A stretch of 54,860 bases of DNA, from sequence record SRR31156797_762; one strand, written 5' to 3'. The stretch's first letter is position 1; the number at the start of each line of letters is the position of its first letter. Positions 1-54,860 of this stretch are shown here, piece by piece. Below the pieces are notes generated by a model. That model did not search any database, was not told the origin of the DNA, and saw only the letters and a program-made list of their open reading frames with translations. Made by a program: the position numbers and the translations under genes.

Positions 1-1
1 G

Positions 2-373
2 GCTCCAATGCGTTCTCACATCTTCCACTTATTCCATACAGTAAAAACCGGACGTAAAGCTACTTTCTGGTATGGTGCTCGTTCTAAGAAAGAGATTTTC
101 TACCAGGATCAGTTTGAGGCTATCGAAAAGCAATTCCCGAACTTTAAGTTTAAAATTGCTTTAAGTGACCCACAACCGGAAGATAACTGGGAAGGATCAA
201 CAGGATTTATTCACCAGGTGATTCATGATGAGTATTTAATCAAGCATGAAGAGCCGGAAGATATAGAGTATTATCTATGTGGACCACCAATGATGAACGA
301 TGCGGTAAACAAAATGCTTTATGATTTAGGTGTACCTGATGAAATGATTGCATTTGATGACTTTGGATCTTAA
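2..373 (+). CDS. nqrF: Na+-translocating NADH:quinone oxidoreductase subunit F, C-terminal part (5'-truncated by the window edge)
   Basis: [23 protein letters not shown] and terminal FDDFG motifs of the NqrF NAD-binding domain; frame is open from the window start. Confidence 0.96.
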
Positions 374-377
374 TTGT

Positions 378-412
378 AGTATTAAGACAAAAGTATAAAG
401 ACATAAGACATG
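378..412. repeat. Five degenerate 7-bp tandem units (AGTATTA AGACAAA AGTATAA AGACATA AGACATG)
   Basis: 7-bp periodicity read directly just after the nqrF stop. Confidence 0.6.
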
Positions 413-423
413 TTCTTATTTAC

Positions 424-454
424 AAAAAAGACTCCTTTTCGGGAGTCTTTTTTT
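424..454 (+). terminator. Intrinsic terminator of the nqr operon
   Basis: AAAAAAGACTCC-loop-GGAGTCTTTTTTT hairpin followed by a T-run. Confidence 0.9.
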
Positions 455-719
455 GTTTAATCAATATTCCATTGTAATCTTCATGTATTTGAAGTCTGAT
501 TTAGTCCGTTTCAGATAAAAGCTTTTGCTTTAAGTAATCTTACATATAATTTTGTTGGTCGTAAATAAAATGTGAAGAAAGGTAAAGTTTTTGTTAGTGG
601 AAATAACATAAAAATCAGTTGTATTTGATTATAGTTATCAATGACTTTTTTACTTTTATAGTTAGATAGAATTGATTCGATTTTATTTTTCGATTGACTT
701 ATTCTGATAATTCATAAGT

Positions 720-3700
720 ATGACCAAAAAGAGACTCGTAAGAAATATATTTTTAATAGCAGGCGGCTTTGTTCTGTTGCTGATTATTCTGGCAGAAATT
801 TTCAAAGAAGATATTGTTAAGATGGCTCTGTCGAAAGGTGCCAAAACTTTTGAAGTACCACTGTCGGTTGGAGAGGTAGATTTTAGTTTACTCTATCGTT
901 TCCCTTATGCCACAATCGAATTTAACGATTTATTGGTATTGAGTCATGAGTTATCCGATTCAATTAAGGAACCTGTAGATACTTTGGCCAGCATCTCAAA
1001 ACTTTATGCATCGGTGGATATTGTGCAGCTGACCAAGGGAAATATCCTGGTTAAGAAAATTGAGATTGAGGATGTATTGGCTAAATACAAAGTCGACTCT
1101 TTAGGTAACAGCAATTTTGATTTTCTTTTAAAGGCTTCAGAACAAGATACGATCTCTACCCTTGAGGATACTACTAAAGTTCAAGGAGTATTTACTTTGG
1201 ATGAACTTACATTAGAAAATATAGAGTTAGCCTATCGTGATGAAAAGCTATCGACAGCTGCAGATGTACTCATCACCCAATTAAAAATGAATGGAGAGTT
1301 GGAGCCTTCCGGTTTTAAAGCTTCAACCAATGGAAATATCTTAATTAAATCTTTGCAATACGACGCATATAACTTAAAGGGTTTATCCAATAGTCATATC
1401 GATTTTAATATAACAGCTTTAAATGATTCCTTATCAATCCAATCCTTACAATTAAATACTGGTTCCGGAATGGTGGAACTGGCGGGAAGTATGCTTCAGG
1501 GAGATAGTGCGTATGTTGATGTACAAATTGCAGGGAAGCAACTGGATATAGCGCAAAATATTTCTATTCTTCCACAGCAGATGCTAAAAGAATTTAAAAT
1601 TAAAAACGCAGGTGGAGAATTGAATTTTGAGGCTTCTGCTAAAGGTTATCTATCTGAATATAATTTACCTCAAATAAATGCGTCTTTAAAGCTTGATAAC
1701 GGTGCTGTGTTATATGATATCTACCCTCAAATTAAGAACATTCAGATTGATGCTAATGTATCAAATGGCTATGCCGTTACCGCGCAATCATTGGTACTCA
1801 ACCTTAAAAAGTTTTATGCAGAAACAAATAGAAGTCGAATTGATATGGCAGCTCGCATTCAAAAGCAGGAGCAATTGCAATACGATGTAAAGGCTAAACT
1901 ATCAACCAGTCTGGAAGAACTTCTACCTTTTGTTCCGGATTCTACCATTCGTGAGTTGAAAGGAAAATTATCGACTAATATAAAAACCGCAGGTGTGCTG
2001 CCTGATTCAATTAATGCTGATTTTATAGATTACTTTTTAAATAGAACACAATTGAGTTTAGCCCTCAATAATATATATCTGAAAAAGGATTCTATACCTG
2101 AAATTAAGGATTTAGGAGGTTCTTTGAATTACCAGCCAGGACATCTGAGTTTAAAAGAATTAAAGGTGAATGTTCCTGAGTATAATGCCACTTTGAGCAA
2201 TGGGTATTTTAAAGGTACGTTTAAAGGCAAATTAAGTGATTATGAGCATCTCTCTTTTAAAGTGGATAGTCTTTTGCTGGAAACTCCATCATCGGCAGTA
2301 ATCATGAAAGGAAATATAGCAGGTTTAAAGCAGATCAACTATGATGTAAATACCTGGGTGAAATTAGGTTTGTCGGAGATAAAATCGATGCTGCCAGATT
2401 CACTTGCCAATGATATGAGTGGAGATATAGCCATGCATCTACAATCGCAAGGTGCTTTTGATATTGATTCGGTGGCTGACAAAGCCCTGCCTTTGCTTTT
2501 TGAGCAGAGTAGCTTTACAATAGGTATGGATAGGGTAAGTTTAAATATGCCTGACACTATTATGAACGTACAGCAGTTATCCGGACTGTTGGAGTATAAA
2601 AATGATTCCATCTGGCTGAATAAGATAACAGGGAATTATTTGGGTTTATATTTTGGTGCAGATTCTACCACCATTTCCAATGTATATACAGGAGCCGTTC
2701 AGAATAATCCTAAACAAATGCATGTGCATGGTGATTTTGAAGCGGGAGATTTGAATTATGCCTGGATAGAAGCATTTATGATTGATACCGTTCCCAAATC
2801 GGAAGCAGAAATACAAGCAGAGATACAAGAAAGGCAAACGACAGAACCTTATGTACAAAGGTTTACAACTAAAGTAAATGGAAAAGTAAAATTACGCAGC
2901 TTTAAATATGGCGATATACTTGCTGAAAATATAGATTCAAAATTTCTGGCAAAAATAGATGATGGATACTTTGTGGCAGACCAATTGAGTTGTAATGTTT
3001 TTGGTGGAGATGTATTGGCCTCTGTTAAGTATCAGTTGGCTGATACGGCTATTTTTACGGATGTATTGAGTTTTAGGGCCGATGCCAAGAATGTAAATAT
3101 GTCTCGAATGTTAGGTGAGCTGGAGTCTTTTATTGATTATGAAGATTTTTCAAAGGACAAAGTAAAAGGAACTCTATCCTCCAAAATGGATGGTAGAGTA
3201 GTATTAAAGGATTATAATGTGGTCTATGACTCATTAATGCTTAGTGGAGATTTGCTGCTTGAAGAAGGAGCGTTGGTTAATGTTAAGCCAGTAATGCTGA
3301 TAGAGAAAAATGCATTTCTCGGTATTAGCGGTTTGTCAAATCTGCGATTCAGCACATTGGAGAGTAGTCTGTTTATGTACAACAATAAAGTCTATATTCC
3401 TCAAACTTTAATTAAATCAACTTCATTTGATGCAAGTTTTCTGGGGATGTATGGGTTTGATGGTTTATATGCTTATCATGTTAGAATGTTTTTAGGAGAA
3501 ATATTGGCGGGGAAATCTAAATATAATCTTAAAAAGCAAAAGAAGGATATGGGTTTTGTTGAAGAAAGTGAGGATGAAGCAAAAAGAGGAAGGTCAGCTG
3601 TATATGTAGTATCTTCTTTTGATGGAAAGAAGGAAAAGGCATGGTTTGACAATAAAAACGATAGAGAGAAAATGCAAAATACAGTCAGGGTAAAGCAAAG

Positions 3701-3761
3701 GATTTTAGGTTTTAACTTTTTTCCTAAGAAAGTTAAATATGAAACTGAGGTAAAAGATTAA
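720..3761 (+). CDS. AsmA-like / bridge-like (RBG) lipid-transfer family protein
   Basis: N-terminal TM anchor, AsmA-type N-terminus (VDFSLLYRFPYATIEFND), 1013 aa of amphipathic beta repeats, AsmA-like C-terminus. Confidence 0.8.
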   Translation: MTKKRLVRNIFLIAGGFVLLLIILAEIFKEDIVKMALSKGAKTFEVPLSVGEVDFSLLYRFPYATIEFNDLLVLSHELSDSIKEPVDTLASISKLYASVDIVQLTKGNILVKKIEIEDVLAKYKVDSLGNSNFDFLLKASEQDTISTLEDTTKVQGVFTLDELTLENIELAYRDEKLSTAADVLITQLKMNGELEPSGFKASTNGNILIKSLQYDAYNLKGLSNSHIDFNITALNDSLSIQSLQLNTGSGMVELAGSMLQGDSAYVDVQIAGKQLDIAQNISILPQQMLKEFKIKNAGGELNFEASAKGYLSEYNLPQINASLKLDNGAVLYDIYPQIKNIQIDANVSNGYAVTAQSLVLNLKKFYAETNRSRIDMAARIQKQEQLQYDVKAKLSTSLEELLPFVPDSTIRELKGKLSTNIKTAGVLPDSINADFIDYFLNRTQLSLALNNIYLKKDSIPEIKDLGGSLNYQPGHLSLKELKVNVPEYNATLSNGYFKGTFKGKLSDYEHLSFKVDSLLLETPSSAVIMKGNIAGLKQINYDVNTWVKLGLSEIKSMLPDSLANDMSGDIAMHLQSQGAFDIDSVADKALPLLFEQSSFTIGMDRVSLNMPDTIMNVQQLSGLLEYKNDSIWLNKITGNYLGLYFGADSTTISNVYTGAVQNNPKQMHVHGDFEAGDLNYAWIEAFMIDTVPKSEAEIQAEIQERQTTEPYVQRFTTKVNGKVKLRSFKYGDILAENIDSKFLAKIDDGYFVADQLSCNVFGGDVLASVKYQLADTAIFTDVLSFRADAKNVNMSRMLGELESFIDYEDFSKDKVKGTLSSKMDGRVVLKDYNVVYDSLMLSGDLLLEEGALVNVKPVMLIEKNAFLGISGLSNLRFSTLESSLFMYNNKVYIPQTLIKSTSFDASFLGMYGFDGLYAYHVRMFLGEILAGKSKYNLKKQKKDMGFVEESEDEAKRGRSAVYVVSSFDGKKEKAWFDNKNDREKMQNTVRVKQRILGFNFFPKKVKYETEVKD

Positions 3762-3763
3762 AA

Positions 3764-4399
3764 TTGAAAAAGAAGCTTATAAAAAATATCTTATATGCAT
3801 TATCAATACTAATTCTATTATTGATAAGTGCAAAAGTGTATACCTATTTTCTTCAGAAAAGTAAAAGGACAGCATTAATAAATGAATTGATTCAGCCAAA
3901 GGATAGTGATATCGTATTTGGAAATAGGGAGGCAGCAGAATCAATTTATATGTTTGGGAACTACAATTGCTCACACTGCATAAGTTTTTTTAAAAATGAA
4001 TTCCCATTGATAGAAGCTGAAATTTTACAGGCTGAAGAAATAAATATGAGGTTAAAGGTTATTCCTTTTACATTGCATGAGGAGATGCTGGAAGCCTATT
4101 CTTTTGCAATATGTGTGAATAACTTTGGTAAGTACGAAGCATTTCATAACTTATTATTATTAGATTTTAATTTAATTTATTCGGAACAATTCCAAGAGTT
4201 AAAAAATGATATCATGATTAAAAATGAAGCTATTGCACAAAGTTATTTGGGAGGTGAATTCTTGGATGATTTAAAGGAGAATAAAAAGGAGTTTATGCAG
4301 GTGAAATTTAGAGGAACTCCTACCTTTGTATTTCGAAACAAAGTGTTTACTGGAAAAATTAGTTATCAGGATTTAAAAGAGATATTAAGCAATAATTAA
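3764..4399 (+). CDS. Membrane-anchored DsbA/thioredoxin-fold oxidoreductase
   Basis: N-terminal TM, CSHC active-site motif, GTPTF cis-Pro loop; TTG start 2 bp after the asmA stop. Confidence 0.8.
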   Translation: MKKKLIKNILYALSILILLLISAKVYTYFLQKSKRTALINELIQPKDSDIVFGNREAAESIYMFGNYNCSHCISFFKNEFPLIEAEILQAEEINMRLKVIPFTLHEEMLEAYSFAICVNNFGKYEAFHNLLLLDFNLIYSEQFQELKNDIMIKNEAIAQSYLGGEFLDDLKENKKEFMQVKFRGTPTFVFRNKVFTGKISYQDLKEILSNN

Positions 4400-4407
4400 T
4401 TTATACT

Positions 4408-4752
4408 ATGATGAAAAAGTTATTTGTATTTCCAATCTTATTGGTTTTGATGTTGTTAATAGTGTCGTGTGAAGAAGATAATGACGTATGTGAGGCATTT
4501 GAACCAACAACATGTGATATTCTGGCAACCTTTTGCAGTGATGGCGAATTTGGCTATTACGAATATGATGGGAACAAGTATATCTGTGCTGATGAGGAGT
4601 GTGTTCAAGCTACAGAAGATGTTTATAAAGCAGCTGGCTGCTTGGGATCTACAGCTACGATTAAGTTAACATCCGAGCATTATATTTATGCCAGTACTGT
4701 TGTAAAACGTGTCTTTGAAGAAGCAAGAGCTTCATGCGCTGGTTGCAACTAA
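4408..4752 (+). CDS. Small cysteine-rich lipoprotein
   Basis: Lipobox LIVSC, acidic residues after the Cys, eight further Cys. Confidence 0.75.
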   Translation: MMKKLFVFPILLVLMLLIVSCEEDNDVCEAFEPTTCDILATFCSDGEFGYYEYDGNKYICADEECVQATEDVYKAAGCLGSTATIKLTSEHYIYASTVVKRVFEEARASCAGCN

Positions 4753-4795
4753 AAACAATACAATATTTTGTTATAAACTGCTTTGAGCAGTAGAT

Positions 4796-4823
4796 AAGGC
4801 TGGAAGTAATTCCGGCCTTTTTT
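4796..4823 (+). terminator. Intrinsic terminator
   Basis: AAGGCTGGAA-GTAA-TTCCGGCCTT hairpin followed by a T-run. Confidence 0.85.
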
Positions 4824-4989
4824 ATTCTGTTCTTATTTAGAGCACCTGCCTTTTTTAATTAATTTTTTGCGTAAACACCTTACGTAACTTTCCCGAATCA
4901 CCAATCTTATTTAAGTACTTGCTTGCTTAAAAAATACTATTTATTTTAGTTGTACGTTTTAACTAACAAATAATCAACACAACAACACA

Positions 4990-6654
4990 ATGGCAGCAAT
5001 TGACAAACTAGAGGGAACTCTGGGGCGTGAAAATGCAGCTCATCTTTTACGTAGAGCAACTTTTGGCTTAAGCGAAGATGCGATACGACGATTTGCTTCA
5101 TACACTATTGATGAAGCCATGGATGAACTCTTTTCTGAACCAGAACAAGTGGAGTTACCGGTGGATTTAAAAACCGGAGAAACCTGGTTAAACCCCAAAG
5201 CAACCAGTACCAATAGCGAGCAAGACGATTTAACGAATTACTTTGTTATTTGGCATCTGGAACAAATGAGAAAATCCGGAACAAATATTTCGGAACGATT
5301 AACTTACTTTTTACACACTCACCTTCCGGTAAGACGAACTTTGGTGCAGTCTTCTGAGATGTTGTACTATCAAAATGCCCTTTTCAGGCAATTTGTATTG
5401 GGCAGTTTTAAAACTTTGTTTAAACATATCTGTCTGGATAATGCCATGCTTATTTATTTGGATAATGCCACCAATGATGTGAGTAGTCCCAATGAAAACT
5501 TTGCACGCGAAATGTTCGAGCTTTATTCTATTGGCAGAGGCAATCAGGTGACTGAGGGTGATTATACGAATTACACTGAGGATGATATTAAGGCAGCAAC
5601 CAGGATATTGACCGGGTATCAGGTGGATGAAACCTTATTGCATGTAGATGACGATACCCAGCTTCCAAGTGGAAAACTAAAAACAGTAGAGCAAAATGGC
5701 GTTTTTATTGCTAACAGACACGATGCCGGGGAAAAGGTTTTTAGTCACCGTTTTGGAGATAGAATTATTTCGCCAAGTGAGTTAGTGGATGGCTATGCCA
5801 CAGAAGAGGCAGCTCAGCAAGAGTTTGACGACATGATTGAAATGATTTTTGATCAGGACGAAACAGCTCGTTTTATCACGCGTAAATTGTATCGTTTTTT
5901 TGTTTATTATCAGATTGATGATCGGATAGAGACAAATGTTATTCAGCCTTTAGCTGCACAATTTAAAGCGGCTGATTATGATATTCCCACTTTGGTTAAG
6001 GCATTACTAAGCTCAGTTCATTTTTATGATGCGGATGATACAGAAACTGAAAATAATATTAAAGGTTCTATCATAAAATCTCCAATCGAATTAATCTGGG
6101 GAACCTTTAATCTTTTTCAGGTTGAGATGCCTGATGATCTGACTTTGTTGTACGACACGGTTTATGCAAAAGGTATATTTCAATGGATCGAAGACCAGGG
6201 GCTCAATTTTTATGAACCATTTGAAGTGGCCGGCTATCCGGCTTATCACCAGTTTCCGGTTTATAGCCGTAGTTGGATTCGGCCTCATACCCTAGCATAT
6301 CGATACCAGTTTGGTGAGTTAATCTTAAATGGAGAGAATAGAAATGGCGATGATTTAGGTGTTAAGATGAACATATTGCATTGGGCAGAGAATAGCGGTG
6401 CAATCTCAGACCCCGGAAGTGCACAAGAGCTGGTTGATACTTTTCTTGAACTAATGATTCCTTTTTCATTGGCAGAGGAAAGGCGTGATTTCTTTTTGAC
6501 TACTGTTTTCTTAGATGGATTATATCCGGCTGCCTGGCGTAGCGAATGGGATAATTATCTGGCTCAACCAGATAATTATCGAACTACGGTGGAGTCGCGT
6601 ATGGCATTATTAGTTAATGCGATTATGCAATCTCCCGAGTACCAACTTTTCTAA
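4990..6654 (+). CDS. DUF1800 family protein
   Basis: HLLRRATFG, AMLIYLDN, PNENFAREMFELYSIG, IKSP and terminal SPEYQL motifs; directly upstream of DUF1501. Confidence 0.92.
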   Translation: MAAIDKLEGTLGRENAAHLLRRATFGLSEDAIRRFASYTIDEAMDELFSEPEQVELPVDLKTGETWLNPKATSTNSEQDDLTNYFVIWHLEQMRKSGTNISERLTYFLHTHLPVRRTLVQSSEMLYYQNALFRQFVLGSFKTLFKHICLDNAMLIYLDNATNDVSSPNENFAREMFELYSIGRGNQVTEGDYTNYTEDDIKAATRILTGYQVDETLLHVDDDTQLPSGKLKTVEQNGVFIANRHDAGEKVFSHRFGDRIISPSELVDGYATEEAAQQEFDDMIEMIFDQDETARFITRKLYRFFVYYQIDDRIETNVIQPLAAQFKAADYDIPTLVKALLSSVHFYDADDTETENNIKGSIIKSPIELIWGTFNLFQVEMPDDLTLLYDTVYAKGIFQWIEDQGLNFYEPFEVAGYPAYHQFPVYSRSWIRPHTLAYRYQFGELILNGENRNGDDLGVKMNILHWAENSGAISDPGSAQELVDTFLELMIPFSLAEERRDFFLTTVFLDGLYPAAWRSEWDNYLAQPDNYRTTVESRMALLVNAIMQSPEYQLF

Positions 6655-6721
6655 GCTCAATTTTCCAATATTAGAGAATGTGAGCATGTAAACAAGAAAC
6701 TCTAAATCAACACACACACAA

Positions 6722-8368
6722 ATGAAAAGAAGAAGTTTTTTACGAAATATAGGTGTAGCATCGGGAAGTATTGCCTTAGCAGGCGTTCCCTTGCGTGCTA
6801 TGGCATCACGAGGTGCTTTTGCAAAGGCAGCCTTGGAAGGGGATAATCAAAATGTATTAATTTTTATTCAGTTACATGGAGGTAATGATGGACTGAATTC
6901 ATTGGTACCTATAGGGCAGTATAACGAATATTATAATGCACGTCCGAATATTGCTTTGCCTGATTATGGAAGCAGAAGTATTATCAATGTAGATAATTCC
7001 ATTCCCATCAACAGGCAAGTGGGATTGCATCCAGATATGCTGCATTTTAAACAATTGTATGATCAGGGAAAAGCAGTTGTGGTTCAAAATGTTGGTTATC
7101 CGGATATGAATGGTTCTCATTTTTGTGGACGTGATCTGGTATTTATGGGCTTGGATGGAACCGAGGATGATGCAGATGTTGCATCTGGTTGGATGGGGCG
7201 TTTTTTGAACCTGGAATATCCCAATTATCCGGAGTCTTATCCAAATGATTCAATGCAAGACCCTATTGCAATTGAGATGGGAAGTGCCATGTCATTAGCC
7301 TTTCACAGGGAAGAAGGTATACCTGTTGGATTAAATGTGCAAAGCCCTGAGGCTTTTTATAATTTAATTAATAGTGTTGGAGTAGAAGGAGGCACGCTAT
7401 ATAAACCCGACGGCCATGCCGGAGATGAACTGGAATATCTTTGGCAGTTTGAAGGTATGTCGAATGTGTATGCCGGCCGATTAAAGGAGGTGTATGATAA
7501 CGGTTCTAACTCCGCAGTGGAATATCCGGAACAGTATCCGGCTCCTACATCATCCAATTATAAAAAAAATCCGTTGTCAGCTCAACTGAGATTAATTGCC
7601 CGCTTGTTGAAGGGAGGTATCAAAACACGAATTTTTATGTGTAGGATGGGAGGATTCGATACGCATGGAAACCAGGTGGAAAGCTATGATTCTACTTTGG
7701 GAATTCATGCAGCCTTAATGTATCACTTGTCTTCGGCGATTAAAGCTTTTCAGGATGACCTGGCCAATATGGAGTTGGAGGACAAAGTGCTAACCATGAC
7801 TTTTACCGAGTTTGGAAGAAGGGTGTATTCGAATAACAGTTATGGAACCGACCACGGCACTTCTACGCCTGTATTTGTTTTCGGAAAGGCAGTTAAGAGC
7901 CAGGTGGTTGGAGATAATCCCGACTTGAATGATTTAAAAGGAGGCAACATGAAGTATCAGGTAGATTACCGTCAGGTATACACGTCTGTGCTAAAGGATT
8001 GGTTTGGAGCAAGTGACGAAACACTGGAGGTAGCCCGTTTCGACCGTTTTATTGATAATAGAATAGATATTTTAGGTTTGGATATTAGCGTCAAGGAATT
8101 GGAAGCTGGTAAAATTAAAGCCTTTGTATACCCAAACCCAGCTGCAGAAAAAATTACCATAACTTACAGTATGCTTATGCCTGGTGCAGCCGATATTCAA
8201 ATTTTTGATGTGACCGGTAAAGTACTCTACCAAAAGAAAGTTAATGGTCTAAATTATGGAACGCATCGTTTTGTGTTAAATATTAGTTCGTTATCAGCCG
8301 GACAGTATGTGTTTCTTGTTAAAACCGAACATTATACCGAAAGTGGAAAGTTTATTGTTAAAAGATAA
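6722..8368 (+). CDS. DUF1501 family protein with twin-arginine signal and T9SS type A C-terminal domain
   Basis: MKRRSFL; IQLHGGNDGLN, SHF, GGFDTH, TEFGRR, GTDHG motifs; C-terminal VYPNP...IFDVTGK...LSAGQY...KFIVK. Confidence 0.92.
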   Translation: MKRRSFLRNIGVASGSIALAGVPLRAMASRGAFAKAALEGDNQNVLIFIQLHGGNDGLNSLVPIGQYNEYYNARPNIALPDYGSRSIINVDNSIPINRQVGLHPDMLHFKQLYDQGKAVVVQNVGYPDMNGSHFCGRDLVFMGLDGTEDDADVASGWMGRFLNLEYPNYPESYPNDSMQDPIAIEMGSAMSLAFHREEGIPVGLNVQSPEAFYNLINSVGVEGGTLYKPDGHAGDELEYLWQFEGMSNVYAGRLKEVYDNGSNSAVEYPEQYPAPTSSNYKKNPLSAQLRLIARLLKGGIKTRIFMCRMGGFDTHGNQVESYDSTLGIHAALMYHLSSAIKAFQDDLANMELEDKVLTMTFTEFGRRVYSNNSYGTDHGTSTPVFVFGKAVKSQVVGDNPDLNDLKGGNMKYQVDYRQVYTSVLKDWFGASDETLEVARFDRFIDNRIDILGLDISVKELEAGKIKAFVYPNPAAEKITITYSMLMPGAADIQIFDVTGKVLYQKKVNGLNYGTHRFVLNISSLSAGQYVFLVKTEHYTESGKFIVKR

Positions 8369-8397
8369 ATCAGAGACTTAGAGTTAGGTAAATTGAG

Positions 8398-8435
8398 ATA
8401 GCCAAGGGAATTAATTTTCTCTTAGCTATTTTTTT
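8398..8435 (+). terminator. Intrinsic terminator
   Basis: ATAGCCAAGGGAA / TTCTCTTAGCTAT imperfect stem followed by a T-run. Confidence 0.7.
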
Positions 8436-8464
8436 AATAATTCACAAGGCGAAAGTTCTAAATT

Positions 8465-9658
8465 CTATAATTCTTCCGGTCTTATTTTGTAGCTGATAAT
8501 ACGCTGAAATCTTCCATCTACCCATGTTTTGCCAACAATAACAAATGCTTCGTCATCAGTCTTAAAAAAGCTGGATATTTCAACCGGGTTGGTATGACCT
8601 AAATATTTGGTGTGGATAAGCTCATTTGTTTCAGTATCAAAAAAGTAAATAGCCATCTGGTTATTTTTGGTGGTACAAGCATAGGCAATAATTGATTTCC
8701 CCTTATAGTCATCGTAAATAATTCTGAAATTAGATGAGGTAGAAAGCTCTGGGAAATCAATTGCGTTTAGTTGGCTTATGTTTTGTGTGGAATTTACATC
8801 AATTTCAACATCAGGATTTATGGCTATAGAATTAGTGTTAAATTCCGATTTAACAATGGCAAAATGTTCCTCTTCTTTATGTAGAGAAGCTCCCATTCCA
8901 CCTATTTCCTGATAACCATTGACACGACCGCTTATATTACCACTACTTTGTTCTAAAAACAAAAGCGATAAGGTATAGTTCGAAAAAGCGTTTACTGCAT
9001 AATAACTACTGTTATTTACATCAAAAGACTGGATGAAAAAAGGGAATGGATCTCTTTGTTTTTTCAAATGCTGGAAAATTTCGTAGGAGAAATCTTTATT
9101 CGTTGCAGTACGTTGTGTAAATATCTCATTGTTGGAATCATCATATCCACTCATTACGGTATTAAGGCCAATTCCATCATACGATAGAATCAAAGTTGTT
9201 TTACTGCTTTCGTTGTAATGTGCAGCCAGCGGGTAGGTATTACTCAGTTCCGAATTTTCATTGACTTCACCACTAATATGATCGATGGACAATAATTTAG
9301 TCCGAAAAGAAAGGTCATCCATGCAAACCAGTCTCAATTCATTACCAACTTTAAGTATGTTGGGCACGGGACTAACATAAGAGGTTTCCAAAGATTTGCT
9401 CCAGAGGATTTGTCCTGAACTACTGGATTTGATCAGGTGAATACCCGGGTAGTTGCTCATGTTACTGTTAGAAATGGCACTCAAAATCAATATGCCATTA
9501 TCCGATGTTTCTACGGCATCAACAGGGTAATACGATGATGTAATATCCGGATCATCAAATATTTTTACGAATTCGTACTCAGGAGATACATTGCTGTTAC
9601 TTATATCGCATGAAATGCAGAAAAGTACTAATGCTAAGCTAAATATAATCGGTTTCAT
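8465..9658 (-). CDS. Hypothetical lipoprotein, probably beta-rich/propeller-like
   Basis: Lipobox FCISC; long ORF with short beta-type segments. Confidence 0.7.
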   Translation of the reverse strand: MKPIIFSLALVLFCISCDISNSNVSPEYEFVKIFDDPDITSSYYPVDAVETSDNGILILSAISNSNMSNYPGIHLIKSSSSGQILWSKSLETSYVSPVPNILKVGNELRLVCMDDLSFRTKLLSIDHISGEVNENSELSNTYPLAAHYNESSKTTLILSYDGIGLNTVMSGYDDSNNEIFTQRTATNKDFSYEIFQHLKKQRDPFPFFIQSFDVNNSSYYAVNAFSNYTLSLLFLEQSSGNISGRVNGYQEIGGMGASLHKEEEHFAIVKSEFNTNSIAINPDVEIDVNSTQNISQLNAIDFPELSTSSNFRIIYDDYKGKSIIAYACTTKNNQMAIYFFDTETNELIHTKYLGHTNPVEISSFFKTDDEAFVIVGKTWVDGRFQRIISYKIRPEEL

Positions 9659-9717
9659 ATGCTTGTTTCAATTAATAATTTGTTGAAGAGGTGTAAATAA
9701 AAGTAGTTACAGATCAA

Positions 9718-10587
9718 TTACTTTCTTCTTTTCTCATTAAAGTAATGACATTCGATATTGGAACGCTTGGTAAGTTTACTGATCGGGAAGATGACCATCA
9801 GGTTTATCTTTAAAGAATGTAATTTCAGGTCATCCTGCACATCGTAGCTATTGCCAACAAACAAATTATTTGAATAACGCTCTTTTTCGTTGATAATATT
9901 ATGAAGGTTATAATTGTAAGATGCTCCCAGCATTAGAATAATCTGATTGAAGTCGTACGAAATACCGGCACCAACACCAAGATCGAATTTGCTGGTAATA
10001 TAACTGTTGCTATAATCAGATTGTAAAACTGAGCTTTGAATTTCTGATGAATACAATTCGTTGGTTTGCGTATAGTTTGTAGAAGCTTTTTTGTTTGCCG
10101 TATGAAGCAAACTGTAAGATACAATTCCCTCCAGATATGGTTTGAAATTTTGATAGCCAAAATAGTAGCGAAGGCTTACCGGGATTTCTAAATACCTAAG
10201 TTTTTGCTGATGTGTGGTTTGATTTTCCAAAGTATATTGTGAACTGCCATTCCATGCGTATTGTGTATCGTAAGCATAATGATAGCTTGAATAGGCAGGG
10301 AGCAGTCCAATATGAAAATTTCCCCATGCAGGATAAAATATGCTAAAGCCAAATTGATTTCCTACATTTTTAAAAAGTCCATCGTAGGATTTTTCTATAA
10401 GAGAAACATCTTCGCTCATATTATTATGAACCATGTATGAATTCAATATTACCGGTTTGGAGAAGTTAATCCCTCCATAAAACCCTACCAACAAGGTTGG
10501 TTTGTTTTTTTCTTTGGCGCTCACATTTATACTCCATAGGAGAAGGGCTGCGACCAAAAGAAGTGCAGAAATAGTGTGTTTGATCAT
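9718..10587 (-). CDS. Outer-membrane beta-barrel (porin/PorT-like family) protein
   Basis: Signal peptide; GFYGGINFS, YLEIPVSLRY and FDLGVGAGISY amphipathic strands. Confidence 0.8.
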   Translation of the reverse strand: MIKHTISALLLVAALLLWSINVSAKEKNKPTLLVGFYGGINFSKPVILNSYMVHNNMSEDVSLIEKSYDGLFKNVGNQFGFSIFYPAWGNFHIGLLPAYSSYHYAYDTQYAWNGSSQYTLENQTTHQQKLRYLEIPVSLRYYFGYQNFKPYLEGIVSYSLLHTANKKASTNYTQTNELYSSEIQSSVLQSDYSNSYITSKFDLGVGAGISYDFNQIILMLGASYNYNLHNIINEKERYSNNLFVGNSYDVQDDLKLHSLKINLMVIFPISKLTKRSNIECHYFNEKRRK

Positions 10588-10735
10588 TGTGTATTGTGTT
10601 GTGTTTAATTGTAATAACGTTGAGGTTTAGTCTATTAGTATTTGATTAAGTCCTATTTTTTCAAATGAATTTTATCGATTGTTGTACTATCAGAAATGGT
10701 AACAGTTTGTGGGTAGTTTTGTTAAAAAAATGCAT

Positions 10736-10774
10736 AAAAAAAGGGATAACCCATAGGAGCATCCCTTATTTTTT
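10736..10774 (-). terminator. Probable intrinsic terminator
   Basis: AAGGGAT...ATCCCTT stem flanked by A- and T-runs, downstream of the 11013-10795 gene. Confidence 0.6.
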
Positions 10775-10794
10775 AAAACTGAAATTTACTTTGT

Positions 10795-11013
10795 TTACTC
10801 AGCAACTAATGTGTCTGCTTCAGCAGCTAAAGTATCAGCTTCCATGGCCATTGAATCAGCCTCAGCAGCTAATGAATCCGGAGTTTCAACGGCTTCAACC
10901 ATTTCAGTTTTTGTTTCTTCGGTAGTAGTTTCTGCTTGTTTTTCTTTTTTTCCACCACAGCTTGCTACTAGCAAACCTAATAGTAAAATTGAAGGCAATA
11001 ATTTCTTCATCAT
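10795..11013 (-). CDS. Small acidic lipoprotein with heptad repeats
   Basis: Lipobox LVASC; C-terminal (A/P)D(S/T)xxxE repeated four times. Confidence 0.8.
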   Translation of the reverse strand: MMKKLLPSILLLGLLVASCGGKKEKQAETTTEETKTEMVEAVETPDSLAAEADSMAMEADTLAAEADTLVAE

Positions 11014-11043
11014 TTTTGAGGTTTAATGTTTATAATAGATTAA

Positions 11044-11472
11044 TTAAAAGGAATTTCGAACAGGGTTTAGTTGTTCTTTGTCGTTATATATTTTTGCGTA
11101 TTCTTTATCAGATACCATAATATGATCGGTAATCCATTCTTTTAGAAAATTTGTTATTTCAATTGACAGGATTAATTTACCTTTAATAAAGCGATTTTCC
11201 AAATCTGTCACTTTATCAATAAAATCCTGGTGCTTATCCTTATGTTCGTTAGAATTTTGATAAGGTAATTTTGAGAAAAGTTCTTCTTCTGTTTTAAAAT
11301 GGAATTCTGTGTAAGCCTTCATTTTTGAAATTAAATCGCTAATTAATTCCTTATTCGACTTCTTACTCATTTCATTGTAAAACATGTTGATCATATCAAC
11401 CAGTTTTTTGTGTTGATCGTCAATAACCTTTATGTTAAGACAATAATCGTCGGTCCACTTAACTAAAATCAT
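11044..11472 (-). CDS. Bacteriohemerythrin
   Basis: W..Y...I..ID.QH, HFxxEE, HxxxH and WxxxHIxxxD di-iron ligand pattern. Confidence 0.93.
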   Translation of the reverse strand: MILVKWTDDYCLNIKVIDDQHKKLVDMINMFYNEMSKKSNKELISDLISKMKAYTEFHFKTEEELFSKLPYQNSNEHKDKHQDFIDKVTDLENRFIKGKLILSIEITNFLKEWITDHIMVSDKEYAKIYNDKEQLNPVRNSF

Positions 11473-11652
11473 ATGGTTTGTTGTTTATTTTGTTAGATGT
11501 CTAAGTTTTTTACGGGGTATTATGTATTGAGTTACCTTTTTATTTTAATTTTTTGTTAAAAAAGCAGGGTGCTCTCTTGAAAAGCAATAAAAACATAAAG
11601 TTTTAAGCCCTTGCGATATATGTTGTATTTATGGTATTACTACTTTTTAAAG

Positions 11653-11660
11653 TACATTTG
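11653..11660 (+). promoter_or_regulatory. Bacteroidota -7 promoter box for apbE
   Basis: TACATTTG matches TAnnTTTG, 22 bp before the ATG. Confidence 0.55.
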
Positions 11661-11682
11661 AGGCATAATTAATACTTATTTT

Positions 11683-12690
11683 ATGAAACAGCTATTTGTC
11701 TTTTTAAGTCTTATTGTTTTTTTGGTTGGATGTCAGCCAAAAAACTATTCATATTTAAAACTTCAGGGCGAGATTTTTGGAACCTATTATCATGTAATAT
11801 ACCAGCCTGTTCAGGATCATGACCAGGTTGATGAAGGTTTGTTGTTAAAACTTCAGGAGGTAAATGCCTCACTCTCTACTTATGATAAACAATCTATCAT
11901 TAGTCAGTTTAATAACAGTGATACCGGATGTGTGATCGATCCATTAATGAAAGAGGTAGTCGTTTCCGGTTTGGAAGTATTTAAAAACTCTAATGGAGCT
12001 TTTGATATGACTGTTGGACCATTGGTTAATGCCTGGGGTTTTGGATTTAAAGAGAAGGAAAATATGACAGATGTTTTAGTTGATTCTTTAATGCAATATG
12101 TAGGTATGGAGCACATTCATTTGAATGGGAATATTTTAGCGAAAGAGAAGTCTGGAATTATGCTGGCTTCCGGAGCTATCGCCAAAGGGTTTGGAGTTGA
12201 TGTTGCTGCAGATTTTCTGATTTCGCAAGGGATTCAGAACTATATGGTAGAAATTGGAGGAGAGATAAGGGCGCAAGGGATCAACCATAAAGGTACACCG
12301 TGGAGAGTGGGAATTGATAAACCGATAGATGATCGGGCAGCCATAAATAGAGAATTACAGGATGTATTGTCTTTAAGCAATATAGGCCTGGCCACATCGG
12401 GTAATTACCGAAACTTTTATATCAAGGATGGTAAAAAATATGCTCACACTATTGATCCGAAATCCGGTTACCCAGTTCAGCATAGCCTATTAAGTGCATC
12501 TATTATTGCACCAAAATGCATGGTAGCAGATGCTTATGCTACAGCTTGTATGGTTTTAGGGCTTGAGCAAAGCCTGGAAATGATAGAACAATTAGATGGG
12601 GTTGAAGGGTATTTTATTTATGTAGATGAAGAAGGACAAAATAAGGTTAGCTATACAGATGGGTTTGCAAAAATAATTGTAAGACCTTAG
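11683..12690 (+). CDS. apbE: FAD:protein FMN transferase ApbE (lipoprotein)
   Basis: Lipobox LVGC; GAFDMTVGPLVNAWGFG, AIAKGFGVD, VEIGGE, ATSGNYR, HTIDP and ADAYATA motifs. Confidence 0.96.
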   Translation: MKQLFVFLSLIVFLVGCQPKNYSYLKLQGEIFGTYYHVIYQPVQDHDQVDEGLLLKLQEVNASLSTYDKQSIISQFNNSDTGCVIDPLMKEVVVSGLEVFKNSNGAFDMTVGPLVNAWGFGFKEKENMTDVLVDSLMQYVGMEHIHLNGNILAKEKSGIMLASGAIAKGFGVDVAADFLISQGIQNYMVEIGGEIRAQGINHKGTPWRVGIDKPIDDRAAINRELQDVLSLSNIGLATSGNYRNFYIKDGKKYAHTIDPKSGYPVQHSLLSASIIAPKCMVADAYATACMVLGLEQSLEMIEQLDGVEGYFIYVDEEGQNKVSYTDGFAKIIVRP

Positions 12691-12806
12691 GTAGAACTGG
12701 GAATTTATTGAAGTGTACTTTGAAGGTTGGTTTAAGATTTAATGATGTGGCATAGTTTTTGGTTTTTCGATAACAGATTCTTTTACAATCATTAAAACTT
12801 AAACAT

Positions 12807-13178
12807 ATGAAGAAATTATACTCCCGTTTTTATATCGTTACGATATTGTTTCTTAGCATCATTTTATTTGCTCAGTGCCGAAGAGATGATGATATGAACT
12901 TTAGAATAGTAATTGAAAATTATTGTGATTTTCCTGTAAAAGCTTACTACGATAATCAGGATATTGAATATTATGAAGATGGTGACCGGGATGTAACCGT
13001 TGTGGGATCTGTATCTTTTGTTCCGGCCAATGGTGAAAAAGTCGTTTATTCTAAATACAGATATGTATGGATTGAAACTTCAACGAATCCGGTAATGTCA
13101 CGAAAATTCAGAAGTGATAATGATGGGCCATTTAAGAAAAGAATAGAGGTTTATCCTGAAGATTTTTATGGATATTAA
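12807..13178 (+). CDS. Hypothetical probable lipoprotein
   Basis: Hydrophobic N-terminus ending FAQC, then RRDDD; ends at a terminator. Confidence 0.7.
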   Translation: MKKLYSRFYIVTILFLSIILFAQCRRDDDMNFRIVIENYCDFPVKAYYDNQDIEYYEDGDRDVTVVGSVSFVPANGEKVVYSKYRYVWIETSTNPVMSRKFRSDNDGPFKKRIEVYPEDFYGY

Positions 13179-13221
13179 AAAAAAGGGAGTAACGGTGCAT
13201 TAAACGTTACTCCCTTTTTTT
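13177..13221. terminator. Bidirectional intrinsic terminator
   Basis: Perfect AAAAAAAGGGAGTAACG / CGTTACTCCCTTTTTTT inverted repeat between convergent genes. Confidence 0.9.
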
Positions 13222-13465
13222 AGCAACTTAATGTTTGACTTTCACCTTCACCTCCTAAATGCAAAGGTTTAATTTTTATACTGTCTTTTTGTGCTTGTCT
13301 ATCTTGTGTTGTTGCACAGGAGATTCCTCTTTTTTGCATATCCTTATTACTTCCAATATGCAAGTTTGGAAATTTCCCTCCTTTTTTAATCAAGATGCCT
13401 ATCGCCATTAATACAAAAACGATGGCAACCAATACAACACTTAATAATAATACCTTTAAAAACAT
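13220..13465 (-). CDS. Small single-TM protein (Bacteroidales conserved hypothetical type)
   Basis: TM helix then KKGGKFPNLHIG...RGISC..QDR; ATG at 13465 preferred; TATTTTTG -7 box at 13496-13489. Confidence 0.8.
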   Translation of the reverse strand: MFLKVLLLSVVLVAIVFVLMAIGILIKKGGKFPNLHIGSNKDMQKRGISCATTQDRQAQKDSIKIKPLHLGGEGESQTLSC

Positions 13466-13691
13466 AGTTGTCAAATTTATAACGGGTGCAAAAATAGCCT
13501 TTTTTATTACTCGTTAAACAAACTACAAACAAATATGTTTCAATGATTGGAAACAGAAGGTGACAGTAGTTAGTTTTATTTAGAATTATTCTTGTTAGCT
13601 TTGTCGAATGGGTAAGAAATAAGTAGTGCATTTTTCATAAAAATGTAAGATAAGGTCTCTTGTCTATATTAAAAAAGTCTATTAAAAGAGT

Positions 13692-16112
13692 ATGACATCA
13701 AATACAGGAATCAGTTTCGAAGAATTTAAGAAAGAGGTTTTAACCGATTACAGAGTTGGTCAGGTTAGCCGCAATCTTAGTCTGCTTGGTAGAAAAGAAG
13801 TACTTGGAGGGAAATCCAAGTTCGGAATTTTTGGAGATGGAAAAGAAGTGGCCCAGATTGCCATGGCAAAACAATTTAAAGCAGGAGATTGGCGATCGGG
13901 CTATTATCGCGATCAAACTTTTATGCTTGCTGCCGGAATGACAACTCCGGTTGAATTTTTTGCTTCTTTGTTTGGGGAAACTAATACGGATTTAAATCCG
14001 GATAATGGAGGTAGATCTTTTAATAACCATTTTGGAACCCGCACAATAACAGATTCTGGCGAATGGAAAAAAATTGCTGATATTAAATGTACTTCTTCGG
14101 ATATATCACCCACAGCTGGTCAAATGCCTCGTTTGGTTGGGCTGGCCTTTGCTTCAAAATTATATCGTCAGAATACTTCATTAGATAAAGACGAAAATTT
14201 TAGTCACGGTGGAAATGAGGTTGCTTTTGGAACCATTGGAGATGCAAGCACATCCGAAGGGCATTTTTTTGAAACGTTAAATGCAGCTTCTGTTCATCAA
14301 ATTCCTATGGCTGTTTCGGTTTGGGATGATGGTTATGGCATTTCTGTTCCTAAGAAAATTCAAACTACAAAAGAGAGTATTTCTGATGTTTTAAAAGGCT
14401 TTGAAAAAGGAGTAAAAGACAAAACCGGAATTCTCATATATAAAGTAAAAGGCTGGGATTATGCCGGTTTATGTCAGGCTTATGAAGAAGGAATTGCCAA
14501 ATGTAGAAAAGAGCATGTACCTGTATTATTCCATGTGGAAGAATTAACACAGCCTATTGGACACTCTACATCAGGATCGCACGAGAGATACAAATCAGAA
14601 GGTCGTTTGAAATGGGAGAAGGATTATGATTGTCTTCAAAAAATGCGGGAGTGGATTATTGAACGTTCAATCGCTAATTCAGAAGAACTGGATGCTATTG
14701 AAGCCGATGCGTTCGAAGAGGTAAAAGAGGCAAAAAAGAAGGCCTGGAAGCAGTTTGTATTAACATTAAATACTGAGCGAGATAGTTTATTAGCAGTAGT
14801 TGAAAACAGAGGATGTATTTGTAGTGGAACAAACGGCGATGTAATCGATCAGCACCTTAAAGATTTAAAGCAGGTGATGACTTTAAATCGAAAAGAGATT
14901 CTATCTACAGCCAGAAAAATCCTAAGACATATCTGTAATACATGCAGTAAACCAGATAGTTTAAAGACTAATTTGCAAAAATGGATTGCAGATTACAGAG
15001 AGAACGCGCATGTCATGTATAATGATCGTTTATATGCAGAAGATGATTTTGCAGCTGTAAAAGTGCCTATCATTCCACCGCATTACGATAAGGAATTAGA
15101 GAAAGTACCGGGGAGAGAAATTCTTCGTGATAATTTTGATGCTTTGTTTGATAAAATACCGGAACTGGTCACTTTTGGAGAAGATACCGGCGTTTTGGGA
15201 GGCGTGAATCAATCCATGGAAGGTTTGCAAAAAAAGTATGGCAAGCATAGAATCTGGGATGAGGGTATTCGCGAAACAACAATTATAGGAACAGGAATTG
15301 GAATGGCTTTACGAGGTTTAAGGCCAATTTCAGAAATTCAATATTTTGATTATCTATTGTATGGTTTGCAGACCATGAGTGATGATCTGGCTACTTTAAG
15401 ATACAGAACTAAAGGCGGACAAAAAGCGCCGATGATAGTTCGGACAAGAGGTCACCGTTTAGAAGGTATCTGGCATTCAGGTTCACCATTGAGTATGGTT
15501 ATTAATTCTATTCGTGGCGTTTATGTATGTGTGCCTCGTGATATGACCAGGGCAGCCGGAATGTATAATACTTTATTGCACTCAGATGATCCTGCTTTGG
15601 TTATTGAACCTTTAAATGGCTATCGAATCAGAGAACCCAAACCAAATAATATTGGTGAATATAATGTGCCACTGGGAATACCGGAAGTACTGCATGTTGG
15701 ACATGACGCTACTTTGGTAACTTATGGTTCATGTGTTAGAATTGCGCAAGAAGCTGTTGAGCAATTGAAGCAGATTGGTATTTCTGTGGAGTTAATTGAT
15801 GTACAAACATTACTTCCTTTCGATATCCATGGAGTGATACTTGAATCTGTTAAAAAGACCAATCGAGTTGTGTTCTTTGATGAGGATGTTCCAGGTGGAG
15901 CCACTGCTTATATGATGCAACAAGTGGTTGAAAAAGATGGCGCCTTTAAGTATTTGGATTCAGCACCACGAACAGTAACTGCTAAAGATCACAGACCTGC
16001 TTTTGGTAGTGATGGAGATTATTTCTCAAATCCAAGTGCAGAAGATGTTTATGAGAGTATATATGAAATAATGAGTGAGTTCAATCCGGAGAAATATCCG
16101 GCCATATATTAA
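13692..16112 (+). CDS. TPP-dependent 2-oxoacid (probably branched-chain) dehydrogenase E1, fused alpha/beta subunits
   Basis: GDASTSEG TPP motif, GHSTSGSH, GEDTG, IRETTIIG, EIQYFDY, transketolase C-terminal domain. Confidence 0.92.
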   Translation: MTSNTGISFEEFKKEVLTDYRVGQVSRNLSLLGRKEVLGGKSKFGIFGDGKEVAQIAMAKQFKAGDWRSGYYRDQTFMLAAGMTTPVEFFASLFGETNTDLNPDNGGRSFNNHFGTRTITDSGEWKKIADIKCTSSDISPTAGQMPRLVGLAFASKLYRQNTSLDKDENFSHGGNEVAFGTIGDASTSEGHFFETLNAASVHQIPMAVSVWDDGYGISVPKKIQTTKESISDVLKGFEKGVKDKTGILIYKVKGWDYAGLCQAYEEGIAKCRKEHVPVLFHVEELTQPIGHSTSGSHERYKSEGRLKWEKDYDCLQKMREWIIERSIANSEELDAIEADAFEEVKEAKKKAWKQFVLTLNTERDSLLAVVENRGCICSGTNGDVIDQHLKDLKQVMTLNRKEILSTARKILRHICNTCSKPDSLKTNLQKWIADYRENAHVMYNDRLYAEDDFAAVKVPIIPPHYDKELEKVPGREILRDNFDALFDKIPELVTFGEDTGVLGGVNQSMEGLQKKYGKHRIWDEGIRETTIIGTGIGMALRGLRPISEIQYFDYLLYGLQTMSDDLATLRYRTKGGQKAPMIVRTRGHRLEGIWHSGSPLSMVINSIRGVYVCVPRDMTRAAGMYNTLLHSDDPALVIEPLNGYRIREPKPNNIGEYNVPLGIPEVLHVGHDATLVTYGSCVRIAQEAVEQLKQIGISVELIDVQTLLPFDIHGVILESVKKTNRVVFFDEDVPGGATAYMMQQVVEKDGAFKYLDSAPRTVTAKDHRPAFGSDGDYFSNPSAEDVYESIYEIMSEFNPEKYPAIY

Positions 16113-16120
16113 AAAGTACT

Positions 16121-16155
16121 ACCGGAAATCCATAATAGGGTTTCCGGTTATTTTT
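16121..16155 (+). terminator. Intrinsic terminator
   Basis: ACCGGAAATCC-ATAATA-GGGTTTCCGGT hairpin plus a T-rich tail. Confidence 0.8.
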
Positions 16156-16262
16156 ATCAACATCTTCCACAATATTCAGATAAATTTTTATAATAAACAA
16201 GCAATGAGATAAATGTTAGTAAGTCTTAGATTTTTTGTCTAAAATCTAACAATCTGGAATTA

Positions 16263-17288
16263 TTAATAACCTTCTTTTATTCCGAACGATTTTTCCAGTT
16301 TAAGCTTATTATTACCTCTGGATATGAGTACTAAATAATCACCTTCATTAATAATTTGATCGTTTGAAGGATCTTTGATCAATTGGTTATTTACAACCAG
16401 CCCTATTAATATCGCATTCAAACTTTTTTTCATTTCAACAAACGAATCAAAATAAGATTTGCCTTTGTAAGGGTTGTTCTCAGTTACCTTAAATTGCTTA
16501 ATATCCTGATCAGCATCTTCAACACTTGTTGATATTAAATCAGAAGTGTATTCGGCTACATGTGGCTCAAATAAATAACTGGCTACCATTCTTGAAGCAA
16601 CTTCGTGACGCGCTACCACATGCTGAACACCTGTATTCTCAAGGGTTTCTTTAAGCTCCGGGTTTGTGCAATTTATAATGATGTTTAAATCTGGGTACTC
16701 TTTTTTAATGTTTAGCACAAAAACCAAGGTATCGGTATCTTCCTTAAAGTTGATAAAAACGGCTTTGCTTTTTGTGAGATTTACCTTTTCGTAGGCCTGC
16801 ATATTTTTATAATCAGCAAACAAGGCAAAACTATGATCGCTTTCGTAAAGGTCGCTAAACAACTCCAGATCGTTTTTTGAATTTGTGACTAATGCAATGT
16901 GATGTCCGGCGTGGTATATTTGATCAGCCACTTGCTGCGCAAACTGATTCCAGCCGATTATAACGTAATGATTTTCGAATCGGGTACCAAAGTAACCGTT
17001 TTTCTTTTTTTCCATAAAATTGTTGATTCTATAGGTTATTTCACCAATAATATATCCAAGTATTCCAAGGCTTCCGAGAATAATAAATAAGCCCAGTATT
17101 TTCCCTATGGTTGTTACCGGGTAAAAATCGCCATAACCCACTGTGGTTAGCGTTACCACTGAATACCATAATGCATCTGTAATTGATTTTATATTTGCAT
17201 TGGGATCGGTACGTTCAACCAGAGAGATAATATATATCAAGCTCAGGTATAGCGCAATGCCAATGTAAAAAAGCTTTTTATTCTTCAT
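16263..17288 (-). CDS. Two-TM potassium channel with RCK (TrkA-N/TrkA-C) gating domain, MthK/Kch-like
   Basis: TTVGYGD selectivity filter between two TM helices; HYVIIGWN Rossmann-like RCK domain. Confidence 0.93.
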   Translation of the reverse strand: MKNKKLFYIGIALYLSLIYIISLVERTDPNANIKSITDALWYSVVTLTTVGYGDFYPVTTIGKILGLFIILGSLGILGYIIGEITYRINNFMEKKKNGYFGTRFENHYVIIGWNQFAQQVADQIYHAGHHIALVTNSKNDLELFSDLYESDHSFALFADYKNMQAYEKVNLTKSKAVFINFKEDTDTLVFVLNIKKEYPDLNIIINCTNPELKETLENTGVQHVVARHEVASRMVASYLFEPHVAEYTSDLISTSVEDADQDIKQFKVTENNPYKGKSYFDSFVEMKKSLNAILIGLVVNNQLIKDPSNDQIINEGDYLVLISRGNNKLKLEKSFGIKEGY

Positions 17289-17407
17289 GTCACAAGAATA
17301 AGTTTTAGGGTTTACTTTTACAAGTATACTATATGAATTTTAATTGCGATTAAGTTAAAACATATGTTTGAATTTGAATAATAAAATAAGAGTTGTTTGA
17401 CTTATGT

Positions 17408-17415
17408 TATATTTG
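17408..17415 (+). promoter_or_regulatory. Bacteroidota -7 promoter box for the GT11 gene
   Basis: TATATTTG, 35 bp upstream of the ATG. Confidence 0.5.
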
Positions 17416-17450
17416 TGATCTTTTTATTAAAACAATAGCGCTAGTAATTT

Positions 17451-18299
17451 ATGATTATCATTAGTAAACATACAAATCAGTTGTGTAATAGACTTTTTAC
17501 CTATCTTCCAATTCTGTCTTATGCTTTGGAAGCCAATGAACCAGTATGTTTTCTTTTTCAATACAAACAATATGATTCATTCTTTCCAAATCTTAAAAAA
17601 GAAGGTATAAAATCTTACTGGAAAGAGAATAGTAGGAAAAATAGTTACTTCAGTTTATTATTCAATGGAATTATTAGAGGTGTCAATTATTTTGTTCATG
17701 TTGTTTTGATGCCTGGAGAAAAGATTCCATTACATAAACCTTTAGGTATATTGTTCAACCCTAAATGGAGAGAGGTACGTCATGATAAGGCTTATATAAA
17801 TAAGCATTCTGAGAAATTAAGATATCTATTTTCTCCAGCTAAAGAAGTTTGGGGAAGTATTGATGCACTATGGAAAAAGCAAGCAGGTGAATATATTACT
17901 GTTGGAGTGCATATAAGAAGAGGGGATTATCGAACTTATAAAAATGGGATTTGGCATTTTGATTTCGAAGTTTATAAAAAATATATGCTTCAATTAGAGT
18001 CTGTACTAAAGGATGAAAACAAAGCAGTTCGTTTTTTTGTGTGTTCAAATGAAAAGATAGAGGCCTCTCATTTTAATGGATGCAATGTAATCATGCAGGA
18101 AGGAGATGATATGATATTTGATTTGTATGCGCTTTCTCGCTGCGAATATATTATTGGTCCACCAAGTACCTACTCACAATGGGCATCTTTTTATGGTAAA
18201 AAACCATTGGCTGTATTAGTTGATGCAGATTCAGAACTAGCGGAAAAAGATTTTTCAATTATAGAAACTTTGAATAACGATTTTTATAAAAAGAATTAA
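17451..18299 (+). CDS. GT11-family alpha-1,2-fucosyltransferase-like protein
   Basis: QLCNRLF, GVHIRRGDY, DLYALSRC and STYSQWASF motifs. Confidence 0.85.
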   Translation: MIIISKHTNQLCNRLFTYLPILSYALEANEPVCFLFQYKQYDSFFPNLKKEGIKSYWKENSRKNSYFSLLFNGIIRGVNYFVHVVLMPGEKIPLHKPLGILFNPKWREVRHDKAYINKHSEKLRYLFSPAKEVWGSIDALWKKQAGEYITVGVHIRRGDYRTYKNGIWHFDFEVYKKYMLQLESVLKDENKAVRFFVCSNEKIEASHFNGCNVIMQEGDDMIFDLYALSRCEYIIGPPSTYSQWASFYGKKPLAVLVDADSELAEKDFSIIETLNNDFYKKN

Positions 18300-18652
18300 T
18301 GGCCGGGAGGGATGCAATTGTCTATCTCATTATCCCATTTAATGTTGGTATTAAACATCTTACTTAACTCTTTAAACTGAAGTGTTTTTTGTTTGTTACA
18401 ACTCGATAATTCAATGTAGCACCAACCGCTTTCTGTAAATGTGTGCAATGCCAAATGCGATTCTGCGAGTAGCCAAAATGCGGTAAAACCGTTTACAGGA
18501 AATTGGTGTGATGAATAATTGAGGGTTTGAAATCCTGCTTGAGACAAAATATCAGAGAAGGCATCCTTTAAAATAGTTTCGTCAACAATCTCAATCCATC
18601 CTTTTAAATTAAATATTTGAGGAGCTAACTCTTTATGTTGTATTTTATTCAT
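18296..18652 (-). CDS. speD: S-adenosylmethionine decarboxylase proenzyme (short, pyruvoyl type)
   Basis: GFTAFWLLAESHLALHTF with the E-S self-cleavage site; next to an aminopropyltransferase. Confidence 0.85.
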   Translation of the reverse strand: MNKIQHKELAPQIFNLKGWIEIVDETILKDAFSDILSQAGFQTLNYSSHQFPVNGFTAFWLLAESHLALHTFTESGWCYIELSSCNKQKTLQFKELSKMFNTNIKWDNEIDNCIPPGH

Positions 18653-18685
18653 ATCGTACTTTTTACGGTTTTGTAGATGTAGAAG

Positions 18686-20236
18686 CTAATATAAGTCCCA
18701 ATTGCCTTTCAGGTAGTATTTGTATAGAACCGGGTCGTGAATTTTATTCACTTTCACAGAGTCTGATTGTCCCGGATATACATCCTTACCAAAGGATGTA
18801 ATCAATTTCACAGCATTCTGATCCAGCCACTTGGTTTCAATTTTAAAATCCAGCTCCTGTAATCTTGTTTTTAACGGGAATTTCTCATTTTCTTTGATCC
18901 CCAGAGACCATCCCCATTCACCTAATGAAATCACATGGTTGTGTAAAGGAATTGTTTTAAATCCGGCACTTTTCATGGTGTGAAGAATACATTTAAAAGC
19001 TTTGGTAGCAAAATAAGGACTTCCGGCCTGTGTTATAATAATTCCATGCGGTCGCAAATGTCTGTATGCAATTTTATAGAATTCTTCAGAGTATAAACGT
19101 CCTAATTCCACTGTTCTTGGATCAGGAAGATCTACAATAATAACATCGTAAAAACGCTTGTTTTCACTTAAAAAGGTAAATCCATCTTTATTTAAAACCT
19201 CAACTTGGGGATTTAATAATGAACCTTGATTTAGTTTGGTTAGCATGGGATGTTCTTTTCCTAACCTGGTCATGGCTGGATCAAGGTCTACCAATGTAAT
19301 TTTATCACATTGCTCATATTTCAGTAACTCTCTCACTGCGCAACCATCGCCTCCTCCAAGTACTAATACTTCTTTAGGGTTGGGATGAAGAGTCATAGCA
19401 GGATGAACCAAAGGCTCATGGTACATCATCTCATCCATCGTACAAAGCTGAAGGTTGCCATTTAAATACAACCAAAAATCATCTTGCCATTGCGTTATCA
19501 CAATGCGTTGATATTTGGTTTGTTCAGCATAAACGACCTTGTCTTTGTATTTCTTTTGCTCACCATATTTAATAATCGGATCAGCCATAAAAACGCCGCC
19601 AACCAGCACAACCATAATTCCAACAATAACAAAGTTGAAAATGGACTTATATGTGGGGCTGATGAATTTTCTTAAAAAGAAAAATACCCCAATAGCAACA
19701 CTAAAATTAACCAAACCCAGAATAAAAGGGGTGTAGTTTATACCTAAAAAAGGAATACCTATAAAGGCAAAGAAAATACCTCCCAGCAAACTTCCATAAT
19801 AATCGTTCTCTAATACCTTGGATATATTTACTCTCAGATCTTCGTACTGATCGTTAATTCGTGTCACTAATGGAATTTCCATTCCGATTAAAATACCAAT
19901 GGCAATGCTGCAACTGTATATTAAAATAGATAAGGATGCCATGTAGGCAGACGCCGTATATACGATAAGTGGAACGAAGGAAACAACCAGTGAAAGAATA
20001 AATTCCAGTATAAGAAATTTCTCTGTCAGATTATGCTCAAATGATTTACTGATCCGGCTGCCAAGTCCCATGGAAAACATCATGGTTGAAACGATGAGTG
20101 CCCACTGCATAGTCGAGTCTCCAAGAAAGTGAGTCGCTAATGTAGACAATAAGTATTCAGCTACTATTCCACTAAAACCTGTAGCAAAAATCGCAGCCAT
20201 TAAGATGGCAGAGTATTTATTTCTAATTTTTAACAT
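18686..20236 (-). CDS. speE: Polyamine aminopropyltransferase (spermidine synthase family) with N-terminal multi-TM domain
   Basis: About 7 TM segments, then YHEPLVHP, VLGGGDG, VDLDP and IVDLPDP motifs. Confidence 0.93.
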   Translation of the reverse strand: MLKIRNKYSAILMAAIFATGFSGIVAEYLLSTLATHFLGDSTMQWALIVSTMMFSMGLGSRISKSFEHNLTEKFLILEFILSLVVSFVPLIVYTASAYMASLSILIYSCSIAIGILIGMEIPLVTRINDQYEDLRVNISKVLENDYYGSLLGGIFFAFIGIPFLGINYTPFILGLVNFSVAIGVFFFLRKFISPTYKSIFNFVIVGIMVVLVGGVFMADPIIKYGEQKKYKDKVVYAEQTKYQRIVITQWQDDFWLYLNGNLQLCTMDEMMYHEPLVHPAMTLHPNPKEVLVLGGGDGCAVRELLKYEQCDKITLVDLDPAMTRLGKEHPMLTKLNQGSLLNPQVEVLNKDGFTFLSENKRFYDVIIVDLPDPRTVELGRLYSEEFYKIAYRHLRPHGIIITQAGSPYFATKAFKCILHTMKSAGFKTIPLHNHVISLGEWGWSLGIKENEKFPLKTRLQELDFKIETKWLDQNAVKLITSFGKDVYPGQSDSVKVNKIHDPVLYKYYLKGNWDLY

Positions 20237-20282
20237 GTCTGAAGAACATCTTTAAAAAAGATCGGTATGTCAGAGAATAAAC

Positions 20283-20307
20283 AAAAACAGGGTCTGAATA
20301 AACCCTG
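20283..20307 (-). terminator. Intra-operonic terminator or stabilising hairpin after DUF350
   Basis: Minus strand CAGGGT-TTATTCAG-ACCCTG followed by TTTTTG. Confidence 0.6.
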
Positions 20308-20334
20308 CTTCTATTTTTTATATTTTGTTTTGAT

Positions 20335-21210
20335 TTACAAACACCAGGTAATTAAAACCGATCCGCCAACATAGGCAAAGGCTTCAATGATGGCAGCACC
20401 CACATTGGGTTTTTCCTGATTGATAATTTCATCCGTTAAACGCTGACCCGGAAGAAGGATTTTATCTGTTAGGTAACGCATTACCGGAAGCAGAATGATA
20501 CCAAGTACTAATTCAAATCCAGCTTCAGTAAAAGTTGGTATCCATCCATCAAAATCGCCTGCAATTCCATGACGAATTAAATTAGCAATAGCTATTAAAG
20601 CTCCTGCAAATCCAACTCCAACAGCCACATTGTCTTTTTCAATGTGCTCATGAACATCGTAAGGAGTGATGAGTTGATAAACAGCTGCAGCAATAATAAG
20701 CGCCAGTTGTCCGGCAGCCCAGAATACAACAGCAGAGAGAATCCCATGTGAAAGGTTGCCTACTTCAGTTTCTCCACTTACCGCACCAAAAATAATTAAT
20801 CCGGAAGCAATAGAAACAGCACCTTCAATCACACCTGAACCGGAGTTTCGATCGGTTATTATCTCCTTTTTAACAGAGAATTTACGTAAGATGATTTTGT
20901 CATTTAACCAAATAGAAAGGTTTAATAAGATAATGGACAAAGTACCATAAATAAGGATGTCAATCATATCTTGAAGCAGTCCTCTGGTAGGGCCGACAAT
21001 GGCACTTCCAATTGCGAGCAAAAGACCAATAAAATAGCCAACGTGAGCAAAAGCAAAGGCCAGATTATCTTTATCAACCAGCTCTTCTTTTATGCTAAAA
21101 CCTCGGTTTACCATTTGATACACGAGTTTTCCCAGGAAAAAAATCACAAAACCTACAGCGATATAGGCAATTGCATCATATAATATTGTTGAAATATCTG
21201 ATAGATTCAT
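20335..21210 (-). CDS. DUF350 (YjfL-like) integral membrane protein with duplicated domain
   Basis: Repeated (E)EL/I...N.A/G motifs (EELVDKDNLA, KEIITDRNSG, EHIEKDNVA, DEIINQEKPNVG) between TM helices. Confidence 0.88.
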   Translation of the reverse strand: MNLSDISTILYDAIAYIAVGFVIFFLGKLVYQMVNRGFSIKEELVDKDNLAFAFAHVGYFIGLLLAIGSAIVGPTRGLLQDMIDILIYGTLSIILLNLSIWLNDKIILRKFSVKKEIITDRNSGSGVIEGAVSIASGLIIFGAVSGETEVGNLSHGILSAVVFWAAGQLALIIAAAVYQLITPYDVHEHIEKDNVAVGVGFAGALIAIANLIRHGIAGDFDGWIPTFTEAGFELVLGIILLPVMRYLTDKILLPGQRLTDEIINQEKPNVGAAIIEAFAYVGGSVLITWCL

Positions 21211-21238
21211 TGTTTTTAATTTTTCAGGTTAAAGATTA

Positions 21239-22072
21239 TTATTTACCAAATCCACCACTTCGACTGCGTGATGATGAACTGCTATATCGGGATGAACTTC
21301 TGGTACTTCGCGAGCTACTTGAGCTACTGGAATATTTTGAACCCGATGAATAACTTCTGGAAGAACTAGCAGAGCTTGATCTGGAAACCTGGCTTCTAAC
21401 CTGACTTTTGAAAGTAGACGGTTTTGATGCCCATGTTGTATTTCTACCTGAACGAGAGGTGTATGATTTTGTCCCATATACTCTTGATCCTGATGGTCCA
21501 TAATAGGGTCTGGATCCATAATATCCACCTCCATAATAGTCATTCCAATACGAGCGGCGAACAGGATAAGTCATCATATTAAACATAGAAGACATAAATG
21601 CATATCTGCCGTAAAATTCCCAAAAGGAACCACCATCTCTTTGTACCCAGTGACCATATCGTTCGTTACCTACATAGTGATTGTAACCTGCAGGTGAGGC
21701 AACTTTGGAAACCTTGCCGTCTTTTTTAGAAGCGATTTCCATACCCATATTATCAACATTTTGGCCAAAATAAGCTTCAGGAACTTCTTTCCAGTCTGTT
21801 TGATTGGAAACAACCGTATCTGGCTTTTCAACAATCACATTGTACTGGTGGAAGTATTTTCCATTTCTCGAATCCATATCAAGGAGAATGATGGAGAAAT
21901 TATTTTCAGCAGACAGATCTCTAATAATTTCATCTACCGGAGATTTTTGCCAATTTTGAGCTGTTTGTACAACCGGGCTTGAATATTGGCGAGAAGCCCT
22001 TCTGTTACTGCAGGTTTTTAAAATAAAAAATCCGAGAATAACAGCAATAATAACTTTTGCAATTCCGTTCAT
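21239..22072 (-). CDS. Membrane-anchored hypothetical protein with Tyr/Gly- and Ser/Arg-rich low-complexity tail
   Basis: N-terminal TM or possible lipobox (LKTC); conserved-looking YVGNERYGHW...FWEFYG core; tail ends SRSRSGGFGK. Confidence 0.85.
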   Translation of the reverse strand: MNGIAKVIIAVILGFFILKTCSNRRASRQYSSPVVQTAQNWQKSPVDEIIRDLSAENNFSIILLDMDSRNGKYFHQYNVIVEKPDTVVSNQTDWKEVPEAYFGQNVDNMGMEIASKKDGKVSKVASPAGYNHYVGNERYGHWVQRDGGSFWEFYGRYAFMSSMFNMMTYPVRRSYWNDYYGGGYYGSRPYYGPSGSRVYGTKSYTSRSGRNTTWASKPSTFKSQVRSQVSRSSSASSSRSYSSGSKYSSSSSSSRSTRSSSRYSSSSSRSRSGGFGK

Positions 22073-22090
22073 TGTGTTTAGATTTTGGGT

Positions 22091-22633
22091 TTATTTAGAG
22101 GCAGGTAATATGTTTGATATTTCAAATTCTTTGATAACAATTCCAATGGAAGCTTCAAATTCTTTTTCGTCCCATTGTTCAATGGTTAATATTTTTTGTC
22201 CTTCTTCATCTTCAAAGTCCCATGATCTGAATTCTTCCCATTGATCACCTTTGGCAATATCATGGAAATACCCCGGAGCTTCACTTTCTAACAGATAGGT
22301 AACTCCATCATGTATAATTTTTTTAGGTGGTTGTTGTTGATTCATCAAAACCTCAGGTAAGTTTTCATCCAAGGCTCTGACTTTAATTTTTTTGGTTAGG
22401 CTAATTTCAAGCTCATCATCTTCCTCAATGGCTAAATAACGAGTTAGAGATCCATTGCTTACTTTAAACTCCCGGGTAAAATAATTTTCGCCCCAATCGT
22501 ATTCATAAATTGCCTGAACCTCCCAGGTAGAAAGGTCATATTCAAAAACAAAACCAACATCCAGGTCCTGAATCCGGATGTTGGTACTATCGTAATGAGG
22601 TTCTTTTTTCTTAAAAATATCAAAGATACCCAT
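22091..22633 (-). CDS. DUF4178-like protein
   Basis: Two beta-rich acidic halves with aromatic motifs (YEYDW, WDFED, IEQW); position within a pspA-DUF350-speE operon. Confidence 0.75.
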   Translation of the reverse strand: MGIFDIFKKKEPHYDSTNIRIQDLDVGFVFEYDLSTWEVQAIYEYDWGENYFTREFKVSNGSLTRYLAIEEDDELEISLTKKIKVRALDENLPEVLMNQQQPPKKIIHDGVTYLLESEAPGYFHDIAKGDQWEEFRSWDFEDEEGQKILTIEQWDEKEFEASIGIVIKEFEISNILPASK

Positions 22634-22649
22634 GTTTTACTTTTATTAA

Positions 22650-23351
22650 TTATGATTGTTTTAGCTTGGCTTTTAACTCTTCTAATGAGTTGGATGCTTT
22701 TACATTGTTCTCAGATAAAACATCGTTGATTTCTTCATCAATGCTTCTGTTTTCCATCGCAATGTCTCCATAAGCTTCGCTCATAGCTTCTTGTTGTGCT
22801 ACTTTTTCTTTCATTTTTTCAAGCATCGAAACGGTTCCGGAACTATCAATTCCGCTTAGTTGCTTGTTGATTTTTTGAGTAGCACTACTCACTCGAGCTC
22901 TGGCCTTAAGTGTTCTCAGTTCGTTTTCGTAACTTGAAATAGTACTTTTTAGCTTTTTAATGTTTTTATCTAAAGCAGCAATGTTTGTATCAAACTTATC
23001 CACTTCAGTTTGAGCTCTTGAAGCAGCCTCAATCGCTTCTTCTTTTCTGGCCAAAGCTTCAGTTGCTAAACGATCAGCTTCAGCTATATCTAACTCACCT
23101 TTTTCAGCTTTTTGAATTAAAAGAATGGCTTTTTGTTCGTAATTTTTAGCCATTTCTTTATTGGTGGTTAAATCTTTTTTGCTTCTGATAGCCAAAGCTT
23201 TTACTTCAGCTAAAGCTTGTAGGCTTTTGTCTAAATCTTTTTTTAGATCACGGATTCCCTGCTCCGTCATTTTAATAGGATCTTCCAGTTTGTCAACAAG
23301 TGCGTGCGCTTCCGATTGTCCTACTTTAAATATTCTGTTAAAAATTCCCAT
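22650..23351 (-). CDS. pspA: PspA/IM30 (Vipp1, bacterial ESCRT-III-like) family protein
   Basis: MGIFNRI amphipathic start, EDP motif, long coiled coil, LKARA, terminal LEELKAKL. Confidence 0.95.
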   Translation of the reverse strand: MGIFNRIFKVGQSEAHALVDKLEDPIKMTEQGIRDLKKDLDKSLQALAEVKALAIRSKKDLTTNKEMAKNYEQKAILLIQKAEKGELDIAEADRLATEALARKEEAIEAASRAQTEVDKFDTNIAALDKNIKKLKSTISSYENELRTLKARARVSSATQKINKQLSGIDSSGTVSMLEKMKEKVAQQEAMSEAYGDIAMENRSIDEEINDVLSENNVKASNSLEELKAKLKQS

Positions 23352-23362
23352 TTGTGTTTGTT

Positions 23363-23758
23363 TTAAGCTTTAGAAAATTCGATTAATTCAGAAGAGTACT
23401 CAGAAAGTAATAACTTTAATGAGTTAAGAGAGGCTTCCAGTTCATTTAGGTCAAGATTTTCCAGTTGAAGCGTATCTCTGTAAATTACTTTCTTACCAGA
23501 CTCATCAAGACAAAAAGCGCCATGTACTACCTCGCGATTTTTCATAAGCAGCGATTTAAAGATGGCTTCGGTTCCGGCACTCATTTCAAATAATAGTCCC
23601 TCAATAATAACGATACTGTCTTCGCAATCGATGATTACGTTACTGATACCGTCTTCTTCTTTTTCAATTACCACTAGTTCTTCCTCGGTGTTTTCCGAAA
23701 CAATGTGGTATTCTAAACCTAAAAGGTAATCTTTTACCTTATCAAAATATTCACTCAT
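23363..23758 (-). CDS. YbjN / CesT(Tir)-chaperone-fold protein (YjfI-like)
   Basis: Small acidic protein with LLMKN...HGAFCLD...RDTLQLENLD.NE; first gene before pspA. Confidence 0.8.
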   Translation of the reverse strand: MSEYFDKVKDYLLGLEYHIVSENTEEELVVIEKEEDGISNVIIDCEDSIVIIEGLLFEMSAGTEAIFKSLLMKNREVVHGAFCLDESGKKVIYRDTLQLENLDLNELEASLNSLKLLLSEYSSELIEFSKA

Positions 23759-23938
23759 AGTAATAAAATTGAATGATAACTGTTGTTAAAAATAATGTAA
23801 AATTTGATTTATTCGTCCAAAAAAGCTTTGATACGTATACCAACTAAGGCAATTGTAGTTATAAACATGTATCAAGATTTGCTTCTTTGGTTTTTGAAAG
23901 ACAAGACAGTTACAAGTATAATAAATTATTCTGAATAA

Positions 23939-25099
23939 TTAAAATTCACCCAAGCCCCATACTAATGAAATATTTACATACCCAATATTTCCACTGTATC
24001 CGTCAAGCTTGTACTTAGTAATGTAGCTAAAGCCTCCATCTACTTTTAAACTAAAATAACTCTTGTAATCGGTATTATAAATTGATTTATGAGAAAACTC
24101 TATAATTTTAATCTCAGTGTGTAAACCCGGGCCACTGCAAAAGGAGTTGAATATTTTTAGTTCTTTATCATTATCATCTACATCATCAAAAATGTTACTT
24201 TGCAGATAACCGCCGGAAACAGAGATATAAGGGGCGAGTTGGAGATGTTGATTTCTTAGAGCGAAATATCCCATCTTAAGGCCTGCGTCTAAATATGAAA
24301 AGCGTTCATCTTTTTCAAAGAGATATGTTTCATTATCAGTATTTATGGCTGAAAAGGGAATTTGAAGTTTGTGTCCACTTCCATTTAAATATAATGAACA
24401 ATAAACTTTACCGATATTAAAGTCTACTGACATATTAAAACCTGCGTTTGAGGGAAAATGATTGTTGAGCTTTCCTGTGGTTATATTTGTTCCGGAACCG
24501 ATAGAAAATGCCATTGCATATTTAGTATATCCAGGTGGGAGATACTCTTTTATGAATGCATTAAACCTGGATTCGGGATACTGTTTTTTATAGTTTTTAA
24601 GTTTTTGTGTGTATTCCTTATCGGGATTCTCGACTTTTAGCAGATATACAAATAATTCTAAAAGATCTTGTTCTTCTTTAGGTATTGGAGCAGAAATTAA
24701 ATCGTTATAAATGGAATCTCTTTGATCTTGGATTTCCTTCCAAAGAACATCTAAAATGTTAAAGTTATTATTGTAATGAGATTGTTGGTTGTAATCATAA
24801 TAGTTTAAAGCAATTTCAACTGTTTTCTGCCAGTTTCGTAATAACAAGTTAATGTATAGTTCTTCGGTATAATAAAAGGCGCTATAATTACTTTGTGCGG
24901 TTTCTTCATTTAAATAATTATATACATCGCCTATTTTATTAAAATCCTTCTTATTTATGCTCTTTGCGATTATTTTACGGCCATTATTAATAATGATTTC
25001 AGTACTGTCTACATAGGATTTTACTTCATCTTCAATTTGAGCTGTAACTATGGTGCTAAGAAAAAATATAAAAGCCAGGCTTGAAATAAAGTGTTTCAT
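23939..25099 (-). CDS. Hypothetical secreted protein: N-terminal helical domain plus probable C-terminal beta-barrel
   Basis: Signal peptide (VTA-Q); alternating-residue strands in the C-terminal half; terminal Phe. Confidence 0.7.
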   Translation of the reverse strand: MKHFISSLAFIFFLSTIVTAQIEDEVKSYVDSTEIIINNGRKIIAKSINKKDFNKIGDVYNYLNEETAQSNYSAFYYTEELYINLLLRNWQKTVEIALNYYDYNQQSHYNNNFNILDVLWKEIQDQRDSIYNDLISAPIPKEEQDLLELFVYLLKVENPDKEYTQKLKNYKKQYPESRFNAFIKEYLPPGYTKYAMAFSIGSGTNITTGKLNNHFPSNAGFNMSVDFNIGKVYCSLYLNGSGHKLQIPFSAINTDNETYLFEKDERFSYLDAGLKMGYFALRNQHLQLAPYISVSGGYLQSNIFDDVDDNDKELKIFNSFCSGPGLHTEIKIIEFSHKSIYNTDYKSYFSLKVDGGFSYITKYKLDGYSGNIGYVNISLVWGLGEF

Positions 25100-25104
25100 G
25101 ATTT

Positions 25105-26562
25105 TTAAATGATATTGTTTTTTGTATTTGTTTTAATTATAAATAAGCCGAAAAAGGTTATGGCTCCATTCAAAATTAGTTTTTCATATCCTAAAGAAAA
25201 TCCAAACCAGCTTTGGGCATTAAAATCTAAAATGCCTGTGATTAAAGGACTAATGATGGCTATTACAGGAACCCAATAATCATTGATTTTCATTTTTGTA
25301 AATAAACCAAAAGCATACATGCCCAATAAAGGACCGTAAGTGTATCCGGCTAAAATGAAAAGTGTACTGATAATACTGTCGGCTTTAAAAATTCTAAATA
25401 GAATAATAACCAGCATCAGAATGATTGAAAAGGATAAATGAATTAGAATGCGATTTCCTTTTGTGAGGGTTTCTCCTTTATGCGAAGAGCCTAATATGTC
25501 CACTGAAAATGATGTGGTTAATGATGTTAAAGCAGAGTCGGCACTGCTGTAAGCTGCAGCTACTAAGCCGATAATAAAAAATACGCCCACAATTTGAGGC
25601 AAAGCCCCACTATTCACAATGGTGGGGAATAAATCATCTGAACGTTCTGGTAAAGTTATGCCTTGTTGGTTAGCAAAAATATAAAGCAATGCACCTAATG
25701 ATAAAAACAGAAGATTGGTAGGAATAAAAGCAAAACCGTACCATTTCATGTTCTTTTTAGCTTCAGAAATATTTTTACACGATAGGTTTTTTTGCATCAT
25801 ATCCTGATCTAAACCTGTCATTACAATGGTTATAAATGCACCAGAAAAGAACTGTTTTATAAAGTGTTGTTTGGAACTCCAGTCATCAAATACAAAAACT
25901 CTTGAAAACTCACTTTGGTTAATGGTTTCGATAAGTTGACTTCCACTTAAATCCATCGATTTGGCAATGTATATAATAGTAATAATTACTGAAGTAAGCA
26001 TAAAAACGGTTTGTAAAGTATCTGTCCAAATAATGGTTTTAATACCTCCTCTAAAAGTATAAAGCCAAATAAGGGCAATGGTTACAATTACTGTAACAGC
26101 AAAGGGTATCCCTAGGGCATTAAATAAACTAATTTGTAAAACGTTAGCCATTAAGTAAAGTCGGGCAGAAGCGCCTATAGTTCTGGAAACTAAAAAAAGC
26201 CAGGCTCCGGTTTTGTAACTAAATTTTCCAAAACGTTGCTCCAGATAGGTATATATCGAAGTCAGGTTTAGTCGATAGTAAACTGGCAGTAATATATGTG
26301 CAATAACTAAATAACCCAGAAAGTAACCTCCAACCATCTGTAAATACGAGAACTGAGTGTTTTTTACCCAGCCCGGAACCGAAATAAAGGTAACGCCTGA
26401 TAAACTGGCTCCAATCATTCCAATTGAAACAATATACCAGGGAGATTGTCGGTTACCTAAAAAAAAGCTTTTATTGTCAGATTTACGTCCGGTTACAAAT
26501 GATATAATCATTAAAACAATGAAATAGCAGGCAATAAGTACACCGGTCAGAACAGGATTCAT
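25105..26562 (-). CDS. Sodium:solute symporter (SSS family)
   Basis: FFLGNR.SPW, SGVTFISVPG, SIYTYLEQRFG, GGIKTIIWTD, QDMMQ and SSADSAL motifs. Confidence 0.95.
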   Translation of the reverse strand: MNPVLTGVLIACYFIVLMIISFVTGRKSDNKSFFLGNRQSPWYIVSIGMIGASLSGVTFISVPGWVKNTQFSYLQMVGGYFLGYLVIAHILLPVYYRLNLTSIYTYLEQRFGKFSYKTGAWLFLVSRTIGASARLYLMANVLQISLFNALGIPFAVTVIVTIALIWLYTFRGGIKTIIWTDTLQTVFMLTSVIITIIYIAKSMDLSGSQLIETINQSEFSRVFVFDDWSSKQHFIKQFFSGAFITIVMTGLDQDMMQKNLSCKNISEAKKNMKWYGFAFIPTNLLFLSLGALLYIFANQQGITLPERSDDLFPTIVNSGALPQIVGVFFIIGLVAAAYSSADSALTSLTTSFSVDILGSSHKGETLTKGNRILIHLSFSIILMLVIILFRIFKADSIISTLFILAGYTYGPLLGMYAFGLFTKMKINDYWVPVIAIISPLITGILDFNAQSWFGFSLGYEKLILNGAITFFGLFIIKTNTKNNII

Positions 26563-26585
26563 AGTATGATATTTTTAATGTGAAG

Positions 26586-26664
26586 CAAATATAAAATATT
26601 TTGAATGGTTTAAGTTTTGAATAAAACAAAGGTTCATGATGGCATTATTATTTTTATAACTTTG
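26586..26664. promoter_or_regulatory. Divergent -7 promoter boxes for the SSS gene (minus, 26593-26586) and recR (plus, 26657-26664)
   Basis: TATATTTG on minus and TAACTTTG on plus both match TAnnTTTG. Confidence 0.6.
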
Positions 26665-26695
26665 AGCGATCAAAAAAATAAGGTGAAATAATTGT

Positions 26696-27316
26696 ATGAG
26701 CGCAGATAGCTATCCTTCACAAATATTAGAAAATGCCGTAAAAGAATTTTCTGGATTACCTGGAGTTGGTAAGAAAACAGCATTACGATTAGTGCTTTTT
26801 CTTTTGAGACAGGAAAAATCGGATGTACTGCGTTTTGCCGATTCATTACGAAGGTTAAGTGAGGAAATCGTTTACTGTAAATCGTGTTATAATATTTCGG
26901 ATAGTGAAATATGTGATATTTGTGCCAGTCCCAAAAGAGATCATTCCACGGTTTGTGTGGTTGAAAACATAAAAGATGTGATGGCCATAGAAAATACACA
27001 GCAGTATTTTGGTATTTATCATGTGCTGGGCGGTGTAATTTCGCCGATGGATGGAATAGGGCCTGATGATTTAACACTAAAACCATTGTTAGATAAAGTG
27101 AGTGCAGGAGAAGTAAAGGAATTAATCTTTGCTTTACCAACTACGATGGAAGGGGATACTACAAATTTTTACTTGTTTCGTAAATTTAAAGATGCCGAAA
27201 TAAAAGTAACCACTTTAGCCCGAGGGGTATCTATTGGTGATGAATTGGAGTATACCGATGAGGTTACTTTAGGCCGTTCAATTGTAAATCGATTACCATT
27301 TGAAAATACGATATAA
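26696..27316 (+). CDS. recR: Recombination mediator RecR
   Basis: LPGVGKKTA HhH, C4 zinc finger, YHVLGG, Toprim (EGDTT), EYTDEVTL. Confidence 0.98.
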
Positions 27317-27319
27317 AAA

Positions 27320-27790
27320 ATGGAGACTGAAATTAAGAAGAAATTAAAATTATTAAATGTAATATATCTGGTTATTATGGGGACTATGTCGATAGCTGCA
27401 TTAGCCTCTGTGTATCTGGTTTATAAAATAGGTGCCTTGTCGGTTTTTGATGACCAAACGATTAATATGCTAAAGTCTCTGGTTATAATAGCACTGTTGG
27501 TAGGTATTCCTGTTAGTCATATCTTTTACCACAAAAAAATAAAACATATTGATGCCGAATTGCCTTTGTTGAAAAAGCTAAATATGTTTCAAACCGCTTT
27601 TATTGTTCGCATAGCCATGTTAGAAGGAATTGGGTTGTTGGCAGCGATTTGTTATTTAGTCGCAGCGGATAATTCATTTTTATATATGTTTGGTGTGGTG
27701 TTTATTTTGTTTATCATTCATGCACCTACTCGCCAGCGAATAAGCACAGATCTTAATTTAATTGAAGACGACGACGATTTACTACATTAA
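27320..27790 (+). CDS. Hypothetical four-TM membrane protein
   Basis: Four hydrophobic segments; 3 bp after recR. Confidence 0.8.
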   Translation: METEIKKKLKLLNVIYLVIMGTMSIAALASVYLVYKIGALSVFDDQTINMLKSLVIIALLVGIPVSHIFYHKKIKHIDAELPLLKKLNMFQTAFIVRIAMLEGIGLLAAICYLVAADNSFLYMFGVVFILFIIHAPTRQRISTDLNLIEDDDDLLH

Positions 27791-27812
27791 TTTTAATTAA
27801 CGAAGTTTTATT

Positions 27813-28247
27813 ATGACTATAGCAGTAGATTTTGACGGAACTATTGTAGAACACAGATATCCTGCCATAGGAAAAGATAAGCTTTTTGCATTTGATACTT
27901 TGAAAGCAATGCAAAAGGCTGGTCACTTGCTTATTTTATGGACATACCGAACAGGAAAGGAATTGGATGAGGCCGTTGAATATTGTCGTAAGAAGGGAAT
28001 TGAGTTTTATGCTGTAAACCGAAGTTATCCCGAAGAAGTGTTTGATGAGACTGAAGTGAGCCGTAAAATTAATGCCGATTTGTTTATTGATGATCGCAAT
28101 GTGGGAGGCTTTTATGGATGGGGCGAAATATGGCATGAGTTAGGTTTAGGTGATGATGCAGAAACAGCCAGAATGCGAAAGAAATTAGAGCGTGCTTCGC
28201 GAAATCCGCTTTGTGCATTTTTTAAATCACTCTTTTGTAAAGAATAA
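27813..28247 (+). CDS. BT0820-like HAD phosphatase
   Basis: IAVDFDGT, LILWT, K..AD.FIDDR HAD motifs. Confidence 0.9.
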   Translation: MTIAVDFDGTIVEHRYPAIGKDKLFAFDTLKAMQKAGHLLILWTYRTGKELDEAVEYCRKKGIEFYAVNRSYPEEVFDETEVSRKINADLFIDDRNVGGFYGWGEIWHELGLGDDAETARMRKKLERASRNPLCAFFKSLFCKE

Positions 28248-28252
28248 AGTCC

Positions 28253-29404
28253 TTGGATCTATCTGTTGTCATAGTTAGTTTTAATGCTCCAGAATTTCTG
28301 AGGCTTACGCTGAAGTCAGTTTTTGCAGCATTGAGCAATATTCAAGGTGAAGTAATAGTCGTTGATAATAGCCCTAACAACAGTTGCGTTGATTTAGTAC
28401 GAAAAGAATTTGCAGATTGTCTCTTGATTGATAATAAAGACAACCCTGGATTTTCCGTGGCTAATAATCAGGGGATTGAAAAAGCTCAGGGAGACTATAT
28501 TCTTATTTTAAATCCAGATACAATTATAGCCGAAGATACCTTTGAAAAAATGCTTTCTTTTATGCAAAAGAAAGAAAACATGGGAGGGTTAGGAATACGA
28601 ATGTTGGACGGATCCGGTGGTTTTCTGCCGGAATCTAAACGAGGAATACCTTCTCCATGGGCATCATTTTGTAAAATGTCAGGTTTGTCGATGTTTTTCT
28701 CAACGAGCAGGTTGTTTGCAGAATATCAAAAGGGCTACTTATCAGAATTGGAAAACCATTCTATTGAGATACTGGCTGGAGCTTATATGTGTTTTCCTAA
28801 ATCTGTTTTAGACCAAATAGGAGGGTTTGATGAGGACTTTTTTATGTATGGAGAAGATATCGACTTGTCTTATCGATCAGTTTTATCCGGATATAAGAAT
28901 TACTACTATTCAGGCTCATCTATTATTCATTTTAAGGGAGAAAGTACAGTAAAGGATCAGGTGTATGTAAAGCGCTTTTATAAAGCCATGATCCAGTTTG
29001 CAGAAAAGCATTTCGGAGGAGCATATGGTTTGGTATTAAAAGCCTTCATATACTTTGGCGTTTTTGTAGTTAGAAGTGCTTCTGTTTTTCGTCATATTAT
29101 ACCAGTTAGTAATAAAAAGCAAACGAAAAAAAGAGAGGATCTTTATATCTTGAGTCATGATAATTTTGACGAAAGTATCTTAGGTAAACTTACATCACAC
29201 TTTTCAATACATCAAGTTCATCAAATTTCAACACAGCATTCCGGAACTATCTTGTTTAAGGTTGGAAGTACTTCTTTTAAGCAAATGGTTGAAATCATGG
29301 ATACTTACAAAGATCATTTTTCCTACCGTTTTTTTGATGAAGAACACAAGCTTATAATAGGCAGTGATTCTAAATTTAAAAATGGCAGTGTTATAGCGCT
29401 TTGA
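28253..29404 (+). CDS. GT2 family glycosyltransferase
   Basis: LSVVIV, VVDN, GFSVANN, LNPD and GFDEDFFMYGEDID motifs; TTG start. Confidence 0.92.
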   Translation: MDLSVVIVSFNAPEFLRLTLKSVFAALSNIQGEVIVVDNSPNNSCVDLVRKEFADCLLIDNKDNPGFSVANNQGIEKAQGDYILILNPDTIIAEDTFEKMLSFMQKKENMGGLGIRMLDGSGGFLPESKRGIPSPWASFCKMSGLSMFFSTSRLFAEYQKGYLSELENHSIEILAGAYMCFPKSVLDQIGGFDEDFFMYGEDIDLSYRSVLSGYKNYYYSGSSIIHFKGESTVKDQVYVKRFYKAMIQFAEKHFGGAYGLVLKAFIYFGVFVVRSASVFRHIIPVSNKKQTKKREDLYILSHDNFDESILGKLTSHFSIHQVHQISTQHSGTILFKVGSTSFKQMVEIMDTYKDHFSYRFFDEEHKLIIGSDSKFKNGSVIAL

Positions 29405-29546
29405 TGAAAAGTATTGTAGAGTTAAAACAAATCTCTATTTTTATAAAGTTTTGAGTACGAGTTGTCGTAAGGCTTCTTCTTATACATTTTCAATTTTATA
29501 ACTTTTAGTTTTGTGTATTACACAAGATATTTAAAGGCGATTTTTT

Positions 29547-31133
29547 ATGAAAAACATTTTTCTATTATCGGTTTTATTATTCACCGTAAGTTCTTTATCA
29601 GCTCAATTAAAAGAGTACAAAAAAGATATTCTGCAGGCAAATGATTATTTGGCAGTTGAGAATTACACCAAAGCTGCAAGTATATATGACGAACTATTGA
29701 AGGAGTATCCGGATGATAAATTTGTTATTTTTAAAGCAGGAGAGTGCTATCTTTTTTCAGAAGGAAAAATTGAAGAATGTATTGAACTGCTTGAGAAATC
29801 AACCGTCAACTACCCAATGGAAGATAAAAACAGTATTGAGGCGATTGAAGCCAGATACTATTTAGGACAAGCGTATCATTTAAATTACAGGTTTGAAGAT
29901 GCTTTAACAGTTTACAATAAGTTGCTTAATGAAATTCCGGAAAAGCGTGATGATGCCATTGAAAAGGTAAACCGGGAAATTGAATATTGTAAAAATGCCA
30001 TCGAATTACAAAAATCACCAGTTGAGTTTAAGATAACCAATATGGGTCCACTGATTAATACAGAGTATGATGAACATAGTCCGGTGGTTAATTTAGTAGA
30101 GGATTTATTACTATTTACTTCGAACAGACAGACGGTTGAAACGGTGAAGATGGCATCAGGAATTAGTGATGAAAATGTTTATTACTCTAAATGGAGAGAT
30201 AAACAATGGATAACTTCGCAACCTGTTGATTTGAATACCCGCAAAAATAATGCGACTATCGGATTATCTCCTGATGGAACTACGCTTTTGATATATCAAA
30301 ATGCCGGAGCGGTTGGAAATATCTATACAAGTCAGTTTAAAAATGATAAGTGGGGTGAATTAGAAAAATTACCTTCTCCAATTAACACCATCTCTAACGA
30401 AACGCATGCTTCCTTCTCAATGGATGGCAATACTTTGTTCTTTAGCAGTGACAGAGCAGGTGGTTTTGGAGGCAAAGACATTTATAAAGTGACTAAATTA
30501 CCCAATGGAGAATGGGGTAAAGTGATTAATCTTGGTCAGGAAATCAATACCGAATTAGATGAAGAAAGCCCATATATTCATCCCAAAGGAAATGTTCTTT
30601 ATTTTAGTTCTGAAGGGCATAAATCTATGGGAGGGTTTGATATTTTTAAAGCTACCTATAAAGATGAAAAATGGGTGGATATTAAAAATATTGGCTATCC
30701 GATAAATACGCCATTTGATGATTTGTTTTATGCCCCAACACTTGATGAGCAAAGGGTATATTATGCATCTAAAAGAGATGATGGATATGGAGGTTCGGAT
30801 TTGTATCTAATAGAGTTTCCTGGAGATCATCCTAATGCATTGACCGTTGTTGGAGGTTTTGTTTTCGAAGCAGATGGAGATCCTGCCATAGATGCGAAAA
30901 TTACAGTTCGAAGCAAAAAAGACAATACCATGGAAGGTGTATATCGCCCATCTCCAAATAACGGTAAATATATTTTCATCATTCCTTCAGATCAAGCCTA
31001 CACGATGGAAATAGAAATGGATGGATACAAAACTGTGATTAAAGATTTTAAAGTTCCTGCCGGTAAATCTTTTGCCAGAAGGAAATTTACCTATTACTTA
31101 GATCCAATTGTTTTAAAAGAGGATAAAAAGTAG
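29547..31133 (+). CDS. TPR + PD40 beta-propeller + carboxypeptidase-regulatory-like domain protein (PorE-like, lacking OmpA domain)
   Basis: Signal peptide, TPR helices, repeated INT..DE.SP...LFFSS.R.GG.GG.DIY. Confidence 0.88.
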   Translation: MKNIFLLSVLLFTVSSLSAQLKEYKKDILQANDYLAVENYTKAASIYDELLKEYPDDKFVIFKAGECYLFSEGKIEECIELLEKSTVNYPMEDKNSIEAIEARYYLGQAYHLNYRFEDALTVYNKLLNEIPEKRDDAIEKVNREIEYCKNAIELQKSPVEFKITNMGPLINTEYDEHSPVVNLVEDLLLFTSNRQTVETVKMASGISDENVYYSKWRDKQWITSQPVDLNTRKNNATIGLSPDGTTLLIYQNAGAVGNIYTSQFKNDKWGELEKLPSPINTISNETHASFSMDGNTLFFSSDRAGGFGGKDIYKVTKLPNGEWGKVINLGQEINTELDEESPYIHPKGNVLYFSSEGHKSMGGFDIFKATYKDEKWVDIKNIGYPINTPFDDLFYAPTLDEQRVYYASKRDDGYGGSDLYLIEFPGDHPNALTVVGGFVFEADGDPAIDAKITVRSKKDNTMEGVYRPSPNNGKYIFIIPSDQAYTMEIEMDGYKTVIKDFKVPAGKSFARRKFTYYLDPIVLKEDKK

Positions 31134-31303
31134 CATTCGATTATATATATTAGAGTTTTATGTTCTAAAATTTAGAACTCAAACCATGTTGAAATATATG
31201 CTTTCGTGTAAAGAAAGTGTTAAATCGGATAGAATAGCCTTGTCTTATTGCGGGTTATAGAGCTATTTTGTACCTTCGTTACAAATTTAGAAAAAACGTA
31301 ACA

Positions 31304-33241
31304 ATGCTTAAGACTAACCTTTTAGCCTGTTGTGCTCTTTTTTTGTCTGTTTTAATACCATTAAAAGCGCAAACAAATAATCCCAACAATAGTAAGTTAT
31401 TTAACCGGGCAGTTGCCTTCACCAAGGATGGTGATTTTAAAGAAGCAATACCTTTGTTTAAGCGAATCGCGGAAGATGAACCGGAGAATATTAATGTGAT
31501 CTATAACCTGGGGCATTGTTATCTGAATGCTACTGGAGGTCCGGATTCTGCTGAGGTTTACTTTTTAAAAACGGTTGAATTACTGGATGAGGATGAATAT
31601 AATACAGAGTTTGGTTTGGATGCTCATCTATCCTTAGCAAAATCACAACAGTTACTGTATAAGTTCGATGATGCTATTCAAACTTACGAAAAGACCTTAG
31701 GATTTATTGATGAGGATTTAACAGAAGTTAGGGAACTCATAGAAAGAGAGATTGAAACTTCAAATAATGGTATTGAGTTAATGAAGAACCCGGTTAAACT
31801 TGAGGTTCATAATCTGGGTAAGGAGATTAATTCAAAATATGATGACCATAGTCCTCTTGTAAATGCAGATGAAACATTACTGTTGTTTACTTCACGAAGA
31901 AAATCATCGTATTCACAAATGCTCCCAGATGGTCAGTTTTCCGAAACGATTTTTAAGTCAAATTATTTAACAGATAAATGGGATGATGCAGAGGTTGTAA
32001 CTGCCATTGCTGATGTTCAAAGTCACGATGCAGGAGTCTGTCTTTCTGCAGATGGTACCGAGTTATATATGTTACGAAGTGATTTTGATGGTCAAAATTT
32101 ATATGTCTCTGAGTTTGATGGAGAGAGCTGGAGTGAACCCTTCAAGCTTCCGGAAGGAATTAATAGTAGATATAATGAAACACATGCTTCCATTAACTCG
32201 GATAAGTCTATTTTATTTTTCACTAGTGACCGAAGAGGTGGATTAGGTGGATTAGATATTTATATGGTGCGTAGATTACCTAATGGAGAATGGGGCGTTC
32301 CTAAAAATTTAGGTGAAGATATTAATACACCTTACGATGAAGAAACGCCTATGATTCACCCCGATGGAAAAACTTTGTTTTTTAGTTCGGAAGGGCATAA
32401 TTCTATGGGTAAGTTTGATATTTTCTATAGTCGCATGAATGCCGATAGTAGTTGGAATGAGCCTGTAAATATGGGGTATCCTATCAACACTCCGGATGAT
32501 GATTTCTTTTTTGTTCCAACAGCTGCAGAAAATAGAGCCTATATGGCTTCATCCAGATTTGAGCATAATTACGGCGGTTCTGATTTGTATATGATTGAAT
32601 ATGAAGAGCCGGAAATAGACAGACTTGCTGTAGTAAAAGGAAAAATGAATGCAGGAAGAGAAGTGCCTTGGGATGATGTTGTTATTTATGTGAAAGAAAG
32701 AGGTCAATCTGAATTAATTGGAGAATATAGACCTAATCCGGTTTCAGGTTCTTATTTAATGATTCTGGAAGCTGATAAAACATATGATATATCATATCAA
32801 GGAGAGAATATTGAGAATAAAGATACTACGATTACCATTACTCGTGAAATGACTTATTTAAATAAACAACAGTCGGTTGCAATTGGTGATTTTATGGTCA
32901 ATTCTTTGATTCCTGAAGAAACTGCACAAACAGAAAGTGAAACTTCTCTTGCATTATCAGGAGTAACAACATCCGAAACTTCAGGGAAATATACCGTGCA
33001 ATTTATTACTTTAAAACGATTGGTTACGGATTATAGCGTATTTGGAGATATTAACGCTGATAAAATTAGAGTTTACCAATGTAAAGATGGAAATTACAGG
33101 TATGTATTTGGCGATTATCAGTTTTTTAAAGATGCTAAAAAAGCCAAGCAGGAAGTTATTAAAATTACAGGGTATGATGATTCCTTTGTAAGATACTTCT
33201 GGCAATTGGATAAAATGAAAGTGGAGGAAGCAGGTGAATAA
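31304..33241 (+). CDS. TPR + PD40 + CRD protein with C-terminal SPOR-like domain
   Basis: Paralogue of the upstream gene; C-terminal YTVQ...YRYVFG.Y....A......GY.DSFV SPOR pattern; ATG 31304 gives a signal peptide. Confidence 0.85.
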   Translation: MLKTNLLACCALFLSVLIPLKAQTNNPNNSKLFNRAVAFTKDGDFKEAIPLFKRIAEDEPENINVIYNLGHCYLNATGGPDSAEVYFLKTVELLDEDEYNTEFGLDAHLSLAKSQQLLYKFDDAIQTYEKTLGFIDEDLTEVRELIEREIETSNNGIELMKNPVKLEVHNLGKEINSKYDDHSPLVNADETLLLFTSRRKSSYSQMLPDGQFSETIFKSNYLTDKWDDAEVVTAIADVQSHDAGVCLSADGTELYMLRSDFDGQNLYVSEFDGESWSEPFKLPEGINSRYNETHASINSDKSILFFTSDRRGGLGGLDIYMVRRLPNGEWGVPKNLGEDINTPYDEETPMIHPDGKTLFFSSEGHNSMGKFDIFYSRMNADSSWNEPVNMGYPINTPDDDFFFVPTAAENRAYMASSRFEHNYGGSDLYMIEYEEPEIDRLAVVKGKMNAGREVPWDDVVIYVKERGQSELIGEYRPNPVSGSYLMILEADKTYDISYQGENIENKDTTITITREMTYLNKQQSVAIGDFMVNSLIPEETAQTESETSLALSGVTTSETSGKYTVQFITLKRLVTDYSVFGDINADKIRVYQCKDGNYRYVFGDYQFFKDAKKAKQEVIKITGYDDSFVRYFWQLDKMKVEEAGE

Positions 33242-33749
33242 ACAAGTTGCTCTTCGGGCATTGGAACCTGATGATGTAGATTTATTATATAAGTGGGAAA
33301 ATGATATGGCTTTATGGGTTTATGCAGATACCATAAAGCCTTTTTCGCGTCATCAGTTGCAACAATATATAAAAGGCATTAACCTGGATATTTATCAATC
33401 CAAAGAATTAAAGCTGATTATTGAAACGGAAGAGGATAAACCAGAGCCACTTGGTATTATTGATTTATTTGATTTCGATCCGTATCACAATAGAGCCGGA
33501 GTTGGTATAATGGTAAATAAAAAGTTCGAAGGGAAAGGTTATGCTTCTGCTGCTTTAAGCTTATTTGTTGAGTACTGTTTTCAAACGCTGGGCATTTTTC
33601 AACTTTATTGTTCCATTGCTGAGAATAATGAAAAAAGTAAGAATTTATTCACAGGAAAAGGCTTTGAATGTACAGGAATAAGAAAAAAATGGAGGAAGAT
33701 TGGTAGAGATTATGTTGATGAAGGATTTTATCAACTAATTAACCTTTAA
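33234..33749 (+). CDS. GNAT N-acetyltransferase (RimJ/RimL-like)
   Basis: LRALEP.D...LYKWEN, GKGYAS acetyl-CoA motif, N..S..LF...GF. Confidence 0.9.
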   Translation: MNKQVALRALEPDDVDLLYKWENDMALWVYADTIKPFSRHQLQQYIKGINLDIYQSKELKLIIETEEDKPEPLGIIDLFDFDPYHNRAGVGIMVNKKFEGKGYASAALSLFVEYCFQTLGIFQLYCSIAENNEKSKNLFTGKGFECTGIRKKWRKIGRDYVDEGFYQLINL

Positions 33750-34194
33750 TTAGATTATACTCTGGAATTTCCTTTAAGAAATTGTAGCCCGTCCCAGTTT
33801 TATCAATCAGTGCACAATAATGATGTAATCCATTTGTTAAACAAATGAGTTTGGTTTGCAGTTGAATATTATACCGAGCAGCCTGATTAAAAACTTCCTG
33901 TGTAATTTTTACAGAAGGAGCTTTGCATTCTACAATAAAAATAGCTTGTCTTTTAGTATTAAATACAACAATATCTGCTCGTTGTGACAAACCGTTAATG
34001 TTTACCTTTGTTTCTACAGCAATTAGAGAGGCTGGGAAATTTTTTTCTTCGATTAAAAAAGCAATAAAATTTTGTCTGACCCATTCCTCCGGAGTAAGAA
34101 CTACATTTTTCTTTCGAATTCGGTCAAAGATTTTTTTTCTGCCATCTTCTTCCGATATCTTAAATAGATATGTAGGTAAATTTAGAGTTTGCAT
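33739..34194 (-). CDS. Stand-alone type I restriction enzyme HsdR N-terminal (PD-(D/E)xK) domain protein
   Basis: TPEEWVRQ, RADIVV...IVECK, QAARY and TNG motifs. Confidence 0.9.
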   Translation of the reverse strand: MQTLNLPTYLFKISEEDGRKKIFDRIRKKNVVLTPEEWVRQNFIAFLIEEKNFPASLIAVETKVNINGLSQRADIVVFNTKRQAIFIVECKAPSVKITQEVFNQAARYNIQLQTKLICLTNGLHHYCALIDKTGTGYNFLKEIPEYNLIKG

Positions 34195-34214
34195 GTTTTT
34201 ATAAAAATGAGCTA

Positions 34215-34316
34215 CAAATATAAAAGTTATCCAATGATTAAAAAGGGCAACAAAATGTTTTAAACAAAATAGACCAAACGGTCGGTTTATGTTTTTAGAT
34301 AATTTTATTAGATTTG
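34215..34316. promoter_or_regulatory. Divergent -7 boxes (minus 34222-34215; plus 34309-34316) with a near-palindrome at 34273-34286
   Basis: TATATTTG and TAGATTTG; ACCAAACGGTCGGT lies between them. Confidence 0.55.
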
Positions 34317-34365
34317 ATAAACCATTTAATGTGATTTCATGTTAAATATTTCAAAACTATAAGAT

Positions 34366-35142
34366 ATGAAAACAAAAGAGGATATTGTAAATAATTGGTT
34401 ACCCAGATATACAGGAAGAAAATTAGAAGATTTTACGCCATATATTTTGCTGACAAATTTTCAACATTATGTTGATCTGTTTGCGGAATGGAATAATGTT
34501 CCCATAGTTGGTCAGGATCATAATATGCCTAATGCAAGTGCAGATGGTGTTACTATTATTAATTTTGGAATGGGTAGTCCAAATGCAGCAACAATCATGG
34601 ATTTATTAAGTGCGATTAATCCCAAAGCGGTTTTGTTTTTAGGAAAATGCGGAGGCTTAAAAAAGAAAAATCAGTTAGGAGATTTAATTTTGCCTATTGC
34701 AGCTATTCGTAACGAAGGTACTTCCAATGATTATTTACCTGCAGAAGTTCCGGCTTTACCAGCCTTTAGTCTGCAAAGAGCTGTATCTACTACTATTCGT
34801 GATAATGCCAGAGATTACTGGACGGGAACTGTATTTACCACAAACAAAAGGGTTTGGGAGTATGACGATCGTTTTAAGCGTTATTTGGAAAAAACCAGAG
34901 CTATGGCCATTGACATGGAAACGGCAACTATTTTTACGGTTGGTTTTGCTAATGAAATTCCTGTTGGGGCATTGTTGCTGGTATCGGATCAACCAATGAT
35001 TTCTACCGGGATTAAAACAGATGAGAGCGATAAAAAGGTTACGGTTGAATATGTAGAACAGCACCTTCAAATAGGGATTGATTCATTAAAAGAAATCAGT
35101 ACCGGAGGAAAGTCAGTGAAACATCTGTTGTTTGATAATTAA
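34366..35142 (+). CDS. amn: AMP nucleosidase (PNP/UDP family 1)
   Basis: NWLPRYTG, ILLTNF, NFGMGSPNAATIMDLL, FLGKCGGL, IDMETAT and LLVSD motifs. Confidence 0.95.
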   Translation: MKTKEDIVNNWLPRYTGRKLEDFTPYILLTNFQHYVDLFAEWNNVPIVGQDHNMPNASADGVTIINFGMGSPNAATIMDLLSAINPKAVLFLGKCGGLKKKNQLGDLILPIAAIRNEGTSNDYLPAEVPALPAFSLQRAVSTTIRDNARDYWTGTVFTTNKRVWEYDDRFKRYLEKTRAMAIDMETATIFTVGFANEIPVGALLLVSDQPMISTGIKTDESDKKVTVEYVEQHLQIGIDSLKEISTGGKSVKHLLFDN

Positions 35143-35171
35143 TCGTATTTTTGCATCAAAGTGATGCTCCT

Positions 35172-36176
35172 ATGAACGAATTTCAGCAAATTATGGCGGA
35201 TTTAAAGAACCGCCAGTTTAAACCTATATACTTTTTACACGGGGAAGAAACCTACTATATTGATGTCATTACCGATTATATTGTTGATAACGTTTTAACT
35301 GAAGAAGAAAAAGGGTTTAATCAAACGGTTTATTATGGTAAAGATGTAGATGCACAAACGGTTGTTATGGCCGCCAGAAGATATCCCATGATGTCTCAAT
35401 ATCAGGTAGTAGTTGTAAAAGAAGCCCAATACTTAGATAAGATTGAAGAATTACAACACTATGTAACAGCTCCTTTAAACTCAACTATTCTGGTTGTGAA
35501 TTACAAGTATAAAACGCTGGATAAAAGGAAGAAGCTAGGGACTTTATTAAAAAAGAGCAATGCCATTTTTGAGTTTAAAAAACTCTATGACAATCAGGTT
35601 TCTGCATGGATTACATCTTATCTGAAACAGCAAGGGCTTAGCATTGATATGAAAGCTAGTTCCCTGTTGGCTGAGTCATTGGGCACAGATCTTTCAAAAA
35701 TTGTAAAAGAACTTGATAAGCTTCGCGTGGCAATCGGTGCTGATATAAAGCAGATATCACCTGAACACATAGAAAAGAATATTGGTTTAAGTAAGGATTA
35801 TAATAGTTTTGAATTGCAGAAAGCAATTATCAATAAAGATATTCTTAAGGCGAATAAAATTATCAAAGTATTCGCAAAAAATCCGAAAGATCATCCTATA
35901 CAAGCTACCATATCCGTTTTATATAATTTCTTTTCTAAACTGATGGTTTATTATTACCTAAAGGACAAAGGAAAAGCTAATGTGGCTAAAGAACTTTCTG
36001 TAAATCCATATTTCGTGCAGGATTATGCTATTGGAGCAAGAAATTATTCCGGTCGAAAAGTGGTAGCTGTTATTTCAACCTTAAGGGAATATGATATGAA
36101 AAGCAAGGGATTTGGGAATGTGAGTGCAGATACCGGAGATTTATTAAAAGAACTCATTTTTAAAATATTACATTAA
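35172..36176 (+). CDS. holA: DNA polymerase III delta subunit
   Basis: PIYFLHGEE.YYID, RRYPMM, VVVKEAQ, IGLSKDYN.FEL; ATG 35172 preferred because the upstream TTG lies in a TATTTTTG box. Confidence 0.95.
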   Translation: MNEFQQIMADLKNRQFKPIYFLHGEETYYIDVITDYIVDNVLTEEEKGFNQTVYYGKDVDAQTVVMAARRYPMMSQYQVVVVKEAQYLDKIEELQHYVTAPLNSTILVVNYKYKTLDKRKKLGTLLKKSNAIFEFKKLYDNQVSAWITSYLKQQGLSIDMKASSLLAESLGTDLSKIVKELDKLRVAIGADIKQISPEHIEKNIGLSKDYNSFELQKAIINKDILKANKIIKVFAKNPKDHPIQATISVLYNFFSKLMVYYYLKDKGKANVAKELSVNPYFVQDYAIGARNYSGRKVVAVISTLREYDMKSKGFGNVSADTGDLLKELIFKILH

Positions 36177-36218
36177 GTTCAGATTGCGGGGTGTCGCAGT
36201 GTTAATGATTTAGTAACT

Positions 36219-36833
36219 ATGAACGTACTTTTTATATTAATAGGAGCCATTGTTATTGTGAGTGTAATGGCCTTTAATAAAACAGAATTATTATACCGAT
36301 ATAATTTTAATGCCTATCAAATCATGCATCGGAATCAGTATTACAGGTTGATTTCGCATGGATTTCTGCATGGTTCCTGGATGCACTTGTTAATTAATAT
36401 GTTTGTGTTGCATTCATTTGGAAGGGCAGTTATTTTTTATTTCAATCAGGCGTTTCCGGGAAGAGGAATTGTCATGTTCTTAATTCTGTTTTTTGCCGGA
36501 CTGGTTTTTTCTAGTTTATTCTCCTTGTTTAAGGAAAAAGACAATCCTCATTATAATGCAATTGGTGCTTCAGGAGCTGTTTCTGCAGTGGTATTTGCAA
36601 GCATATTTTTTGCTCCTTACAGTAAGTTATATTTATTTATGGTTTTACCCATTCCAGGTATTTTATTTGGAGTTGGCTACCTGATTTATTCCAAGGTAAT
36701 GGCTCAAAAAAATATGGATAATATTGGGCATGATGCTCATTTTTGGGGAGCAGTGTTTGGTTTTATATTTCCTATTATTTACAAACCTTCCTTATTTCTG
36801 GATTTTATTCACCAATTAATTCCATTTATTTAA
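36219..36833 (+). CDS. Rhomboid intramembrane serine protease
   Basis: HLLINM, GASG catalytic Ser and AHFWGA catalytic His. Confidence 0.95.
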   Translation: MNVLFILIGAIVIVSVMAFNKTELLYRYNFNAYQIMHRNQYYRLISHGFLHGSWMHLLINMFVLHSFGRAVIFYFNQAFPGRGIVMFLILFFAGLVFSSLFSLFKEKDNPHYNAIGASGAVSAVVFASIFFAPYSKLYLFMVLPIPGILFGVGYLIYSKVMAQKNMDNIGHDAHFWGAVFGFIFPIIYKPSLFLDFIHQLIPFI

Positions 36834-37336
36834 TGAATAAAGCTGTTTTTGTTGATAGAGACGGTGTTGTAAATGATGATACCGGGCATTATTATATATA
36901 TAAGTCACAGGATTTTGTTTTTAATCCAGAACTGGAAAAGTCATTGATAACTTTAAAGGAAGCCGGTTATATGTTGGTTTTAGTGACAAACCAGGGAGGT
37001 GTGGCTAAAGGTGAATACACCGAAAAGGATATTGATGAGGTGCATACCTATATGCAAAATCATTTAAAAGCAAAAGGTGCTGAATTTGATGCCATTTATT
37101 ATTGCCCACATCACGATTCAGTTTCGGAATGTGATTGTAGAAAACCAAAGCCGGGTATGATTCTAAAAGCAATGGAAGATTTACATATAGACCCTCAACA
37201 ATCGTTTTTAATTGGAGATTCTCCACGCGATGTTGAAGCTGGAAATGCTGCCGGACTAAAGCAGTGTTTTAAAGTGGAAAAGAATACATCCATTTATAAA
37301 CAGGCTTGTGAAATTGTATTTTTGAATTCAAAGTAA
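36833..37336 (+). CDS. gmhB: HAD-IIIA phosphatase, D,D-heptose-1,7-bisphosphate phosphatase-like
   Basis: DRDGV, TNQGG, CPH...CDCRKP and IGD motifs; TAATG overlap with the rhomboid stop. Confidence 0.85.
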   Translation: MNKAVFVDRDGVVNDDTGHYYIYKSQDFVFNPELEKSLITLKEAGYMLVLVTNQGGVAKGEYTEKDIDEVHTYMQNHLKAKGAEFDAIYYCPHHDSVSECDCRKPKPGMILKAMEDLHIDPQQSFLIGDSPRDVEAGNAAGLKQCFKVEKNTSIYKQACEIVFLNSK

Positions 37337-38187
37337 TGGCTGATTTTGTTATTTACAACGGGGAAATAGTTGCTGCTGATAAAGTTCCTGTGAGTTTTAA
37401 TAACCGAGCTTTTAAATATGGAGATTCGGTATTTGAAACAGTGAGGTGTAATGGTAACTTTCCATTGCATTTTTCTTTTCACTACCAACGAATTATTCAT
37501 GCATTTCTTCAAACTAAGATGGATTTCACCTCATTTCCACGTCAGGAGGAATTGGAAAATATGGTAGCAAAGCTTCTAAAAAAGAAGTCATTTTATAAAT
37601 CATCACGAATTCGAATAGAAGCATTTCGGACGGGAGCAGGTTTGTATACTCCACAAGAAAATAAGATAAATTTTATTATTGAGGCCACTCCATTAGCATC
37701 TGAAAACTATCAGTTAAATACGAAGGGATTGTTGGTGGATGTTTTTAGTGATATGAAAAAAATGTACAGTCCGATTTCTTCCTTTAAAAATGGAAATGCT
37801 TTTCATTATATATTGGCAGCATGTTTTAAAAAAGAACAAAGGCTTGATGATTGTCTTTTGTTAAACGATCAAGATAAAATAATTGAGGGAAATAGTTCTA
37901 ATCTCTTTTGGGTCAAGGACGGTACTTTATATACACCATCCGTTTTTTCGGGATGTGTGGATGGTGTTATGCGAAAAGTAGTTATGCAGTTAGTAAAAGA
38001 AACCAAGTTTATTAATCTGGTAGAAACGCAAGGAGCCACAGAAAGTGAGCTTTTAAACGCAGACGAGTTATTCTTAAGCAATGCAATACAAGGAATTCAA
38101 TGGATTGTAGGGTTTAAATCAAAAAGATATTTTCACAATGTGTCGCGTCAGCTTTCAAGTCTTTTAAATGAGACGTATTTTTCTTAA
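37336..38187 (+). CDS. pabC: Class IV aminotransferase / aminodeoxychorismate lyase
   Basis: YGDSVFET, EGNSSNLF, GCVDGVMR and ADELFLSNA motifs. Confidence 0.8.
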   Translation: MADFVIYNGEIVAADKVPVSFNNRAFKYGDSVFETVRCNGNFPLHFSFHYQRIIHAFLQTKMDFTSFPRQEELENMVAKLLKKKSFYKSSRIRIEAFRTGAGLYTPQENKINFIIEATPLASENYQLNTKGLLVDVFSDMKKMYSPISSFKNGNAFHYILAACFKKEQRLDDCLLLNDQDKIIEGNSSNLFWVKDGTLYTPSVFSGCVDGVMRKVVMQLVKETKFINLVETQGATESELLNADELFLSNAIQGIQWIVGFKSKRYFHNVSRQLSSLLNETYFS

Positions 38188-38777
38188 TTATAAGCAGGAT
38201 CTTCGGGAAAATCAGACCAAGTTTTATAAACGTCGCCTAAGCTTTTCATACTGTTTTTCCAGATGTCTTCAATATCATCGTTCATAATCATTTCATCATC
38301 TATTTCAGTAACAATCCAGGAATTCTCATCAATTTCATCCTCCAATTGGTTTGGTGACCAACCTGAATAACCTGCAAAAAACTTTACTTGTTTATAGGAC
38401 GCTTCATTATTATTGATTAGTTCTTTGAGAGTATCAAAGTCACCTCCCCAATAAATATTATCTGTAATTTTTACTGATCCTGGTATTTTTCGTCCAAGCG
38501 TATGAATAAAATGCAGCGTGTCAGAGGAAACAGGTCCGCCAATAAAAAGTTCACCTTTAAAGGAAAGCAAATCATCAATAACTTCATCTGGATATACGTT
38601 ACTGCTTTTGTTGAGTACAAAACCCACAGCTCCTTGAGATCCATGTTCAGTAAGTAGTACAATGGATCGGCCAAAATAAGGTCCTTTTAAAAAAGGATCT
38701 GCAATAAGAATCTTTCCCTTGGATGGTTTAATTCGTGGCAGTTTAGCTTCAAAAATATTAAAATCTAGCTCCCTCAT
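38184..38777 (-). CDS. YqgE/AlgH family protein
   Basis: F.RSIVLL.EH, GFVLNK, GGPV and FFAGYSGW...QL..EI motifs. Confidence 0.95.
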   Translation of the reverse strand: MRELDFNIFEAKLPRIKPSKGKILIADPFLKGPYFGRSIVLLTEHGSQGAVGFVLNKSSNVYPDEVIDDLLSFKGELFIGGPVSSDTLHFIHTLGRKIPGSVKITDNIYWGGDFDTLKELINNNEASYKQVKFFAGYSGWSPNQLEDEIDENSWIVTEIDDEMIMNDDIEDIWKNSMKSLGDVYKTWSDFPEDPAYN

Positions 38778-38995
38778 ATTTCTGTTATTCTCAAAATCGG
38801 TTAAATATACTTAAATTTTAAAAAAATACTTATTTGTACCAAATTCGTCATAAAATTAGACCTGTTTGTTTGCTTAAATTACGAATTAATGATTTTTATA
38901 AAAAATTATTCGTCAATTATTTGTTCAATCCATAAAAAATAGAATTCATAATGGTTTCCTTCTATATTTGTGGAATTCTTAAAGTTATTATTCTT

Positions 38996-40915
38996 ATGCA
39001 GCGATTTTTTACAGCAAAACTGCTTATTTTCTTTTTAGTTGTTTTTTCAACTCAATCTATTGCCCAAAAAAGTAATATAGAAATAAATCTACCAGATATA
39101 ATTGTTACTTCAGTTGAGTACGATCTGACAGTGGATTTATCCAGTTTGGAAGATTCTCTGCATGATCGGTTGGAAGTGTTTGTTGGTGATCAACTTATAA
39201 TAGGTGAAATTACCCAAAAGCAACTCTTATTTCATTCTGATTTTGAGGATGATGTCGTTGTTAAAATAGTTTATGACAATCAAATATTAGCAAAAGAAGA
39301 CATTACTCCAATTCCAATCTGGTTTTCGATTTTTCCACCATTAATTGCCATATTAATGGCATTGCTTACCAAAGAGGTTTTTTCTTCTCTTTTTGTAGGA
39401 CTTTTATTTGGAACCACAATAATTTGGAAATATAAAGGCTTTTCTTTTTTTGTCAGTTTAGGAAAGGGTTTTTTTAGTGTGGTAGATACATATGCCTTGG
39501 ATGCCTTGCTGGATTCCGACCATCTTTCCATTATTATCTTTTCTATGTTGATAGGAGGAATGGTGGCGTTAATTACCTTAAACGGAGGTATGAAAGGTGT
39601 AGTTAGTTATTTGGCCAAATATGCGAATAGTCCGCGTTCGGGACAATTTATTACCTGGTTGATGGGTTTATTAATCTTTTTTGATGATTATGCGAATACC
39701 TTGGTTGTTGGAAACACTATGCGACCTGTAACAGATAAATTAAATATATCTCGTGAAAAGTTGGCATATATAGTTGATTCTACTTCAGCACCTATTGCTT
39801 CGGTGGCCTTTATTACAACATGGATTGGAGCTGAGTTGAGTTATATAAGTGAAGGTGTTAATCAACTTGGGATTGATCAATCTGCATATCAGGTGTTCTT
39901 AAATTCTTTAGGGTTTGCATTCTATCCTATTTTTACTTTGTTTTTTGTATTGATGCTTATTCTGATGAAAAAAGATTTTGGTCCGATGTACAAAGCAGAA
40001 GAAAGAGCCAGAACTTTAAGAAATGATCAGGATAACATATCAGCAATGCATCAACCACAGATAGTTAAAGAAATTGAGGTGAGTGAAAGCGTAAAAGGAC
40101 GATGGTATAATGCATTTATTCCAGTTGTCATTGTTGTGGCAGGAACTATAATTGGTCTTTTCTATACTGGTTATGAAATAGATGTATGGCAAGGTTCAAA
40201 TGCTTCCTTTTTTCAGAAACTATCCGTAACTATAGGGAATGCCGATTCTTTTAAAGCACTTATTTGGTCATCGATGGTGGGCGTTTTAGCTGCTTTATTA
40301 TTAACAACATTTCAAAAGGTGCTTTCATTACGAGATGCCATGGAAGGTTTAGTCAATGGATTTAAAACCATGTTTAACGCCATATTAGTTTTGGTTTTGG
40401 CCTGGAGTATTGCAGCTATTACAGCCGATCTTCATACAGCTACCTTTATTACAGGAATATTAAGAGAAATTCAATTAAGTCCGCAATGGGTGCCTGCGTT
40501 GGCTTTTGTTTTTTCAGCACTTATTGCTTTTAGTACCGGTTCTTCGTGGGGAACAATGGCTATTATTTATCCATTAGTTTTACCGGCTTGTTGGAAAATT
40601 TCTATGGATGCAGGACTTGACATGGACGCTGCATTACCTATTTTTTACAATGTAGTATCTACCGTGTTGGCAGGTTCTGTGTTAGGAGATCATTGCTCAC
40701 CTATATCTGATACGACTATTTTAAGCTCTTTAGCGAGTTCTTGTAATCATGTAGCGCATGTTAAAACCCAATTACCTTATGCTTTAATTGTGGGAGGTGT
40801 TTCTTTGTTTGTGGGAACAATTCCTGGAGCATTTGGAGTTTCTTCTATTTATACAATTGTAGCGGGTTTACTTGTTTTGTTTCTGGTTGTTTTAAAACTT
40901 GGGAAAAGGGTATAA
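38996..40915 (+). CDS. Na+/H+ antiporter NhaC-family protein with N-terminal soluble extension
   Basis: IFFDDYAN, SREKLAYIVDSTSAP, TGSSWGT and GDHCSPISDTT; TATATTTG box at 38963-38970 supports ATG 38996. Confidence 0.92.
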   Translation: MQRFFTAKLLIFFLVVFSTQSIAQKSNIEINLPDIIVTSVEYDLTVDLSSLEDSLHDRLEVFVGDQLIIGEITQKQLLFHSDFEDDVVVKIVYDNQILAKEDITPIPIWFSIFPPLIAILMALLTKEVFSSLFVGLLFGTTIIWKYKGFSFFVSLGKGFFSVVDTYALDALLDSDHLSIIIFSMLIGGMVALITLNGGMKGVVSYLAKYANSPRSGQFITWLMGLLIFFDDYANTLVVGNTMRPVTDKLNISREKLAYIVDSTSAPIASVAFITTWIGAELSYISEGVNQLGIDQSAYQVFLNSLGFAFYPIFTLFFVLMLILMKKDFGPMYKAEERARTLRNDQDNISAMHQPQIVKEIEVSESVKGRWYNAFIPVVIVVAGTIIGLFYTGYEIDVWQGSNASFFQKLSVTIGNADSFKALIWSSMVGVLAALLLTTFQKVLSLRDAMEGLVNGFKTMFNAILVLVLAWSIAAITADLHTATFITGILREIQLSPQWVPALAFVFSALIAFSTGSSWGTMAIIYPLVLPACWKISMDAGLDMDAALPIFYNVVSTVLAGSVLGDHCSPISDTTILSSLASSCNHVAHVKTQLPYALIVGGVSLFVGTIPGAFGVSSIYTIVAGLLVLFLVVLKLGKRV

Positions 40916-40948
40916 AAAAAACACCACTCATCTTGTAAGTGGTGTTTT
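40914..40948. terminator. Bidirectional intrinsic terminator
   Basis: AAAACACCACT / AGTGGTGTTTT inverted repeat between convergent genes. Confidence 0.8.
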
Positions 40949-40968
40949 ATATAAGAGAAAATAACTAC

Positions 40969-42567
40969 TTATTTCTTAATTACTTTTTGAGTGATGATAT
41001 CACCCGCTATAGTTTTTACTTTAACGATGTATACGCCATTACTTAAGTCAGATGTAGAGATAATAGCTTGATTCGTTCCGCTATAAATATTAGAACTTAC
41101 TAACTGACCAACAGCGTTCATTATTTCAACAGAACTAATGGCATCTGCTTTAACAGTCAACTGGGTTGTAAAAGGCACAGGGAAAATCTCTAAGGCTGCA
41201 TCAGAAGAAGCAATACTTGTCGTTGTTGATGCGATATCGCTGATATATCTAGGAGCTAATTGGTAAGTTGTATTGTATCTTATAGCTAGTCCTGTTAAAT
41301 CTGCTGAGGCAGGTATAATCTCATCAGTAAAATCTGTGTAGAAGTTAAGTCTTAAAACAATTGGACTTGAAGCGGCATCAGTTACATCGTAGTTTGAACC
41401 ATGAGAAAAAGTATTTCCAGCTTCTTCACCAAAGTTAATGCCATTTATTTTTACTAAAGTTGATTCGTAAGTAGACCAGCTAGCTTCCAATTGAGCTACC
41501 GTTAATTCAACTGCTGAAATATCATTATTTGTAGAAGTTGCAGCTCCTGGATCTGCAGCAGGAACAATTTGTAGTAATTGGTTGTAATTACCTAATGTTC
41601 CAACAATTCCGCTTATTCCGTCACCTACATTATACGATGTAGTAATAATGCCCTCAGTATCATCAATGGCTATTCCTCCTGTTGCATCTTGAAGGTATTT
41701 AGCTCCTCTGTAGGATTGCTGATAAGTTAAAAAGGCCTCGCCTGTAAGTAAGTATACTCCACCTTCAGCTTGAGATCTTAATTCTGCAATAGTAGAAACT
41801 TCTACAGGGAATAAATATGTAGCTTCAGAAACAACACTTTCTTGCATTCCATCTTTATATGCAATGGCCATAATTGTTGTGTTAGAAGATACTTCAAAAG
41901 CACCGGAGTATTCTGTAGATGTATTGTCTGGAGTTGATCCATCGGTAGTATAATAAATAGTAGCACCTTCTGTTGTACTGCTTAGTGTGATATTTTGAGC
42001 TGTATTATATACTCCTCCTGCAGGTGAAAATTCTGGCGTTACAACAGCATCTGCAGATGGCCAACTTTCAAATCCTCCATCTGGAATTAAATTTGCACCT
42101 TCATTTTCTGAGAAAATAGCATTGTCAACATAAATAACAGCATCACCATCCCATCCTGCACTTACATCGTAAAAACGAAGTCTTATTTGTGCAGTTGTAG
42201 CACCAGTTGGAACGTTACCTGTATACTCTAATGTTGTCCAGTTTGCATCATCTGTAGAATAAATAGAAGTGTAATCGTTTCCTGTACTCCAAACAATTAC
42301 CATTCTTATTCTTCCTCCTGCGTCATTATCTAGTACATCTAATTTGTAAGAGAAAGGAGCATCCGAAGTAACCGAAAAAACTTCAGATTCAATATCCTGA
42401 TTCGAGGTGCTTGTCCAAGTTGCTTTAACAGCATTGTCTCCTTCTGTTTTGATAGATGTTTCTTGTTCTAATGTAACACTTGAAGTTGCAATAGTCCATT
42501 GTTGAAGCTGTGCATTAATACCTGTTGAAATTACAACAGCTGCAATAAAAAGTAAAATTTGTTTCAT
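40969..42567 (-). CDS. T9SS-secreted multidomain protein (CBM-like, Fn3-associated/CHB_HEX_C-like and DUF5689-like domains)
   Basis: Signal peptide; P.FSP.GG.Y...IYYTTDGSTP...S..Y; YLQDATGGI; C-terminal IFPVP...LSNGVYIVKV...KVIKK. Confidence 0.85.
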   Translation of the reverse strand: MKQILLFIAAVVISTGINAQLQQWTIATSSVTLEQETSIKTEGDNAVKATWTSTSNQDIESEVFSVTSDAPFSYKLDVLDNDAGGRIRMVIVWSTGNDYTSIYSTDDANWTTLEYTGNVPTGATTAQIRLRFYDVSAGWDGDAVIYVDNAIFSENEGANLIPDGGFESWPSADAVVTPEFSPAGGVYNTAQNITLSSTTEGATIYYTTDGSTPDNTSTEYSGAFEVSSNTTIMAIAYKDGMQESVVSEATYLFPVEVSTIAELRSQAEGGVYLLTGEAFLTYQQSYRGAKYLQDATGGIAIDDTEGIITTSYNVGDGISGIVGTLGNYNQLLQIVPAADPGAATSTNNDISAVELTVAQLEASWSTYESTLVKINGINFGEEAGNTFSHGSNYDVTDAASSPIVLRLNFYTDFTDEIIPASADLTGLAIRYNTTYQLAPRYISDIASTTTSIASSDAALEIFPVPFTTQLTVKADAISSVEIMNAVGQLVSSNIYSGTNQAIISTSDLSNGVYIVKVKTIAGDIITQKVIKK

Positions 42568-42872
42568 ATTAATTATAGTTAGAAAGTATTAAAATTCCGA
42601 TGCTAAGTTGTATTTATTTTGTTGTATTCATTTTGTGTAATTGTCAAGTATATATTAAATGTATGTTATATATTGAACAAAACAAAATTAATTTAAAAGT
42701 GTTTTGATTTGATTTTTTAGGAGTGGTTTTCTACAAAAATATGTTTTTAGATTTGTATATGAAAGAATATGAGGGGTGTTGATTAATTTTTAGGATTTGA
42801 ATTGATGAAAGTAATATTCTAAAGGAGGAAAGTAGTGATCCAACTGGTCGGTCGTTTCTTGTATTTGTTGCT

Positions 42873-44318
42873 TTAAAGGTTTAATTCCTTACTTATTTCT
42901 TTTATTTCGTTTTTTATCTCATTTTTTGACTCACCATCATTTAGTAATTGAGCCTTTTCAAGAAATAATTCTGCTTGAATAGAATCCTGTTTTTGTAAGT
43001 AAATTTTAGCAGAATATATAGCTGCATATGGTGCAAAGTATCTGCTTTTCGTATTTTCAGCATTTATTGCAGCTAGATAATGTTGCAATGCCTTTTCTGT
43101 ATTTTCCAAAAGTTGAAAACATCTACCGAGACGGTACTCATATTCTAATATACTATTTTTTTTAGAAATAATTTGATTGTGATTTTGAATAAGTACCTCC
43201 TTTGCTAGCAGGTATTGGCCACAATCGAATAGCAATCGAGCTTTTACAAGATAAATGTCCGGTATTCCATTTTGGTTGCTCTCGTATCTGGCTTGCTTAT
43301 CTTCATAGGTAGGAAACACACTTAATTGACTAATGTATTGTTTTTCCTTTATGTATTTGAGAGTGTCACCAGAAATCAGATAGTGCCAAGAAAGATAGCG
43401 GTGTGCATCTGCCACAAAATTATCTCCTTGTGTGGTATCGATGAATCTTTGCAGAAGGTTCTCTGCTGAATTGTTTTGATGGAGTACGGCATTTTTTCCT
43501 TGCAAATATAGAATGATTGATTTGTTTGAATCTTCATTAAGCCAATTGTTGCATAAGTGCGGTTTTCTTACTTTAAACGCACAACGTATGATAATCGATT
43601 GAGTGAAAGTATATAGATCAGAAGGGCAATATTTCGCAATAAATTTTTCGGTGTTATTGGTTTTGAATTTTAAGTGAGCAAAGGCTAAATATAACAAGCC
43701 TTCATTGTAGTGCGCTTCGTTGTGCTTACATTCGTTTATATACTTCTGTAAAAAAAGAAAGCCAGCATCAGAATCACCTTTATATCCAAACCATGCAGTC
43801 CAGTTTTTATATGGTTCGGGTAGATTTCCGATAAGCAAATTAAAAATTCCGTTCAGCTTTAAATTTTGAATTTGATTCGTTTTCTGACTCCTGCTCTTTT
43901 CCCAATAATTATAAGCTTTAAAAAAAGAGAAGACAGCACTGGTAGAATTTCCTTCTGTATATTCAATAATCCCGTTTTGTAGGTATAGTTCCGACAAGTA
44001 TCCAGCGTATATATCAGAAGTGCCTATGTCGCTTAATATCTCAACCGTACTTTTAAAGATATCCTTATGGTGATTCGCATGACCTGACAACACCATCTTA
44101 TCAATAAAATAGCTGTAATGATTCAGGTAAGCTTTTTCTGCATCATCCTGAATGAGTGAAATGGTAGAATCCGCTTTATATATATTTAAATTGAGAAGGT
44201 GTTTTAAAGCTATATTGGAGACATTAGTTTTTTGTGCATCTAAAATAGAAGTGCATCCCAAAATAATGCATATAGCGCATACAATAAATAGCTTATGAAA
44301 TAAAAAGGAGCGTAACAT
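42873..44318 (-). CDS. TPR-containing hypothetical exported protein
   Basis: Signal-like N-terminus; helical TPR-like repeats (YRLGRCFQL...KAL.HY..A). Confidence 0.75.
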   Translation of the reverse strand: MLRSFLFHKLFIVCAICIILGCTSILDAQKTNVSNIALKHLLNLNIYKADSTISLIQDDAEKAYLNHYSYFIDKMVLSGHANHHKDIFKSTVEILSDIGTSDIYAGYLSELYLQNGIIEYTEGNSTSAVFSFFKAYNYWEKSRSQKTNQIQNLKLNGIFNLLIGNLPEPYKNWTAWFGYKGDSDAGFLFLQKYINECKHNEAHYNEGLLYLAFAHLKFKTNNTEKFIAKYCPSDLYTFTQSIIIRCAFKVRKPHLCNNWLNEDSNKSIILYLQGKNAVLHQNNSAENLLQRFIDTTQGDNFVADAHRYLSWHYLISGDTLKYIKEKQYISQLSVFPTYEDKQARYESNQNGIPDIYLVKARLLFDCGQYLLAKEVLIQNHNQIISKKNSILEYEYRLGRCFQLLENTEKALQHYLAAINAENTKSRYFAPYAAIYSAKIYLQKQDSIQAELFLEKAQLLNDGESKNEIKNEIKEISKELNL

Positions 44319-44356
44319 ACATTACAAACATACGGAATAGGAAAGGTATGCACAAT

Positions 44357-44381
44357 AAAAAAGGCTGCATAAAGCAGCCTT
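44357..44381 (-). terminator. Intrinsic terminator of the merR-nif3-Zn ribbon genes
   Basis: AAGGCTGC-N5-GCAGCCTT followed by a T-run on the minus strand. Confidence 0.85.
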
Positions 44382-44405
44382 CAAATATATTGTTATCAAA
44401 GTTGA

Positions 44406-45170
44406 TTAAGCTTCAGTGTTAGCCTCATCCATTTCATTGTCAACCAGAATACGTCCACAGTATTCACAAACAATTACTTTTTTACGAGATCTAATGTCTA
44501 ACTGACGCTGAGGTGGAATTTTATTAAAACATCCGCCACAAGCATCACGCTCTACGGTAACAACGGCTAAACCATTTAATGCATTTTTGCGAATACGTTT
44601 AAAAGCAGTCAATAGTCTGTCTTCAATTGTGCTTTCAATCTGAGCGATTTTTTCAATCTTCTTTTCCTCGTCAACCTGAGTTTCACCAACAATTTCAGTT
44701 AACTCTTTCTTTTTAGCAGCTAAGTCAGCTTTTCTATCTTCTAAAAGTTGTTTTGAAGATTCAATCACATTCTGCTTATTACCAAGCTCAGCTGTAAACT
44801 CTTTAATTCTTTTTTCGCATAATTCAATTTCCAACTTTTGAAATTCAATTTCTTTAGATAAAGAATCGAACTCTCGGTTGTTGCGAACGTTCATTTGCTG
44901 CGCTTCGTATTTTTTTATTAGCACACCAGACTCTTTAATTTCGTTCTTTTTAGCCGTAATAGAGTCATTTAATGCTTTTATTTCATTTTCGTAATTGGAA
45001 ACACGGGTCTCCAGACCTTCAATTTCGTCTTCCAAATCCTGTACTTCAAGTGGTAATTCACCTCTTAGTGTTCTAATCTTATCAACTTCTGATGCCACTT
45101 TCTGCAAGTCATATAATGCCTTTAATTTTTCTTCTACAGACATTTCAGCTTTTTGATTTGTTGTTGCCAT
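44406..45170 (-). CDS. Coiled-coil plus C4 zinc-ribbon protein (DUF164 / CT398-like)
   Basis: Long coiled coil; CGGC...CEYCGRIL; follows nif3. Confidence 0.93.
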   Translation of the reverse strand: MATTNQKAEMSVEEKLKALYDLQKVASEVDKIRTLRGELPLEVQDLEDEIEGLETRVSNYENEIKALNDSITAKKNEIKESGVLIKKYEAQQMNVRNNREFDSLSKEIEFQKLEIELCEKRIKEFTAELGNKQNVIESSKQLLEDRKADLAAKKKELTEIVGETQVDEEKKIEKIAQIESTIEDRLLTAFKRIRKNALNGLAVVTVERDACGGCFNKIPPQRQLDIRSRKKVIVCEYCGRILVDNEMDEANTEA

Positions 45171-45174
45171 TATG

Positions 45175-46269
45175 CTACAAATATTTAATCGGATTTGTAT
45201 TTACTTTCGATAAACGAATCGCAAAATTAGGTATTTTTTTTGTAAGTAGCTCAAAAAAAACTTCTTTAGTAAATTGTTCGCTTTCAAAGTGACCTATATC
45301 TGCAATAATTATTTGGTTTTCTGCATCTGCAAACTGATGATATTTAAAGTCACCACTAATAAAAATATCAGCACCTACACCCTTTGCCCTTCCTAATAGA
45401 AAGCTGCCTGCGCCTCCACAAACTGCTACTTTTTTAATGGGCTTATTCAGTATCTCTGTGTATTTAATACAGCCCACATTAAAAGTTTCTTTAATGCGTT
45501 GCAAAAACTTTATTTCATCTTCAGGACTATCCAATGTGCCGTACATTCCAGAACCAACCTGATCAAATGAATTGTCAAGCGGATAGAGGTCATAGGCCAC
45601 TTCTTCGTAAGGATGTGCCTGCAATAAGGCAGCAATTACTTTTCCTTTTATATGTGCAGGAACAATGGTTTCTATGCGGTTTTCTTTTTCAGTATGCAAT
45701 TTCCCCTGCTCGCCAACGTAAGGATTGGTTTGATCATTTCCTCTGAATGTTCCTTCTCCCTGTGTGTTATAACTGCAAGAATCGTAATTTCCGATATGAC
45801 CGGCTCCGGCTTCAAAAATGGCCGACCTTACTTTTTCTGCCTGATCTTCTGGCACAAAAGTGACCAGCTTTAATAATTCACCTTTTTTAGGTGCTAATAT
45901 CTTACAATCCTTTAATCCAATTTTTTCACATATTTTCCCGTTTACGCCTTGCATTACACTGTCCACATTGGTATGACCAGCATAAATGGCAATGTCGTTT
46001 TTAATGGCTTTAATAATAATACGCTCGTTGTAGTTGTTGCCATTAAACCGCTTTACGCCTCCCATGGCAATGGGATGATGAGCCAAAACGAAATTAAAGC
46101 CTAATTCAATGGCCTCATCCAATACTTCTTCGGTAACATCCAGTGTGATCAAAATTCCGTTTACTTCATCATTTTTATTTCCTATGATGAGTCCGGCATT
46201 ATCATAACTTTCCTGATATGATAGAGGGGCAAAGTCTTCTAAAATACAGGTGATATCTTTTATTTGCAT
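45175..46269 (-). CDS. Nif3-like dinuclear metal-centre hexameric protein with PII-like insertion
   Basis: DNAGL, HHP, HTN.D, GAGHIGNYDSCS, HPYEEVAYD and GHFESE motifs. Confidence 0.96.
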   Translation of the reverse strand: MQIKDITCILEDFAPLSYQESYDNAGLIIGNKNDEVNGILITLDVTEEVLDEAIELGFNFVLAHHPIAMGGVKRFNGNNYNERIIIKAIKNDIAIYAGHTNVDSVMQGVNGKICEKIGLKDCKILAPKKGELLKLVTFVPEDQAEKVRSAIFEAGAGHIGNYDSCSYNTQGEGTFRGNDQTNPYVGEQGKLHTEKENRIETIVPAHIKGKVIAALLQAHPYEEVAYDLYPLDNSFDQVGSGMYGTLDSPEDEIKFLQRIKETFNVGCIKYTEILNKPIKKVAVCGGAGSFLLGRAKGVGADIFISGDFKYHQFADAENQIIIADIGHFESEQFTKEVFFELLTKKIPNFAIRLSKVNTNPIKYL

Positions 46270-46293
46270 CTGTAATTCTGTTGTATTTAAAGG

Positions 46294-46653
46294 CTATAAT
46301 TCAATGTCGTTTTCTGATTCCAGATTGTCTTTCATTTCAATTAAAACAGATCTTATTTCCTTTAGTTTATTAATTACTTCAAAGTTATTGATGGTATCCT
46401 CACGATTTTCTTCCATCTTTTTTTGAGCTCCTTTCAGAGTCATTCCTTTTTCCTTTACCAGATGGAAAATAATATGGAAGTTGTCCACATCTTCCGGTGT
46501 GAAAAGGCGGTTTCCTTTTTTGTTTTTTTTAGGTTTAATAATATCAAATTCCTTCTCCCAAAAACGAATCAGCGAGGTATTTACATCGAATAAGCTGGCA
46601 ACCTCGCCTATGGTATAATACATCTTTTCTATTTTGGGTTTCTTATATGGCAT
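46294..46653 (-). CDS. MerR-family HTH regulator
   Basis: YYTIGEVA...IRFWEKEF...GNRLFT. Confidence 0.93.
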   Translation of the reverse strand: MPYKKPKIEKMYYTIGEVASLFDVNTSLIRFWEKEFDIIKPKKNKKGNRLFTPEDVDNFHIIFHLVKEKGMTLKGAQKKMEENREDTINNFEVINKLKEIRSVLIEMKDNLESENDIEL

Positions 46654-46800
46654 GACAATGTAATTAATGTACGATGTTCTGGTTTTCGAAAAACGGTTTC
46701 AAAACACAATAATACTGTATTTTCAACAATTGAACAATGAGAGGTGTTTATGATGATAGTATATAGTTTAGATTCTTTACTTTTGAGGAAAATCAATACC

Positions 46801-47928
46801 ATGAAGTTTAGTTTATTCGTTTTATTTGCTCTGATTAGTCTGCATGCTGTAAATGCCCAACAGGATACTTTAATCTCTTTTATTGGAGTAGGAGATATGA
46901 TGCTGGGAACCGACTTTCCTAAAAAGGAATATTTGCCTCCTAATAATGATCCACAGCCTTATGTTTCTGAAGCGATTCCTTATTTGCAAAACGCAGATCT
47001 TACCTTGGGTAACCTGGAAACTTGTTTACTCGATGAGGGACCTGTAATTAAACGTTGTAAGGATACTACTAAATGCTATGCGTTCAAAATGCCTGAGGCT
47101 TATGCGCCTTTGTTAAAGGAAATGGGATTTGATTTTTTAAATCTGGCTAATAATCATATCAGGGATTTTGGTGAGGCCGGAATTCAAACCACAACTTATC
47201 ATTTGGATAAAATGAATATGCGATGGGCAGGTTTATTAAGCAAGCCTGTTGATACCATCAGTGTTCAAGATGTAAAAGTTGGTATAGTCGGGGTTTCTCC
47301 AAATACAGGGACGGTAGATATTAATGATTTACCAAACGTTGTTCGAATAGTAACAAACTTGAAAGAAACATGTGACATTGTAATTGTGTCGTTTCATGGT
47401 GGGGCAGAGGGAGCCAAGCATCAACATGTAACACGTGAGGCAGAAACATTTTATGGCGAGAACAGGAGTAATGTGTATGAGTTTGCGCATGCAATGGTTG
47501 ATGCCGGAGCGGACATTATTTTTGGTCATGGACCGCATGTGACCAGGGCGATGGAGATTTATAAAAACCGTTTTATTATTTACAGCCTTGGGAATTTTGC
47601 CACTTACTCGCGTTTTAATTTAACAGGTCCCAATGCGTTAACTCCAATGCTTAAAATCTATACTACAAAAAAAGGAGAGTTTGTAAAAGGAGAGATTATA
47701 CCTTTTAAACAAGTAAAAAATGTGGCTTTGGTTTACGATCATAATAAGACGGTGATTCATAAAATAAAAGACCTGACTAGAATTGATTTTCCGGAGTTGA
47801 ATGATCGATTAGTGATAGAACCCGATGGAAAATTTAGTATGCCATTTGAACGCAAAATGAAACCAAAGGGAATGGAGATGAATATGGCAATGATTCAGGG
47901 AAAGATGGAGTTGATCTTAAAACAATAG
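46801..47928 (+). CDS. CapA-family metallophosphoesterase-fold protein
   Basis: GD.ML, GNLE, ANNH, SFHGG, GHGPHV and YSLGNF; TACTTTTG box at 46778-46785 supports ATG 46801. Confidence 0.92.
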   Translation: MKFSLFVLFALISLHAVNAQQDTLISFIGVGDMMLGTDFPKKEYLPPNNDPQPYVSEAIPYLQNADLTLGNLETCLLDEGPVIKRCKDTTKCYAFKMPEAYAPLLKEMGFDFLNLANNHIRDFGEAGIQTTTYHLDKMNMRWAGLLSKPVDTISVQDVKVGIVGVSPNTGTVDINDLPNVVRIVTNLKETCDIVIVSFHGGAEGAKHQHVTREAETFYGENRSNVYEFAHAMVDAGADIIFGHGPHVTRAMEIYKNRFIIYSLGNFATYSRFNLTGPNALTPMLKIYTTKKGEFVKGEIIPFKQVKNVALVYDHNKTVIHKIKDLTRIDFPELNDRLVIEPDGKFSMPFERKMKPKGMEMNMAMIQGKMELILKQ

Positions 47929-47964
47929 GATGATTAAATATACCTCATCATAAAGACTAAAAAC

Positions 47965-47997
47965 AAAAAGCCGCATCCTCGTTTTGAATGCGGCTTT
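47965..47997. terminator. Intrinsic terminator between convergent genes
   Basis: AAAGCCGCAT / ATGCGGCTTT inverted repeat with an A-run on the left. Confidence 0.8.
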
Positions 47998-48011
47998 ATA
48001 GTTTGTTTTAT

Positions 48012-49583
48012 CTAAAAACCGGGGCGTATATTCATCTGATTCATGCGGTTCATTTGATTCATTTGTTGCATCATTTGCATTTGTTGCATGGAGTTATTGG
48101 GTCTGCGATAAAAACCAACAGTTTTAAATTCTATAGGAATAGTAATTTCATAATAATACTTCTTCCTATTGCGTTTGTATGGCTTCATTATGACTCCATA
48201 ATCACTCATAAATGCATCTTGAACAAAAGAAAAGATCACTTTCTCGAAATCGGGATGTAAGGAGTTGTGTAGTTCTTTGGAAATCAGGTTTCCTTTAGGA
48301 GTGATTCTTACAGTTAGCAACATATATCCCTGCGCATCTTCACTAATAGCTTTTTGATAATCAACTTCGGAAGTTACTCCTTTTAATCTTGATTGAAGGG
48401 ATTTCATTCTTAGGTTAAGATCGTTTAACGATAGTTGAAATACGGTATCTGTTTTTTGAAGGCGATATGATTTTTTGACCTTTTGCTTATGGTAAACATT
48501 CGTAAATATGTCATCCTTTTGTGGATTATGATTATCATAAATCAGATCCGTATACTTTCGGATAAATCCATTTAACGATTTTTCTTCAAAATATTCGTAA
48601 TGATAGGCATCAATTACTTGTCCGAGACTATCGTATGCAATCGTTTCTTGTGCTTTATTATCTATATATGAAATGGTTTTACGAACAGTGCCATCGGGAT
48701 AATAACAAACACATTTCCCATTTTTAATATGTGGGTAAAAGGAGGAATACTGAATATCATATAATTTAACTGAATCTTTAAAGTATTCCAGTGACCAAAT
48801 AGAATCCTGAAGATTAGTTATATTGGCATGGTAGGTTGCATGATTTTTTGTTGCAACATCATTCCAATATTTGTCAAAATATATGGGCTTTTTGTTTCTG
48901 TATTTGTTATGGTATTCCTGGTATTTAATAAATTGAAAAATATTCTTTTCGGTATATTTAATTTTGCCCACCAATAACTCTACCAGTGAATTTCCTTTGC
49001 TGGGGAATAAGGTAAATTCCAGATCATCAAACGATCTGTCTTTAGGGATTTCCTTCCATTTATCATCTCCATTTTCTTTATACAGATATGATTCAATGAT
49101 GGGATCAGCAAAACCATAACCTTGGGCCATAGCAGAGGTAAAGTGGTATCTTTTTACAAAGGTTTTACCATCCACATTTGTTAAATATTGAACAAGGTCG
49201 GCGTTGGGTCTTAGTTTATCTCTAAAGTAATAATTATGAATTTTAATAAAAGAATCGGTTCCAATGGTCAGATAGGAAATACTTTCTGCATGGACTTTAC
49301 TTTTTAAATCTTTTTCAGAGGTTTTAAACCAAATTTTATCATTTTCAAACTTAATAAGTCCTTTGTGTATTTGCCCTTTATTATCACAGTATTTTCCAAG
49401 TTCATATGAGCTGGAATAATGAATAAACTCAAGTTTGTTTTCAGGATTATAAAGCAGTGGGTCGAAATAGTTGTCAAAAGGGGTGCCGTTTATATCAAAA
49501 CGATTACCAATTTTAATTTGAGCATTTCCATTTGTTGTTGCAACAAGAATTAAGGCTACAAAAAGCAGTTTGATTACTTTCAT
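48012..49583 (-). CDS. Hypothetical secreted protein with MORN-like repeats, TonB-C-like domain and Met/Gln/Asn-rich tail
   Basis: Signal peptide (GNA-Q); YFDKYW, KNG....YYPDG; QGYMLLTVRITPKG...ITIPIEF TonB-C-like region; TATATTTG box at 49616-49609. Confidence 0.7.
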   Translation of the reverse strand: MKVIKLLFVALILVATTNGNAQIKIGNRFDINGTPFDNYFDPLLYNPENKLEFIHYSSSYELGKYCDNKGQIHKGLIKFENDKIWFKTSEKDLKSKVHAESISYLTIGTDSFIKIHNYYFRDKLRPNADLVQYLTNVDGKTFVKRYHFTSAMAQGYGFADPIIESYLYKENGDDKWKEIPKDRSFDDLEFTLFPSKGNSLVELLVGKIKYTEKNIFQFIKYQEYHNKYRNKKPIYFDKYWNDVATKNHATYHANITNLQDSIWSLEYFKDSVKLYDIQYSSFYPHIKNGKCVCYYPDGTVRKTISYIDNKAQETIAYDSLGQVIDAYHYEYFEEKSLNGFIRKYTDLIYDNHNPQKDDIFTNVYHKQKVKKSYRLQKTDTVFQLSLNDLNLRMKSLQSRLKGVTSEVDYQKAISEDAQGYMLLTVRITPKGNLISKELHNSLHPDFEKVIFSFVQDAFMSDYGVIMKPYKRNRKKYYYEITIPIEFKTVGFYRRPNNSMQQMQMMQQMNQMNRMNQMNIRPGF

Positions 49584-49657
49584 AGATAGAATTTGTTAAT
49601 GTTTGCTGCAAATATAGAAAGTTTATGATGTAAAGCATTATGCAAGGAGAGTAAGCC

Positions 49658-49870
49658 AAATCTCAGGTGTGAAAACCTTCCTGATTGTGTCGACATTAAA
49701 ATCGCAAGTGCAAAATGCTTGCTGACCTGTGCGGAACTAGAATCTCACATGCGAAATCCTTGCTGATTTGCTCTGTATTGAAATCGCATATGTGGAAACT
49801 CTCCTGCGTTCATCAGCAATAAAATCGCATATGCGAAAAGCTTCCTGCAGCGTTCATTAAAGAAATAGCA
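49658..49870. repeat. Non-coding tandem array, 41-bp period, five units plus a partial sixth, with palindromic TCGCA-NN-TGCGA core
   Basis: Units start at 49658, 49699, 49740, 49781, 49822 and 49863. Confidence 0.88.
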
Positions 49871-49895
49871 TTGCCATAATATTTGGCGAGCTGTT

Positions 49896-50972
49896 CTACA
49901 AACAAATCATATTTTTATCAAATTGCGTTAGTGTTTCGGCACCGTTTGTAGTAACCAGAATAGTATCTTCAATTCTTAATCCACCCCAGTTTGGTATATA
50001 AATGCCGGGCTCAATTGTTACCACCATATTCTTTTGGTATGTAAAATCGGCATCATGTCGCATAAAAGGTTGTTCATGAATATCCAAACCAACACCATGA
50101 CCGTAGCCGGCGTAGAAATACGGCTTGTATTCTTCTGGAATTATTTCATCAATTAGCTGGTTGATTACGCTAATGTGTACCCCATCTGAAACATTAGCCA
50201 CAATGGCTTGCTGGCAGTTTTGAATAATTTGGTACAATTCTTTATGCTTGTCATCCGGAGTTCCAATAATGAAGGTTCTACTCATATCAGCATGAAATCC
50301 ATCCACAAGCGCCCCAAAGTCAAATAAAAGGTAATCTCCGTTTTTTAACGGAACATTAGATGCCTTACCATGTAGCAAAGAAGTTCGGGCACCTGTTAGT
50401 ACCATAGTTTCAAACGAAATATTATCAGCACCGGCCAATCGCATATTGTATTCTAATAAAGCAGCTATTTCAACTTCTGTTTGCCCTTCTTTAATGGTTT
50501 TTACTGTGTTCTCAAGTGCTAAATCAGATAATTCACAAGCTTTTCGCAGAGCCTTTATTTCACGCTCTTGTTTAATCAGTCTTAGTTCTTCCACAATGCC
50601 AGCAGTAGGAACTAATGAAATGCCTTTAAGGTTGGCATTTAATCTGTCGTAACTATCAAAAGTCAGGTTCGTTTTTTCGAAACCAATCTTTTTAAGCTCT
50701 GCTTTATCAAAAGCAAGTTGATACGTTTCGTGCCCAAATCTTCGGTCTTCGAACCATAAGGTTGGGGTAATGTTTGAATGGCATTCGTTGTTAGCCTGTT
50801 CAATATAACGCGGATCGGTAAATAAGAAACTCCCGTTTTTGGATATTAACAAAGTAGAGGAGTCTCCAGTAAATCCCGACAGGTATTTTACATTGGTTTC
50901 ATTAGTAATCAATAAGCCATCTAATTCCAGTGCTTCTATTTTCTCAATTACTTTTGCGATGTTATTTGCCAT
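49896..50972 (-). CDS. Xaa-Pro aminopeptidase/dipeptidase (M24B)
   Basis: Creatinase N-domain; DFGA, DMSRT, HGVGLDIHE, EPGIY and RIED metal ligands. Confidence 0.95.
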   Translation of the reverse strand: MANNIAKVIEKIEALELDGLLITNETNVKYLSGFTGDSSTLLISKNGSFLFTDPRYIEQANNECHSNITPTLWFEDRRFGHETYQLAFDKAELKKIGFEKTNLTFDSYDRLNANLKGISLVPTAGIVEELRLIKQEREIKALRKACELSDLALENTVKTIKEGQTEVEIAALLEYNMRLAGADNISFETMVLTGARTSLLHGKASNVPLKNGDYLLFDFGALVDGFHADMSRTFIIGTPDDKHKELYQIIQNCQQAIVANVSDGVHISVINQLIDEIIPEEYKPYFYAGYGHGVGLDIHEQPFMRHDADFTYQKNMVVTIEPGIYIPNWGGLRIEDTILVTTNGAETLTQFDKNMICL

Positions 50973-50996
50973 GATTATTTGTTCTGTTTAAATGGA

Positions 50997-52466
50997 TTAT
51001 TCTGCGTAAAGGTGAATGATGTTGGTAATAGCTTCCTGACAGACCGGGCAAAAGTCATTGATTCGAGAAAACATTACACAGTTTAACGAAGGACGATACA
51101 TTCCTTTGGGCATATACCCGGCGCCCTCAAAAATACCTGTTTTGCTAGCTAAAGCACATGCTGCCAAATAGGTATTCACAATAGTATCCTGAGTTAAACT
51201 TTCTCTATCATAATTCTCTTTTGCAGCTTTAATTTTTTCAGATGGAGCACCATTCTTTTGCATTTCAAAAATTTCGTTATTTAAGGCAGCGCGTCTTTTT
51301 TGCCAGGCAAAATCTAAGCTGTCAAATTTCTCCTTTTCCCATGGAGTTGGTACTTCCATGTTGTCACTTAAAAGATGTTTCCACTTTACATTTTCAGGAT
51401 CCAGTAAAGCGGTAATATTCGGTTCTGCAGGCTCTTTATCTAGAGCATAAAAATCGGTATAAGCTGTTGCTGAAGTATAATATTCATCAGCAAGCCCATA
51501 TACCGAATGTCCTTGCTCATGTATCATGATATATTCACTATTGACGTTGTCGGAAGTAAAGGTGCTGTAGAAATTGTAAATACCACCGCCACCATAACGT
51601 GTGCTATTAACCATGATAAAAATAATATCGTAAGGCACATGTCCTGAAATATCTCTTAAAGCTTTGTTATCCTCAGTTAAAATATACCTTTCAGAGTCCA
51701 TGGTGTTGAAAGTTGCACTGATGGCTGTATTTTTATCGATTCCGGCTCTAGGTTCATCAATCCCGGAATTTTCCGAAAGTTTCAATACTCCTCTTACATT
51801 AAATTCGTTTTTATAAGAAGAAAAAGGTGCTGTCTCAAAAAGTACCTTAGTGAATCGATCTACATCTGATTTGAATTTCTCAGCCTCTTCAGCAGTATAT
51901 CCTTCTCCAACAAAAACAATATCTGCTTTTATATGAGGATTTCCGCTTTCGTGGCAGGTATAAGTTTGAATGCTATTATCAATAGGTACATTTTTTGTAT
52001 CGCTTGGTAGAATAGAGGTTCTGAAAACTTCATCAAATTCTCCATCACTATTTCGTTTTTCTAATGCAAATACAATAGCTTTTTGTGGCATTGGAATAAT
52101 GGCCGATTCGTGAAACTGTTTTACATTTCCATCGATGGCCTCCTGGCTGACCTGATATTCTTTAAAATAACTATCAAAGCCTTTAGAGTAAATCAACTCT
52201 TTGCTGGCTTCATCATATACTTTATAATAATATGCACCATAATTGAGTGTATCTACCAGATTTTTCATACTACCAGCCCAGCTTTGATATTGATATACTT
52301 CATCAATTGAAACGGTTTCACTTTTAGCGTCTCCGGTATGAAAATAATCAATGCGTAGAGTTTGGTCTTTGAAGTAGGTATTGAATCTGGATTCGTTCAC
52401 CTCTGTTTGGCATGAGGCTAGTGTGATTAAAAATGCAAAAAATAAAGTTGGGAGGTGTAATTTCAT
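50997..52466 (-). CDS. M64-family (IgA peptidase-like) metallopeptidase, lipoprotein
   Basis: Lipobox LASC; YGGGG, HEQGH...GLADEY, EGAGY...YRP..NCVM...FCPVC. Confidence 0.92.
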   Translation of the reverse strand: MKLHLPTLFFAFLITLASCQTEVNESRFNTYFKDQTLRIDYFHTGDAKSETVSIDEVYQYQSWAGSMKNLVDTLNYGAYYYKVYDEASKELIYSKGFDSYFKEYQVSQEAIDGNVKQFHESAIIPMPQKAIVFALEKRNSDGEFDEVFRTSILPSDTKNVPIDNSIQTYTCHESGNPHIKADIVFVGEGYTAEEAEKFKSDVDRFTKVLFETAPFSSYKNEFNVRGVLKLSENSGIDEPRAGIDKNTAISATFNTMDSERYILTEDNKALRDISGHVPYDIIFIMVNSTRYGGGGIYNFYSTFTSDNVNSEYIMIHEQGHSVYGLADEYYTSATAYTDFYALDKEPAEPNITALLDPENVKWKHLLSDNMEVPTPWEKEKFDSLDFAWQKRRAALNNEIFEMQKNGAPSEKIKAAKENYDRESLTQDTIVNTYLAACALASKTGIFEGAGYMPKGMYRPSLNCVMFSRINDFCPVCQEAITNIIHLYAE

Positions 52467-52580
52467 GGCCCGTCGTTTAATATTTTATAAATAATTCCTG
52501 ATGAAGGAAATGTAAAAATAGAAATTGACAGACCGAAAATTAACCTAATTTGTCATGTTTTGAATAAAAATATGGATTAC

Positions 52581-52679
52581 TTCTCGCAAAGATCGCCAAG
52601 AAAAGATAACGCAAAGCCAAACAAAGGATTCGTTTTACTTTGCGAACTTTGCTATTTTCTTTGAGGTCTTTGCGTGAAA
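52581..52679. repeat. About 100-bp imperfect palindromic (REP-like) element built from CGCAAAG/CTTTGCG motifs
   Basis: TTCTCGCAAAGA...CGCAAAG...CAAAG mirrored by CTTTGCG...CTTTGC...TCTTTGCGTGAA. Confidence 0.75.
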
Positions 52680-52701
52680 GCCAAAAAGCAGTTTGACTTT
52701 T

Positions 52702-54522
52702 TTATTTATCACTAAAACTGATAGAACCTTTGTTTTCCTGATCAGGCTCATAAGCGTATATCTCTCTTAAAATACCGGCATATTTATTATACAAAACCCG
52801 TCGTTTAAGTTTTAAGGTAGCAGATAATTCACCACTAGCCGATGACCAAGGCTCACAAACCAGTCTGAAGCGTTTGATTTGTTCGTGTTGCCCGATTTGC
52901 TTATTGGTTTTGGCCACTTCTTTCTGAAATGCTTTCAGAATGTCTTTGTTTTGTACCAATGCCTTATTATCTCTAAAGTGAATTTTATGATCGTGTGCAT
53001 ACATGTGCAAATAATCGAAGTTCGGAGAAATTAATGCGCTGGCATATTTTTCACTTTCGCCAACCACCATGGCCTGCTCAATAAAGATGGATTCTTTAAG
53101 CAGGTTTTCAATAGCTTGCGGGGCAATGTACTTACCGCTTGACGTTTTAAACATTTCTTTTTTGCGATCGGTAATCTTCAGGAACTTTCCATCAATTAAT
53201 TCACCAATGTCGCCTGTATGAAACCAACCATCTTCATCAATGACCTCGGCGGTTAATTCAGGTGCTTTATAGTAACCTTTCATTACACAAGGCCCTTTTG
53301 TCAGGATTTCACCATCACTGTCAATTTTCACTTCGATATTCTCGAGCGTTGGACCTACAGTTCCTATCATTAAGTTACCGGGTTCCTTATAATAATTGGT
53401 GGAGATAACCGGAGCGGTTTCTGTTAAGCCGTAACCTTCCATCAGGCGAATACCGGCGGCAAAAAATAAACGACTTAATCGAGGTTGCAAGGCGGCGCCT
53501 CCCGAAATAACAAAATCGAGATTGCCTCCAAAAGCTTTTTGCCATTTACTGAATACCAGCTTTTCGGCGATATGAAGCTTCCACCTATAAAACAGATTGT
53601 TTTTTCCTTCTTTACAATACCTTTCACCTAAGCGCATAGCCCAAAAGAAGATAAACTTTTTAGCTCCGGATAAATCTTCTCCCTTAGATACTAATCGATC
53701 GTAAATTCGCTCAATTACACGAGGCACAGTTACAAAGGCAGTTGGTTTTACCGAAGCCATGTCACTGACAATGGTTCCCAGGTTTTCGGCATAATAAATA
53801 CTACATCCTTTGGCCTGAAAAAGATAATTGACCAAACGTTCAAAAACATGACAAAGCGGTAAAAAACTTAAAGTACGCGAATGGTTATCTAAATCAAAAC
53901 GATCCCAAACACCCGCCAAATTACTCATAAAGTTTCCATGCGAAAGCATAACGCCTTTGGGCAAACCTGTGGTTCCGGATGTATAAATGATGGATGCAAT
54001 ATCATCGCTGGTGATACTGTCCTTAATTTCTTTGTATTGGTTTTTGTATTTGTTCTTATTGTTAATTCCTGCCTGACTAACGGTATCCCATGATTGGGCT
54101 CCTTCTACTTTGTTAAAAGTAAGCAGGTGTTCAATAACAGGGAGCTTGTCGCAAATGGGTTTTATTTTATTGTATAAGGCTGTGTCTGAAACAATCACCA
54201 TTTTTACTTCGGCATGATTAAAAATGTGTTCAAACTCCTCTTCGCTAATAGTTGGATATACCGGTACGTGAATAACACCAACCATAGCCATACCCATATC
54301 TACAAAATTCCACTCCGGGCGATTGTTGGAGATAGTGGCTATTTTATCGCCTTTTTTAAATCCCAAACTTAATAAGCCCAGGGCAAAATTTTTGGCGTTG
54401 TCACGATATTCTACTTCATTAAACTTAAACCAGCTACCATTAATTTTGGCATGAAGAACATCATTATTAGGGTAGGTTTTTTTTAGGTGCTTTAAAATGT
54501 CAAAAGTCCTCTCGAAATTCAT
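52702..54522 (-). CDS. fadD: Long-chain fatty-acid-CoA ligase (AMP-dependent synthetase)
   Basis: YTSGTTGLPKG, EGYGLTE, GWFHTGDIG, ITDRKKE and TLKLKR motifs. Confidence 0.93.
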   Translation of the reverse strand: MNFERTFDILKHLKKTYPNNDVLHAKINGSWFKFNEVEYRDNAKNFALGLLSLGFKKGDKIATISNNRPEWNFVDMGMAMVGVIHVPVYPTISEEEFEHIFNHAEVKMVIVSDTALYNKIKPICDKLPVIEHLLTFNKVEGAQSWDTVSQAGINNKNKYKNQYKEIKDSITSDDIASIIYTSGTTGLPKGVMLSHGNFMSNLAGVWDRFDLDNHSRTLSFLPLCHVFERLVNYLFQAKGCSIYYAENLGTIVSDMASVKPTAFVTVPRVIERIYDRLVSKGEDLSGAKKFIFFWAMRLGERYCKEGKNNLFYRWKLHIAEKLVFSKWQKAFGGNLDFVISGGAALQPRLSRLFFAAGIRLMEGYGLTETAPVISTNYYKEPGNLMIGTVGPTLENIEVKIDSDGEILTKGPCVMKGYYKAPELTAEVIDEDGWFHTGDIGELIDGKFLKITDRKKEMFKTSSGKYIAPQAIENLLKESIFIEQAMVVGESEKYASALISPNFDYLHMYAHDHKIHFRDNKALVQNKDILKAFQKEVAKTNKQIGQHEQIKRFRLVCEPWSSASGELSATLKLKRRVLYNKYAGILREIYAYEPDQENKGSISFSDK

Positions 54523-54860
54523 CCTTTACTATTTTCTTCTCAACAATAGACTAGCTTTTGATATGTGCTAATCTGTTCATTCACATTTTAATATTGCGTT
54601 AAATGCGCCGCAATTTACAATTAATTTACATATATAGAATTTATCAAGCATTATTATTTCGAACATATCGAAAGATGGTTTGAAATCTATTGTTTCTTAC
54701 ATATTTATAGTGCTTGTTTGTGAGTGGTTCATTCCAAAATTAAATAGCTATTCAGAAAACAATTAGGATTATTTATGGAAAATGCTTTGGTAGGCCTCTT
54801 TTTAAATGACTTTTGTTTTGGTGTAAAACTTTAGTAAGACCGGGAAGTTGAGAACTTGTT

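What the first reader, a model, noticed from the sequence alone, without database searches (positions are those of the whole stretch)
16263..23758. PspA (ESCRT-III-like) operon coupled to a membrane-bound polyamine-synthesis module and a K+ channel
Seen: co-directional minus-strand genes with gaps of 11, 16, 18, 28, 98 and 33 bp, in the order YbjN/CesT-like, pspA, DUF4178-like, TM protein with Y/G/S/R tail, double DUF350, multi-TM aminopropyltransferase, speD. An RCK K+ channel follows on the same strand beyond an inserted GT11 gene. No pspB/C/F-type genes are present. Established: PspA/Vipp1 proteins polymerise on and remodel stressed membranes; SpeD supplies decarboxylated SAM to aminopropyltransferases; E. 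coli yjfI-yjfJ(PspA-like)-yjfK-yjfL(DUF350)-yjfM-yjfC has similar organisation but ends in a glutathionylspermidine-synthetase-like ligase. Inference: this is a functionally uncharacterised envelope-stress system. A membrane-tethered enzyme may aminopropylate a local substrate (polyamine, lipid or partner protein) where PspA assembles, with the channel as sensor or effector. Such neighbourhoods have probably been noted in comparative genomics; the open question is the mechanism.
Basis: partly seen in the sequence, partly recalled or inferred. Interest (0 to 1): 0.75.

Follow-up and report, generated by a model that had tools for sequence, protein, structure and literature searches.

The report
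Envelope operon aminopropylating its lysine-tailed lipoprotein
This is a real copy of an already described but unsolved bacterial membrane-stress gene cluster, and its enzyme most likely sits outside the inner membrane and adds a polyamine arm to the last lysine of the cluster's own lipoprotein rather than making free spermidine.

Summary
The genes, order and gaps are as reported, and the cluster is conserved in 20 of 20 Marinilabiliaceae loci. The K+ channel belongs to it (19 of 20); GT11 is a local insertion. The operon type is published (Ravi 2024, second CesT-PspA group), and the enzyme family is reported not to make spermidine. In 55 of 58 rule-picked partner genes from other aminopropyltransferase operons, including unrelated proteins, the last residue is also Lys. 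Partners of the alternative YgiC/YjfC peptide-spermidine ligases end in Gly or Ser (27 of 27, hand-picked). (2) The enzyme is half an MFS transporter plus a seventh helix, which puts its catalytic domain outside the cytoplasm, on the lipoprotein's side. Best reading (about 0.5): periplasmic aminopropylation of the terminal Lys, with dcSAM supplied through the half-MFS domain. Complex prediction gave only weak support (0.41 against 0.00). PspA is a swappable accessory (5 of 80 loci), and this SpeD lineage has lost a conserved Pro. The scan noted the Lys tail and the Gly tail separately before, on other DNA.

The parts
23363..23758 (-). CesT/Tir-like chaperone-fold protein, 131 aa (YjfI/BacA-like position)
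   Evidence: PF22550 E 7.8e-52; syntenic in 19 of 20 loci, the other cut by the contig end
22650..23351 (-). PspA/IM30 (ESCRT-III-like) protein, 233 aa; YjfJ-like, not canonical PspA
   Evidence: PF04012 E 4e-43; TIGR02977 58 bits against cut-off 243; 24% identical to E. coli YjfJ; only PspA hit in G001
22091..22633 (-). DUF4178 protein, 180 aa; begins with a PspA-like N-terminal helix; fused to the tail protein in some relatives
   Evidence: PF13785 E 1e-23; fusions P0028 and P0081 and 17 fusions of another subtype
21239..22072 (-). Tail lipoprotein (probably Ravi's Ctha_1186 protein), 277 aa: signal plus Cys21, folded domain about 41-240, disordered Ser/Arg tail, invariant C-terminal Gly-Lys; proposed substrate
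   Evidence: No Pfam hit; ends in K in 120 of 120 and GK in 119; Cys in 115 of 120; model pLDDT 75, tail 238-273 under 50; best fold match only Z 2.7
21242..21256 (-). Codons of the terminal GGFGK; Lys277 is the proposed aminopropyl acceptor
   Evidence: G276 and K277 invariant in the 76-sequence alignment A4; encoded by AAA or AAG before all three stop codons in relatives
20335..21210 (-). Double DUF350 (YjfL-family, about 8 TM) membrane protein, 291 aa; proposed reader or scaffold
   Evidence: PF03994, two stretches, E 6e-57; conserved charged residues across 23 sequences
20288..20307 (-). Hairpin followed by a T-rich run between DUF350 and APT (possible attenuator or processing site)
   Evidence: Stem flagged; strong hairpins at the same place in most of 19 relatives folded; no shuffle control per locus
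18686..20236 (-). 7-TM aminopropyltransferase, 516 aa: half-MFS six-helix bundle (1-195), seventh helix, spermidine-synthase-fold domain predicted outside the cytoplasm
   Evidence: PRK03612 572 bits; model pLDDT 88; Z 18.8 to one half of FLVCR2 and Z 32.7 to T. thermophilus APT; positive-inside counts; catalytic Asp residues 51 of 51
18296..18652 (-). Class 1b AdoMet decarboxylase homologue (SpeD), 118 aa; keeps E-S cleavage site, His and Cys, but lacks the Pro of HTxPE
   Evidence: PF02675 E 6e-15; below TIGR03330 cut-off, 49 against 76 bits; only AdoMetDC hit in G001; Pro absent in 20 of 20 family copies
17451..18299 (+). GT11 glycosyltransferase, lineage-specific insertion, not part of the system
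   Evidence: PF01531 E 5e-6; at this place in 1 of 20 related loci and in G001; GC 0.30
16263..17288 (-). 2-TM K+ channel with RCK (TrkA-N) domain, 341 aa, TTVGYGD filter; part of the cluster in relatives
   Evidence: follows speD in 19 of 20 loci, 1-30 bp away in 7

Best explanation
The core of the cluster is a protein-modification system of the cell envelope, not a spermidine factory. SpeD makes decarboxylated SAM (dcSAM) in the cytoplasm (family knowledge). The enzyme's N-terminal half-MFS bundle, probably as a homodimer, passes dcSAM across the inner membrane to its own catalytic domain (inferred). A seventh helix places that domain in the periplasm (topology predicted here). There it transfers an aminopropyl group to the epsilon-amine of the C-terminal Lys of the co-encoded lipoprotein's long, basic, disordered tail (inferred from conservation). 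The result is a spermidine-like arm on a flexible tether. The YgiBC/YjfMC-type operons reach an equivalent product by another chemistry, ligating spermidine to the carboxyl of a Gly/Ser-ended tail (inferred). The polyamine-tipped tail then acts as a tethered cation read by DUF350, which links through DUF4178 and the CesT-like protein to a swappable cytoplasmic effector: PspA and a K+ channel here, SPFH or TelA elsewhere. This last step is speculative (about 0.3). Stepwise odds: not a spermidine synthase 0.9; catalytic domain outside 0.85; terminal Lys is the acceptor 0.55.
For: Terminal Lys in 120 of 120 homologues, while the 40 residues before it are low-complexity and only 4.7% Lys. A rule blind to the last residue, run on 80 metagenome APT loci, picked a partner in 58 of 63 DUF350 loci; 55 end in K, across three architectures (21 lipoproteins, 17 DUF4178 fusions, 17 small TM proteins). 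Background is 12 of 234 other named genes, or 30 of 252 with the fusions left in. Both Lys codons and all three stops occur. Named APT loci from Ensifer, Novosphingobium, Alteromonas, Burkholderia and Ralstonia also have K-ended partners. Ligase partners: 0 of 27 end in K (17 G, 10 S), 13 of them from Bacteroidota. E. coli YgiC/YjfC are annotated peptide--spermidine ligases with unknown physiological substrate (PMC11762307). Topology: half-MFS match Z 18.8, rmsd 2.7, 184 aligned, then one more helix; mean K+R per loop alternates 2.1, 0.05, 3.9, 0.03, 2.4, 0.14, 3.5, then 0.8 after TM7 (66 sequences). A co-encoded FAD oxidoreductase in 26 of 80 loci has a twin-arginine export motif in 21 of 26. 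dcSAM-site and catalytic residues are kept in 51 of 51 sequences, four membrane acids in 50-51 of 51, and the acceptor-pocket Tyr of SpeE is replaced by F/L/M. Tail and APT occur in the same 10 of 61 family genomes. Complex of APT 216-516 with tail 243-277: weak support, score 0.41 against best control 0.00, partner pLDDT at least 42, runs agreeing in at least 51% of contacts. The mark was reached by 51 of 78 solved and 2 of 108 mismatched pairs, but at 0.60 or under by only 5 solved pairs and all 4 passing mismatches.
Against: No biochemistry. The complex score lies in the range that is more often wrong than right, and no contacts were returned, so Lys277 was not seen in the active site. 13 of 80 APT loci show no tail gene in the DNA held, 2 of them at contig edges. 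A SpeD gene was found in only 26 of 80 loci. The SpeD here lacks the HTxPE proline in 20 of 20 family copies, while 29 of 29 others keep it; PMC10407285 says a proline separates AdoMetDC from arginine decarboxylases, though its figure could not be seen. dcSAM export and dimerisation were not tested. The ligases have no evident export signal, so the parallel needs modification before export or an unknown route. Ligase partners were hand-picked, 10 of 27 end in Ser rather than Gly, and the loci are related and not independent.
Confidence: 0.5

Rival explanations
1. The periplasmic enzyme aminopropylates a non-protein envelope substrate (lipid head group, lipid A/LPS, peptidoglycan amine or a small amine). 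The Lys-ended tail only binds the active site as a substrate-mimic plug or tether that is released under stress.
For: It explains the same Lys conservation, topology and weak complex score. 13 of 80 APT loci have no tail gene nearby. Ravi 2024 leaves the substrate open.
Against: It does not explain why the tail ends in Gly/Ser exactly when the enzyme is a peptide-spermidine ligase (0 of 27 K). A bound primary amine in an intact active site would be expected to react.
Confidence: 0.22
2. The terminal Lys is an Lpp-like handle for covalent attachment to peptidoglycan by an L,D-transpeptidase (Braun's lipoprotein precedent, recalled), or simply protects the tail from C-terminal proteases. The APT acts on something else.
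For: The protein is a lipoprotein with a long flexible tail and an invariant last Lys.
Against: Equally exposed tails in ligase operons never end in Lys (0 of 27). No transpeptidase was recognised among the recurrent neighbours. This reading can also follow aminopropylation rather than replace it.
Confidence: 0.1
3. The enzyme domain is a receptor or works with another donor. The local SpeD has become an arginine decarboxylase or is decaying, and the module senses or delivers amines rather than transferring aminopropyl groups.
For: SpeD lacks the HTxPE Pro in 20 of 20 family copies, scores below the TIGR03330 cut-off, and diverges faster (55-70% identity) than its neighbours (about 80%). No SpeD was found in 54 of 80 loci.
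Against: The E-S, His and Cys processing residues are kept (roles from PMC10407285). It is the only AdoMetDC homologue found in G001. All dcSAM-binding and catalytic residues of the APT are invariant in 51 sequences. SpeDs in 29 other loci keep the Pro.
Confidence: 0.1
4. One reading: a membrane-tethered spermidine or spermine synthase supplies free polyamine where PspA assembles, or serves as the housekeeping enzyme.
For: It is the only strong spermidine-synthase-family gene and sits beside the only SpeD in G001. The GGGDG and DxxD motifs are intact.
Against: G001 has carboxy(nor)spermidine decarboxylase over the cut-off. The cassette was not found in 51 of 61 family genomes searched. Bacterial membrane-APT fusions are described as experimentally uninvolved in spermidine or spermine synthesis (PMC12803844). 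The acceptor pocket is altered and the domain is predicted periplasmic.
Confidence: 0.06

Closest known systems
CesT/Tir-PspA operon, second group of Ravi et al. 2024 (PMC11237479); prototype Shewanella oneidensis SO_3765 region
   Same: Same six families: CesT/Tir, PspA, DUF4178, lipoprotein with low-complexity tail (Ctha_1186), 8-TM DUF350 and 7-TM spermine-synthase fusion (passages; supplement row). The authors also suggest aminopropylation of other substrates.
   Different: Gene order differs. This copy adds SpeD and an RCK K+ channel (which the paper lists with the third, ligase group) and has no RHH gene. The passages and supplement file searched do not name a substrate, the terminal Lys or an outward-facing catalytic domain.
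MFS-SpdSyn fusion / AdoMetDC / DUF350 clusters (Li, Kurihara, Kim, Liang, Michael 2019, PMID 31467246; NCBIfam NF037959, PRK03612)
   Same: Membrane domain plus SpdSyn-like domain beside class 1b SpeD and DUF350; family models pass. Reported not to make spermidine (via PMC12803844).
   Different: The paper itself was not held and is known only through citing passages and recall. Its substrate was left unidentified as far as those passages show.
E. coli yjfI-yjfJ-yjfK-yjfL-yjfM-yjfC and ygiB-ygiC (peptide--spermidine ligase operons)
   Same: CesT-like + PspA-like + DUF350 + tailed lipoprotein + polyamine enzyme, often with a K+ channel. PspA is 24% identical to YjfJ.
   Different: The enzyme is an ATP-grasp ligase, not an aminopropyltransferase. 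The lipoprotein is DUF1190 and ends in GG, not GK. DUF350 is single. DUF4178 showed no similarity to YjfK/DUF2491.
Canonical spermidine synthase SpeE with SpeD
   Same: Fold (Z 32.7 to 1uir, 26.5 to E. coli 3o4f) and catalytic residues.
   Different: Half-MFS plus TM7 replaces the first N-terminal strand, the acceptor-pocket Tyr is replaced, and the domain is predicted periplasmic.
Canonical Psp system (pspF-pspABCDE)
   Same: A PspA/IM30 protein.
   Different: Far below the TIGR02977 cut-off, no pspB/C/F among the neighbours, and no sigma-54 consensus found upstream in 20 sequences.

Membership tests
Ravi 2024 second-group CesT-PspA/7TM-synthase operon | CesT/Tir-PspA dyad | tested here: met
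   PF22550 and PF04012 adjacent, 11 bp apart
Ravi 2024 second-group CesT-PspA/7TM-synthase operon | Spermine/spermidine-synthase domain fused to a 7-TM transporter-like domain | tested here: met
Ravi 2024 second-group CesT-PspA/7TM-synthase operon | 8-TM DUF350 and DUF4178 genes | tested here: met
   Two DUF350 stretches and PF13785 over cut-off; hydropathy profile
Ravi 2024 second-group CesT-PspA/7TM-synthase operon | Lipoprotein with Ctha_1186 domain and low-complexity tail | tested here: inconclusive
   Signal, Cys and low-complexity tail present, and the gene precedes DUF350 as in the supplement row; no Ctha_1186 profile or sequence was available to score
Aminopropyltransferase fold with intact active site | GGGDG, catalytic Asp, DxxD, YHE, Gln of the dcSAM site | tested here: met
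   51 of 51 sequences aligned with E. coli SpeE; residue roles from PMC13619349
Canonical spermidine synthase (SpeE) | Score over the TIGR00417/PRK00811 cut-off and putrescine-pocket Tyr | tested here: not met
   159 against 250 bits and 185 against 260 bits; Tyr replaced by F/L/M (the match to human Tyr241 rests on a recalled motif)
Canonical spermidine synthase (SpeE) | Converts putrescine to spermidine | not testable with these tools
   Relatives reported negative (PMC12803844)
MFS transporter | Six-helix MFS half-domain fold | tested here: met
   Residues 1-191 align with one half of FLVCR2, Z 18.8, rmsd 2.7, 184 aligned; many further MFS rows at Z 15-18
MFS transporter | Two halves forming a transport path (here only possible as a dimer) and transport of dcSAM | not tested
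Class 1b AdoMetDC (SpeD) | E-S cleavage site, His68 and Cys83 equivalents | tested here: met
   roles from PMC10407285 section 7
Class 1b AdoMetDC (SpeD) | Diagnostic proline separating AdoMetDC from arginine decarboxylase | tested here: inconclusive
   HTxPE Pro absent in 20 of 20 family copies; the paper's figure showing which Pro is meant could not be seen
Canonical PspA (TIGR02977) | Score over cut-off and pspBC/pspF context | tested here: not met
   58 against 243 bits; no pspB/C/F among 12 neighbours scanned
YjfIJKLMC/YgiBC ligase operon | GSP-synthetase-like ligase and DUF1190 lipoprotein | tested here: not met
   No PF03738 match in G001; tail protein has no DUF1190 hit, only an Atlas lead at 0.77

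The most novel reading that the evidence does not exclude
Bacteria run an undescribed periplasmic protein modification. A half-MFS/aminopropyltransferase fusion exports dcSAM to its own outward-facing active site and aminopropylates the C-terminal Lys of a partner tail. The YgiC/YjfC ligases of E. coli and many phages build the equivalent polyamine-tipped tail by ligating spermidine to a Gly/Ser C-terminus. The terminal residue of the partner thus switches with the enzyme class, which names the missing substrates of both enzyme families. A Tat-exported flavin oxidase in some operons may erase or oxidise the mark.
Probability: 0.4. Interest if true: 0.85.

Novelty: new member of a known kind. 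Interest (0 to 1): 0.6.

Why it matters
Two published open questions become directly testable with short synthetic peptides. One is the acceptor of the widespread membrane-fused aminopropyltransferases. The other is the physiological substrate of E. coli YgiC/YjfC, stated as unknown in PMC11762307. If the reading holds, it is SAM-derived chemistry outside the cytoplasm, fed by a transporter fused to its enzyme. It would be a new bacterial protein modification and a molecular link between polyamines and PspA/SPFH membrane-remodelling modules. The operon itself is not new, which caps the score.

Tried and rejected
Sigma-70 promoter scan: 38 sites against 38.3 expected, uninformative. No conserved Bacteroidota promoter or sigma-54 motif emerged upstream of CesT in 20 sequences. 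DUF4178 against YjfK/DUF2491: no similarity by BLAST or hhalign, the latter with only 3 YjfK rows. Tail protein fold: best Z 2.7, no known fold found, which does not show a new fold. Atlas: the nearest family-bearing clusters were UPF0323 (0.81) and DUF1190 (0.77), leads only. HMM of the membrane domain against PDB sequences: nothing significant. Foldseek on the whole model returned only spermidine synthases. A viral-contig scan with YjfC matched nothing. The first positional rule (most hydrophobic ORF upstream of DUF350) gave 33 of 56 K because it missed DUF4178 fusions and picked shadow frames; the rule was then revised, so the 55 of 58 figure comes from a second rule made after seeing the first. 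A Fisher test is not relied on, because kin are not independent. GT11 was rejected as a member. Stop-codon context was rejected as the cause of the Lys. Papers not held: Li 2019 and Dhamdhere 2010. The huge-phage preprint and PMC12270671 added nothing.

Full report
Observation. Pfam and NCBIfam confirm the families. The first gene is a CesT/Tir-fold protein (E 8e-52). PspA is a PF04012 member far below the canonical PspA cut-off. The enzyme passes PRK03612 and MFS_SpdSyn but not the canonical SpeE models. No genome is held for the window; the nearest, G001, is 96% identical over the cluster.

Conservation. A scan with the enzyme returned 20 loci named as Saccharicrinis, Labilibacter, Plebeiibacterium, Carboxylicivirga and other Marinilabiliaceae. 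All 20 keep the gene order; one is cut before CesT. The K+ channel follows speD in 19 of 20, within 1-30 bp in 7. In 9 loci a bacterial PH-domain gene fills the gap. GT11 occupies it in 1 of 20 and in G001, so it is a local insertion. In 61 family genomes the tail gene and the enzyme were found in the same 10 and in none of the other 51, so the cassette is accessory. G001 has one strong spermidine-synthase-family hit plus two weak ones near E 1e-4, one SpeD, one PspA and a carboxy(nor)spermidine decarboxylase over the cut-off. It therefore has another route to spermidine.

What is published. Ravi et al. 2024 (PMC11237479; passages read; one supplementary file searched) describe this operon as their second CesT/Tir-PspA group. 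They suggest it monitors polyamines or aminopropylates other substrates. PMC12803844 (passages) says bacterial membrane-APT fusions were shown to be uninvolved in spermidine or spermine synthesis, citing Li et al. 2019, which was not held. E. coli YgiC and YjfC, the enzymes of the sister operons, are annotated peptide--spermidine ligases. A 2025 review says their physiological substrate is unknown (PMC11762307, passages). That triglycine was the model substrate is recalled, not read. PMC10948618 (passages) notes no experimental data for the six-gene operon type. Nine library searches surfaced no paper naming the terminal Lys, the Gly/Lys switch or an outward-facing active site. Most subscription papers are outside that library.

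The terminal lysine. The 277-aa tail protein has a hydrophobic N-terminus followed by Cys (115 of 120 homologues). A folded domain with no PDB match follows, then a disordered Ser/Arg tail (11 basic and no acidic residues in the last 60). All 120 listed homologues, the best of 512 hits, end in Lys, 119 in Gly-Lys. To get beyond one family I scanned metagenomes with the membrane domain and kept the best 80 of 591 loci. A first positional rule gave 33 of 56 because it missed fusions and chose shadow frames. The revised rule, still blind to the last residue, picked a partner in 58 of 63 DUF350 loci. Of these 55 end in Lys: 21 homologues of the lipoprotein, 17 DUF4178-TM-tail fusions and 17 small TM proteins. 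Of the 3 misses, 2 have a Lys-ended tail visible by eye and 1 is at a contig edge; of the 5 unpicked, 1 has such a tail and 4 are at edges. Other named genes in the same loci end in Lys in 12 of 234 cases. Both Lys codons and all three stops occur. Six small partners from Bacteroidota genomes and partners from Ensifer, Novosphingobium, Alteromonas, Burkholderia and Ralstonia also end in Lys. Against this, 13 of the 80 loci show the enzyme without a tail gene in the DNA held.

The switch. Tailed partners next to GSP-like ligases never ended in Lys: 17 Gly and 10 Ser in 27 cases. These are E. coli YjfM and YgiB, 8 of 139 plasmid records, the 13 strongest of 28 Bacteroidota loci and 4 of 113 phage records. 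They were picked by hand and are not independent. The chemistry fits. A ligase needs a free C-terminal carboxyl on a small residue, as in glutathione's Gly (family knowledge). An aminopropyltransferase needs a primary amine on a four-carbon chain, which is the Lys side chain. Both would leave a polyamine-tipped flexible tail (inference).

Topology. The AlphaFold model (pLDDT 88) has seven N-terminal helices. Residues 1-191 match one six-helix half of MFS transporters (FLVCR2, Z 18.8, rmsd 2.7, 184 aligned), and the rest matches aminopropyltransferases (Z 32.7). K+R counts alternate strictly across the loops in 66 sequences and in 13 diverse ones, giving N-in and, after TM7, C-out. The catalytic domain would thus face the periplasm, the side of the lipoprotein tail; the fusion and small-TM partners also carry the tail after their single TM. 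Four membrane acids (E27, E78, E120, D145) are kept in 50-51 of 51 sequences, as expected for handling a cation such as dcSAM (inference). A flavin oxidoreductase found in 26 of 80 loci has a twin-arginine motif in 21 of 26, which points independently to extracytoplasmic chemistry. The catalytic Asp, DxxD, GGGDG and YHE positions are invariant. The first N-terminal strand of SpeE has no counterpart, and the Tyr of its PTYY motif is F/L/M (roles of human Asp173, Asp176, Tyr79 and Tyr241 from PMC13619349 passages).

Complex prediction. APT 216-516 with tail 243-277 and SAH gave weak support: 0.41 against best control 0.00, partner pLDDT at least 42, run agreement at least 51%. In calibration the mark was reached by 51 of 78 solved and 2 of 108 mismatched pairs, but at 0.60 or under by only 5 solved pairs and all 4 passing mismatches. 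No contacts were given. It moves my odds only slightly.

Caveats on the donor and on PspA. The window's SpeD keeps the processing residues but lacks the HTxPE Pro, as do 20 of 20 family copies, while 29 of 29 others keep it. PMC10407285 (passages and section 7) says one Pro separates AdoMetDC from arginine decarboxylases; I could not see which. SpeD was found in 26 of 80 loci, PspA in 5, SPFH in 14 and the channel in 6, by BLAST to single queries on often short contigs. An Alteromonas plasmid copy has a TelA-like gene in place of CesT-PspA. The fixed core is therefore DUF4178, tail, DUF350 and APT, with the effector module exchangeable. A hairpin with a T-rich run lies between DUF350 and APT here and in most relatives, so the transcript may be stepped. 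No RNA data were available.

Earlier scan notes. After forming this reading (note) I found that the scan had recorded the Lys tail (e1-7097677, e1-7276927, e1-924477), the Gly tail of a phage ligase partner (e1-1995800) and this operon type (e1-4944349, e1-4188112) on other DNA. These are unchecked AI notes and are not counted as support.

Verdict. A real, new member of a known, unsolved operon kind. The best-supported mechanism is periplasmic aminopropylation of the partner's C-terminal Lys (about 0.5), with a non-protein acceptor as the main rival. Interest 0.6; 0.85 if the mechanism holds.

Noticed in passing
window 20288-20307 (-); L003-L022 between DUF350 and APT: A strong hairpin followed by a T-rich run sits at the same place in most relatives, and a second short inverted repeat follows it in several; a possible attenuator or operator splitting the structural genes from the enzymes.
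   Followed up: partly
L005, L006, L009-L012, L014, L019, L022 between speD and the K+ channel: A 126-aa bacterial PH-domain gene (bPH_1, E 8e-52) lies in the operon in 9 relatives and is missing from the window, where GT11 sits instead.
   Followed up: partly
window 23351 and 22633 (gene starts); L023 yjfJ/yjfK; bPH_1 genes: PspA, DUF4178, YjfK and the PH-domain protein all start with a similar short amphipathic-looking helix; perhaps a shared membrane anchor or a binding site for the CesT-like protein.
   Followed up: no
window 23939-25099 (-): A 386-aa exported protein with no Pfam hit lies upstream of CesT in the window but is absent at this place in the otherwise 96% identical G001; similar-sized genes are at this place in L009 and L017.
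   Followed up: partly
window 18296-18652; L003-L022: The Marinilabiliaceae SpeD lineage has lost the HTxPE proline and diverges faster than its neighbours; it may have altered specificity.
   Followed up: partly
L059:6947-13605 (Alteromonas plasmid pAMCP48-600): A megaplasmid carries APT, speD, a TelA-like gene, DUF4178, a 510-aa Lys-ended tail protein and DUF350, with no PspA.
   Followed up: partly
L076, L078, L083, L105-L147 (26 loci): A flavin oxidoreductase with a twin-arginine motif, often followed by a lipoprotein-like Cys, follows the APT; a candidate eraser or oxidiser of the aminopropyl group.
   Followed up: partly
L031-L037 and L169-L178 (G095, G119, G131, G183, G187, G195, G199): One family of the phylum has a double DUF350 and a very divergent GSP-like ligase (E 1e-14 to 1e-20), adjacent in some genomes; a tail partner was not looked for.
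   Followed up: no
L167, L168: Ligase-type Bacteroidota loci with their own speD directly upstream and a Gly-ended tail protein downstream.
   Followed up: partly
L103, L104, L117, L125, L070, L080, L084, L086, L088, L091, L116: Orphan 7-TM aminopropyltransferases with no tail or DUF350 gene nearby; their partners may lie elsewhere, or they may have other substrates.
   Followed up: partly
L184-L187 (phage records): Phages of Ochrobactrum, Ralstonia and Aeromonas carry the ligase with a Gly/Ser-ended lipoprotein; one also has a K+ channel-like gene upstream.
   Followed up: partly
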